A DNA stretch of 36,544 nt from Verrucomicrobiota bacterium (GCA_049522055.1 JBEKOF010000009.1:1-36544); one strand, 5' to 3'; counted from the first letter of the stretch, positions 1-36,544 are shown. Numbers and translations are program-made. Notes: generated from the sequence alone by a model not told the origin.

Positions 1-1327
1 CGATGGCTCCTTCCATTTGCCCGTTCTTGGCGAGAGCAGCGCCTAATCTGAGGTGGGCGAGAGCGTTCCCGGAGGTGCAGGCCAGCGCGTGCGTCCAAAG
101 GGATTCGCTGTCGCGCCAATATGAACTCTGCCTGTGTCCGCAAACAACCAACGCCCCTATCACTGCTATCATCATACCGCCCAACACCACCCGCCGATCC
201 TTCCACCCCGCGCTCCAATCACCCACCGCCCATGTCCCCGCCACAGCCAAACCGATCCCCGGCAGATACGTGTACCGGTCGGCATGGGCGGCATCCTTGG
301 AGATTTGAATGATCCCGATCACCGGAACCAACATCCCCAGATACCACAGCCAACCCATCAACAGGAATGGGCGCTTTTTCCGGCACACCACCACCCCCGC
401 GGAGATCCCGGCCAGCAAGACAAACGCCAAACAGACCGTCCCTATCGGCTGACCGTTTGGGGCGTTGGGATAAGAGGCAGCCAATCCCGCCGGGAAAACC
501 ATTTGCCGCAGATAAACCACATACGAAACCAAGGCGTTGCCGATGCGTTCCAGCAATTGGAGATGGTGGGCATTCACCACCAGTCCCGGCACCAGCGCCG
601 CCGCCGCGCACGCTCCCGCCGAAAGCGCAAACAGCGGAATCTTCTCTCCAACCAGGCGAAAAAACTCCCGCCAATTGTGCAAGCGGCCCAGCGGCCACCA
701 ATCCAGCAGCAGCAACACAAACGGCAGCGTCGCCACCATGCTTTTGGCCAAAAGGCCCAAGGCAAACAACAAAACCATCACAACATATCCGGCACGGGAC
801 GGCTTGCCTACATGGTGGACGTAAGCCCCGATGGTCAGCAGGAAAAAGAACCCACTCAACACATCCTTGCGCTCCGACACCCAGGCCACCGATTCCGCCC
901 GCAACGGATGGACGGCGAACAGCGCCGCCACAAACGCGCTGCGCCACAGGCTCCCGGTCAGTTGCCGCAACACCAAAAACAGCAACATCGCGTTGGCGGC
1001 GTGCCACAGTACATTGACCAGGTGATGTCCGCCCGCGTGCAGCCCGAAGACCTGGCAATCCAGCATATGGGAAAGAGTGGTGAGCGGAATCCAATTGGCG
1101 ACTTGCGCGTGAGTGAAGGCCCAGCCAACCGCGTGTGCCGACAACCCCTTTTCCACCACCGGGTTCTCATACACGCTGGTTGGATCATCGTAATTGACGA
1201 ACCCAAACCCCGAGGTCTGTCCAAACACCGCCAATACCGCCAGCGCCAGAAAAGCACAGACGCACACCACCGGCAAGGACTCCGGGTTTCTTGCTTTCGA
1301 GGTCGCTTTTGAGTCTGTTGCGTTCAA
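1..1327 (-). CDS. TPR-containing polytopic membrane glycosyltransferase, TMTC/GT39-like (DUF1736-type). Partial: the C-terminal TPR part runs past the window start.
   Basis: My own minus-strand translation of 1..1327 gives a hydrophobic multi-TM protein: ...FGFVNYDDPTSVYENPVVEKGL...AVHPLRAESVAWVSERKDVLSGFFFLLTIGAYV...ADRYTYLPGIGLAVAG... It ends (towards coordinate 1) in ...GNALAHLRLGAALAKNGQMEGAI, which looks like the start of a TPR region. The HPL-R-ESVAWVSERKD block is the hallmark of bacterial TMTC-like O-mannosyltransferase homologues. This frame has no ATG after its upstream stop, which is probably why it is missing from the ORF track. TTG at 1327 or GTG at 1270 are plausible starts. Confidence 0.65.
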   Translation of the reverse strand, partial: MNATDSKATSKARNPESLPVVCVCAFLALAVLAVFGQTSGFGFVNYDDPTSVYENPVVEKGLSAHAVGWAFTHAQVANWIPLTTLSHMLDCQVFGLHAGGHHLVNVLWHAANAMLLFLVLRQLTGSLWRSAFVAALFAVHPLRAESVAWVSERKDVLSGFFFLLTIGAYVHHVGKPSRAGYVVMVLLFALGLLAKSMVATLPFVLLLLDWWPLGRLHNWREFFRLVGEKIPLFALSAGACAAAALVPGLVVNAHHLQLLERIGNALVSYVVYLRQMVFPAGLAASYPNAPNGQPIGTVCLAFVLLAGISAGVVVCRKKRPFLLMGWLWYLGMLVPVIGIIQISKDAAHADRYTYLPGIGLAVAGTWAVGDWSAGWKDRRVVLGGMMIAVIGALVVCGHRQSSYWRDSESLWTHALACTSGNALAHLRLGAALAKNGQMEGAI

Positions 1328-1544
1328 GTTTCAGGTTCCCGATTTCAACTTCCTCATGGCCCGCTTGCGGCTCCTGCCCGCTCGCGCCGGGCGAATCTCC
1401 CATGGGCCACATCCTCCATTACCACAGCAATCCGCGCAATATCAATGGGGAAGGCAACAACTGGCGCCGCAACGGAGTGGGCCAGATTGGGATTGACGCC
1501 GGTGGCGGGTTTGGATATTGTTCGCGCACCAAAGAAAGGCGCGC

Positions 1545-1781
1545 ATGAATTTCAAACTGCTCTTTAAAGCGATTCTTATCCTCGCCGTGCTGGCGGTTCT
1601 CGTCATCATGGGGATGCACAATCCGCAGCCAGCCTCCCTCAAGCTGCCGCCCATGATCAACGAACTGACGCAGCCGTCGGCTTACATGTATTATTTGTTC
1701 TTCGGGGTCGGCTTCGTGGTCGGCGCCATCTTAATGACGGGTGGAAAGAAGGGTTCCAGCAAGCCGGCCAAAGAGAAATGA
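1545..1781 (+). CDS. small inner-membrane protein, LapA/YciS-like (two TM helices plus Lys-rich tail)
   Basis: This is ORF 1518..1781 trimmed to the ATG at 1545 (MNFKLLFKAILILAVLAVLVIMG...). It has two hydrophobic segments and a C-terminal KKGSSKPAKEK tail. aaagaaagg lies upstream of the ATG. Confidence 0.45.
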   Translation: MNFKLLFKAILILAVLAVLVIMGMHNPQPASLKLPPMINELTQPSAYMYYLFFGVGFVVGAILMTGGKKGSSKPAKEK

Positions 1782-1811
1782 TGCGGTTTCAGGGCTTCGT
1801 CCGCAGGTGGC

Positions 1812-2243
1812 CTAAGCAGGTCGTTTATCCAGCAGGCACTCGCACAGTTCGGTCAGGCAGAGGATTGAAATGGCAAAAGAGGCGAACAAGCCGGCTGCTT
1901 GGAAGCCGGCGATGGGAACGCAGAAATATATGACCACGGCTATCGCGAGAATCGTCAGCTCGAAAAGCAACCTAAACCACCCCTCCGCCCGCCTGCGAAA
2001 ACAAAAAAACAGGATGAGAACGACGGCGGTTCCCCCAAGCACTTCAAGAACCAGCGCGTTGGAAAGGCGCGTGGCGAAGCAGAAACAGGCGAAGACGATC
2101 ACCCCCGACACCAGCGCCGCCAGAGGCATCAGCCACCGCATTGTGCCTCTGTCATTCTCAGGAGGGGATGGATAGAAATGATTCCGCACACCCTCAGAAA
2201 TCGCCAGGAACGCAAAAAATGCTATTGTTTCCCACGTGCTCAC
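1812..2243 (-). CDS. hypothetical polytopic membrane protein
   Basis: 143-aa ORF with 3-4 hydrophobic helices (LMPLAALVSGVIVFACFCFA, TAVVLILFFCF, LTILAIAVVIYFCVPIAGF). No recognisable family. This region is lower in GC than the flanks. Confidence 0.4.
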   Translation of the reverse strand: MSTWETIAFFAFLAISEGVRNHFYPSPPENDRGTMRWLMPLAALVSGVIVFACFCFATRLSNALVLEVLGGTAVVLILFFCFRRRAEGWFRLLFELTILAIAVVIYFCVPIAGFQAAGLFASFAISILCLTELCECLLDKRPA

Positions 2244-2700
2244 TCACACGCAATATAGACGCATTTTGTGCGGGAGTCAAGTTTGGAGGCGCCCGGATTG
2301 CCGGGGGGCGCAAATCAGGTTTTAACAACGCCCAGGTAGAAACGCAGCGCGGCGGCGTCCGATCGGCGCAGCGCGCCGCCTCTGCCTTAAAGCGGATTCG
2401 CGCCCAATTGCCAATAAACAGATCAATTCCCCTTGACATCCGCCCGCTTATATGCTAACGTTCCTACAGACATGATAGGGAATCGGGAAAAGTCGGCGGG
2501 AGTCGCCATCGCAAGCCCCGGCAAAAGCGGCAGACAGGTTCAAACCACCCCGTGGCCCCCGTCCAAAAAAAGCGGATTTTGCCAAACGAACCCATTTCTG
2601 TTTTCTACAACATATTGTGCTCCAATAACTTATATCCGAACTAAAATGGCTTCGCTCAGCAAACGAACCCAATTCGCCCACCCCGCCGCCCGATGGGCAG

Positions 2701-2765
2701 TTCCACTTCCCATCTTCTCCACCCTCCCCCATCTCCCCTGTTTCCAATTCCCATTTCCCTGTTCC
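2701..2765. repeat. polypyrimidine (CT-rich) low-complexity tract, about 86 percent pyrimidine on the + strand
   Basis: ttccacttcccatcttctccaccctcccccatctcccctgtttccaattcccatttccctgttcc has only 9 purines in 65 nt. It lies in the roughly 600-bp intergenic region about 80 nt upstream of galM. Confidence 0.6.
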
Positions 2766-2845
2766 AAGCACTCGGATTCAAAAAAGTCAAATGGCCACCC
2801 GTCCGGCGAAATGAATGCTGGATTTGGCGGTTTAGGTGTGGCAAC

Positions 2846-3925
2846 ATGCGGCGAATGACCACTTCCAAAGGAGACATCAGCAAAATGTCGTTCGGGCGCA
2901 CTGGCGACGGCACGCCTGTGGACATTTACACGTTGCGCAACGCCAATGGCGTCGAGGCGCGCATCACTAATTACGGCGGCATCCTTGCCTCGTGGAAGGT
3001 GCCGGACCGGCAGGGCAAGTTGGGCGATGTGGTGCTGGGCTGCGACACTTTGGAGGGGTATCTCAAGGGGACGGCTTATTTTGGCTGCATCGTGGGCCGT
3101 TGCGCCAATCGCATCGCCAAGGGCCGGTTCACGCTCAACGGCGTGGCGCGCCAGCTCGCTGTCAACAATGGCCCCAACTCGCTGCATGGCGGGCTGCGTG
3201 GTTTTGACAAGGTGGTGTGGCAGGCCGCGCCGTCGGCCACGCCGGACGGTCCCGCGCTGGAACTGAGCTACCTGAGCAAGGACGGCGAGGAGGGATATCC
3301 GGGCAACCTCCACGTCAAGGCTCTGCACACTTTGACCCGCGACAACGGGGTTCGGATCGAATTCACGGCGAGCACCGACCAGGATACCGTCGTCAACCTG
3401 ACCAATCATTCCTACTTCAATCTGGCGGGGAAGGGCGACGTGCTTGGGCATTCGGTCCAGATCAACGGCGACCAGATCACCCCCGTGGACGGAACGCTGA
3501 TTCCGACCGGGGAGTTGAGGCCGGTCGAGGGCACGCCGTTTGATTTCCGGCGGCCGGCGCTGATCGGCGCGCGGATTGAGGACAACGACGAACAGCTTAG
3601 ATTCGGCGGCGGCTACGACCACAATTGGGTGTTGGGCAAACCTCTGAACAAGCTGGGCGTGATGGCGCGCGTCGCCGAGCCGGCGTCCGGCCGCGTGTTG
3701 GAGGTTCTTGGCACGCAGCCCGGCGTGCAGTTTTACACGGGGAATTTTTTGGACGGCACGATCCGGGGGAAGGGCGGCTGGGTTTATCAGCGCCGCGAGG
3801 GATTTTGCCTGGAGCCGCAGCATTTTCCCGACGCAGTCAACCATCCGAATTTTCCGACGACGGTGTTGCGGGCGGGGGGGACCTATCGCCAGACGATCAT
3901 TTTCCGGTTTTCGACGGAGAAATGA
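2846..3925 (+). CDS. galM: aldose 1-epimerase (galactose mutarotase)
   Basis: ORF 2693..3925, with the start placed at the internal ATG 2846 (MRRMTTSKGDISKMSFGRTGDG...). ATG 2885 (MSFGR...), preceded by aaggag, is an alternative. Mutarotase motifs are present: TNYGGIL, GRCANRI-GRF-L-G, LHGG, TNHSYFNL and a C-terminal FCLEPQ. Confidence 0.85.
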   Translation: MRRMTTSKGDISKMSFGRTGDGTPVDIYTLRNANGVEARITNYGGILASWKVPDRQGKLGDVVLGCDTLEGYLKGTAYFGCIVGRCANRIAKGRFTLNGVARQLAVNNGPNSLHGGLRGFDKVVWQAAPSATPDGPALELSYLSKDGEEGYPGNLHVKALHTLTRDNGVRIEFTASTDQDTVVNLTNHSYFNLAGKGDVLGHSVQINGDQITPVDGTLIPTGELRPVEGTPFDFRRPALIGARIEDNDEQLRFGGGYDHNWVLGKPLNKLGVMARVAEPASGRVLEVLGTQPGVQFYTGNFLDGTIRGKGGWVYQRREGFCLEPQHFPDAVNHPNFPTTVLRAGGTYRQTIIFRFSTEK

Positions 3926-5000
3926 ACGGCAGTGGGACGACGCGCGCGAGGACTTTCGCGGCGCCGACGGCGACGAATAACTCCGTGTCCGGCGCGCCGG
4001 CTTCGCGCCGGACATAGCCCAGGGCGATGTTGGCCCGGAGCATGGGCGAGGCGGCGGCGCTGGTGATCACGCCCACTTCCTTTTCCCCCTGAAAAATCTT
4101 GGCGCCGTTGGCGGGCAACTCCGGCAAATCGTCCGGCAGGCGGAGTCCGCGCAAAGACTTGGCCACCTGGCCGTAAGTGCGGAGGCGCGAGATGACTTCC
4201 TGGCCGATGTAACAGCCTTTGCTGTAACTTACCGCCCGGCTTTCCAGGCCGGCTTCGGGCGGAAGATTGGTGTGGTCCATGTCCGCCCCAAAACGGGGCA
4301 GGCCCGCCTCGATCCGCGCCACCTCCAGGGCGGCCCAGCCGCAAAAGCGCCCGCCCGCCGCCCGTGCCGCCGTGCGCAATTGTTCCGCGGCCCGGGGCAG
4401 GGAGGAGGTGGGAACAAAAAGGTCGAATCCGCTGGTCCCGATTCGCGGCTGGCTGGCCACATAGATTTCCCCCAGAGCGGCGTCCTCAAGGCGGATCGCG
4501 CCCATGAAGTTATGGGGAACGGGCAGGCCGAGGCTTTCCAGCACGGCGGCCGCGCGCGGACCTTGGGCGCTCAAGAGCCCGTAAAGGGGCGCGGCGTCGT
4601 CCACTTGGGCGTCTTCGGCGATGATGTATTTTTCGAGCCGCTCCCGCACCGCCGCGCTGAGGCCCGGTTCGAAGTCCAGCAGGAGTTCATTTTCCAGGCA
4701 ATAAATGTTGAGGTCACTTTCCATTTTGCCTTTGGCGTTGACGAGGGCGGCGTAACAGCCTTGGCCGGTCCGCAAATCCTTCACATTGTTGGTCACCTGG
4801 CCGTTGAGGAAAGCCCGCCGGTCGGATCCCGAGACACAAAGTCTGCCGCGAAAACTCAAATCCAGCGCGCCCGCCGTCCCGCGCAAGGCGGCGTGCTCGG
4901 CGCGCACGTCGCCGTAATCCTCCACCGCCTCCATCCCGTGCAAGAGGAGAAAGCGCCCGCCGAGATTTTGATGAAAATCATGCAACAACAAGCTGTCCAT
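3897..5000 (-). CDS. folate-binding protein of the GcvT/YgfZ family (YgfZ-like)
   Basis: 367-aa ORF with the YgfZ signature KGCYIGQE (SKGCYIGQEVISRLRTYGQV) and aminomethyltransferase-like fold cues. Its 3' end overlaps the 3' end of convergent galM by 29 nt. Confidence 0.7.
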   Translation of the reverse strand: MDSLLLHDFHQNLGGRFLLLHGMEAVEDYGDVRAEHAALRGTAGALDLSFRGRLCVSGSDRRAFLNGQVTNNVKDLRTGQGCYAALVNAKGKMESDLNIYCLENELLLDFEPGLSAAVRERLEKYIIAEDAQVDDAAPLYGLLSAQGPRAAAVLESLGLPVPHNFMGAIRLEDAALGEIYVASQPRIGTSGFDLFVPTSSLPRAAEQLRTAARAAGGRFCGWAALEVARIEAGLPRFGADMDHTNLPPEAGLESRAVSYSKGCYIGQEVISRLRTYGQVAKSLRGLRLPDDLPELPANGAKIFQGEKEVGVITSAAASPMLRANIALGYVRREAGAPDTELFVAVGAAKVLARVVPLPFISPSKTGK

Positions 5001-5098
5001 GATGCCAATATATCACGCCGGGGGATGGTGTCGAAGCGCAATCCTTGGAAAGATTTGTATTCGACAGGGGCGGTCCTTTCTGGCAATGCTGTGGGAAC

Positions 5099-6955
5099 AT
5101 GTGCGGCATTATTGGATATGTGGGAAAGAAAGCGGCGGCACCCATCCTGCTGGAAGCCTTGCGGCGTCTGCAATATCGCGGCTACGACAGCGCGGGCGTG
5201 GCGGTGCTCTCCGGGGGCGCCCTGGCCGTGCGCAAAAAAGTCGGCAAGTTGGACGAAGGGCTGGTGCGCCTGATGCGGGATGAACCTGTCACCGGTCATC
5301 TGGGGATTGGCCACACGCGCTGGGCCACGCACGGCCCGCCCTCGGATGTCAATTCCCATCCGCACCTGGACCAATCGGGGAAAATCGCCGTGGTCCACAA
5401 CGGGGTGATTGAAAATTGCGATCGTCTCAAGCAAAGATTTCTCAAGGCGGGCCATGTGTTTCAATCCGCGACGGACACGGAGGTTCTAGCGCATTTGATC
5501 GGGGACTATTACGACCGCCAGCCCCGGACCGGCGGGCAGGCGGCGTCGCTGACCCAGGCCGTGTGCGATGCCTTGCGGGAGGTCATTGGCACCTACGGGA
5601 TCGCCGTGATCAGCAGCGAGCATCCCGGCCAGATCATCGGGGCGCGCCGCGGCTCCCCCCTGATCATCGGGATCGGGGAGCATGAGAATTTTCTGACCAG
5701 CGACTCCAATGCGATCGTCGCCCACACCCGGCAGGTTGTGTTCCTCAATGATTATGACGTGGCCACCGTCACCAGCGACCGGTTCGACGTGCAGAACCTG
5801 GGGGCCGACACGGCGCATGTGCAGATCAGCAAGCTGGAATTCGCCTCCGAGGAGGCCGAGCGCGGGAAGTATCCGCACTTTATGCTCAAGGAGATATTCG
5901 AGCAGCCGCGCACGGTGGAAAACGCGTTGCGCGGGCGCATTGATTCTGAAGGGGTCACGGCACGCTTCGGCGGGTTGAACATGGAGGCGGGGGAATTACG
6001 CTCCATCGAACGCATTGTCATCGCCGCCACCGGCACGAGCTGGCACGCCGCGCTGGTGGGCGAATACTTGATTGAAGAGCTGGCGCACCTGCCGGTGGAA
6101 GTGGAATTCTCGCATGAGTTCTCCACCCGCAACCCGCCCTTGCAGCGCGACACGCTCCTGCTGGTGATCTCCCAGTCCGGGGAAACGGCCGACACGCTGG
6201 GCGCGTTGCGCGAAGCCAAACGCCGCGGACATCGCGCGCTGGCCATCGTCAATGTGGTCGGCAGCACCGTCGCGCGCGAATCCGACGGGGGCATCTACAT
6301 GCACGCGGGGCCGGAAATCGGCGTCGCCTCCACCAAGGCCTTCATTTCCACCCTGACCATCCTGACCTTGCTGGGCGTCCATTTGGGCCGGATGCGCATG
6401 CTTTCCGCCGCGCGCGCCCTGGACATTTTGCGCGCCCTGGAGGCCGCGCCGACGCAACTGGAATCCATTCTGGCCACGGACAACGCCCTGAAACAACTGG
6501 CCCTGAAATACGTCAAGGCGGAGGACTTCTTTTTCCTGGGCCGCGGCTACACTTTTCCCATTGCCCTGGAAGGCGCGCTCAAGCTGAAGGAAATTTCCTA
6601 CGTTCACGCCGAAGGCTACTCCGCCGCCGAAATGAAGCACGGTCCCATCGCCTTGATTGATCCCCAGACCCCCTCCGTTTTCATCGTGCCGCAGGATTCG
6701 ATGTATGAGAAAACCATGGCCAACCTGGCGATGATCCGCGCCCGCAAGGGACCCATCATCGCGCTGGCGACCGAGGGGGACACGCAAATGCAAAGCGTGG
6801 CGGACGACGTCTTTTACCTGCCCAAGACCCTGGAGCCGATCTATCCCATTTTGGCGGTCGTGCCGTTGCAACTGCTGGCCTATCACATCGCCGTCGCGCG
6901 CGGCTGCGACGTGGACAAGCCGCGCAACCTGGCCAAGAGCGTGACGGTGCAGTGA
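5099..6955 (+). CDS. glmS: glutamine--fructose-6-phosphate aminotransferase (isomerising)
   Basis: ORF 5045..6955 opens with TTG. The biologically required start is MCGIIGYVG (ATG 5099, giving Cys2 as the nucleophile after Met removal). The N-terminal Ntn-amidotransferase domain, two SIS domains and the C-terminal ...KPRNLAKSVTVQ ending are all present. Confidence 0.95.
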   Translation: MCGIIGYVGKKAAAPILLEALRRLQYRGYDSAGVAVLSGGALAVRKKVGKLDEGLVRLMRDEPVTGHLGIGHTRWATHGPPSDVNSHPHLDQSGKIAVVHNGVIENCDRLKQRFLKAGHVFQSATDTEVLAHLIGDYYDRQPRTGGQAASLTQAVCDALREVIGTYGIAVISSEHPGQIIGARRGSPLIIGIGEHENFLTSDSNAIVAHTRQVVFLNDYDVATVTSDRFDVQNLGADTAHVQISKLEFASEEAERGKYPHFMLKEIFEQPRTVENALRGRIDSEGVTARFGGLNMEAGELRSIERIVIAATGTSWHAALVGEYLIEELAHLPVEVEFSHEFSTRNPPLQRDTLLLVISQSGETADTLGALREAKRRGHRALAIVNVVGSTVARESDGGIYMHAGPEIGVASTKAFISTLTILTLLGVHLGRMRMLSAARALDILRALEAAPTQLESILATDNALKQLALKYVKAEDFFFLGRGYTFPIALEGALKLKEISYVHAEGYSAAEMKHGPIALIDPQTPSVFIVPQDSMYEKTMANLAMIRARKGPIIALATEGDTQMQSVADDVFYLPKTLEPIYPILAVVPLQLLAYHIAVARGCDVDKPRNLAKSVTVQ

Positions 6956-7008
6956 GTTCCCGGCATGTTGAGCGAAGAAATTCCACCGCCCGCCCAGGGC
7001 GCCAACCG

Positions 7009-7470
7009 ATGAAAGAAATAATCCTGCTGTGCCATGTGCTGTTTGGGGTAGCTTGCCTCCTGACGACAACATGGCTTTTTGTGGACGTGTTGAACGCACA
7101 CGAGGGGAACCTGGTTCGGATACGATGGATGAGCCGGTTGGCAGCGGTGTTCATTTGGCTTGCCTTCGTGGCCGGAGGCTATTGGTATGTTGTGGATTAC
7201 AAGGCCGACAAGGCTGTGATTCTCCAAGGGCCCTGGCCGTTCACCCACAACTACTTCATGGAGACAAAGGAGCATTTCGTAATCACACTTCTGTTGCTGG
7301 CGACCTATCTGCCGATTGCGGCTTCAAACAACCTGGTGGCGAGCCAGGAGGCGCGGCGGCTGGTCCTGTGCGTGGCTGCCTTGGTCGCGGTGCTTTCGTT
7401 GATGGCCGAGGGGCACGGCGGGATCATTGCGATGGGGGTGAAAGCGGGGTTGCTGGCGAGACCCAATTGA
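7009..7470 (+). CDS. hypothetical four-TM membrane protein
   Basis: ORF 6952..7470 trimmed to MKEIILLCHVLFGVACLL. It has four hydrophobic helices and no recognisable family. Confidence 0.4.
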   Translation: MKEIILLCHVLFGVACLLTTTWLFVDVLNAHEGNLVRIRWMSRLAAVFIWLAFVAGGYWYVVDYKADKAVILQGPWPFTHNYFMETKEHFVITLLLLATYLPIAASNNLVASQEARRLVLCVAALVAVLSLMAEGHGGIIAMGVKAGLLARPN

Positions 7471-7483
7471 TCTGGAGGAAGAG

Positions 7484-7804
7484 ATGGAAAAGAGCGCCGA
7501 CTTAAAACACACAAAATCGTTCGGCATGTCAGTGGCGCTTTGCGCCGTGCTGAACGCGCTGCTGGTGATCGCAAAGGAGAGGAGCAAGTTCGTGGCGGAT
7601 TGGATGCAAAGAGCAACCGGTCATCATTGGATCACCCATGTTGCCATTATTCTCATCCTCTTTGCTTTGTTCGGCTGGTGTTTCGCCAGAACCAATGGCG
7701 GTCAAGGACCGGGCATGTCCGTCAATCGTTTGACGAGTATCGTTTGTTCGGGAGTGGTCGCGGGCGTTCTCATTGTCTTGGGCTTCTATGTAATCGCCGG
7801 TTAA
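7484..7804 (+). CDS. hypothetical small membrane protein
   Basis: 106-aa ORF. A ggagga Shine-Dalgarno sequence sits 6 nt upstream of the ATG. It has three hydrophobic helices and lower GC than its surroundings. Confidence 0.4.
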   Translation: MEKSADLKHTKSFGMSVALCAVLNALLVIAKERSKFVADWMQRATGHHWITHVAIILILFALFGWCFARTNGGQGPGMSVNRLTSIVCSGVVAGVLIVLGFYVIAG

Positions 7805-7814
7805 GAAAACTGTC

Positions 7815-8618
7815 ATGAACGCCAAACAACGATTGCCATCCGTTACCCTGCTGGCCGTCCTGAACCTGGGGATCGTGGGGACCGCCCTCGCCGGTCCGCC
7901 ATTCGTCACCGATGATCCGGAGCCGGTGGATTATCAGCATTGGGAGTTTTATATGGCTTCGATGCATTCAAAACTCGGGGGCGATTGGTCCGGCACCGCG
8001 CCCCATTTTGAAGTCAACTATGGAGCGGTCCCGGACCTGCAGCTTCACCTGATTGCGCCGCTGGCTTATGATTCGCCCCCGGAAGGAGCCGGACATTACG
8101 GGCTGGGCGACCTTGAACTGGGGGCAAAGTACCGGTTTATCCAGGAAACGAACGGGTGGCCGCAGGCGGGAGTTTTTCCGTTGCTTGAATTGCCGACCGG
8201 GAGCGCCGGGAACAATCTTGGCAATGGTAATGCCCAGGCATTCCTCCCCTTATGGGTGCAGAAGAGTTGGGGTTCGTGGACGGCCTACGGCGGGGGTGGC
8301 TACGGCCTCAATTCCTTTTCCGGCCACGACAATTGGGGTTTCGCCGGTGGGGTTCTCCAAAAACAGATTTTGACCAATGTGCTCATTGGCGTGGAGGTCT
8401 ATCATCAGACGGAGTCTCAAACCGACTTTCCCAATACCGGCACGGCGTTCAACGCAGGCACGGTGGTTGATTTGAGTGAGAATCACCATTTGCTTTTCTC
8501 GGTCGGCCGGTCCATTGACGGCCCGGTGGGATTTCAATGTTACATCGCCTATCAATTTACATGTGACAACAGCCTGTTCCATTTTTGGAAGAACGGCCAC
8601 TTGAATGGCGCGCCGTGA
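7815..8618 (+). CDS. secreted putative outer-membrane beta-barrel protein (Phenol_MetA_deg / 'transporter' family-like)
   Basis: Signal peptide MNAKQRLPSVTLLAVLNLGIVGTALA. The N-terminal PFVTDDPEPVDYQHWEF block, alternating aromatic/Gly-rich strands and a C-terminal aromatic residue match PF13557-type barrels. The assignment is by motif only. Confidence 0.5.
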   Translation: MNAKQRLPSVTLLAVLNLGIVGTALAGPPFVTDDPEPVDYQHWEFYMASMHSKLGGDWSGTAPHFEVNYGAVPDLQLHLIAPLAYDSPPEGAGHYGLGDLELGAKYRFIQETNGWPQAGVFPLLELPTGSAGNNLGNGNAQAFLPLWVQKSWGSWTAYGGGGYGLNSFSGHDNWGFAGGVLQKQILTNVLIGVEVYHQTESQTDFPNTGTAFNAGTVVDLSENHHLLFSVGRSIDGPVGFQCYIAYQFTCDNSLFHFWKNGHLNGAP

Positions 8619-8666
8619 GGCCGGCAACTGGATTCGCTCTTGCCATGACGGATTGGAGGATGCAAC

Positions 8667-9929
8667 TCAATCGCCTTCCTGGCGCTCGACGCGGGCGCCG
8701 AGCTTGCGCAGTTTTTCGTCAATTTTCTCATAGCCGCGATCAATGTGATAGACGCGGCTGATCTGGGTGACTCCCCGGGCCACCAGGCCCGCGATGATCA
8801 GCGCCGCCGAGGCCCGCAAATCGCTGGCCATGACTTGCGCCCCGCTCAGGGGCCGCCCGCCTTTGACGATGGCGCTGGGACCTTCGATGGCGATGTCCGC
8901 GCCCAACCGGGCCAGTTCGCTGACGTGCATGAAACGGGACTCGAAAATGCGCTCGGTAATGATGCTGATGCCCGGGGTCATGGCCATGAGCACCATCATT
9001 TGCGCCTGCACATCGGTGGGAAACCCGGCGTAGGGAAGCGTGGTGATGTCCACCGGCTTCAACCGCCCGCGGCGGGAAATCTTCAGCGCAGGGCCGACGC
9101 GCTCCACGTTCACCCCGGCGTCGCGCAGTTTGTCCAGCACGGCGCGCAGATGGTCGGGGCGCGCGCCGAGGATGGTGACCTCGCCCTGGCTGGCAGCGGC
9201 GGCCACGGCGAAGGTGGCCGCCTCAATGCGGTCGGGGATGACTTCGTGTTCCGCGCCGTGGAGACTTTTCACGCCGGTGATGGCCAGGGTGGGACCGCCC
9301 GCGCCGGAGACCTTGGCGCCCATGGCGTTGAGGAAATTGGCCAGGTCAACGACTTCCGGTTCGCAGGCGGCGCTTTCGATGAGGGTCATGCCGTCGGCCA
9401 AAACGGCGGCCATCATGACGTTGGCGGTGCCCAGCACGGTCGGGCCGCAGCGGCCGCCGAGGAACACCTCGGCGCCCTTTAATTTTTTCACGCGGGCGTG
9501 GATGTAGCCGCCGTCAATTGTAATTTTTGTCCCCAGCGCCTCCAGCCCCTTGAGGTGGAGGTCAATGGGGCGCGCGCCAATGACGCAACCGCCGGGCAAG
9601 GAGACGACCGCCTCGCCGCGCCGGCCCAGAAGCGGCCCCAGGATACAGACCGAGCCGCGCATTTTGCGAATCAGATCGTAATCGCCCACGCCCTTGACGC
9701 GGGCGGCGCGCACGGTGAGGGCGCCGCCCTGGAACTTCACTTCGGCCCCGAGCGAGGCGAGGATTCGGCCCATGAACTCCACGTCGCTCAATTGGGGGAC
9801 GCGCCGGATGACGCACGGCTCGCCGGTGAGCAGGGTGGCGGCCATGATGGGGAGCACGGCGTTTTTCGCGCCGCTGATGGCGACTTCGCCGCGCAACGGC
9901 GTTCCGCCTTTGATGAGAAAGCTGTCCAT
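8667..9929 (-). CDS. murA: UDP-N-acetylglucosamine 1-carboxyvinyltransferase
   Basis: 420 aa. MDSFLIKGGTPLRGEVAISGAKNAVLPIMAATLL... matches the EPSP-synthase-fold MurA family along its full length. Confidence 0.95.
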   Translation of the reverse strand: MDSFLIKGGTPLRGEVAISGAKNAVLPIMAATLLTGEPCVIRRVPQLSDVEFMGRILASLGAEVKFQGGALTVRAARVKGVGDYDLIRKMRGSVCILGPLLGRRGEAVVSLPGGCVIGARPIDLHLKGLEALGTKITIDGGYIHARVKKLKGAEVFLGGRCGPTVLGTANVMMAAVLADGMTLIESAACEPEVVDLANFLNAMGAKVSGAGGPTLAITGVKSLHGAEHEVIPDRIEAATFAVAAAASQGEVTILGARPDHLRAVLDKLRDAGVNVERVGPALKISRRGRLKPVDITTLPYAGFPTDVQAQMMVLMAMTPGISIITERIFESRFMHVSELARLGADIAIEGPSAIVKGGRPLSGAQVMASDLRASAALIIAGLVARGVTQISRVYHIDRGYEKIDEKLRKLGARVERQEGD

Positions 9930-9960
9930 AATAAAAACCTGTTTCCCGCCGGGCGCGCCC

Positions 9961-10818
9961 TCAACCGGCCTGCCGGCGCGCGATCAAAATTCTTGGACGC
10001 TGATTGTAATCGGGTTCCACCGGTTCGACAATCCAGTTTTGCCGCCGGAAAATTTCCGCCGCCGCCGCATGGCTCTCCTCGTCCAACTCCAGCATGAGGC
10101 GTCCGTCCGGTTCCAGAAAAAGGCCCGATTCGGCGGCGATGCGCCGGTAAAAATCCAAGCCGTCGGCGCCGCCGTCAAGGGCCTGGCGCGGCTCATGGTC
10201 GCGCACTTCCGGGTCCAGCGTCTGGATCCGCTCCGTCGGGATGTAGGGTGGATTGGAGACGATGAGCCGAAAACGCAGCGAGGGCGGCACGGCGGCGAAA
10301 AGGTCGCCGTGATAAAACCGGATGGCGGCGTGATGGCGGGCGGCGTTTTCGCGCGCCAGCGCCAGCGCGTCGGCGGAGGCGTCGCTGGCGTGAATGGCCG
10401 CCCGCGGGACGTTGACGGCCAGGGCGATGGCCAGGCAGCCGCTGCCGGTGCCCAGGTCCAGGGCCGCGGCGGATTGGTCAGGGGGGGATGCCTTGAGGAA
10501 TATCCAGGCGCGTTCGGCCAGCAACTCCGTTTCCGGGCGGGGCACAAGGACGTGGGGATTGACGGCTAATTCCAGCGCGCAAAATGGAGCGGAGCCAACG
10601 ATGTACTGGAGCGGCTCCCGGTTGCCCCGGCGCTGGACCAGGGCGCGCACGGCGTCCAATTCTTCCTGGGTGAGGCTGCGCTCGAAATTCAAATATAGCT
10701 TCATGCGGGGCATTCGCAAAGCATGGGCCAGCAGACTTTCCACCTGGAGCCGTGGAGAGAGGACCGCCTTTTTGGCCAGAAAATCCGCCCCGCGTTGAAT
10801 CACTTCAAGAATGGTCAC
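9961..10818 (-). CDS. prmC: release factor glutamine N5-methyltransferase (HemK/PrmC)
   Basis: 285 aa with the SAM motif LDLGTGSGCLAIALA and the NPPY catalytic motif (LIVSNPPYIP). It sits immediately upstream of murA on the same strand. Confidence 0.9.
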   Translation of the reverse strand: MTILEVIQRGADFLAKKAVLSPRLQVESLLAHALRMPRMKLYLNFERSLTQEELDAVRALVQRRGNREPLQYIVGSAPFCALELAVNPHVLVPRPETELLAERAWIFLKASPPDQSAAALDLGTGSGCLAIALAVNVPRAAIHASDASADALALARENAARHHAAIRFYHGDLFAAVPPSLRFRLIVSNPPYIPTERIQTLDPEVRDHEPRQALDGGADGLDFYRRIAAESGLFLEPDGRLMLELDEESHAAAAEIFRRQNWIVEPVEPDYNQRPRILIARRQAG

Positions 10819-10908
10819 GGGGTTAAAAATAGGTTTAAACGGCCAAGTTCAAAGCGCAAAATGGCGCTTCCGTATCCGGTTCGTCACCAGATTGTTGCGA
10901 TGGGTCGC

Positions 10909-10937
10909 TTGACAAAGTTTGGGGATGGGCTATAAAT
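10909..10937 (+). promoter_or_regulatory. sigma70-like promoter (TTGACA, 16-17 nt spacer, TATAAA/ATAAAT)
   Basis: ttgaca at 10909-10914 and tataaa at 10931-10936 in an AT-rich intergenic island. The predicted transcription start is near 10943. Confidence 0.5.
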
Positions 10938-10942
10938 AACAG

Positions 10943-11116
10943 CGTAAATGAATAAAGCATTTGCAGTCCAGACCAGTCTGTGCGCGCATCGCTCCGGTGG
11001 AGCGATTCCGATGTGGCGCGCCTGTCGGACTGCTGGCAACGTGGATAGTGTTTTCTAAGGAAAAACAACAATTTCAAGAACCCACGATGGCCAGTCAATC
11101 GTGGGTTTTTCGTTTT
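10943..11116 (+). ncRNA. candidate small RNA or structured 5' leader of about 170 nt, bounded by a promoter and an intrinsic terminator. Class unknown.
   Basis: No credible ORF: the 63-aa ORF 10961..11152 reads straight through the terminator. There is an internal 8-bp hairpin (atcgctcc ggt ggagcgat, 10988-11006) and a terminal intrinsic terminator. I could not match it to any known RNA family by eye. Confidence 0.3.
11081..11116 (+). terminator. Rho-independent terminator (8-bp GC-rich stem, 9-nt loop, T-tract)
   Basis: cccacgat ggccagtca atcgtggg followed by tttttcgtttt. Confidence 0.55.
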
Positions 11117-11148
11117 ATACGACCGCAATGCAACAATTTTGAAATAAT

Positions 11149-11496
11149 ATGAAGAAAAAGAATCAAGTAGCGACGTGGTTCCAGCCGGATACCCGGTTCG
11201 AAATCACGCCCCTGCTCCCCGTGCCCTTTCGCGGCACGCAGGAAACGGAACTGGATCGTCTCAAGGCCCGGCTTTTGAAGCAGTTGCTCGACCAAACGGA
11301 GGATCCGCAGTTTTATGCGCCCTTGCGCCGCGCCGCCAATGAAGCGGCCGCGCTGGCCTGGTTTACGCCTTTCCCGCTCCTATTCTTCCCGGCCTTGCTG
11401 GAGGAGAAGGCGCGCGCGGCGCGGCAGCAAGGAGCCCGGCAGCGCTGCATCCGGCTTCGCAGCCAGAATCTGTTGGAGAATGCGGTGGAGGCGTGA
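11149..11496 (+). CDS. hypothetical protein
   Basis: 115-aa ORF starting 33 nt after the terminator. No family recognised and no obvious Shine-Dalgarno sequence. Confidence 0.35.
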   Translation: MKKKNQVATWFQPDTRFEITPLLPVPFRGTQETELDRLKARLLKQLLDQTEDPQFYAPLRRAANEAAALAWFTPFPLLFFPALLEEKARAARQQGARQRCIRLRSQNLLENAVEA

Positions 11497-11667
11497 TTGA
11501 AAACTTGTGCATGGAGTGGGGAACCCTCTGGCGCAGCCCTGGAGGCCTCCGGGGCTGCGCCGATTTGGGGGTCAGGATCTAATCCATCCGGCTAATGTGG
11601 CGAATGTGGTTGACCGCTCCGACGCGATGCCTAGTTTTGTCGGGTGGGTTACCAAACCAATCCATGG

Positions 11668-12921
11668 ATGATGCTGCCGTTTGGGCTGTTGCTCGCCGCA
11701 ATGGCTCTGGGGCCGGTGCTCCTTCCTCAATGGTGGCAGAAGCATTACGGCGAGGTGGCCAGCGCGCTTGGGGCCGTGACGGTGGGCTGTTATCTCTTGA
11801 TTCTCCCATCGGCGGCGGCGCAGACGGTTGTGCGGACCGGTTATGTTTACCTGGGCTTCATTGCGATGATGGGTTCGCTGTTCGTCGTCTCCGGCGGCAT
11901 CCACCTCAACCTTGGCGAGGAGACGACGCCGGCGGCCAATGTGGCCTTCCTGCTGGCGGGGGCGCTGCTGGCCAATCTCGTCGGCACCGTCGGTGCGTCC
12001 CTGCTGCTGATCCGCCCGTGGCTGCGCTGCAACGAGCAGCGCCTGCGCGCCTATCATGTGATCTTCTTTATTTTTATCATTTCCAACGTCGGCGGCTGCC
12101 TGACGCCGTTTGGCAATCCACCTCTTTTTCTGGGCTGCCTGATGGGCGTGCCGCTTTGGTGGGTGACGGAACATTGCTGGCCGATGTGGCTTTGCGGCGT
12201 CGGGTTCCTGCTGGCGGTTTTTTATTCCCTTGACCGCCGCAATGCCCGGTGCGCCGCCGCGCCGCCGCCTTCCGGGCCGCGCCAGCCGTGGCGGGTGGAA
12301 GGAATGTGGAACCTCGTTTTTTTGGCGGTGATTCTGGGGGCGGTTTTCGTCCCGCGTCCGCTCTTTTTGCGGGAGGGGCTGATGTTGGCCGCCGCGGCGG
12401 CGTCCTGGTTCACCACCGGCAAAGCGGTGCATCAGGCCAACCATTTTGATTTTCATCCGATCCGGGAAGTGGCGGTGTTGTTTCTGGGGATTTTTGCCAC
12501 GATGATGCCGGCGCTGGACTGGCTGCAAACCAACGCCCGGATGGCGCTGGGCGCGGACCCGTCGCCCGCGCTGGTCTATTGGAGTTCGGGCGCGCTGTCG
12601 AGCCTGCTGGACAACGCGCCGGCCTACCTGAGTTTTCTGGGCGCCCTGTTCGGCGCGCAAGGGCAGGGGCTGGGGCATCCGGCGGAGATGAAACAAATAC
12701 TTGACGCCGGCCATTTGGGCCAATCGCTCGCGGCGCTGAGCGTGGCGGCGGTGTTTTTCGGGGGATGCTCTTACATCGGCAACGGGCCAAATCTGATGGT
12801 CAAAGCCATCGCCGAGAGGCGGCAGGCGGCCCTGCCGGGTTTCCTGGGGTACATTTTTAAATGGACACTGCCGGTAATGCTGCCATTGCTAATAGGGATT
12901 TGGCTGATTTTTTTCCGGTAG
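11668..12921 (+). CDS. ArsB/NhaD-superfamily ion transporter (NhaD-like Na+/H+ antiporter-type permease)
   Basis: ORF 11644..12921 opens with GTG. ATG 11668 gives MMLPFGLLLAAMALGP. There are about 11-12 TM helices. The C-terminal GGCSYIGNGPNLMVKAIAE block is characteristic of this permease superfamily. Confidence 0.6.
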   Translation: MMLPFGLLLAAMALGPVLLPQWWQKHYGEVASALGAVTVGCYLLILPSAAAQTVVRTGYVYLGFIAMMGSLFVVSGGIHLNLGEETTPAANVAFLLAGALLANLVGTVGASLLLIRPWLRCNEQRLRAYHVIFFIFIISNVGGCLTPFGNPPLFLGCLMGVPLWWVTEHCWPMWLCGVGFLLAVFYSLDRRNARCAAAPPPSGPRQPWRVEGMWNLVFLAVILGAVFVPRPLFLREGLMLAAAAASWFTTGKAVHQANHFDFHPIREVAVLFLGIFATMMPALDWLQTNARMALGADPSPALVYWSSGALSSLLDNAPAYLSFLGALFGAQGQGLGHPAEMKQILDAGHLGQSLAALSVAAVFFGGCSYIGNGPNLMVKAIAERRQAALPGFLGYIFKWTLPVMLPLLIGIWLIFFR

Positions 12922-12924
12922 GAC

Positions 12925-14232
12925 ATGCGACTGGGATACAACATTTTGTTCGTGGTTTTTTTCTGGCTGAGCGCGCCCTGGTATTTTTTGAAAATGTGGC
13001 GGCGCGGGAATTGGCGGGCCGGTCTGGGGGAGCGTTTTGGCCGCTACAGCCCGGCCTTCAAGGCGGCCGCCGCCGGGCGCCCGACACTCTGGCTCCATGC
13101 GGTGAGCGTGGGGGAAGTGGGCGTTTGTTTGCAATTGATCCGCGCGCTGGAGCCGCGCCTGCCGGGCTGGCAATTCGCCGTTTCCACCACCACCTCCACC
13201 GGCATGGGCGAATTGCGGCGGCGCCTGCCCCCCCACCTTCGGCGGCTTTATTATCCGGCCGATTTCCCCGGCGCCGTCCGCCGCGCGCTGGAGACGCTGC
13301 GCCCGCGCGCCATCATTCTGGTCGAAGCCGAATTGTGGCCCAATTTTCTTTGGCAGGCGCTGGATCGCGGCATCCCGTTGTTTCTGGTCAACGCGCGCAT
13401 CTCCGACCGCTCGCTGCGCGGCTACCGGCGCTTCGCCTTTTTGTTCCGCCCCATTTTCGCGCAATTCCGCGGCGTCGGCTGCCAGCATCCCGGCGACGCT
13501 CAACGCTTGCTCGCGCTGGGTTTTCCCGCCGCCGCCGCGCGCGTGACGGGGAATTTGAAGTTCGACGCCGCCAAACCGGACGACTGTCCGGGCCTGGACG
13601 CCGCCGCGCTGCTGCGCCAGATCGGCGTCAAGCCCGGCGCCCTCCTTCTGGTGGCCGGGAGCACTCACGCGGGCGAGGAGGCCGTCCTGGCGGAAATGCT
13701 GCCGCGGCTGCGCCGGCGTTTCCCCAATCTGTTTCTCATCCTGGTGCCGCGCCATTTCGAGCGCGCCAGGGACGTGAGCCGCGAACTGGAGGCCCGCGGG
13801 CTGAAGTTCATCCGCCGGTCGGACATCACCCCGGAGACGCGCCTGGCGCCGGGCGAGGTGGATTGCCTGCTGGTCAACAGCACGGGAGAACTCAAGTTCT
13901 TTTATGAGCAGGCGGCGCTGGTCTTCGTGGGCAAGAGCCTCACCGCCCAGGGCGGCCAGAACCCCATCGAACCGGCGGCGCTGGGCAAGGCCATGGTGTT
14001 TGGTCCGAACATGCAGAACTTCGCCTCCGTGACCCAGGCATTCCTGGCCGGGCAGGGCGCCGTCCAGGTGCGCACCGCGGCGGAATTGGAAGAGGCGCTG
14101 GCTCAATTGCTTGGCAACGACGCCCTGCGCGCACAGTTGGGCGCGAAGGCCCTGCGGATTTTTCAGGAGAACCTCGGCGCCACCGAACGGACGGTGGACA
14201 TGATTTTGGAAACGGGCGCCGGCGCGTTCTGA
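12925..14232 (+). CDS. waaA: 3-deoxy-D-manno-octulosonic acid (Kdo) transferase
   Basis: 435 aa with an N-terminal membrane anchor and the hallmark WLHAVSVGE motif. The C-terminal GT-B half contains FVGKSL...GGQNPIEPAALGKAMVFGP. Confidence 0.85.
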   Translation: MRLGYNILFVVFFWLSAPWYFLKMWRRGNWRAGLGERFGRYSPAFKAAAAGRPTLWLHAVSVGEVGVCLQLIRALEPRLPGWQFAVSTTTSTGMGELRRRLPPHLRRLYYPADFPGAVRRALETLRPRAIILVEAELWPNFLWQALDRGIPLFLVNARISDRSLRGYRRFAFLFRPIFAQFRGVGCQHPGDAQRLLALGFPAAAARVTGNLKFDAAKPDDCPGLDAAALLRQIGVKPGALLLVAGSTHAGEEAVLAEMLPRLRRRFPNLFLILVPRHFERARDVSRELEARGLKFIRRSDITPETRLAPGEVDCLLVNSTGELKFFYEQAALVFVGKSLTAQGGQNPIEPAALGKAMVFGPNMQNFASVTQAFLAGQGAVQVRTAAELEEALAQLLGNDALRAQLGAKALRIFQENLGATERTVDMILETGAGAF

Positions 14233-14237
14233 AAACG

Positions 14238-14259
14238 GGCGCCTGCCGTTCAAGGCGCC
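14238..14259. terminator. palindromic hairpin (ggcgcc, 10-nt loop, ggcgcc) straddling the stop codons of convergent waaA and the large membrane protein gene
   Basis: ggcgcctgccgttcaaggcgcc. No strong T-tract on the + strand. A cgtttt follows on the - strand, but there the hairpin lies partly inside the coding sequence. Confidence 0.25.
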
Positions 14260-16571
14260 TTCAAGCTCGACGTCACGTTGGCCAGCGTGAGGATTCGCTG
14301 TTCGGGGGTGGGGGGATTGACCAGGAATATCCCCATCATGTTCTGCCCCGGTTTGAGCGGGCATTCCAGGACCAGCGGCCCGGCAGTCAGGGGATAATCC
14401 CGCGAGAAATCGGAGGTCCGCACCCGGATGATGTTATTGGTGACAGGCTGCCCGTTTTGGTCAATGACATTGCAACGAATCTCCAGGCGCGCCGCCTGCC
14501 GGACGGCAACGGGGGCCTGGAATTGATTTGAGATCAATCTTATCCGATTGTCCGGCTTCCCGCGGTAGTGGACGCTCCAACTGTTGAAAGCATAAGTCAC
14601 CGTCAGAGGGAAATCCGGCAGGGCGGGCGCCTCGGCGTCCTCGCACAGAACCGACGTGCCGGGCCAATCCAGGTTCGGAGCGCCGAGCGGGGTGGACTCA
14701 TTCTCGACAAACGCGTGCTCAATGGTTCCTTGAAAACCGCGATTCTTGAGACAGACCCACAAAGGGTACTCCCAAGTGTCGCCGCCGATTTTTAAGAGGA
14801 CGTTCGTGACGCCGGAATTGACAAGGTCCCGCGCCACTTCGGCGGTGCCGGGGTAAAGTTCAGGGCGCCGGCAAAAATATCTTTCCTCGCGCGTTTTGAA
14901 CCGCTCGTCGGAGAGTTGAAATATCGGATATTGGAAATTGTAATAAAGCACCAGCAGCGCGTTCAACACCAGCAACAGCGCCGCCACCAGCACGCACCAG
15001 CGATTCCACACCCAGCCTAAAACCATCCCCGCGAACGGCGCCGCCATCATGAAAAAAGGCAGGTGCAGCCGCGGGTGCCACGGCTGCCACTTCAAGTAGC
15101 CGGAAAAGAGCGCAAATCCGGCCATGACCAGGCCGAGGTAAACCGCCAGCGGCGATTTCCATTTGAATTTGATCAGAAAGAAAACCGTCCCCAGCAGCAC
15201 CGGCAAGACCGTCATCATCCCGCCAAAGCCGTCGTCGTTTTTGGCCTCCGCGTTGGGAGGCAAATAAAAAACCGTGTCGTGCCAGACGCTGCCAGTGTCC
15301 TGCGGCGGCTCCCCGATGGCCTTAAACAAACCGAGAAAAATACGATGCACGCCGTCGGTAACCGGCGCAAACGGAGTGCTGGCGTAAAGCCCCAGATTAC
15401 GGAGTATATTTGCCGCCAGTTTGGCCGGCGCGTGGTCTGCCAACGTCTGAATCTTGCGGGTGTCCTGGGATCCCAGCGGGTTGTGGAACACCCTGTCATT
15501 GCGCGTCATCCACGGCAGGTTGACCGCCAGCGCGAAAACCGCCATCGCCAGCCCGAGCGTCAATAACATCCGGAGCGATTTGCGCAACAGCCAGACCGCC
15601 AGCCCCAGGACAAACGGCGCGGCATTGATAAACATCGTCGGCTTGTTATTGATTCCCAGCGCAAACGCCGCCGCCACCCCCAGGGCATAAAAACGGTTGG
15701 CCGGCTCTTGCGCCAACAGCAGGCCAAAGACCCCCAGCAACATCACCCACTGTGCCGCCAAATAATCATTCTGCGTGGAAATCGCGTCGGGGATTCCCGC
15801 GGGAATCGTCATGGCAATCAGCGCGGCAAACAGGCCGCAGAACCGCACCTTGCCCGGATCCAGCGGCGTCTTGCCAAAATGCCACCCGCAAAATCGTTCC
15901 GCCATCAGGCCGGCCATCGCGGCGCACGTCGCCAGCGCGCACCACTGCGGCAGATTCAGCGCCCAATCATTGCCGGAGAGCAGCATCAGAATGCTGGTTT
16001 GCTGTTCGGCGCCGGGGGCCGATTCCAGTTGCCGGATGATGTTCGTCGGATAATCCGCCAGACTGCGCTGCTGCAACCAATGCATCACGCGCGGCACGTG
16101 ATACGTCATCGAATCCCAGACATTCGGCGGACACTGCAACGCGACCACGCCGACGACCAGCGCCATTGCTGCCGCCAAAACAAACAGCGTGATAATCCAG
16201 CCGCGCGACAATGAACCGGTCGCCGGCCGCACGGAGAACTGCCTCCATCCTTCCCGGAGTGCGGCCCTGATTTTTTCCGGGGTGGGTTTATGCATTCGGA
16301 CGACCGCCGCCAGCAGCGCCGCATCCACCGCCAGCCAGGCCCCGAGCACGGTTCCCCTTGTCAACTGGCGCAGGGCGCCGGCGCACTCGGTAATGCCGGC
16401 ACAAAGGAATCCCATCAGCAGGAGAGTGAACGCCCAGCAGACGCGCCAATCCCTGCCGATCAAATTTCGCGCGGCAAGACCCCGAAAAAAAAGGCAGCCG
16501 CAGCCAACACAAAACCAGAGCGGCGAGAGTGTGAAGAGCAACTGAAAAATCGGCGGGTTGAGGTCCGTCAT
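14250..16571 (-). CDS. large polytopic membrane protein, putative glycosyltransferase of the ArnT/PMT (GT39/GT83)-like type with a C-terminal soluble domain
   Basis: 773 aa with at least 12 hydrophobic helices, an early loop containing NVWDSMTYHVPRVMHW, and a C-terminal domain of about 250 aa without TM segments. It lies downstream of a sugar-1-phosphate nucleotidyltransferase on the same strand. The family call is tentative. Confidence 0.5.
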   Translation of the reverse strand: MTDLNPPIFQLLFTLSPLWFCVGCGCLFFRGLAARNLIGRDWRVCWAFTLLLMGFLCAGITECAGALRQLTRGTVLGAWLAVDAALLAAVVRMHKPTPEKIRAALREGWRQFSVRPATGSLSRGWIITLFVLAAAMALVVGVVALQCPPNVWDSMTYHVPRVMHWLQQRSLADYPTNIIRQLESAPGAEQQTSILMLLSGNDWALNLPQWCALATCAAMAGLMAERFCGWHFGKTPLDPGKVRFCGLFAALIAMTIPAGIPDAISTQNDYLAAQWVMLLGVFGLLLAQEPANRFYALGVAAAFALGINNKPTMFINAAPFVLGLAVWLLRKSLRMLLTLGLAMAVFALAVNLPWMTRNDRVFHNPLGSQDTRKIQTLADHAPAKLAANILRNLGLYASTPFAPVTDGVHRIFLGLFKAIGEPPQDTGSVWHDTVFYLPPNAEAKNDDGFGGMMTVLPVLLGTVFFLIKFKWKSPLAVYLGLVMAGFALFSGYLKWQPWHPRLHLPFFMMAAPFAGMVLGWVWNRWCVLVAALLLVLNALLVLYYNFQYPIFQLSDERFKTREERYFCRRPELYPGTAEVARDLVNSGVTNVLLKIGGDTWEYPLWVCLKNRGFQGTIEHAFVENESTPLGAPNLDWPGTSVLCEDAEAPALPDFPLTVTYAFNSWSVHYRGKPDNRIRLISNQFQAPVAVRQAARLEIRCNVIDQNGQPVTNNIIRVRTSDFSRDYPLTAGPLVLECPLKPGQNMMGIFLVNPPTPEQRILTLANVTSSLKAP

Positions 16572-16669
16572 GGAATCACTTCCGCCGCCGCGCCGGCCGG
16601 CCTTGAGAAACGAAACCTGCCATGTTGCCTCTGCTCATGGCAACGAATATGTCAGCGCGGGAAGTCAGG

Positions 16670-17455
16670 TCAAGCGCGGATTTCCGGCCCGCCGGACGCG
16701 CCCTGCGGCTCGCCCCTTTCCAGCGCGGCCAGCACCTGCGGATCGCGCACATCCACCCACCGGCCCTGGATTTCCAGCCCGGCCAAACGATGCCCCGCCT
16801 CCAGCATGGCGGTGAGCGCGTCGGTCAACTCGTATTCGCCGCGCGGGGATTTCGCCAGTCTGGCCGTAAACTCAAACAAGAGGGGTTTGAAAATGTAAAT
16901 CCCCGCGTTGTACCAGGCACTCTCTCCCGGCCGGAGACGCCCTTCGCGCCGCAGCGCCTCCAGTTGGGCCGCAGTGGGTTTTTCGACCAGTTTTTCCAGG
17001 CAGAAATCCGGGTCGAAAAAAAACAGCCCGCCCTTGGTCACATCCTCGCTCCCGGTGCAAGTGACCAGCCCGGAAAAACCGCCGCTGCCATACCGGCGCA
17101 ACATCCCCCGATAAGTTTGGGGCCGGACCAAAATATCGCCGTAGGTCAGCAGAAAATCATCGCCGCCGACAAATTGTCTGGCAACCTCCGGGGCCTTGCC
17201 CGTGCCGTCCTGCACCACCTGTCGCCCAAAGGAAACTTTGGCGTTCCATTTTGCGCCGTCGCCGAAATGGCTTTCGATCACCTCCGCCCGAAACCCCGTG
17301 ACGATGAAAAAATCCCGGATGCCCGCCGCCATCAGTCCTTCGAGAATGTGTTCCAAAATGGGTTTGCCCTGGACACAAAGCATCGGCTTGGGCAATTGGT
17401 TGGTCAGTTCGCCCATGCGCGTGCCCTTGCCGGCGGCCAAAATAACAGCTTTCAT
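16670..17455 (-). CDS. sugar-phosphate nucleotidyltransferase (NTP_transferase family; MurU / G1P-thymidylyltransferase-like short form)
   Basis: ORF 16670..17626 trimmed to ATG 17455: MKAVILAAGKGTRMGELTNQLPKPML...GDDFLLTYGDIL. The roughly 57-codon Gly/Arg-rich extension upstream is unlikely to be coding. Confidence 0.7.
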   Translation of the reverse strand: MKAVILAAGKGTRMGELTNQLPKPMLCVQGKPILEHILEGLMAAGIRDFFIVTGFRAEVIESHFGDGAKWNAKVSFGRQVVQDGTGKAPEVARQFVGGDDFLLTYGDILVRPQTYRGMLRRYGSGGFSGLVTCTGSEDVTKGGLFFFDPDFCLEKLVEKPTAAQLEALRREGRLRPGESAWYNAGIYIFKPLLFEFTARLAKSPRGEYELTDALTAMLEAGHRLAGLEIQGRWVDVRDPQVLAALERGEPQGASGGPEIRA

Positions 17456-17511
17456 CACCACCCCAGATAATCCGCCCGCGCCCGCCGCGCAACCAAATGT
17501 TGAAACCGCTT

Positions 17512-18891
17512 TCAGGACTGCGGCTTCGCCCCTTCCTCCGCCGGTTGGAGCACGACCTCCAGCCCCTCGCGCGCGGCGTCCACTTTCAACGATTCCTTGA
17601 GGGTGGCCACGAAGCTGCGGCCCCACTCCACCATGCGCGTGATTTTTTCGTCGTCGTGGGACGGGTCATGATGGAATAGAAACAGCCGCTTCACGTTCCC
17701 CTGCGTGGCCAGCGCCACAGCGTCATCCACGCAGCCGTGGCCCCAGCCGACCCGGGCCTGGTATTCGCCGAGATCGTATTGAGCGTCAAGAATAAGGACA
17801 TCGGCGTCGCGCACGAAGTCCGCCATTCTTTGGTCCATGCGCTGCCCGTAGGCCAGGAATTCGGTCGTGCCCGCGAACTCCGGATGGGCCGTGTGGTATT
17901 TGTATCGCTGATACGGCTCATGGTCCGGCAGGTAGGCGATGGAGCCGCAAGTGCTGTTGATGCGGTAGCCCACACACACGCCCGGATGGTTCAGGAAGAT
18001 GGATTTGACCTCCACCGGCCCGATGTGAAACCTGGCATCCTTGAGCTCCTCCACCGCGATGTGGCTGGGCATCTCCCGCAGTCCGACCGGGAAATACGGG
18101 CTTTCCATCTGGCTGGAGAGCACGGTGAGCAGGCCCGCCTGCGCGCCCTCGTAGCCCAGAATCCGCAGTTTGTTCCTGGGATTGTAGGCCGGGTCAAAAA
18201 ACGGAAATCCCTGGATGTGATCCCAATGCGTGTGGCTGATCAGCAGGGTCATGGACAGGGGAACGTCCGGGTATTCCGCCGCCAGGCTCAAACCCAGGCC
18301 GCGCAAGCCCGTGCCGGCATCAAGGATAATAAGCTGCCCGTCCGCCCGCACCTCCACGCACGCGGTGTTCCCCCCATAATGCATGGTGGTTGGCCCGGGG
18401 GTGGGCAGCGAGCCGCGCACCCCCCAAAACCGCACGATCGCCGGCCCCGGCGGAATGACCCCGCCCCCGGACGGGGCCGCCGCGTCGGCGCTTTTCCGGG
18501 GGCGGGTGGCGACGGTGGTGAAGAAGGCGCCGCCGCCGGGAAAGGCCTCCAGGAGACGGGCGACATCGTGCTGAAAAATAGGTTTGATAATCTGTTCGTC
18601 CGCGCCAGCCTCCACCGCGCCCTGGCGGTCCACTCCGTAGTTCCCGCTGGAGGTCAGCACGATCCGGGGCTGCATCCCCGGCTGCGCGCGCAGGAAGCGG
18701 CAGAGTTGGAACCCGTTGCAGCGCGGGGCCAATTGGTCGCACAGGATCAGGTCCGGTTTCCCAGCCAGGGCCAGCGCCAGCCCCGTTTCGCCATCGGCGG
18801 CTTCGATCACCGCCAGCCCGGCTTGGCGGAACCAGAGGGCAAGCGACTCGCGGACTTGCTGGTCCTCGTCAATGAGCAAGACGGTTTTCAT
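17512..18891 (-). CDS. response-regulator receiver domain fused to an MBL-fold metallo-hydrolase (Lactamase_B_2 / RNase Z-PhnP-like)
   Basis: N-terminal REC domain: LLIDEDQQVRESL..., phospho-acceptor LILCD, VLTSS, IIKP. A linker of about 30 aa follows. The MBL domain has FWGVRGSLPTPG, YGGNTACVEV, ILDAGTG, HTHWDHIQGFPFF, FLNHPGVCVGYR, HGCVDD and FLFHHDP. Confidence 0.7.
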   Translation of the reverse strand: MKTVLLIDEDQQVRESLALWFRQAGLAVIEAADGETGLALALAGKPDLILCDQLAPRCNGFQLCRFLRAQPGMQPRIVLTSSGNYGVDRQGAVEAGADEQIIKPIFQHDVARLLEAFPGGGAFFTTVATRPRKSADAAAPSGGGVIPPGPAIVRFWGVRGSLPTPGPTTMHYGGNTACVEVRADGQLIILDAGTGLRGLGLSLAAEYPDVPLSMTLLISHTHWDHIQGFPFFDPAYNPRNKLRILGYEGAQAGLLTVLSSQMESPYFPVGLREMPSHIAVEELKDARFHIGPVEVKSIFLNHPGVCVGYRINSTCGSIAYLPDHEPYQRYKYHTAHPEFAGTTEFLAYGQRMDQRMADFVRDADVLILDAQYDLGEYQARVGWGHGCVDDAVALATQGNVKRLFLFHHDPSHDDEKITRMVEWGRSFVATLKESLKVDAAREGLEVVLQPAEEGAKPQS

Positions 18892-19031
18892 GCGCGCAGC
18901 GTATTCTGACTCCTGAGTTCGATCCTGATCTTAATGCCACCCCACCCCCTGAGGGCAAGACAGAGATTAGGATCAAGAGTAACTTTGGAATCAGCAAAGC
19001 CGCCAGAGAAACCCGCGCCAGCCCTGCCCGG

Positions 19032-20354
19032 TCACTTGCTGCCGACAGGATCGAGGACCAATTGAAAACCTTCCCGCGCGGCCTCGACCACAAGAGAGGA
19101 ACCGCGAGAGGCGGCCATTTCCCGCGCCCGAGCCACCATGCGCGAAATCTCCTCGTCGTTGTGATCGGGATCGTGATGGAAAAGGAACAGGCGCTTGACC
19201 CCGGCCTTCAGGGCGAAGGCCACCGAATCTTCCGCGCAACTGTGGCCCCAACCCACGCACGTCAGGTATTCGGCGGCGTTATATTGGGCGTCCAGAATGA
19301 GCACTTCGGAGTCGCGGATGAATTCGACCACTTTGCGATCCTGCTCGTCGGCCAACAGATGCTCATCGGTCGGGTGGCTGGAGGTGTCAAAATCCGCGGT
19401 GGGGCGCAGGCGTTGAAAAAGTTCCACGTCCGGCAGATAGCAAATATCTCCGCCCGGGGTTTTGAGGCGGTAGCCGGTGCAGACTCCCGGATGATTGAGG
19501 AATTGCGCCTGGACCGGCACGTCGCCCACTTTGAAATCAAGCCCCTTGACCTCCTGGATGGAGATGTGGCCGGGCATCTGTTGCATGCTGATGGGAAAAT
19601 ACGGGCTTTCCATCTGGCTGGACAAGGTGCTCTGCAACCCCTGGCGCGCGCCCTCGAAGCCAAAAATCCTCACCCGGTTCTTCGGATCGTAGGCTGGCAG
19701 GAAAAAGGGAAACCCCTGGATGTGGTCCCAATGGGTGTGGGTGATCAGAACGCTCAAATGGATGGGCCGGCCCTGGAACTCCGCCGTCAGCGCCTGGCCC
19801 AGCCGGCGGATGCCGCTGCCAGAATCAAGTATGATTATATCCCGCCCCGCGCGCACCTCCACGCACGCGGTGTTGCCCCCGTAATAGACCGTCTCCAGGC
19901 CCGGCGTGGGAATGGAACCGCGCACGCCCCAGAATTTCAGGAGGGCGCCCCGCGGCGCCGACGCTTCGGCCCTGTCGGCGGGGGCGGCTGGGCCGCCGCT
20001 GTGCCGGGATAGAATGGCCGCAAACGTCTCGAAGTCCACCGGCCTGCCCAGATATTCGTCGGCGCCGGCTTCCAGCGCCCGGAAATGGTCGCAAGCGCAG
20101 CCATTGCCGGTGGCGACGAGGAGGCAGGCGTTGGCCGGGTTTTGGCGGCGGCGGAAATCGCGGAAGAATTGGAATCCGTTCCCGCGGGACTTGGGCAGAT
20201 CACAGAGCACCAGCTTTGGGCCATGCTGGACGGAAAGTTCCAACCCCGTGGCGGCATCCCCGGCTTCGAGCACGGACCATTGCCGTTCTTTGAGCCAGGA
20301 AACAACCGTCGCACGAAAGTCGCGATCATCATTTATGATCAAGGCCGTATTCAT
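19032..20354 (-). CDS. response-regulator receiver fused to an MBL-fold metallo-hydrolase, tandem paralogue of 17512..18891
   Basis: ORF 19032..20411 trimmed to MNTALIINDDRDF (ATG 20354). It has the same architecture and many identical blocks (FWGVRGSIPTPG, HTHWDHIQGFPFF, FLNHPGVCTGYR, FLFHHDPDH). The REC domain retains the acidic pair, LVLCD and T, but has R in place of the conserved Lys (EYLGRP). Confidence 0.7.
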   Translation of the reverse strand: MNTALIINDDRDFRATVVSWLKERQWSVLEAGDAATGLELSVQHGPKLVLCDLPKSRGNGFQFFRDFRRRQNPANACLLVATGNGCACDHFRALEAGADEYLGRPVDFETFAAILSRHSGGPAAPADRAEASAPRGALLKFWGVRGSIPTPGLETVYYGGNTACVEVRAGRDIIILDSGSGIRRLGQALTAEFQGRPIHLSVLITHTHWDHIQGFPFFLPAYDPKNRVRIFGFEGARQGLQSTLSSQMESPYFPISMQQMPGHISIQEVKGLDFKVGDVPVQAQFLNHPGVCTGYRLKTPGGDICYLPDVELFQRLRPTADFDTSSHPTDEHLLADEQDRKVVEFIRDSEVLILDAQYNAAEYLTCVGWGHSCAEDSVAFALKAGVKRLFLFHHDPDHNDEEISRMVARAREMAASRGSSLVVEAAREGFQLVLDPVGSK

Positions 20355-20492
20355 GCTGTTCGGACCCAATAATATGACAGTTTTGTGGCTAAATACAAGC
20401 GCACAATTCATCGATTACAATCCTAGCGCCATTTTGTAGGTGCTTTCTCCAAGGATCTCAGGTAACCTCATCTCCATGCAAAGCGAGAACTG

Positions 20493-21059
20493 ATGTCATC
20501 ACCATGTTTTATGGATTATTTCGTTTACATAGTCTGTCTGGTCGCGGGGTTGGTATTCACACTGCTTTCGGTTTTTGTGGGGCACTTGGTGGGCCACCAC
20601 GACATCGGCAGCGGCGGCCATCCGGAAGCCGGCGCGGACAACAGCGACGGCCCCGGCGTCTCGGCCATCAGCCCGACGATCATTTCCGCTTTTGTGGCCG
20701 GCTTTGGGGCGTTTGGGATGATATTCCACGAAATTCCGGCGACACAGCCTGCCTATTTCAGCGCGCCGCTTTCGATGCTTTGCGCATTGGGAGTCGCGGG
20801 AGTTTTGTTGTGGACGCTGCGAAACCTCTTCCGGCACACCCAGAGTTCGAGCGAATCGCGCATCGAAAAACTGGTGGGGGTGAGCGCAACGGTCATTTCG
20901 CCGATTCCGCAGCACGGCGTGGGGGAAATCGCCTACGTGCAGGGCGGATCGCGTTACACGGCCCCGGCGCGGACGGAATCCGGCGGCGCGGTGGGAAGCG
21001 GGGAAACGGTGAAAATCAACCGGATCACCGGTTCGCAGTTTTACGTTGTGCCGATGTGA
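20493..21059 (+). CDS. NfeD-like membrane protein (flotillin-associated, C-terminal OB-fold)
   Basis: 188 aa with N-terminal TM helices, a His/Gly-rich loop and a C-terminal beta-rich ~70 aa (GEIAYVQGGSRYTAPARTESGGAVGSGETVKINRITGSQFYVVP). It sits directly upstream of flotillin. Confidence 0.6.
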   Translation: MSSPCFMDYFVYIVCLVAGLVFTLLSVFVGHLVGHHDIGSGGHPEAGADNSDGPGVSAISPTIISAFVAGFGAFGMIFHEIPATQPAYFSAPLSMLCALGVAGVLLWTLRNLFRHTQSSSESRIEKLVGVSATVISPIPQHGVGEIAYVQGGSRYTAPARTESGGAVGSGETVKINRITGSQFYVVPM

Positions 21060-21097
21060 AGTTTGTTTCTTAACCTCTTAAAATTAAAATACTACTT

Positions 21098-22609
21098 ATG
21101 GACCTACCCACTCTTGGAAATCACGCCGGAGCCATTGTCGCCGGCGTCCTGCTCGCCCTGGTTATATTTGCGATCCTTTGGATCGTCCTCAGCCGCTACA
21201 CCAAGGTTGGCCCCAACCAGGTCCTGGTGATTTCCGGCAGCACGCACAAGGTCGTCGAAGCGGACGGCACGGTGCGAACGCGCGGATTTCGCATCGTCAA
21301 AGGCGGCGGCACTTTTGTGATGCCCATTTTGGAGAAGGTGGACGTCCTTTCGCTCGAATTGCTCACCATTGATGTCCAGACTCCCGAAGTCTATACCAGC
21401 AAAGGCGTCCCGGTGCGGGTGGATGGCGTGGCCCAGATCAAAATCAAGGGGGACGACGTGTCCATCGCCACCGCCGCCGAGCAAGTCCTCAGCAAAACCA
21501 TTGACGAAATCAAAAGCGTGGCCACCCAAACGCTGGAAGGCCATCTGCGCGCCATCCTCGGCACGATGACGGTGGAGGACATTTACCAGAACCGCGACGC
21601 CTTCGCTTCCAAGGTGCAGGAAGTGGCCGCCGGCGACATGGCCAACATGGGATTGGGGATTGTCAGCTTTACCATCCGCGACATTCGCGACGGCCAGGGA
21701 TACCTCGACGCCCTGGGCAAGCCGCGCATCGCCCAGGTCAAACGCGACGCCGTCATCGCCCAGGCCGAAGCCGACCGTGACTCCATGATCCGGTCCGCCC
21801 AGGCCACCCAGGCGGGGCAGGAAGCCAAATTCGTGGCCGACACCAAAATCGCCGAGGCGCAGCGCGATTATCAAAGCAACGTGGCCGTCTATCAGGCCGC
21901 AGTGAACCAAAAGAAAGCCGAGGCGGACCTGGCCTACGACTTGCAGAAATTCAAGACCGGCCAATTGGTCAAGGCGGAGGAAATCCAGGTCAGCATCGTC
22001 GAGAAGCAGAAGCAGATTGAGCTGCAACAACAGGAAATCCAGCGGCGCCAGCGCGAATTGGAAGCCGGCGTGCAAAAACCCGCCGACGCCGAGCGTTACC
22101 GCGTGGAGACCCTGGCCGCCGCCACCAAATTCCAACTGGAAACCGAGGCGGCCGGCGCGGCCTCCGCCGCCAAGGCCAAGGGCTTTGCCTCCGCCGACGT
22201 CGTCAAGGCCACCGGACTGGCCGAAGCGGAAGCCAACAAGGCGCGCGGTTTGGCCGAAGCCAGCGTCATCCAGGCCCAGGGCGCGGCGACCGCCGAAGCC
22301 ATGAAGCTCAAGGCCGATTCCTTCAAACAATACAACGAGGCGGCCGTAATCGAAATGATCGTCCGGGTCCTGCCCGAAGTAGCGGGCAAAGTCAGCGAGC
22401 CTCTGGCCAAGATGGAGCGGATGGTCATCATCAACAGCGGCAACGGCCCCGGTGGCGGCGCCAGCAAATTGACCGGCGACATCACCCAAATCATCAGCCA
22501 ACTGCCCCCCGTGATCGAAAGCCTGACGGGAATTAAATTTGAGAAACTGCTCCAACAAGTTCCCGCCTTGAAAAAAGCCATGGGCACGCCGGAAACCGAA
22601 ACCAAGTAA
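21098..22609 (+). CDS. flotillin-family SPFH-domain protein (YqiK/FloT-like)
   Basis: 503 aa: an N-terminal TM helix, an SPFH domain (VLVISGS...GFRIVKGGGTFVMPILEKVDVLSLE...) and a long Ala/Glu/Gln-rich coiled-coil 'flotillin' region. Confidence 0.85.
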   Translation: MDLPTLGNHAGAIVAGVLLALVIFAILWIVLSRYTKVGPNQVLVISGSTHKVVEADGTVRTRGFRIVKGGGTFVMPILEKVDVLSLELLTIDVQTPEVYTSKGVPVRVDGVAQIKIKGDDVSIATAAEQVLSKTIDEIKSVATQTLEGHLRAILGTMTVEDIYQNRDAFASKVQEVAAGDMANMGLGIVSFTIRDIRDGQGYLDALGKPRIAQVKRDAVIAQAEADRDSMIRSAQATQAGQEAKFVADTKIAEAQRDYQSNVAVYQAAVNQKKAEADLAYDLQKFKTGQLVKAEEIQVSIVEKQKQIELQQQEIQRRQRELEAGVQKPADAERYRVETLAAATKFQLETEAAGAASAAKAKGFASADVVKATGLAEAEANKARGLAEASVIQAQGAATAEAMKLKADSFKQYNEAAVIEMIVRVLPEVAGKVSEPLAKMERMVIINSGNGPGGGASKLTGDITQIISQLPPVIESLTGIKFEKLLQQVPALKKAMGTPETETK

Positions 22610-22626
22610 ACTCGAAAGGACTGACT

Positions 22627-22875
22627 ATGAGTCTTGCGATAATTGGATTGGGGGGTGGAGAAATTCTGTTGCTGTCGCTGTTTTGCATCGTCCCGCTGGT
22701 GCTGCTCTCCTGCGCCTTCTGGATTTGGATGCTCATTTCCGCCATCAAAAACAAGAACTTGGGCGAGAGCGAAAAGATTTGCTGGGTGCTCGTCATAGTT
22801 TTCCTGCATTTCATCGGCGCGCTGCTCTATCTGATCATCGCCCATTCCGGCGCCAGCAAGCCAACGGCGGCCTGA
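22627..22875 (+). CDS. small two-TM protein with PLD-nuclease N-terminal (PLDc_N, PF13396-like) domain
   Basis: 82 aa: FWIWMLISAIKNKNLGESEKICWVLVIVFLHFIGALLYLII matches the PLDc_N pattern. It lies 18 nt after the flotillin stop, in a lower-GC segment. Confidence 0.5.
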   Translation: MSLAIIGLGGGEILLLSLFCIVPLVLLSCAFWIWMLISAIKNKNLGESEKICWVLVIVFLHFIGALLYLIIAHSGASKPTAA

Positions 22876-22902
22876 TCCGCCGGGGAAACAGAGAATCCTT
22901 CC

Positions 22903-23766
22903 ATGCGCCTGTTTGAAGCCATTTTGGATGCCAACCATCGCGCCGTCGCCGGCGACAGCAGAGCGGGCGTCCATGTCGCCGACTTTGCCGATGAATTGCC
23001 GGTCGTCGCGCTGACCTGCATTGACGCGCGCCTGAACCGGTTTTTCCCGGGGGTTCTGGGCCTGCCGGACGAATACTTCATCTGGCTGCGCAACGCCGGC
23101 AACATCATCACCAGCCCGGTGAGCAGCACCATGCGATCGCTGGCGCTGGCCTGCGCGGTCAAGGGCGGCCGCGAAATCGCCATCATCGGGCATACCGACT
23201 GCAAAATCCCCCACACCACCATCAGCCAGTTGATTGACCTCTTCAAGGCGCTGGGAATCGAGCGCCAGAAATTGCCCGAAAACCTCACCGAATACTTCGG
23301 CGTCTTTGCCAGCGAACAGCAAAATGTCCTCCGCAGCGTGGATTTCGTCCGGCGCAGCCCGTTGATCGGCCCGGCCATTCCCGTGCATGGCTTGATGGTG
23401 GCCACCGACACGGGAAATCTGGATTGGATCGTCAACGGCTACGAAGCCCTGGGCAGGCCCGTCGCGCAGCCGCCCCCGGCCCTGCAAATGCCCAGCATCG
23501 GCGCCATGGCGGGAGAATTGATGTCCCGGGCCGGCGCCGAATTGAGCGGCTTGAAGGTGCCCGACGTCAAAATTGGCGAGGCCGCGACCCGCGCGAGCCA
23601 ATGGATGTCAGAAATAAAAATAGCGCCCGCCCCTGCCGCGCCGCCGTCGTCGCCGTCGTCACCGCGGCCGGCGCCCTCCCCGCCCATGCGCCCGCCGCAG
23701 CCGATTCCCATTCCGCCCCGCATCGAACCGCCGCCAAAACCGGGTGGTTCAAGATATAGACCTTAG
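22903..23766 (+). CDS. beta-carbonic-anhydrase-like protein with deviant motifs and a Pro-rich C-terminal tail
   Basis: CIDAR stands in the position of beta-CA CxDSR, and GHTDCK in the position of HxxCGG, so the candidate Cys/His/Cys zinc ligands are retained. The last ~55 aa are low-complexity P/S/A-rich (APAPAAPPSSPSSPRPAPSPPMRPPQPIPIPP...). Confidence 0.5.
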   Translation: MRLFEAILDANHRAVAGDSRAGVHVADFADELPVVALTCIDARLNRFFPGVLGLPDEYFIWLRNAGNIITSPVSSTMRSLALACAVKGGREIAIIGHTDCKIPHTTISQLIDLFKALGIERQKLPENLTEYFGVFASEQQNVLRSVDFVRRSPLIGPAIPVHGLMVATDTGNLDWIVNGYEALGRPVAQPPPALQMPSIGAMAGELMSRAGAELSGLKVPDVKIGEAATRASQWMSEIKIAPAPAAPPSSPSSPRPAPSPPMRPPQPIPIPPRIEPPPKPGGSRYRP

Positions 23767-23770
23767 ACTT

Positions 23771-25210
23771 ATGAATATTATAACTGGACGAAGCAAACAC
23801 CTTTTCTTTTGCGTGATGGGGCTGCTATGTTGGTTTTCGGCCTTCCCGGCGCCGGGCCAGGCACGGTTCCTCATCACCGACCACAATGCGGTAGGCGACG
23901 GCACCACCGTCAACACCAAGGCGATTCAAAGTGCCATTGATCAGTGCGCCGCAAGCGGTGGCGGCGTGCTCGTCGTGCCCAAGGGGGTGTTCCTTACCGG
24001 CGCGCTGTTTTTCAAACAGGGGGTCAATTTGCGAGTGGAACAGGGCGGCGTGCTCAAAGGCACGACAGCTCAGGCGGACTATCCGCCCATTTACACGCGT
24101 TGGGAGGGCATTGAACGCTATTGGACTTCGGCCCTGTTGAACTTTGTCGGCATGACCAATGTTGAAGTCAGCGGTGAAGGCATGATTGATGGTTCGGGTG
24201 CGGAATCCTGGGGAAATCGAGGTGGCGGCGGCGGGGGAACCAATTCGACTCCGCGCGCCACCAACGGGAGCGACGCAACCGCCGGCGCGCTTTCCCCGGC
24301 CCCTTTGCAACCCACGACGGCAACGCTCTGTTTTCCACCCGCGCCCGGCAATCTCCCGGCGGTCAACGCCGCCGGAGTGGCCGTGCCCGGGCGGGGGGGC
24401 CTGGGCCGTCCGCGGACCCTGGTCTTCCAGAGTTGCCGCGGGGTGCGGGTTTCGGGCTTGCATTTCAAAAATGAGGCCTGCTGGTGCGTGGTGTTTATTT
24501 ACACCCAGGACGCCGTCGCGGAAAACCTCACCGTGCGGGCGGAACACACCATTGCCATGTCCGACGGCATGGACATTGATTCCTGCCGCAACGTGCATGT
24601 GACCGGCTGCGACATTGACTGCAACGATGATTGCATTTCCTTGAAGTCGGGAAAGGACGAGGATGGATTGCGGGTCAACCGGCCTTGCGAGGATATCGTG
24701 ATTGAAAAGACCCGCTTCGCCTATGGTCACGGCGGCGCGGCCATGGGCAGCGAAACTTCCGGCGGCATTCGCAACGTGGAGGTCAACGACTGCGTGGCGG
24801 AGGCCGGGAACTTCGCCCCCATCCGCTTCAAGTCGCAGCCCAGCCGCGGCGGGGTGGTGGAGAACATCACCTATCGCAACCTGCAACTCAACAACACGCG
24901 CCAGGCCTTCGAGTTCAACCTGGAATGGCGCATGGTCGCGCCGGTCGCCCCGCCGGCCAAGGTCCTGCCCGTCGTCCGCAACGTCAAGATGATTAATATC
25001 TCAGGCACGGTCAATTCTGCGGGCATCATCCACGGGTTGCGCGACAGCCCCATCCAGGGCCTGACCTTTGAGAATTGCAACCTCACCGCCCAACGCGGCT
25101 TGACGTTGGAAAACGTCACCAACGTGGATTCTTCCGGCCTGCACATCCAAGTGGCCGCCGGCGAACCCTTGATCCAGCGGACCACGGGGGGCGGACAGCA
25201 GCAGCAGTGA
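23771..25210 (+). CDS. secreted glycoside hydrolase family 28-like / pectate-lyase-superfamily beta-helix protein
   Basis: ORF 23744..25210 trimmed to the signal peptide MNIITGRSKHLFFCVMGLLCWFSAFPAPGQA. The N-terminal ITDHNAVGDGTTVNTKAIQSAIDQCAASGGGVLVVPKGVFLTGALFF is typical of GH28 enzymes. Beta-helix repeats (GMDIDSCRNVHVTGCDIDCNDDCISLKSG) are present. There is an unusual Gly/Ala/Pro-rich insert of about 70 aa. Confidence 0.7.
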   Translation: MNIITGRSKHLFFCVMGLLCWFSAFPAPGQARFLITDHNAVGDGTTVNTKAIQSAIDQCAASGGGVLVVPKGVFLTGALFFKQGVNLRVEQGGVLKGTTAQADYPPIYTRWEGIERYWTSALLNFVGMTNVEVSGEGMIDGSGAESWGNRGGGGGGTNSTPRATNGSDATAGALSPAPLQPTTATLCFPPAPGNLPAVNAAGVAVPGRGGLGRPRTLVFQSCRGVRVSGLHFKNEACWCVVFIYTQDAVAENLTVRAEHTIAMSDGMDIDSCRNVHVTGCDIDCNDDCISLKSGKDEDGLRVNRPCEDIVIEKTRFAYGHGGAAMGSETSGGIRNVEVNDCVAEAGNFAPIRFKSQPSRGGVVENITYRNLQLNNTRQAFEFNLEWRMVAPVAPPAKVLPVVRNVKMINISGTVNSAGIIHGLRDSPIQGLTFENCNLTAQRGLTLENVTNVDSSGLHIQVAAGEPLIQRTTGGGQQQQ

Positions 25211-25256
25211 GGGGCGGTGGATCAGGACCCATGGTCCTCCCATCCGGCCTGCTGCC

Positions 25257-26330
25257 CTATTCCAACATGCCCAGGGCCACCAGCACCGCTTCCTGCTTGT
25301 GCGTCAGGACCTCCAGGAGGTCTGACTGCGCTTTGGCCAGATCGGCTTGTCTCTGTTCCCGCGCCGCGGCCGCGTTGTCCGCGGCGGCGTTGACGTCGGC
25401 TATGGGCGCGTGAAAATCCAGGGCATTCTCCAAGGCGCGCTCCGCGGGATCCAGCGACACGGGCAGCTCGCCCGTGAGCGCCCTGCTGCCCAGATCCAAA
25501 CCGATGTCGGGGCGGCCGGCGGGAAGTTGGGTGATGACGCGGATGCCGTTAATGAGAAACAGCGAGTTGAGTTCGACCGCATAGGCGTCGGTTTTCATTT
25601 GCAGCACTCGCAGAAGCCTCGGGGAAATCACTTTCCATTCATCGTCGTCTGTCACAGAAAGCAACATCCGATTGGTCGCCATAATCCTTTGGAGTGCCGG
25701 CCCAAAATCAACCATCAGCCCGCCGGAAGGCCCTGCCATGCCCGTGGCCGTCTGCATTCCTAACATGCCCCGCGCCACCAGCGCCATTTCCTGCTTGTGC
25801 GTCAGAACCGCGCGCAGGTCCGACTGCGCCTTGTCCATGTCCGCCTGTCTCTTCTTGCGCGCCGCCCGTACCCTGGCCAGGGTTGCGTTGACGTCGGCCA
25901 TCTTCGTCTGATCCGACATGGCCCTTTGAATCAAAGCGTCCACCTCGGGTTCCAGCGCCACGGGCACAAGGCCGGTCAGCGCCTGGGTTTCGATGGGGGT
26001 GACGCGGGCGGCGCGGCCGCCGCGGCCGCCACGGCCCACCACGCCGCCGCCGCGGGGGAAGGCGCTGCCAAAGAGCAACCGCACGGCGATAGTGTGGGCC
26101 TGCATTTTCAATTGCACTACTTGCAGAAGTCTTGGCGAAATCACACCCCATTCATCGTCGTTGGTCACGGAAAGGGATTTCCGCTCGGCCTCCAGTATCT
26201 TTTGATAGACCGGGATGAGAGGATCCGGCGGCGGAGCGCCGGCGCCACCTTGCGCCATCACGCGGGCGGTTCCCAGGCTCATCGCCAACAGGCAACCGGC
26301 CAGGCTCAATCCTATCTTCAATGTTTTCAT
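25257..26330 (-). CDS. secreted periplasmic protein with two LTXXQ (Spy/CpxP-like) repeat modules
   Basis: Signal peptide MKTLKIGLSLAGCLLAMSLGTARVMA. Two homologous halves of about 160 aa each contain LSVT[ND]DDEW[GK]VISPRLL...ALTG.[VL]PV[AS]L[ED]P...KAQSDL..VLTHKQE. LTHKQ matches the LTXXQ motif of the Spy/CpxP family. There is a 4-nt ATGA overlap with the upstream gene. Confidence 0.55.
   Translation of the reverse strand: MKTLKIGLSLAGCLLAMSLGTARVMAQGGAGAPPPDPLIPVYQKILEAERKSLSVTNDDEWGVISPRLLQVVQLKMQAHTIAVRLLFGSAFPRGGGVVGRGGRGGRAARVTPIETQALTGLVPVALEPEVDALIQRAMSDQTKMADVNATLARVRAARKKRQADMDKAQSDLRAVLTHKQEMALVARGMLGMQTATGMAGPSGGLMVDFGPALQRIMATNRMLLSVTDDDEWKVISPRLLRVLQMKTDAYAVELNSLFLINGIRVITQLPAGRPDIGLDLGSRALTGELPVSLDPAERALENALDFHAPIADVNAAADNAAAAREQRQADLAKAQSDLLEVLTHKQEAVLVALGMLE
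25262..26215. repeat. two tandem direct repeat units of about 500 bp (intragenic duplication inside 25257..26330)
   Basis: Unit 1 begins near 25262 (ccaacatgcccagggccaccagcaccgcttcctgcttgtgcgtcag...). Unit 2 begins near 25762 (ctaacatgccccgcgccaccagcgccatttcctgcttgtgcgtcag...). The units share extended but imperfect nucleotide similarity. Six-frame ORFs 25075..25413 and 25672..25911 translate to near-identical peptides, as do both halves of the real protein. Confidence 0.6.
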
Positions 26331-27448
26331 AATGCCTTCCTTTGGTTCGTGGCAGCTAGCTTTTCAACCCCGCGGCTCACCGGGAATTGATGGTCGAGAA
26401 TGGCCTCGGCGGAGGCCGTGCAAATATCTCCGGGGATGTTCTGCCCGGTGCTCAGGTAGCGCAGGGGAAGATGGCCGCCGAGAACCAGGTTCCAGAGCTT
26501 TCCCCATCGCGGCTCTTCGTCCAGATGGGTGATGATGAGGTCCTCCACCGGCAATGGGGCAAAGGCCCGCACTTGGGCCAGGGTCACGGAGATATCATAG
26601 GCGCCGTTGAGGGCCAGGTGGAGGCGCGGCGCGCTGAATTGTTTTAATCGGCCCGCCAACTCCTGGATCGCCTCGGCTTTCCGCCAATCCACCCCCGGCA
26701 AATCAATGAAACCAATGTCTTCGGCAATGTTCCCCCCGCCCGTTCCCCAGGAGCGCTCGCTGGGCACGTGCAAAATTTCGCAATAGACGGTCAGCGATTC
26801 TGCCATGTTGGCCGTGGCCCCATCCAGCCGCCACACGCGGGCCAGTCGTCCCTCCACCAAGGCGGCTTGGGTGAGCCATTTGCAAAGGCAGGTCGTCTTG
26901 CCCGAACCGGACGGGCCGATCACCGCGTGCAGCGAATGGGCGGGCGAGGCCTGCGCCGGCCGCCACGCCGCCGCCAGAAACGCCCGCGCCAGCCCGATTT
27001 CCTCCCCCAGCGACGCCGGCGCATTGTCTCCGTGCCGCCGGCGCACCTGGTCCAGGACGCGCTGGGCATAAAGCGGCTGCAATCCCGTTTTTTGCAGCAC
27101 CTCGCCCAGCCGCCAGCCGTTGGTGTCCAATTCGGCCACCTCCGCGGTGAATTCCGGCAGGAGGACCGTGCCCGCCTCCGCCTTTCCGGGAGGCGTCTTG
27201 ACCTGCTGTTCGATCTGGTCCAGACGCTGCCGGAACTCTTCCAGCGCCTGGGAAACGGGAGCCGCCTCCCCTGGCGGCGTTTGGGGACGATGGGCCAGCA
27301 CTTCGATCATCGGTTTTTGCCAAAGGCGGGCCAGGCCGTTGGCGGGCAGCGGGCGGACGTGGAGCACCACAGCCTCCGGCCCCAGCCGGGCGCGAATCTG
27401 CGCCACGGCCTCCTCGGCCGACGCGGCTACGAAAGCGATGGGTTCCAT
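26327..27448 (-). CDS. FlhF-like SRP-family GTPase
   Basis: ORF 26327..27514 trimmed to MEPIAFVAASAEEAVAQIRARLGPEAVVLHVRP (FlhF B-domain-like N-terminus). The G-domain has P-loop VIGPSGSGKTT, then IDLPGVD (in the position of DTAGR) and LIITHLDEEPRWGKLWNLV (in the position of TKLDET...G). There is no M-domain and no FtsY-like A/N domain. Confidence 0.55.
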   Translation of the reverse strand: MEPIAFVAASAEEAVAQIRARLGPEAVVLHVRPLPANGLARLWQKPMIEVLAHRPQTPPGEAAPVSQALEEFRQRLDQIEQQVKTPPGKAEAGTVLLPEFTAEVAELDTNGWRLGEVLQKTGLQPLYAQRVLDQVRRRHGDNAPASLGEEIGLARAFLAAAWRPAQASPAHSLHAVIGPSGSGKTTCLCKWLTQAALVEGRLARVWRLDGATANMAESLTVYCEILHVPSERSWGTGGGNIAEDIGFIDLPGVDWRKAEAIQELAGRLKQFSAPRLHLALNGAYDISVTLAQVRAFAPLPVEDLIITHLDEEPRWGKLWNLVLGGHLPLRYLSTGQNIPGDICTASAEAILDHQFPVSRGVEKLAATNQRKAL

Positions 27449-27552
27449 GTTCAACGCGATTTCATAATCTAACGCCAAAGCGCCTCCTTTCCAAGTCCAT
27501 TCGCCGACAACCATTACACGCCTCTTGACTCCCGTCCCAGGCGGTTCACAGT

Positions 27553-29610
27553 ATGTGTCTCCATGCGCCCATGAACATGGACAATCCCACTAAAACCGCG
27601 GCGGCTGACGGCCCGAATGACGTTGCCGGCACCCCTTTCGGGAGGGACATTTCTGCCGAGGTCTTCAAGAAATGTCTCCTTTACCTCTTTTTGTTGGGAT
27701 TGATCGTGCGCGCCGGATTCCTGGTCGAGCACGCCCACAGCCCGTCATTTGGCGTGCTCACGCTGGACCAAAAGTATTACGACACCGCGGCCAAAATGCT
27801 CCTGGCCGGCGAAGACCTTCATCTGCTTCGCGGATTAAGGCCGCTGCTCTACCCGATGTTCCTGGCCGTGCTTTACAAGCTGGGCGGCCCGCACGGAATT
27901 GACCTGGCGGTGATCACGCAACATCTCCTTGGAGTGGGGACGGGTGTGATTGTGGCCCTGTTGGGCGCGCGGTTGTTCCGGCACCGGCTTTGCGGCCTGG
28001 CGGGCGGGGTCTTGTACCTGCTGGCCCCGGTGCCGCTTTACTTTGAAGGCGAGTTGTTGATTGAGCCCAGCTACATTTTCCTGATCTGTCTGGCGCTGCT
28101 GCTGCACTTTCGCGCCGCGGAAGCCGCCGGAGGCAAGGGGGGCCTGCTTTGGCTGGCTTGCGGCGGCTTGGTGGCGCTGATCGCGCAGGCGCGCGCGAAC
28201 ATCCTCGTGTTCATGGCCGTCTATCCGCTCCTGGCGGGCTGGCATTGCTGGCGCTCGCGCCGGCCGGCGGCGCTCCTGCCTCTGTTGGGGCTGGCCGGCG
28301 GGGTGGCCATGGCCGTGCCGTGGGGATTTGTCAACAAGATGCAATCCGACCATTTCCAGGTGATCCCGTCCGCCGGCGGGGTGAACCTTTATCTGGGCAA
28401 CAAGCGCACGGCCGATGGCATGGTGGTGGAACTCAACCGGCGTGTCAATTACAGCGAGCGCTATGAAGATTCGGTGGAAATCTGGGCGCGCCAGGAATAC
28501 GAGGCGGCCATGCGCGCGCAGGGCCTCCAGCCTGAAAACAGTCCCATGGCCATCTCCCGCTATTGGACCCGCCGGGCCATCGCCGAGGTCCAGGCCGCCC
28601 CGGCCGCCTGGCTGCATCTCATGGCCAAGAAATGCTGGCTCACGCTCTGGAACGCCGAAGTGCCCAACAACAAATCCTTCGCCTTTCTTGAGCGGGAATT
28701 CTTGTGGCTACGCCTGCTGCCGGTGCGCTGGGTGGTGTTGCTCATGCTGGCGCCCGCTGGAATTTGGGCCGCCGCCAAATGGGGAAACCGCGACGCGCTT
28801 TTTATTCTGCTTGTTTACGCCTCCCTTTACCTGGGGACAAATGTCGCCTTCTTCATCTGCGACCGCTACCGTTACCCGGTCTGGCCGGCCCTGGCCGCCA
28901 TCGGCGGCGGCGGCTTGCTGGCCTTTGTCGCGGCGTTGCGGCGGCAGCGCTGGCGTGCGGCGCTCTGCCTTGCGGCGGGCATGGCTTTGATGGCCGCCCT
29001 TTCGCTGCCCAACTGGTTCGGGGCCAGGCTCCCGAACTTTGCGCGCGATTATCTTTTCCGTTCCATCGCCTGGTACGAAAAGGGGCGTTTCCCGGAGGCC
29101 TTGAGCGACATCGAACGCAGTGTGGCTTTGGATCCGCAGGACGTGACCGCGCTGCATCATCGCGGCAACGTCTTGCTGGCGCTGAACCGGTTGGAGGAAG
29201 CCCGGCAGGATTTCGAGCGGACCTTGAAAATCAATGCCGGGGATTCGGGCGTATGGAACAATTACGGAGCGGCGCTGGAGGGCCTGGGCCGGACCAACGA
29301 GGCCTTTGCGGCGTATCGTCGCGCCACGCAATGCGAGGCGCCGAGCAGAAACGCCTTCCTTTCATTGGCCTTCCTGCATATCCGCGCCGGGCGCCTCGAT
29401 GAAGCCGCCGCCGAGCTGGATCAGCTCCAAGAGCAGAAGCCCGGGCCGGATGCGGTGGCATTGGCCATCCGCTCCGTTCTCGCCCGCAAGCGCGGGGATC
29501 CCCGTCAAGCCGGCGCGCTGGAGCAACAAGCCCGCGGTCTGGACGCCGATGCCGCCGCCTGGGCCATCGCCCGCGCCACCACCGGCGGCCAGACCCCGCG
29601 CTCCGACTGA
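27553..29610 (+). CDS. GT39 (PMT_2 / ArnT-like) membrane glycosyltransferase with C-terminal TPR repeats
   Basis: 685 aa with about 11 TM helices. The first loop has ...FGVLTLDQKYYDTAAKMLLAGEDLH.... The C-terminal ~200 aa are TPR-like (YLFRSIAWYEKGRFPEALSDIERSVALDPQDVTALHHRGNVLLALNRLEEARQDFERTLKINAGDSGVWNNYGAAL...). In-frame ATGs at 27571 and 27577 are alternative starts. Confidence 0.7.
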   Translation: MCLHAPMNMDNPTKTAAADGPNDVAGTPFGRDISAEVFKKCLLYLFLLGLIVRAGFLVEHAHSPSFGVLTLDQKYYDTAAKMLLAGEDLHLLRGLRPLLYPMFLAVLYKLGGPHGIDLAVITQHLLGVGTGVIVALLGARLFRHRLCGLAGGVLYLLAPVPLYFEGELLIEPSYIFLICLALLLHFRAAEAAGGKGGLLWLACGGLVALIAQARANILVFMAVYPLLAGWHCWRSRRPAALLPLLGLAGGVAMAVPWGFVNKMQSDHFQVIPSAGGVNLYLGNKRTADGMVVELNRRVNYSERYEDSVEIWARQEYEAAMRAQGLQPENSPMAISRYWTRRAIAEVQAAPAAWLHLMAKKCWLTLWNAEVPNNKSFAFLEREFLWLRLLPVRWVVLLMLAPAGIWAAAKWGNRDALFILLVYASLYLGTNVAFFICDRYRYPVWPALAAIGGGGLLAFVAALRRQRWRAALCLAAGMALMAALSLPNWFGARLPNFARDYLFRSIAWYEKGRFPEALSDIERSVALDPQDVTALHHRGNVLLALNRLEEARQDFERTLKINAGDSGVWNNYGAALEGLGRTNEAFAAYRRATQCEAPSRNAFLSLAFLHIRAGRLDEAAAELDQLQEQKPGPDAVALAIRSVLARKRGDPRQAGALEQQARGLDADAAAWAIARATTGGQTPRSD

Positions 29611-29694
29611 GGCAAGCTTATGAAAATGCTTTTGATCTTGCGCCAACGAACACGACCGGGAAATTGCAGCCCCTTATGCCGCGGCCTCCTTATC

Positions 29695-29723
29695 TTGCCG
29701 GCCATGGCCGCATGACAATAATT
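29695..29723 (+). promoter_or_regulatory. weak sigma70-like promoter candidate upstream of the Mqn-family gene
   Basis: ttgccg, a 17-nt spacer, then ataatt (29718-29723). The -35 element is weak. Confidence 0.2.
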
Positions 29724-29785
29724 GAAACGCCCCGGCTCCGCATTCTCGTGCTGACAAAGGGGCGGCCCGCGGGCTATTTTCACGC

Positions 29786-30634
29786 ATGGCGCAAACTTTA
29801 ACCCTGGGACATTCCCCCGACCCGGACGACGCATTCATGTTTTATGCGCTGGCCAGGGAATTGATTCCCACGCACGGATTCGCGTTCCAACACATTCTCC
29901 AGGACATCCAAACCCTCAATGAGCGCGCGACGCGCGGCGAGCTGGACATTTCGGCCATCAGCTTCCACGCCTACGCCCATGTCAGCGGCCAGTACGCCCT
30001 GCTTCCCAGCGGGGCGAGCATGGGCGACGGCTATGGCCCGATGGTCGTCGCGCCCCGCGCGCTGACGCGGGCCGAACTGGCGGACAAAAAAATCGCCGTC
30101 CCCGGAACCATGACCAGCGCGTTCCTGGCCCTGCAACTCTGGCTGGAGCGTCCGGCGGCCCGCCTCAACTTTGTCGTCGTTCCCTTTGACCGGATTTTTC
30201 AGGGCGTGCGGAGCGGGGCGGCCGAGGCCGGATTGATCATTCACGAAGGCCAGTTGACTTTCCAAAGCGAGGGCCTGGCGCTGTGCGAAGATTTGGGCGC
30301 GTGGTGGAAGCGGGAGCAGGACGGCCTGCCGCTGCCGCTGGGCGGGAACGTGATCCACAAACGGCTGCCCGTCCCGGCGCGACGGATCGTCGCGGAAGTT
30401 TTAAAGGCGAGCATCCAATTCAGCCTGGAGCACCGCGCCGAGGCGGTGGCCCACGCCCTGCCCTACGCGCGCGACATGGGGATGGATTTGGCCGACCGGT
30501 TTGTCGGCATGTATGTCAATCATTGGACGCTGGATTACGGCCAGGCGGGGCGGGAGGCGATTGGGCGTTTCCTGCGCCTGGCGCACCAGCGCGGGCTGCT
30601 GCCGCGGCCGCCGGAGTTGGAATTCGTCGTTTGA
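29786..30634 (+). CDS. menaquinone (futalosine-pathway) biosynthesis protein of the MqnA/MqnD family (PF02621), MqnD-like
   Basis: The N-terminal LGHSPDPDDAFMFYAL follows the L-G-x-S-P-x-P-x-D-x-F-x-F-Y-A-L pattern that I recall from 1,4-dihydroxy-6-naphthoate synthase-type proteins. The ~280-aa size is consistent with this periplasmic-binding-protein-like fold family. Confidence 0.6.
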   Translation: MAQTLTLGHSPDPDDAFMFYALARELIPTHGFAFQHILQDIQTLNERATRGELDISAISFHAYAHVSGQYALLPSGASMGDGYGPMVVAPRALTRAELADKKIAVPGTMTSAFLALQLWLERPAARLNFVVVPFDRIFQGVRSGAAEAGLIIHEGQLTFQSEGLALCEDLGAWWKREQDGLPLPLGGNVIHKRLPVPARRIVAEVLKASIQFSLEHRAEAVAHALPYARDMGMDLADRFVGMYVNHWTLDYGQAGREAIGRFLRLAHQRGLLPRPPELEFVV

Positions 30635-30641
30635 ACCGGCC

Positions 30642-31433
30642 TTATTTCAACCCGCCGTGAAAATAATCCTTCTCGTACTTGGCCAGTTCTTTGTTGACCT
30701 TCTTGAGATCAACGCTTGGCGGCACAATGAAGGCCGTCCAGGCCGGGCGCTGGGGCATTTTGTCAATGGCTTCAAAGAGCGATTTCAGCCCGTCGGTGCC
30801 CTCGGCGCAATTGAGCGAGTTGAGGGTCGCGGCCTTGAGGCTGCTTTCCCACTCCGCCGGGGCGAGGAAGGTGGTGATGGGGACCAGTTTGCCGGCGAGC
30901 ATCTGGTTGCTGTATTTGGCGAAATGCCCCAGGTAACTGTGGGCCAGACTGATGGCCATGGTCATGCTGAGAATTTGGTTGAAATAGGTGATCTGGTCGT
31001 TCATCACCTCATCGTTCCAATAGCGATTGTCCACCATGTCGGGCGGCTCGGGCGGAGCATCGGTACCCTTGTCGTGGGCCAGATTGAGGACATATTGCGC
31101 GAAATAACCGGGCTGGATTCGATCAATGGCCCTGGCATGGGCGATGTGGTTGATCAAATCAATGAAGCCGACGGAAATGAAAATCTGGTTCAGCGCCTTG
31201 TTCTCGTCGTCGCCGGGAACGGGCGTGATCACGGGCGCATCTACCAGTCCTAGGCGGATCATGTCTGGATCCACCTTTTTCTGGTACTTCTCGTCGAGCG
31301 TATCGAAAAGGTCATTGCCGATCTTGCGCACGGCCTTCAGGGCGGTGGCGTTGTAAACGTGCGGCGGCGGCTCGGGCGCCGCCAGCGCCGGAACCACGAT
31401 GGCGAGCCATGCCGCTGCTATCAGTTTTTTCAT
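30642..31433 (-). CDS. secreted hypothetical protein
   Basis: ORF 30642..31454 trimmed to the signal peptide MKKLIAAAWLAIVVPALAA. No family recognised. Confidence 0.45.
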   Translation of the reverse strand: MKKLIAAAWLAIVVPALAAPEPPPHVYNATALKAVRKIGNDLFDTLDEKYQKKVDPDMIRLGLVDAPVITPVPGDDENKALNQIFISVGFIDLINHIAHARAIDRIQPGYFAQYVLNLAHDKGTDAPPEPPDMVDNRYWNDEVMNDQITYFNQILSMTMAISLAHSYLGHFAKYSNQMLAGKLVPITTFLAPAEWESSLKAATLNSLNCAEGTDGLKSLFEAIDKMPQRPAWTAFIVPPSVDLKKVNKELAKYEKDYFHGGLK

Positions 31434-31616
31434 CTCTTTCCAGACCATTGCCAAAGCCGGGTTGTGTGTGAACTCTCCATTTGATTATCGGCCTCTCCGC
31501 GTTAGATCATAAATGACCTTTGGCGGTCAGCCGCGCCAGGCAGGCCGTCTGGCCCGCCCTTGCTTGCGTCCAGTTTTGGTCGGAATCGCGCCGGATGACA
31601 AGGAGAAACGCCCGGT

Positions 31617-32645
31617 TCACTGGCGCCCCGGCCATTGGATCGCGGCGCTCACCGGCTTGATTTCACGGGGCTTTTCCTCCACCGCCTCCTTGTAGGCCAG
31701 AATTCCATTGACGATGCTTTGCGCCATCCGCTGGCGAAACTCCGCGTCGTAGATTTTTTTGGAGTCCTGTGGATCGGTCATGAAGCCGCCCTCGATGAGG
31801 ATGGCCGGCATCTGGGCGTCGCGCAGGACCTCCAGGTGGGAGCGTTTCACGCCGATGTCCTCCAAGGGCAGCTTGGGGGTGATGTTTTTGAGCACCTCAT
31901 AAGCCAGCAGGATGTTGTGGTCGTCCTGGCCGTTCCCCGCGCAAGCGGGCGCGTGGCCCCGCCCGCCTCCGGCGTTGCTGGAATTCATCCCCGCTGGGGG
32001 CAGGCAGTGGACTTCCACTCCGCGCACACGGGTGGAATCCGAATTGTAATGGAGGCTCACGAACAGGTCCGCCCCGGCGCGCGACGCCAGCGCCGACCGT
32101 TCCGGCAAGCCGACAAAAACATCGGACGCGCGGGTGAGAACCACCTTGAAGCCCGCGTCCCGCAGGAGCTTTTCCGTGGCCAGCGCCAGCAACAGCGTGT
32201 ATTTCTTTTCGAAGTTTCTCCCGTCAATGTTGCCCGGGTCCTTCCCGCCGTGGCCGGGGTCCAGGCAAATGGTCCGCACCGGGAGGCTCGATTTATGTGG
32301 AAACAGGACCGGCTCCAGATTTTTCTGGACATCGGAGAGCGAAATCAAGGCAACCCTGCCGCGGCTGATCACGGGAAGGCAGAGCATCACCGTCACGCCG
32401 CAAATTTGCGATTTGCGCGCATTGCGCGCATCGGTGGCGAATCTCAGGCCGGCGGATTGATTGGTCAGCTCGATGGGATCATTCTTGTCGCGCCAGGTCA
32501 TCTTGAATCCATTGGACTCCGCCCACTCGCCCAGACGCACGTAATCCTCGCCATCCACCGGGATGAGTTCCAGGCCCTGGATGGCCGCATGGGCCGGGGC
32601 AGCCAGAACAACGGCGAGCAGAACGGCGGCAAACGAGGCTTTCAT
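31617..32645 (-). CDS. N-acetylmuramoyl-L-alanine amidase (Amidase_3 family, AmiC-like)
   Basis: ORF 31617..32726 trimmed to the signal peptide MKASFAAVLLAVVLAAPAHA (ATG 32645). It has an N-terminal AMIN-like region and a catalytic domain with ICLDPGHGGKDPG...VVLTR...ADLFVSLHYNS...EGGFMT. Confidence 0.8.
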   Translation of the reverse strand: MKASFAAVLLAVVLAAPAHAAIQGLELIPVDGEDYVRLGEWAESNGFKMTWRDKNDPIELTNQSAGLRFATDARNARKSQICGVTVMLCLPVISRGRVALISLSDVQKNLEPVLFPHKSSLPVRTICLDPGHGGKDPGNIDGRNFEKKYTLLLALATEKLLRDAGFKVVLTRASDVFVGLPERSALASRAGADLFVSLHYNSDSTRVRGVEVHCLPPAGMNSSNAGGGRGHAPACAGNGQDDHNILLAYEVLKNITPKLPLEDIGVKRSHLEVLRDAQMPAILIEGGFMTDPQDSKKIYDAEFRQRMAQSIVNGILAYKEAVEEKPREIKPVSAAIQWPGRQ

Positions 32646-32740
32646 CTGTGCGGAATTTGCATGGAGAACACAGGCACACGCAAGTTCAAAGCGCAGAATT
32701 GTGTCTTGCCATCCTCCCCGCCGCAAACCGCTAAAAACCG

Positions 32741-32769
32741 TTGACGCTCATCTTCCTGCCACCTAGATT
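32741..32769 (+). promoter_or_regulatory. sigma70-like promoter candidate for sucC
   Basis: ttgacg (32741-32746), a 17-nt spacer, then tagatt (32764-32769). It lies in the divergent amidase/sucC intergenic region about 125 nt upstream of sucC. Confidence 0.3.
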
Positions 32770-32894
32770 CTTGGCGCAGCTTGTGTCCCAACTGTCAGGA
32801 AAGAAAGTCTTTTTGATGCATGCCAGTTTTATGAATTCGACGACGAGCGAAGAACCTTCGCTGGAAGCGGCGCCAGGACTGGATTAATCCCTCC

Positions 32895-34100
32895 ATGAAC
32901 ATCCACGAATTCCAGGCCAAACAACTGCTGGCCCAATACGGCGTTGTGATTCCGCCCGGCGAAGTGTGCGCCTCGCCCGACTCCGCCCGGCAAGTGGCCG
33001 AACATCTCCTCGCCCAGGGCTGGAAACTCCTCGCCGTCAAATCCCAGATCCACGCCGGAGGGCGCGGCAAGGGCACATTTAAAAGCGGCTTCCACGGCGG
33101 CGTCAAACTTTGCCAGACCGCCGGGGATGTTCTTGAAATGGCCAAAGCCATGCTCGGCAACGTCCTGGTCACCAAACAAACCGGGCCGGAGGGCCGTTTG
33201 GTCAACAAGGTTCTCGTCGTCGGCGCTCCGGCCATCAAAAAGGAACTCTATGCCGCCGTCTTGCTGGACCGCGCCGCCTCCCGTCCCATTGTCATGGCCA
33301 GCACCGAAGGCGGGGTGGACATCGAGGAGGTCGCCGCCAAACACCCTAGGAAAATCATCAAGGAAACGGTCAATCCAGCGGTGGGACTGATGCCCTATCA
33401 AGGGCGCAAGCTGGCCTTCGCCTTGGGTTTCAGAGGGGAATTGATCGCCGCCGGGGCGCGCCAGTTCGCCGGGCTTTACAAAACCTGGTGGGAATGCGAC
33501 GCCAGCATGGTGGAAATCAACCCCCTGTGCATCATCGCCACCCCGGAGGGCAAAGAGGCCCTGATGGCAGTGGACGCCAAAATGAGCCTCGACGACAACG
33601 CGCTCTATCGCCACCCCAACCTCCAGGCCATGCGCGACCTGGCCGAAGAGGCGCCGCTGGAAATCGAAGCCAGCAAGTTCAACCTCAACTACATCAAGCT
33701 GGATGGCAACATCGCCTGTCTGGTCAACGGCGCCGGCCTGGCCATGGCGACCATGGACATCATCCAGCATTATGGCGGCCAACCGGCCAATTTCCTCGAC
33801 GTCGGCGGAGGCGCGAGCAAGGAACAAGTCACCGCCGCCTTCAAAATCATTTTGAGCGACCCCAACGTCAAAGGTATCCTGGTCAACATTTTTGGCGGCA
33901 TCATGGATTGCAACATCATCGCCGCCGGCATCATCTCGGCGGTCCGGGAGACCGGTCTGAAACTGCCCCTCGTCGTCCGCTTGGAAGGCAACAACGTCGT
34001 GGCGGGCAGGCAGGCGCTGGCCCAATCCGCCGTGGCCGTCATCAGCGCCGATTCCATGGCCGACGCGGCCCAAAAAGTGGTGCAAGCTGTGCCAAGATGA
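32895..34100 (+). CDS. sucC: succinyl-CoA ligase (ADP-forming) subunit beta
   Basis: 401 aa: MNIHEFQAKQLLAQYGV... with an ATP-grasp N-terminus and a CoA-ligase C-terminal domain (GNIACLVNGAGLAMATMDII...GGIMDCN). Confidence 0.95.
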   Translation: MNIHEFQAKQLLAQYGVVIPPGEVCASPDSARQVAEHLLAQGWKLLAVKSQIHAGGRGKGTFKSGFHGGVKLCQTAGDVLEMAKAMLGNVLVTKQTGPEGRLVNKVLVVGAPAIKKELYAAVLLDRAASRPIVMASTEGGVDIEEVAAKHPRKIIKETVNPAVGLMPYQGRKLAFALGFRGELIAAGARQFAGLYKTWWECDASMVEINPLCIIATPEGKEALMAVDAKMSLDDNALYRHPNLQAMRDLAEEAPLEIEASKFNLNYIKLDGNIACLVNGAGLAMATMDIIQHYGGQPANFLDVGGGASKEQVTAAFKIILSDPNVKGILVNIFGGIMDCNIIAAGIISAVRETGLKLPLVVRLEGNNVVAGRQALAQSAVAVISADSMADAAQKVVQAVPR

Positions 34101-34112
34101 TAATTTGACCGC

Positions 34113-34535
34113 ATGAAAAACCGTATGGGAACCTTTTACACAAAATGCAAAGTGGAAAACCACGTTGACCGGAAGAAATCCGCGGAAGTTCCGAAAATGC
34201 TCGTGGACAGCGGCGCGGAATTTACTTGGATCAACGCGGAGACGCTGAAAAATATCGGGGTTAAACCCGAGAAAAAGGATTACACCTTCTTGATGGCCAA
34301 TGGACAACACATCACCCGTCCGGTTGGTTTTGCCATCCTTCACGTTGGCGACGCGGTCACAATTGACGAAGTGATCTTTGGCGAGCCGGGAGACTTGCAA
34401 ATCCTCGGCGCGCGGTCGCTGGAAGGAATGAATTTGCGCGTGGATTCCCGCGCGAAAAAACTGGTGGCCGGCGGACCGATCCTGGCCGCCGCGCAGAAAA
34501 TCGGAATTGAAATATCAAGTGCCCCTTCGAATTAA
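34113..34535 (+). CDS. retropepsin-like (clan AA) aspartic protease domain protein
   Basis: 140 aa with the D-S-G-A active-site motif in hydrophobic context (KMLVDSGAEFTWINAETLKNIGV). The length and motif fit bacterial single-domain retropepsin-like proteases. Lower GC than flanking sucC. Confidence 0.5.
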   Translation: MKNRMGTFYTKCKVENHVDRKKSAEVPKMLVDSGAEFTWINAETLKNIGVKPEKKDYTFLMANGQHITRPVGFAILHVGDAVTIDEVIFGEPGDLQILGARSLEGMNLRVDSRAKKLVAGGPILAAAQKIGIEISSAPSN

Positions 34536-34549
34536 GAAAAATTTGATTT

Positions 34550-34918
34550 ATGCTCAACGCCACCGAAATTGCCTTCTGTTGTTACGCCGTCACCGACATG
34601 GCGCGCGCGCGGAAATTTTATGAGGGCGCGCTGGGGCTCAAGCCCGCCACAGCCCACGATTCCGAACATGGCCAGTGGGTTGAATATGAACTGGGGCCGC
34701 ACACCCTGGCCCTCGGCTCCTCCCCGGGCTTCAAGCCCAGCCCGGACGGCTGCTGCGTCGCGCTGGAAGTCGGGGACTTCGACGCCGCCATGGCCCATCT
34801 CCGCGCGCACGACGTGAAATTCCGCGTGGAGCCGACGCCCACGCCCGTCTGCCACATGGCCATGATATTTGACCCCGACGGCAACAGCATTTGCATCCAC
34901 AAACGGAAGGCAAAGTGA
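34550..34918 (+). CDS. VOC-family (glyoxalase/bleomycin-resistance/dioxygenase fold) protein
   Basis: 122 aa: AFCCYAVTDMARARKFYEGALGLKP...HTLAL...CCVALEVGDFDAAMAHLRAHDVKF...MAMIFDPDGNSICIH. This is the typical VOC beta-alpha-beta-beta-beta layout with candidate metal-ligand His/Glu positions. Confidence 0.6.
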   Translation: MLNATEIAFCCYAVTDMARARKFYEGALGLKPATAHDSEHGQWVEYELGPHTLALGSSPGFKPSPDGCCVALEVGDFDAAMAHLRAHDVKFRVEPTPTPVCHMAMIFDPDGNSICIHKRKAK

Positions 34919-34956
34919 CTGATTGAAAATTCGCGGCAGGCGCATAAATTGACTCC

Positions 34957-35181
34957 ATGATTGACGAAGCAACATTGGCGCAGATGAACGGCGAATATCT
35001 CATGCCGCCAGACGCTGGTCCGGCTTGGCGCGCAGCATTCGCCGCCGGAATCGACATGTCGCTCCTGGAGGAAAATTTGCGGCGCACTCCTTGGGAACGG
35101 CTGCTGGCAAACGACCGCGCGCTCGCGTTGGTTCGCGCCGTTCAAAGGGCCAAACCGGTCGATGATGGAATCGCTCACTGA
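34957..35181 (+). CDS. small hypothetical protein (74 aa) overlapping the start of the downstream nucleotidyltransferase-fold gene by 20 nt
   Basis: The ORF is in a different frame from the downstream gene and has a predicted helical character (..LRRTPWERLLANDRALALVRAVQRA..). No family recognised. It could be an antitoxin-like or regulatory partner, or it could be spurious. Confidence 0.3.
   Translation: MIDEATLAQMNGEYLMPPDAGPAWRAAFAAGIDMSLLEENLRRTPWERLLANDRALALVRAVQRAKPVDDGIAH

Positions 35182-36544: not shown

Follow-up and report, generated by a model that had tools for sequence, protein, structure and literature searches.

A probable ribosome-dependent transcription attenuator with a near-leaderless leader ORF upstream of a conserved 115-aa protein gene in Verrucomicrobiota

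Ribosome-mediated attenuation of transcription is a textbook mechanism of gene control in Proteobacteria and Firmicutes. In the Proteobacterial attenuators trpL, hisL, pheL, thrL, leuL and ilvL a short ORF lies close to the promoter, and in the trpL/hisL type the leader RNA forms mutually exclusive hairpins between regions 1 and 2, 2 and 3, and 3 and 4, ends in an intrinsic terminator, and has its region 2 masked by the ribosome that has reached the stop codon; in E. coli trpL this stop codon sits between regions 1 and 2. Another arrangement is known for secM-secA, mifM-yidC2 and vemP-secDF2, in which an arrest peptide governs the initiation of translation downstream and not an intrinsic terminator. 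As for Verrucomicrobiota, a phylum abundant in soil and peat and known mostly through metagenomes, almost nothing is known, to our knowledge, about cis-regulatory RNAs. Ribosome-mediated attenuators that respond to stalling or to antibiotics have been reported for msrD/msrDL (PMC10314930), vmlR (PMC9226507) and yxjB (PMC6851288), and uORF attenuators have been predicted genome-wide by PASIFIC (PMC5314783). Our literature search for a leader-peptide attenuator in Verrucomicrobiota found no relevant report.

The element studied here lies in a window, by which we mean the whole stretch of DNA analysed, 36,544 nucleotides long, from the GC-rich genome of a Verrucomicrobiota bacterium whose relatives are Verrucomicrobiota MAGs of Limisphaerales, Pedosphaera and subdivision 3 groups. 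The features used throughout the text are the following.

9961-10818, - strand: prmC, with PrmC_N and MTS domains, divergent from the 115-aa gene, the element lying between the two
10909-10914, + strand: -35 hexamer TTGACA, read directly from the sequence
10931-10936, + strand: -10 hexamer TATAAA, separated from the -35 hexamer by a 16-nt spacer, read directly
10948-11058, + strand: leader ORF of 36 codons plus TAA, MNKAFAVQTSLCAHRSGGAIPMWRACRTAGNVDSVF, with an ATG start, conserved in relatives
10963-11033, + strand: central structured domain inside the ORF, from MFE folds
10963-10969 with 11027-11033, + strand: helix P1, GCAGUCC with GGACUGC, from MFE folds
10982-10987 with 11016-11021, + strand: outer stem, GCGCGC with GCGCGC, from MFE folds
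10988-11006, + strand: inner 8-bp hairpin, ATCGCTCC (10988-10995) with GGAGCGAT (10999-11006), from MFE folds
11033-11044, + strand: region 2, CUGGCAACGUGG (codons A-G-N-V), which forms the antiterminator's 5' strand, from pairing and covariation
11050-11066, + strand: stop-codon hairpin GUUUUC-UAAG-GAAAAAC, from folds, enclosed by the antiterminator helix
11079-11116, + strand: intrinsic terminator (regions 3 and 4), paired and with compensatory changes in relatives
11149-11496, + strand: 115-aa gene, the proposed regulated gene, directly 3' of the element

We consider this element to be, with good probability, an attenuator of the ribosome-dependent (leader-peptide) kind acting on transcription of the 115-aa gene, and as such it is a new family in the known class of ribosome-dependent transcription attenuators. 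With the Proteobacterial attenuators it shares the short promoter-proximal ORF, and with the trpL/hisL type the exclusive 1:2, 2:3 and 3:4 hairpins, the intrinsic terminator and the placement of the stop codon, from which a ribosome would mask region 2. It differs from this type in that regulatory codons do not occur in runs in the peptide, the ORF would be near-leaderless and has no Shine-Dalgarno sequence, and the target is one gene and no biosynthetic operon, in the phylum Verrucomicrobiota; moreover, unlike in E. coli trpL, the ORF crosses region 2 and stops 12 nt past the GUG. With msrD, vmlR and yxjB it has in common that a uORF lacking codon runs precedes a terminator/antiterminator and one dedicated downstream gene, and that the position of the ribosome on the uORF is proposed to set the state. 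This likeness is meant as one of architecture, not of a response to antibiotics or of a known resistance or translation factor as the target, and the uORF of the element is longer (32-39 codons) and highly structured, with no arrest motif recognised. In the same way, the uORF resembles those of secM-secA, mifM-yidC2 and vemP-secDF2 in occurring only 5' of one conserved gene whose expression would be set by translation status, whereas it would work through an intrinsic terminator, and no arrest motif or export signal is evident in its leader peptide.

Regarding the boundaries of the element, the original prediction had placed a promoter, a textbook terminator and an internal 8-bp hairpin in a structured segment of about 170 nt within a locally AT-rich island, and all of these were borne out. 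The promoter consists of TTGACA, a 16-nt spacer and TATAAA; the 36.5-kb window has a single match to TTGACA-N16-18-TATAA where chance would give 0.01, and TTGAC is kept 39-46 nt 5' of the leader ATG in most related loci. The GC content is 0.46-0.53 across the element versus 0.6-0.7 in the flanks, and the element, of which the window holds one copy, folds with -64.4 kcal/mol, better than shuffled sequences (z = -3.3), with the 8-bp hairpin at 10988-11006. Judged by its sequence, the promoter is of the sigma-70 type, and its spacing would place the start of transcription at about 10942-10945 and would give a leader 5' UTR of only about 3-6 nt, or about 3-10 nt at the widest. No Shine-Dalgarno sequence is present before the leader ATG, and initiation of the ORF would need a leaderless-like mode, which is the weakest point of the attenuator model; in the window, a predicted hairpin GUAAAUG/CAUUUGC can sequester the leader AUG. 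A generic promoter/terminator scanner called neither the promoter nor the terminator of the element, the former because it demands T at the last -10 position, and the latter because its loop limit is 8 nt and the loop was counted as 9 nt.

The terminator is the most conserved part of the locus. Its stem is formed by AACCCACGAT (11079-11088) and ATCGTGGGTT (11098-11107) and is followed by the T tract TTTTTCGTTTT, which runs to 11116 and leaves 32 nt up to the start codon of the 115-aa gene, an ATG at 11149; transcription of this gene therefore almost certainly passes through the terminator. The hairpin has 10-14 bp; in the alignment of 72 sequences it is 99.9% paired, with compensatory changes in 5-6 pairs, and its sequence is almost unchanged even where the identity of the 115-aa protein is only about 50%. 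At least 120 metagenome contigs carry the exact terminator pattern. When RNAalifold was run for the whole family on a MAFFT alignment, the terminator alone was recovered, because the central region was not structurally aligned, and lineage-wise folds were used instead.

The terminator, and with it the element, is closely bound to the 115-aa gene. In the 80 genome loci, which were fetched by that gene, the element lies directly 5' of it, the nearly invariant hairpin being present in 79; among the metagenome matches listed, 119 of 120 instances have on their own strand a 115-aa homologue that starts within 200 nt downstream, and the lone exception has just 243 nt of sequence past the terminator match. 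It had been suggested that the element might control both the 115-aa gene and the transporter downstream. The first half of this suggestion stands and the second does not: the CitMHS_2 ("NhaD-like") transporter is next in only 28 of the 80 loci and a convergent murA is next in other loci, and the conserved unit is therefore made of promoter, leader, terminator and 115-aa gene.

This placement bears on the idea that the locus encodes an independent, trans-acting sRNA of about 170 nt which ends at the terminator, the downstream gene having its own expression signals. A structured segment bracketed by a promoter and a terminator fits this idea, and terminated attenuator transcripts can act in trans elsewhere, as rnTrpL of Sinorhizobium does (PMC7298713); terminated leader transcripts could exist at the present locus too. 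An independent sRNA gene is nevertheless neither needed nor supported, since the promoter and the terminator are there but the position is tied to the 115-aa gene: the element is never found away from this gene (119/120 among the matches listed), and the 32 nt between the T tract and the ATG leave no room for a separate promoter. In addition, the conserved ORF and the antiterminator described below indicate a role in cis, and no candidate seed region or target was identified. We regard such an sRNA as extremely improbable.

The segment had also been described as containing no plausible ORF, and this part of the original prediction has to be corrected, as the 36-codon ATG ORF at 10948-11058 is conserved in relatives. 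An ORF occupies this position in 72 of the 79 hairpin-bearing genome loci, with 32-39 codons and an end 19-31 nt before the hairpin, and in 106 of 107 metagenome loci with sufficient upstream sequence (among the matches listed), where it encodes 103 distinct peptides; overall, it is present in 178 of 186 related loci. As a control, an ORF of the leader type was found in 9 of 107 dinucleotide shuffles and in 8 of 107 reverse complements, that is about 8%. The leader ORFs are 93-144 nt long and fall into at least eight length classes, in each of which start and stop stay put, so that indels preserve the leader frame. At 72 loci the stop codon is TAA in 47, TGA in 20 and TAG in 5, and internal stops occur in frame +1 at all 72 loci and in frame +2 at 42 of them. 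Differences at codon positions 1, 2 and 3 number 942, 1019 and 1326, the third position being the most variable, and the synonymous share of codon differences is 24% in frame versus 14% and 19% in the shifted frames. From these patterns we infer that the leader ORF is translated, and the signature is one in which the act of translation appears to count more than the sequence of the peptide.

A few loci depart from this picture in single features. In L067 (about 2750-2860) the leader starts with GTG, not ATG, with frame and length unchanged; the leader of L050 is frameshifted near its end, and that of L039 is truncated. These anomalies could be due to natural decay or to assembly errors.

The peptide itself is poorly conserved in an alignment of 73 leader peptides. 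Codon 2 is usually AAA or AAU (Lys or Asn) and position 5 is hydrophobic; a single Trp is found in 56 of the 73 peptides and is absent from about 20% of leaders, and the conserved Trp codon overlaps a stem. Runs of any one residue are absent from the 73-peptide alignment, nor do these peptides have the tandem or clustered regulatory codons by which an amino-acid-sensing attenuator is recognised. Trp, Thr, Cys and Arg were each considered as the sensed signal and rejected as an established one, none of them being consistently clustered. The classic logic of starvation sensing thus has no obvious input, because the peptide lacks a regulatory run of amino acids.

A conserved ORF may alternatively mean that a functional small protein is made from its own promoter in front of a leaky terminator, with the 115-aa gene happening to be next and no switch at all. 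The conservation of the ORF, the residue class kept despite codon change at the hydrophobic position 5 and at the Lys/Asn position 2, and the strength of the terminator agree with this explanation. However, the peptide is weakly constrained, as seen from the synonymous share of 24% and from 103 distinct peptides at 106 loci, and it has no match in Pfam, NCBIfam or PADLOC. The constraint on region 2 argues against a small protein as well. The best-conserved stretch outside the terminator is GGCANCGUGG at the 3' end of the ORF, where the window has CUGGCAACGUGG. In 162 of 165 distinct sequences the Gly codon is GGC, and the third codon is GUG in 131 and GCG in 34, which covers all 165, while the middle codon varies freely among AUC, AAC, GUC, AGC and others (Ile, Asn, Val, Ser). 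With synonymous sites of Gly and Val frozen and the residue between them free, region 2 is therefore conserved as RNA and not as peptide. Furthermore, the antiterminator covaries with the terminator, and a plain terminator would need no such thing. That the ORF simply encodes a small protein is in our view very unlikely.

The pairing partner of region 2 is the terminator. The consensus GGC-NNC-GYG complements the 5' half of the terminator and part of its loop (CCCRCGAUUGCC), and in the window CUGGC pairs with GCCAG at 11090-11094 and CGUGG (11040-11044) with CCACG at 11082-11086. In the alignment, 89-93% of cells are paired in the antiterminator, a share that falls to 29-39% if the partner is shifted by 1-3 columns. 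The single variable core pair between regions 2 and 3 is U-A in 43, U-G in 88, C-G in 34 and C-A in none of 165 distinct sequences, and a further antiterminator pair is U-A in 26 and G-C in 11; as the sequences are phylogenetically related, these covariation counts overstate the number of independent events. In L022 and L044, altered terminator loops are matched by changes in region 2. Terminator and antiterminator are hence two mutually exclusive structures, each of them conserved and covarying in the comparison of related loci, and the near-invariance of region 3 is accounted for by its two pairing partners, regions 2 and 4. In 160 of 165 distinct sequences the stop follows GGC at a distance of exactly 7 codons, and due to this fixed spacing a terminating ribosome would cover region 2 (CGUGG). 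Hairpins analogous to the stop-codon hairpin of the window are seen in the folds of relatives. The locus thereby contains the parts that define an attenuator, namely a leader ORF, a terminator before the gene, and an antiterminator strand within reach of the ribosome.

Region 2 has a second partner upstream. Region 1, which comprises codons 3-6 of the ORF with the segment CCACGUU, or in one clade GAUGCCG including the start codon, pairs with region 2 in most lineages as an anti-antiterminator. The energy of the 1:2 duplex lies between -10 and -17 kcal/mol; 29 of 72 sequences have a z below -1.64, and in 36 of 72 the helix is part of the MFE structure of the pre-terminator transcript. The helix is 72.6% paired over all lineages, and RNAalifold on 30 sequences predicted this long-range helix independently, with 5 compensatory changes. 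In the clade of the window the pairing is weak (z = -1.4 in the window and about 0 in close relatives), and it is partly replaced there by a local CCGG...CCGG hairpin or by CCAG (10968-10971) with CUGG (11033-11036). As for the central domain, a hairpin is found at the equivalent place in all lineages with differing stem sequences; its pair 56-63, for example, is CG in 12, AU in 11, GU in 4 and UG in 2. No conserved unpaired nucleotides were found in the central domain in the 72-sequence alignment, in which the invariant or near-invariant columns are all in region 2, the stop-codon region and the terminator.

These results allow us to weigh a terminator/antiterminator riboregulator that is run by a ligand or an RNA-binding protein, with the ORF being incidental or auxiliary. 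The 115-aa protein could itself be such a regulator and act on its own leader, in the manner of ribosomal-protein leaders or of antitermination of the RAT/BglG type; the leader is tied exclusively to one gene, which is typical of autoregulation, the terminator stem and loop are near-invariant beyond the needs of a plain terminator, and the model of the 115-aa protein suggests a basic C-terminal helix. On the other hand, an incidental ORF would not persist at 98% of loci versus 8% in shuffles, nor would it hold its stop exactly 7 codons past the GGC of region 2. Moreover, the central domain lacks aptamer-like conserved unpaired nucleotides, no Rfam family matches, and the 115-aa protein has no RNA-binding fold recognisable by PDB profile or Foldseek. 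A riboregulator of this kind is therefore judged unlikely. A riboswitch as such is not supported, there being neither conserved unpaired aptamer nucleotides nor an Rfam match. Of the forms first envisaged for the element, an sRNA or a cis-acting leader of riboswitch or attenuator type, it is thus the cis-leader in its attenuator form that is favoured, by the exclusive covarying helices, and the riboswitch and the independent sRNA are not.

It had been stated earlier that no known riboswitch or 6S/SRP/tmRNA signature could be recognised. Rfam 15 was run on the whole window and on 14 diverse relatives, and no family reached its gathering score. Under permissive settings, 10780-11260 gave only His_leader, TEG147 and AgvB, all of them sub-threshold matches driven by the terminator. 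The best of them, His_leader (RF00514), reached 23.1 bits against a cut-off of 49 (E = 0.14), and since its score comes mostly from the terminator it is a hint at the architecture, not evidence of membership.

The energetics of the window RNA are compatible with a switch between the two structures. When the transcript is cut at 11097, before region 4, the antiterminator fold is adopted with -54.1 kcal/mol, while in the full-length RNA the terminator is preferred (-62.3 versus -54.1 kcal/mol). With a stop-codon ribosome's footprint masked, the window RNA folded into the terminator conformer, whereas the untranslated nascent window RNA folds as antiterminator, which is unlike the behaviour of the trp type. 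The proposed attenuator would follow a ribosome-masking logic. Transcription from the promoter would yield a short 5' UTR followed by the 36-codon ORF that ends in region 2, and region 3 would pair with region 2 to form the antiterminator or else with region 4 to form the terminator. An undelayed ribosome at the stop codon would cover region 2, so that the terminator forms, RNA synthesis breaks off at about 11110-11116, and the 115-aa gene is silent. A ribosome delayed or stalled 5' of region 2 while region 3 is made would leave the antiterminator to form, with readthrough and the 115-aa gene on. With no ribosome, lineages with a strong 1:2 helix would terminate too, and the default in the clade of the window is uncertain. 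What slows the ribosome might be a limiting aminoacyl-tRNA, translation stress or antibiotics; further candidates are the efficiency of near-leaderless initiation and feedback from the 115-aa protein.

The last of these candidates can be extended to the idea that the leader ORF is a feedback sensor, or "monitoring substrate", for the 115-aa protein, which would then be an unrecognised translation-associated factor. Ribosome dwell time on the structured, near-leaderless uORF would then show whether the factor is in sufficient supply, and the factor might act in near-leaderless initiation, in elongation across structured mRNA, or in termination and recycling. The one-to-one linkage, the lack of regulatory codons, the fixed stop geometry and the adjacency of prmC are compatible with this idea, which we offer as a speculation that is rather unlikely to be right in this form.

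Independently of what the signal may be, the proposed attenuator has some practical meaning. The element is widespread, with 1258 protein clusters at 50% identity in the downstream family and about 190 leaders examined, yet it is absent from Rfam and departs from the usual codon-run logic. It offers a switch that can be mutated in order to study near-leaderless initiation and the coupling of transcription and translation in Verrucomicrobiota, and as an attenuator it would mark the conserved 115-aa protein as tightly regulated, which is a lead to its role. For annotation, a leader ORF, of 36 codons in the window, and an attenuator are to be added 5' of the genes of the 115-aa family.

As for this family, it had 700 matches in a database clustered at 90% identity, and an exhaustive HMM search gave the 1258 clusters named above and no informative fusions, every member standing alone and measuring about 110-120 aa; in database members of 146-179 aa the start has probably been called wrongly, too far upstream. 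The 115-aa protein had no match in Pfam, NCBIfam, the PDB sequence profile, Foldseek versus PDB, or PADLOC. The AF2 model (pLDDT 83) predicts a disordered N-terminus and three helices, and the N-terminus of the family carries a conserved PFRGxxE motif. The 115-aa genes of relatives have GGA-rich ribosome-binding sites, most of them with GAAAGGAAAC before the ATG; the gene in the window is without a clear Shine-Dalgarno sequence (11130-11151, UUUUGAAAUAAUAUG).

Some observations were also made on the neighbourhood. The prmC-murA pair (8667-10818 in the window) stays beside the 115-aa gene in differing arrangements, lying divergently upstream in the window and in L008 and convergently downstream in another clade; the adjacency is seen in L031, L046-L049, L053, L060, L061, L065 and L074-L076. 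With prmC being the gene of the release-factor methyltransferase, this adjacency may reflect simple synteny or else a functional tie to the termination of translation. The locus was also met in MAGs labelled Saccharimonadales, Limnocylindria, Baltobacteraceae, Bifidobacteriaceae, Acidoferrum, Dongiaceae, Binatia or Angelobacter (L018, L019, L029, L031, L035, L042, L052, L057, L069, L072 and L077), and these non-Verrucomicrobial labels probably stem from errors of binning or taxonomy in the public records. Downstream of the 115-aa gene, 34 nt past its stop codon and before the CitMHS_2 transporter gene, the window has at 11530-11571 a GC-rich hairpin of 15 bp, GGCGCAGCCCUGGAG with CUCCGGGGCUGCGCC, followed by GAUUUGGGGG. 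This hairpin may be a terminator, and if it is, the 115-aa gene would be monocistronic and the transporter would lie outside the control of the leader.
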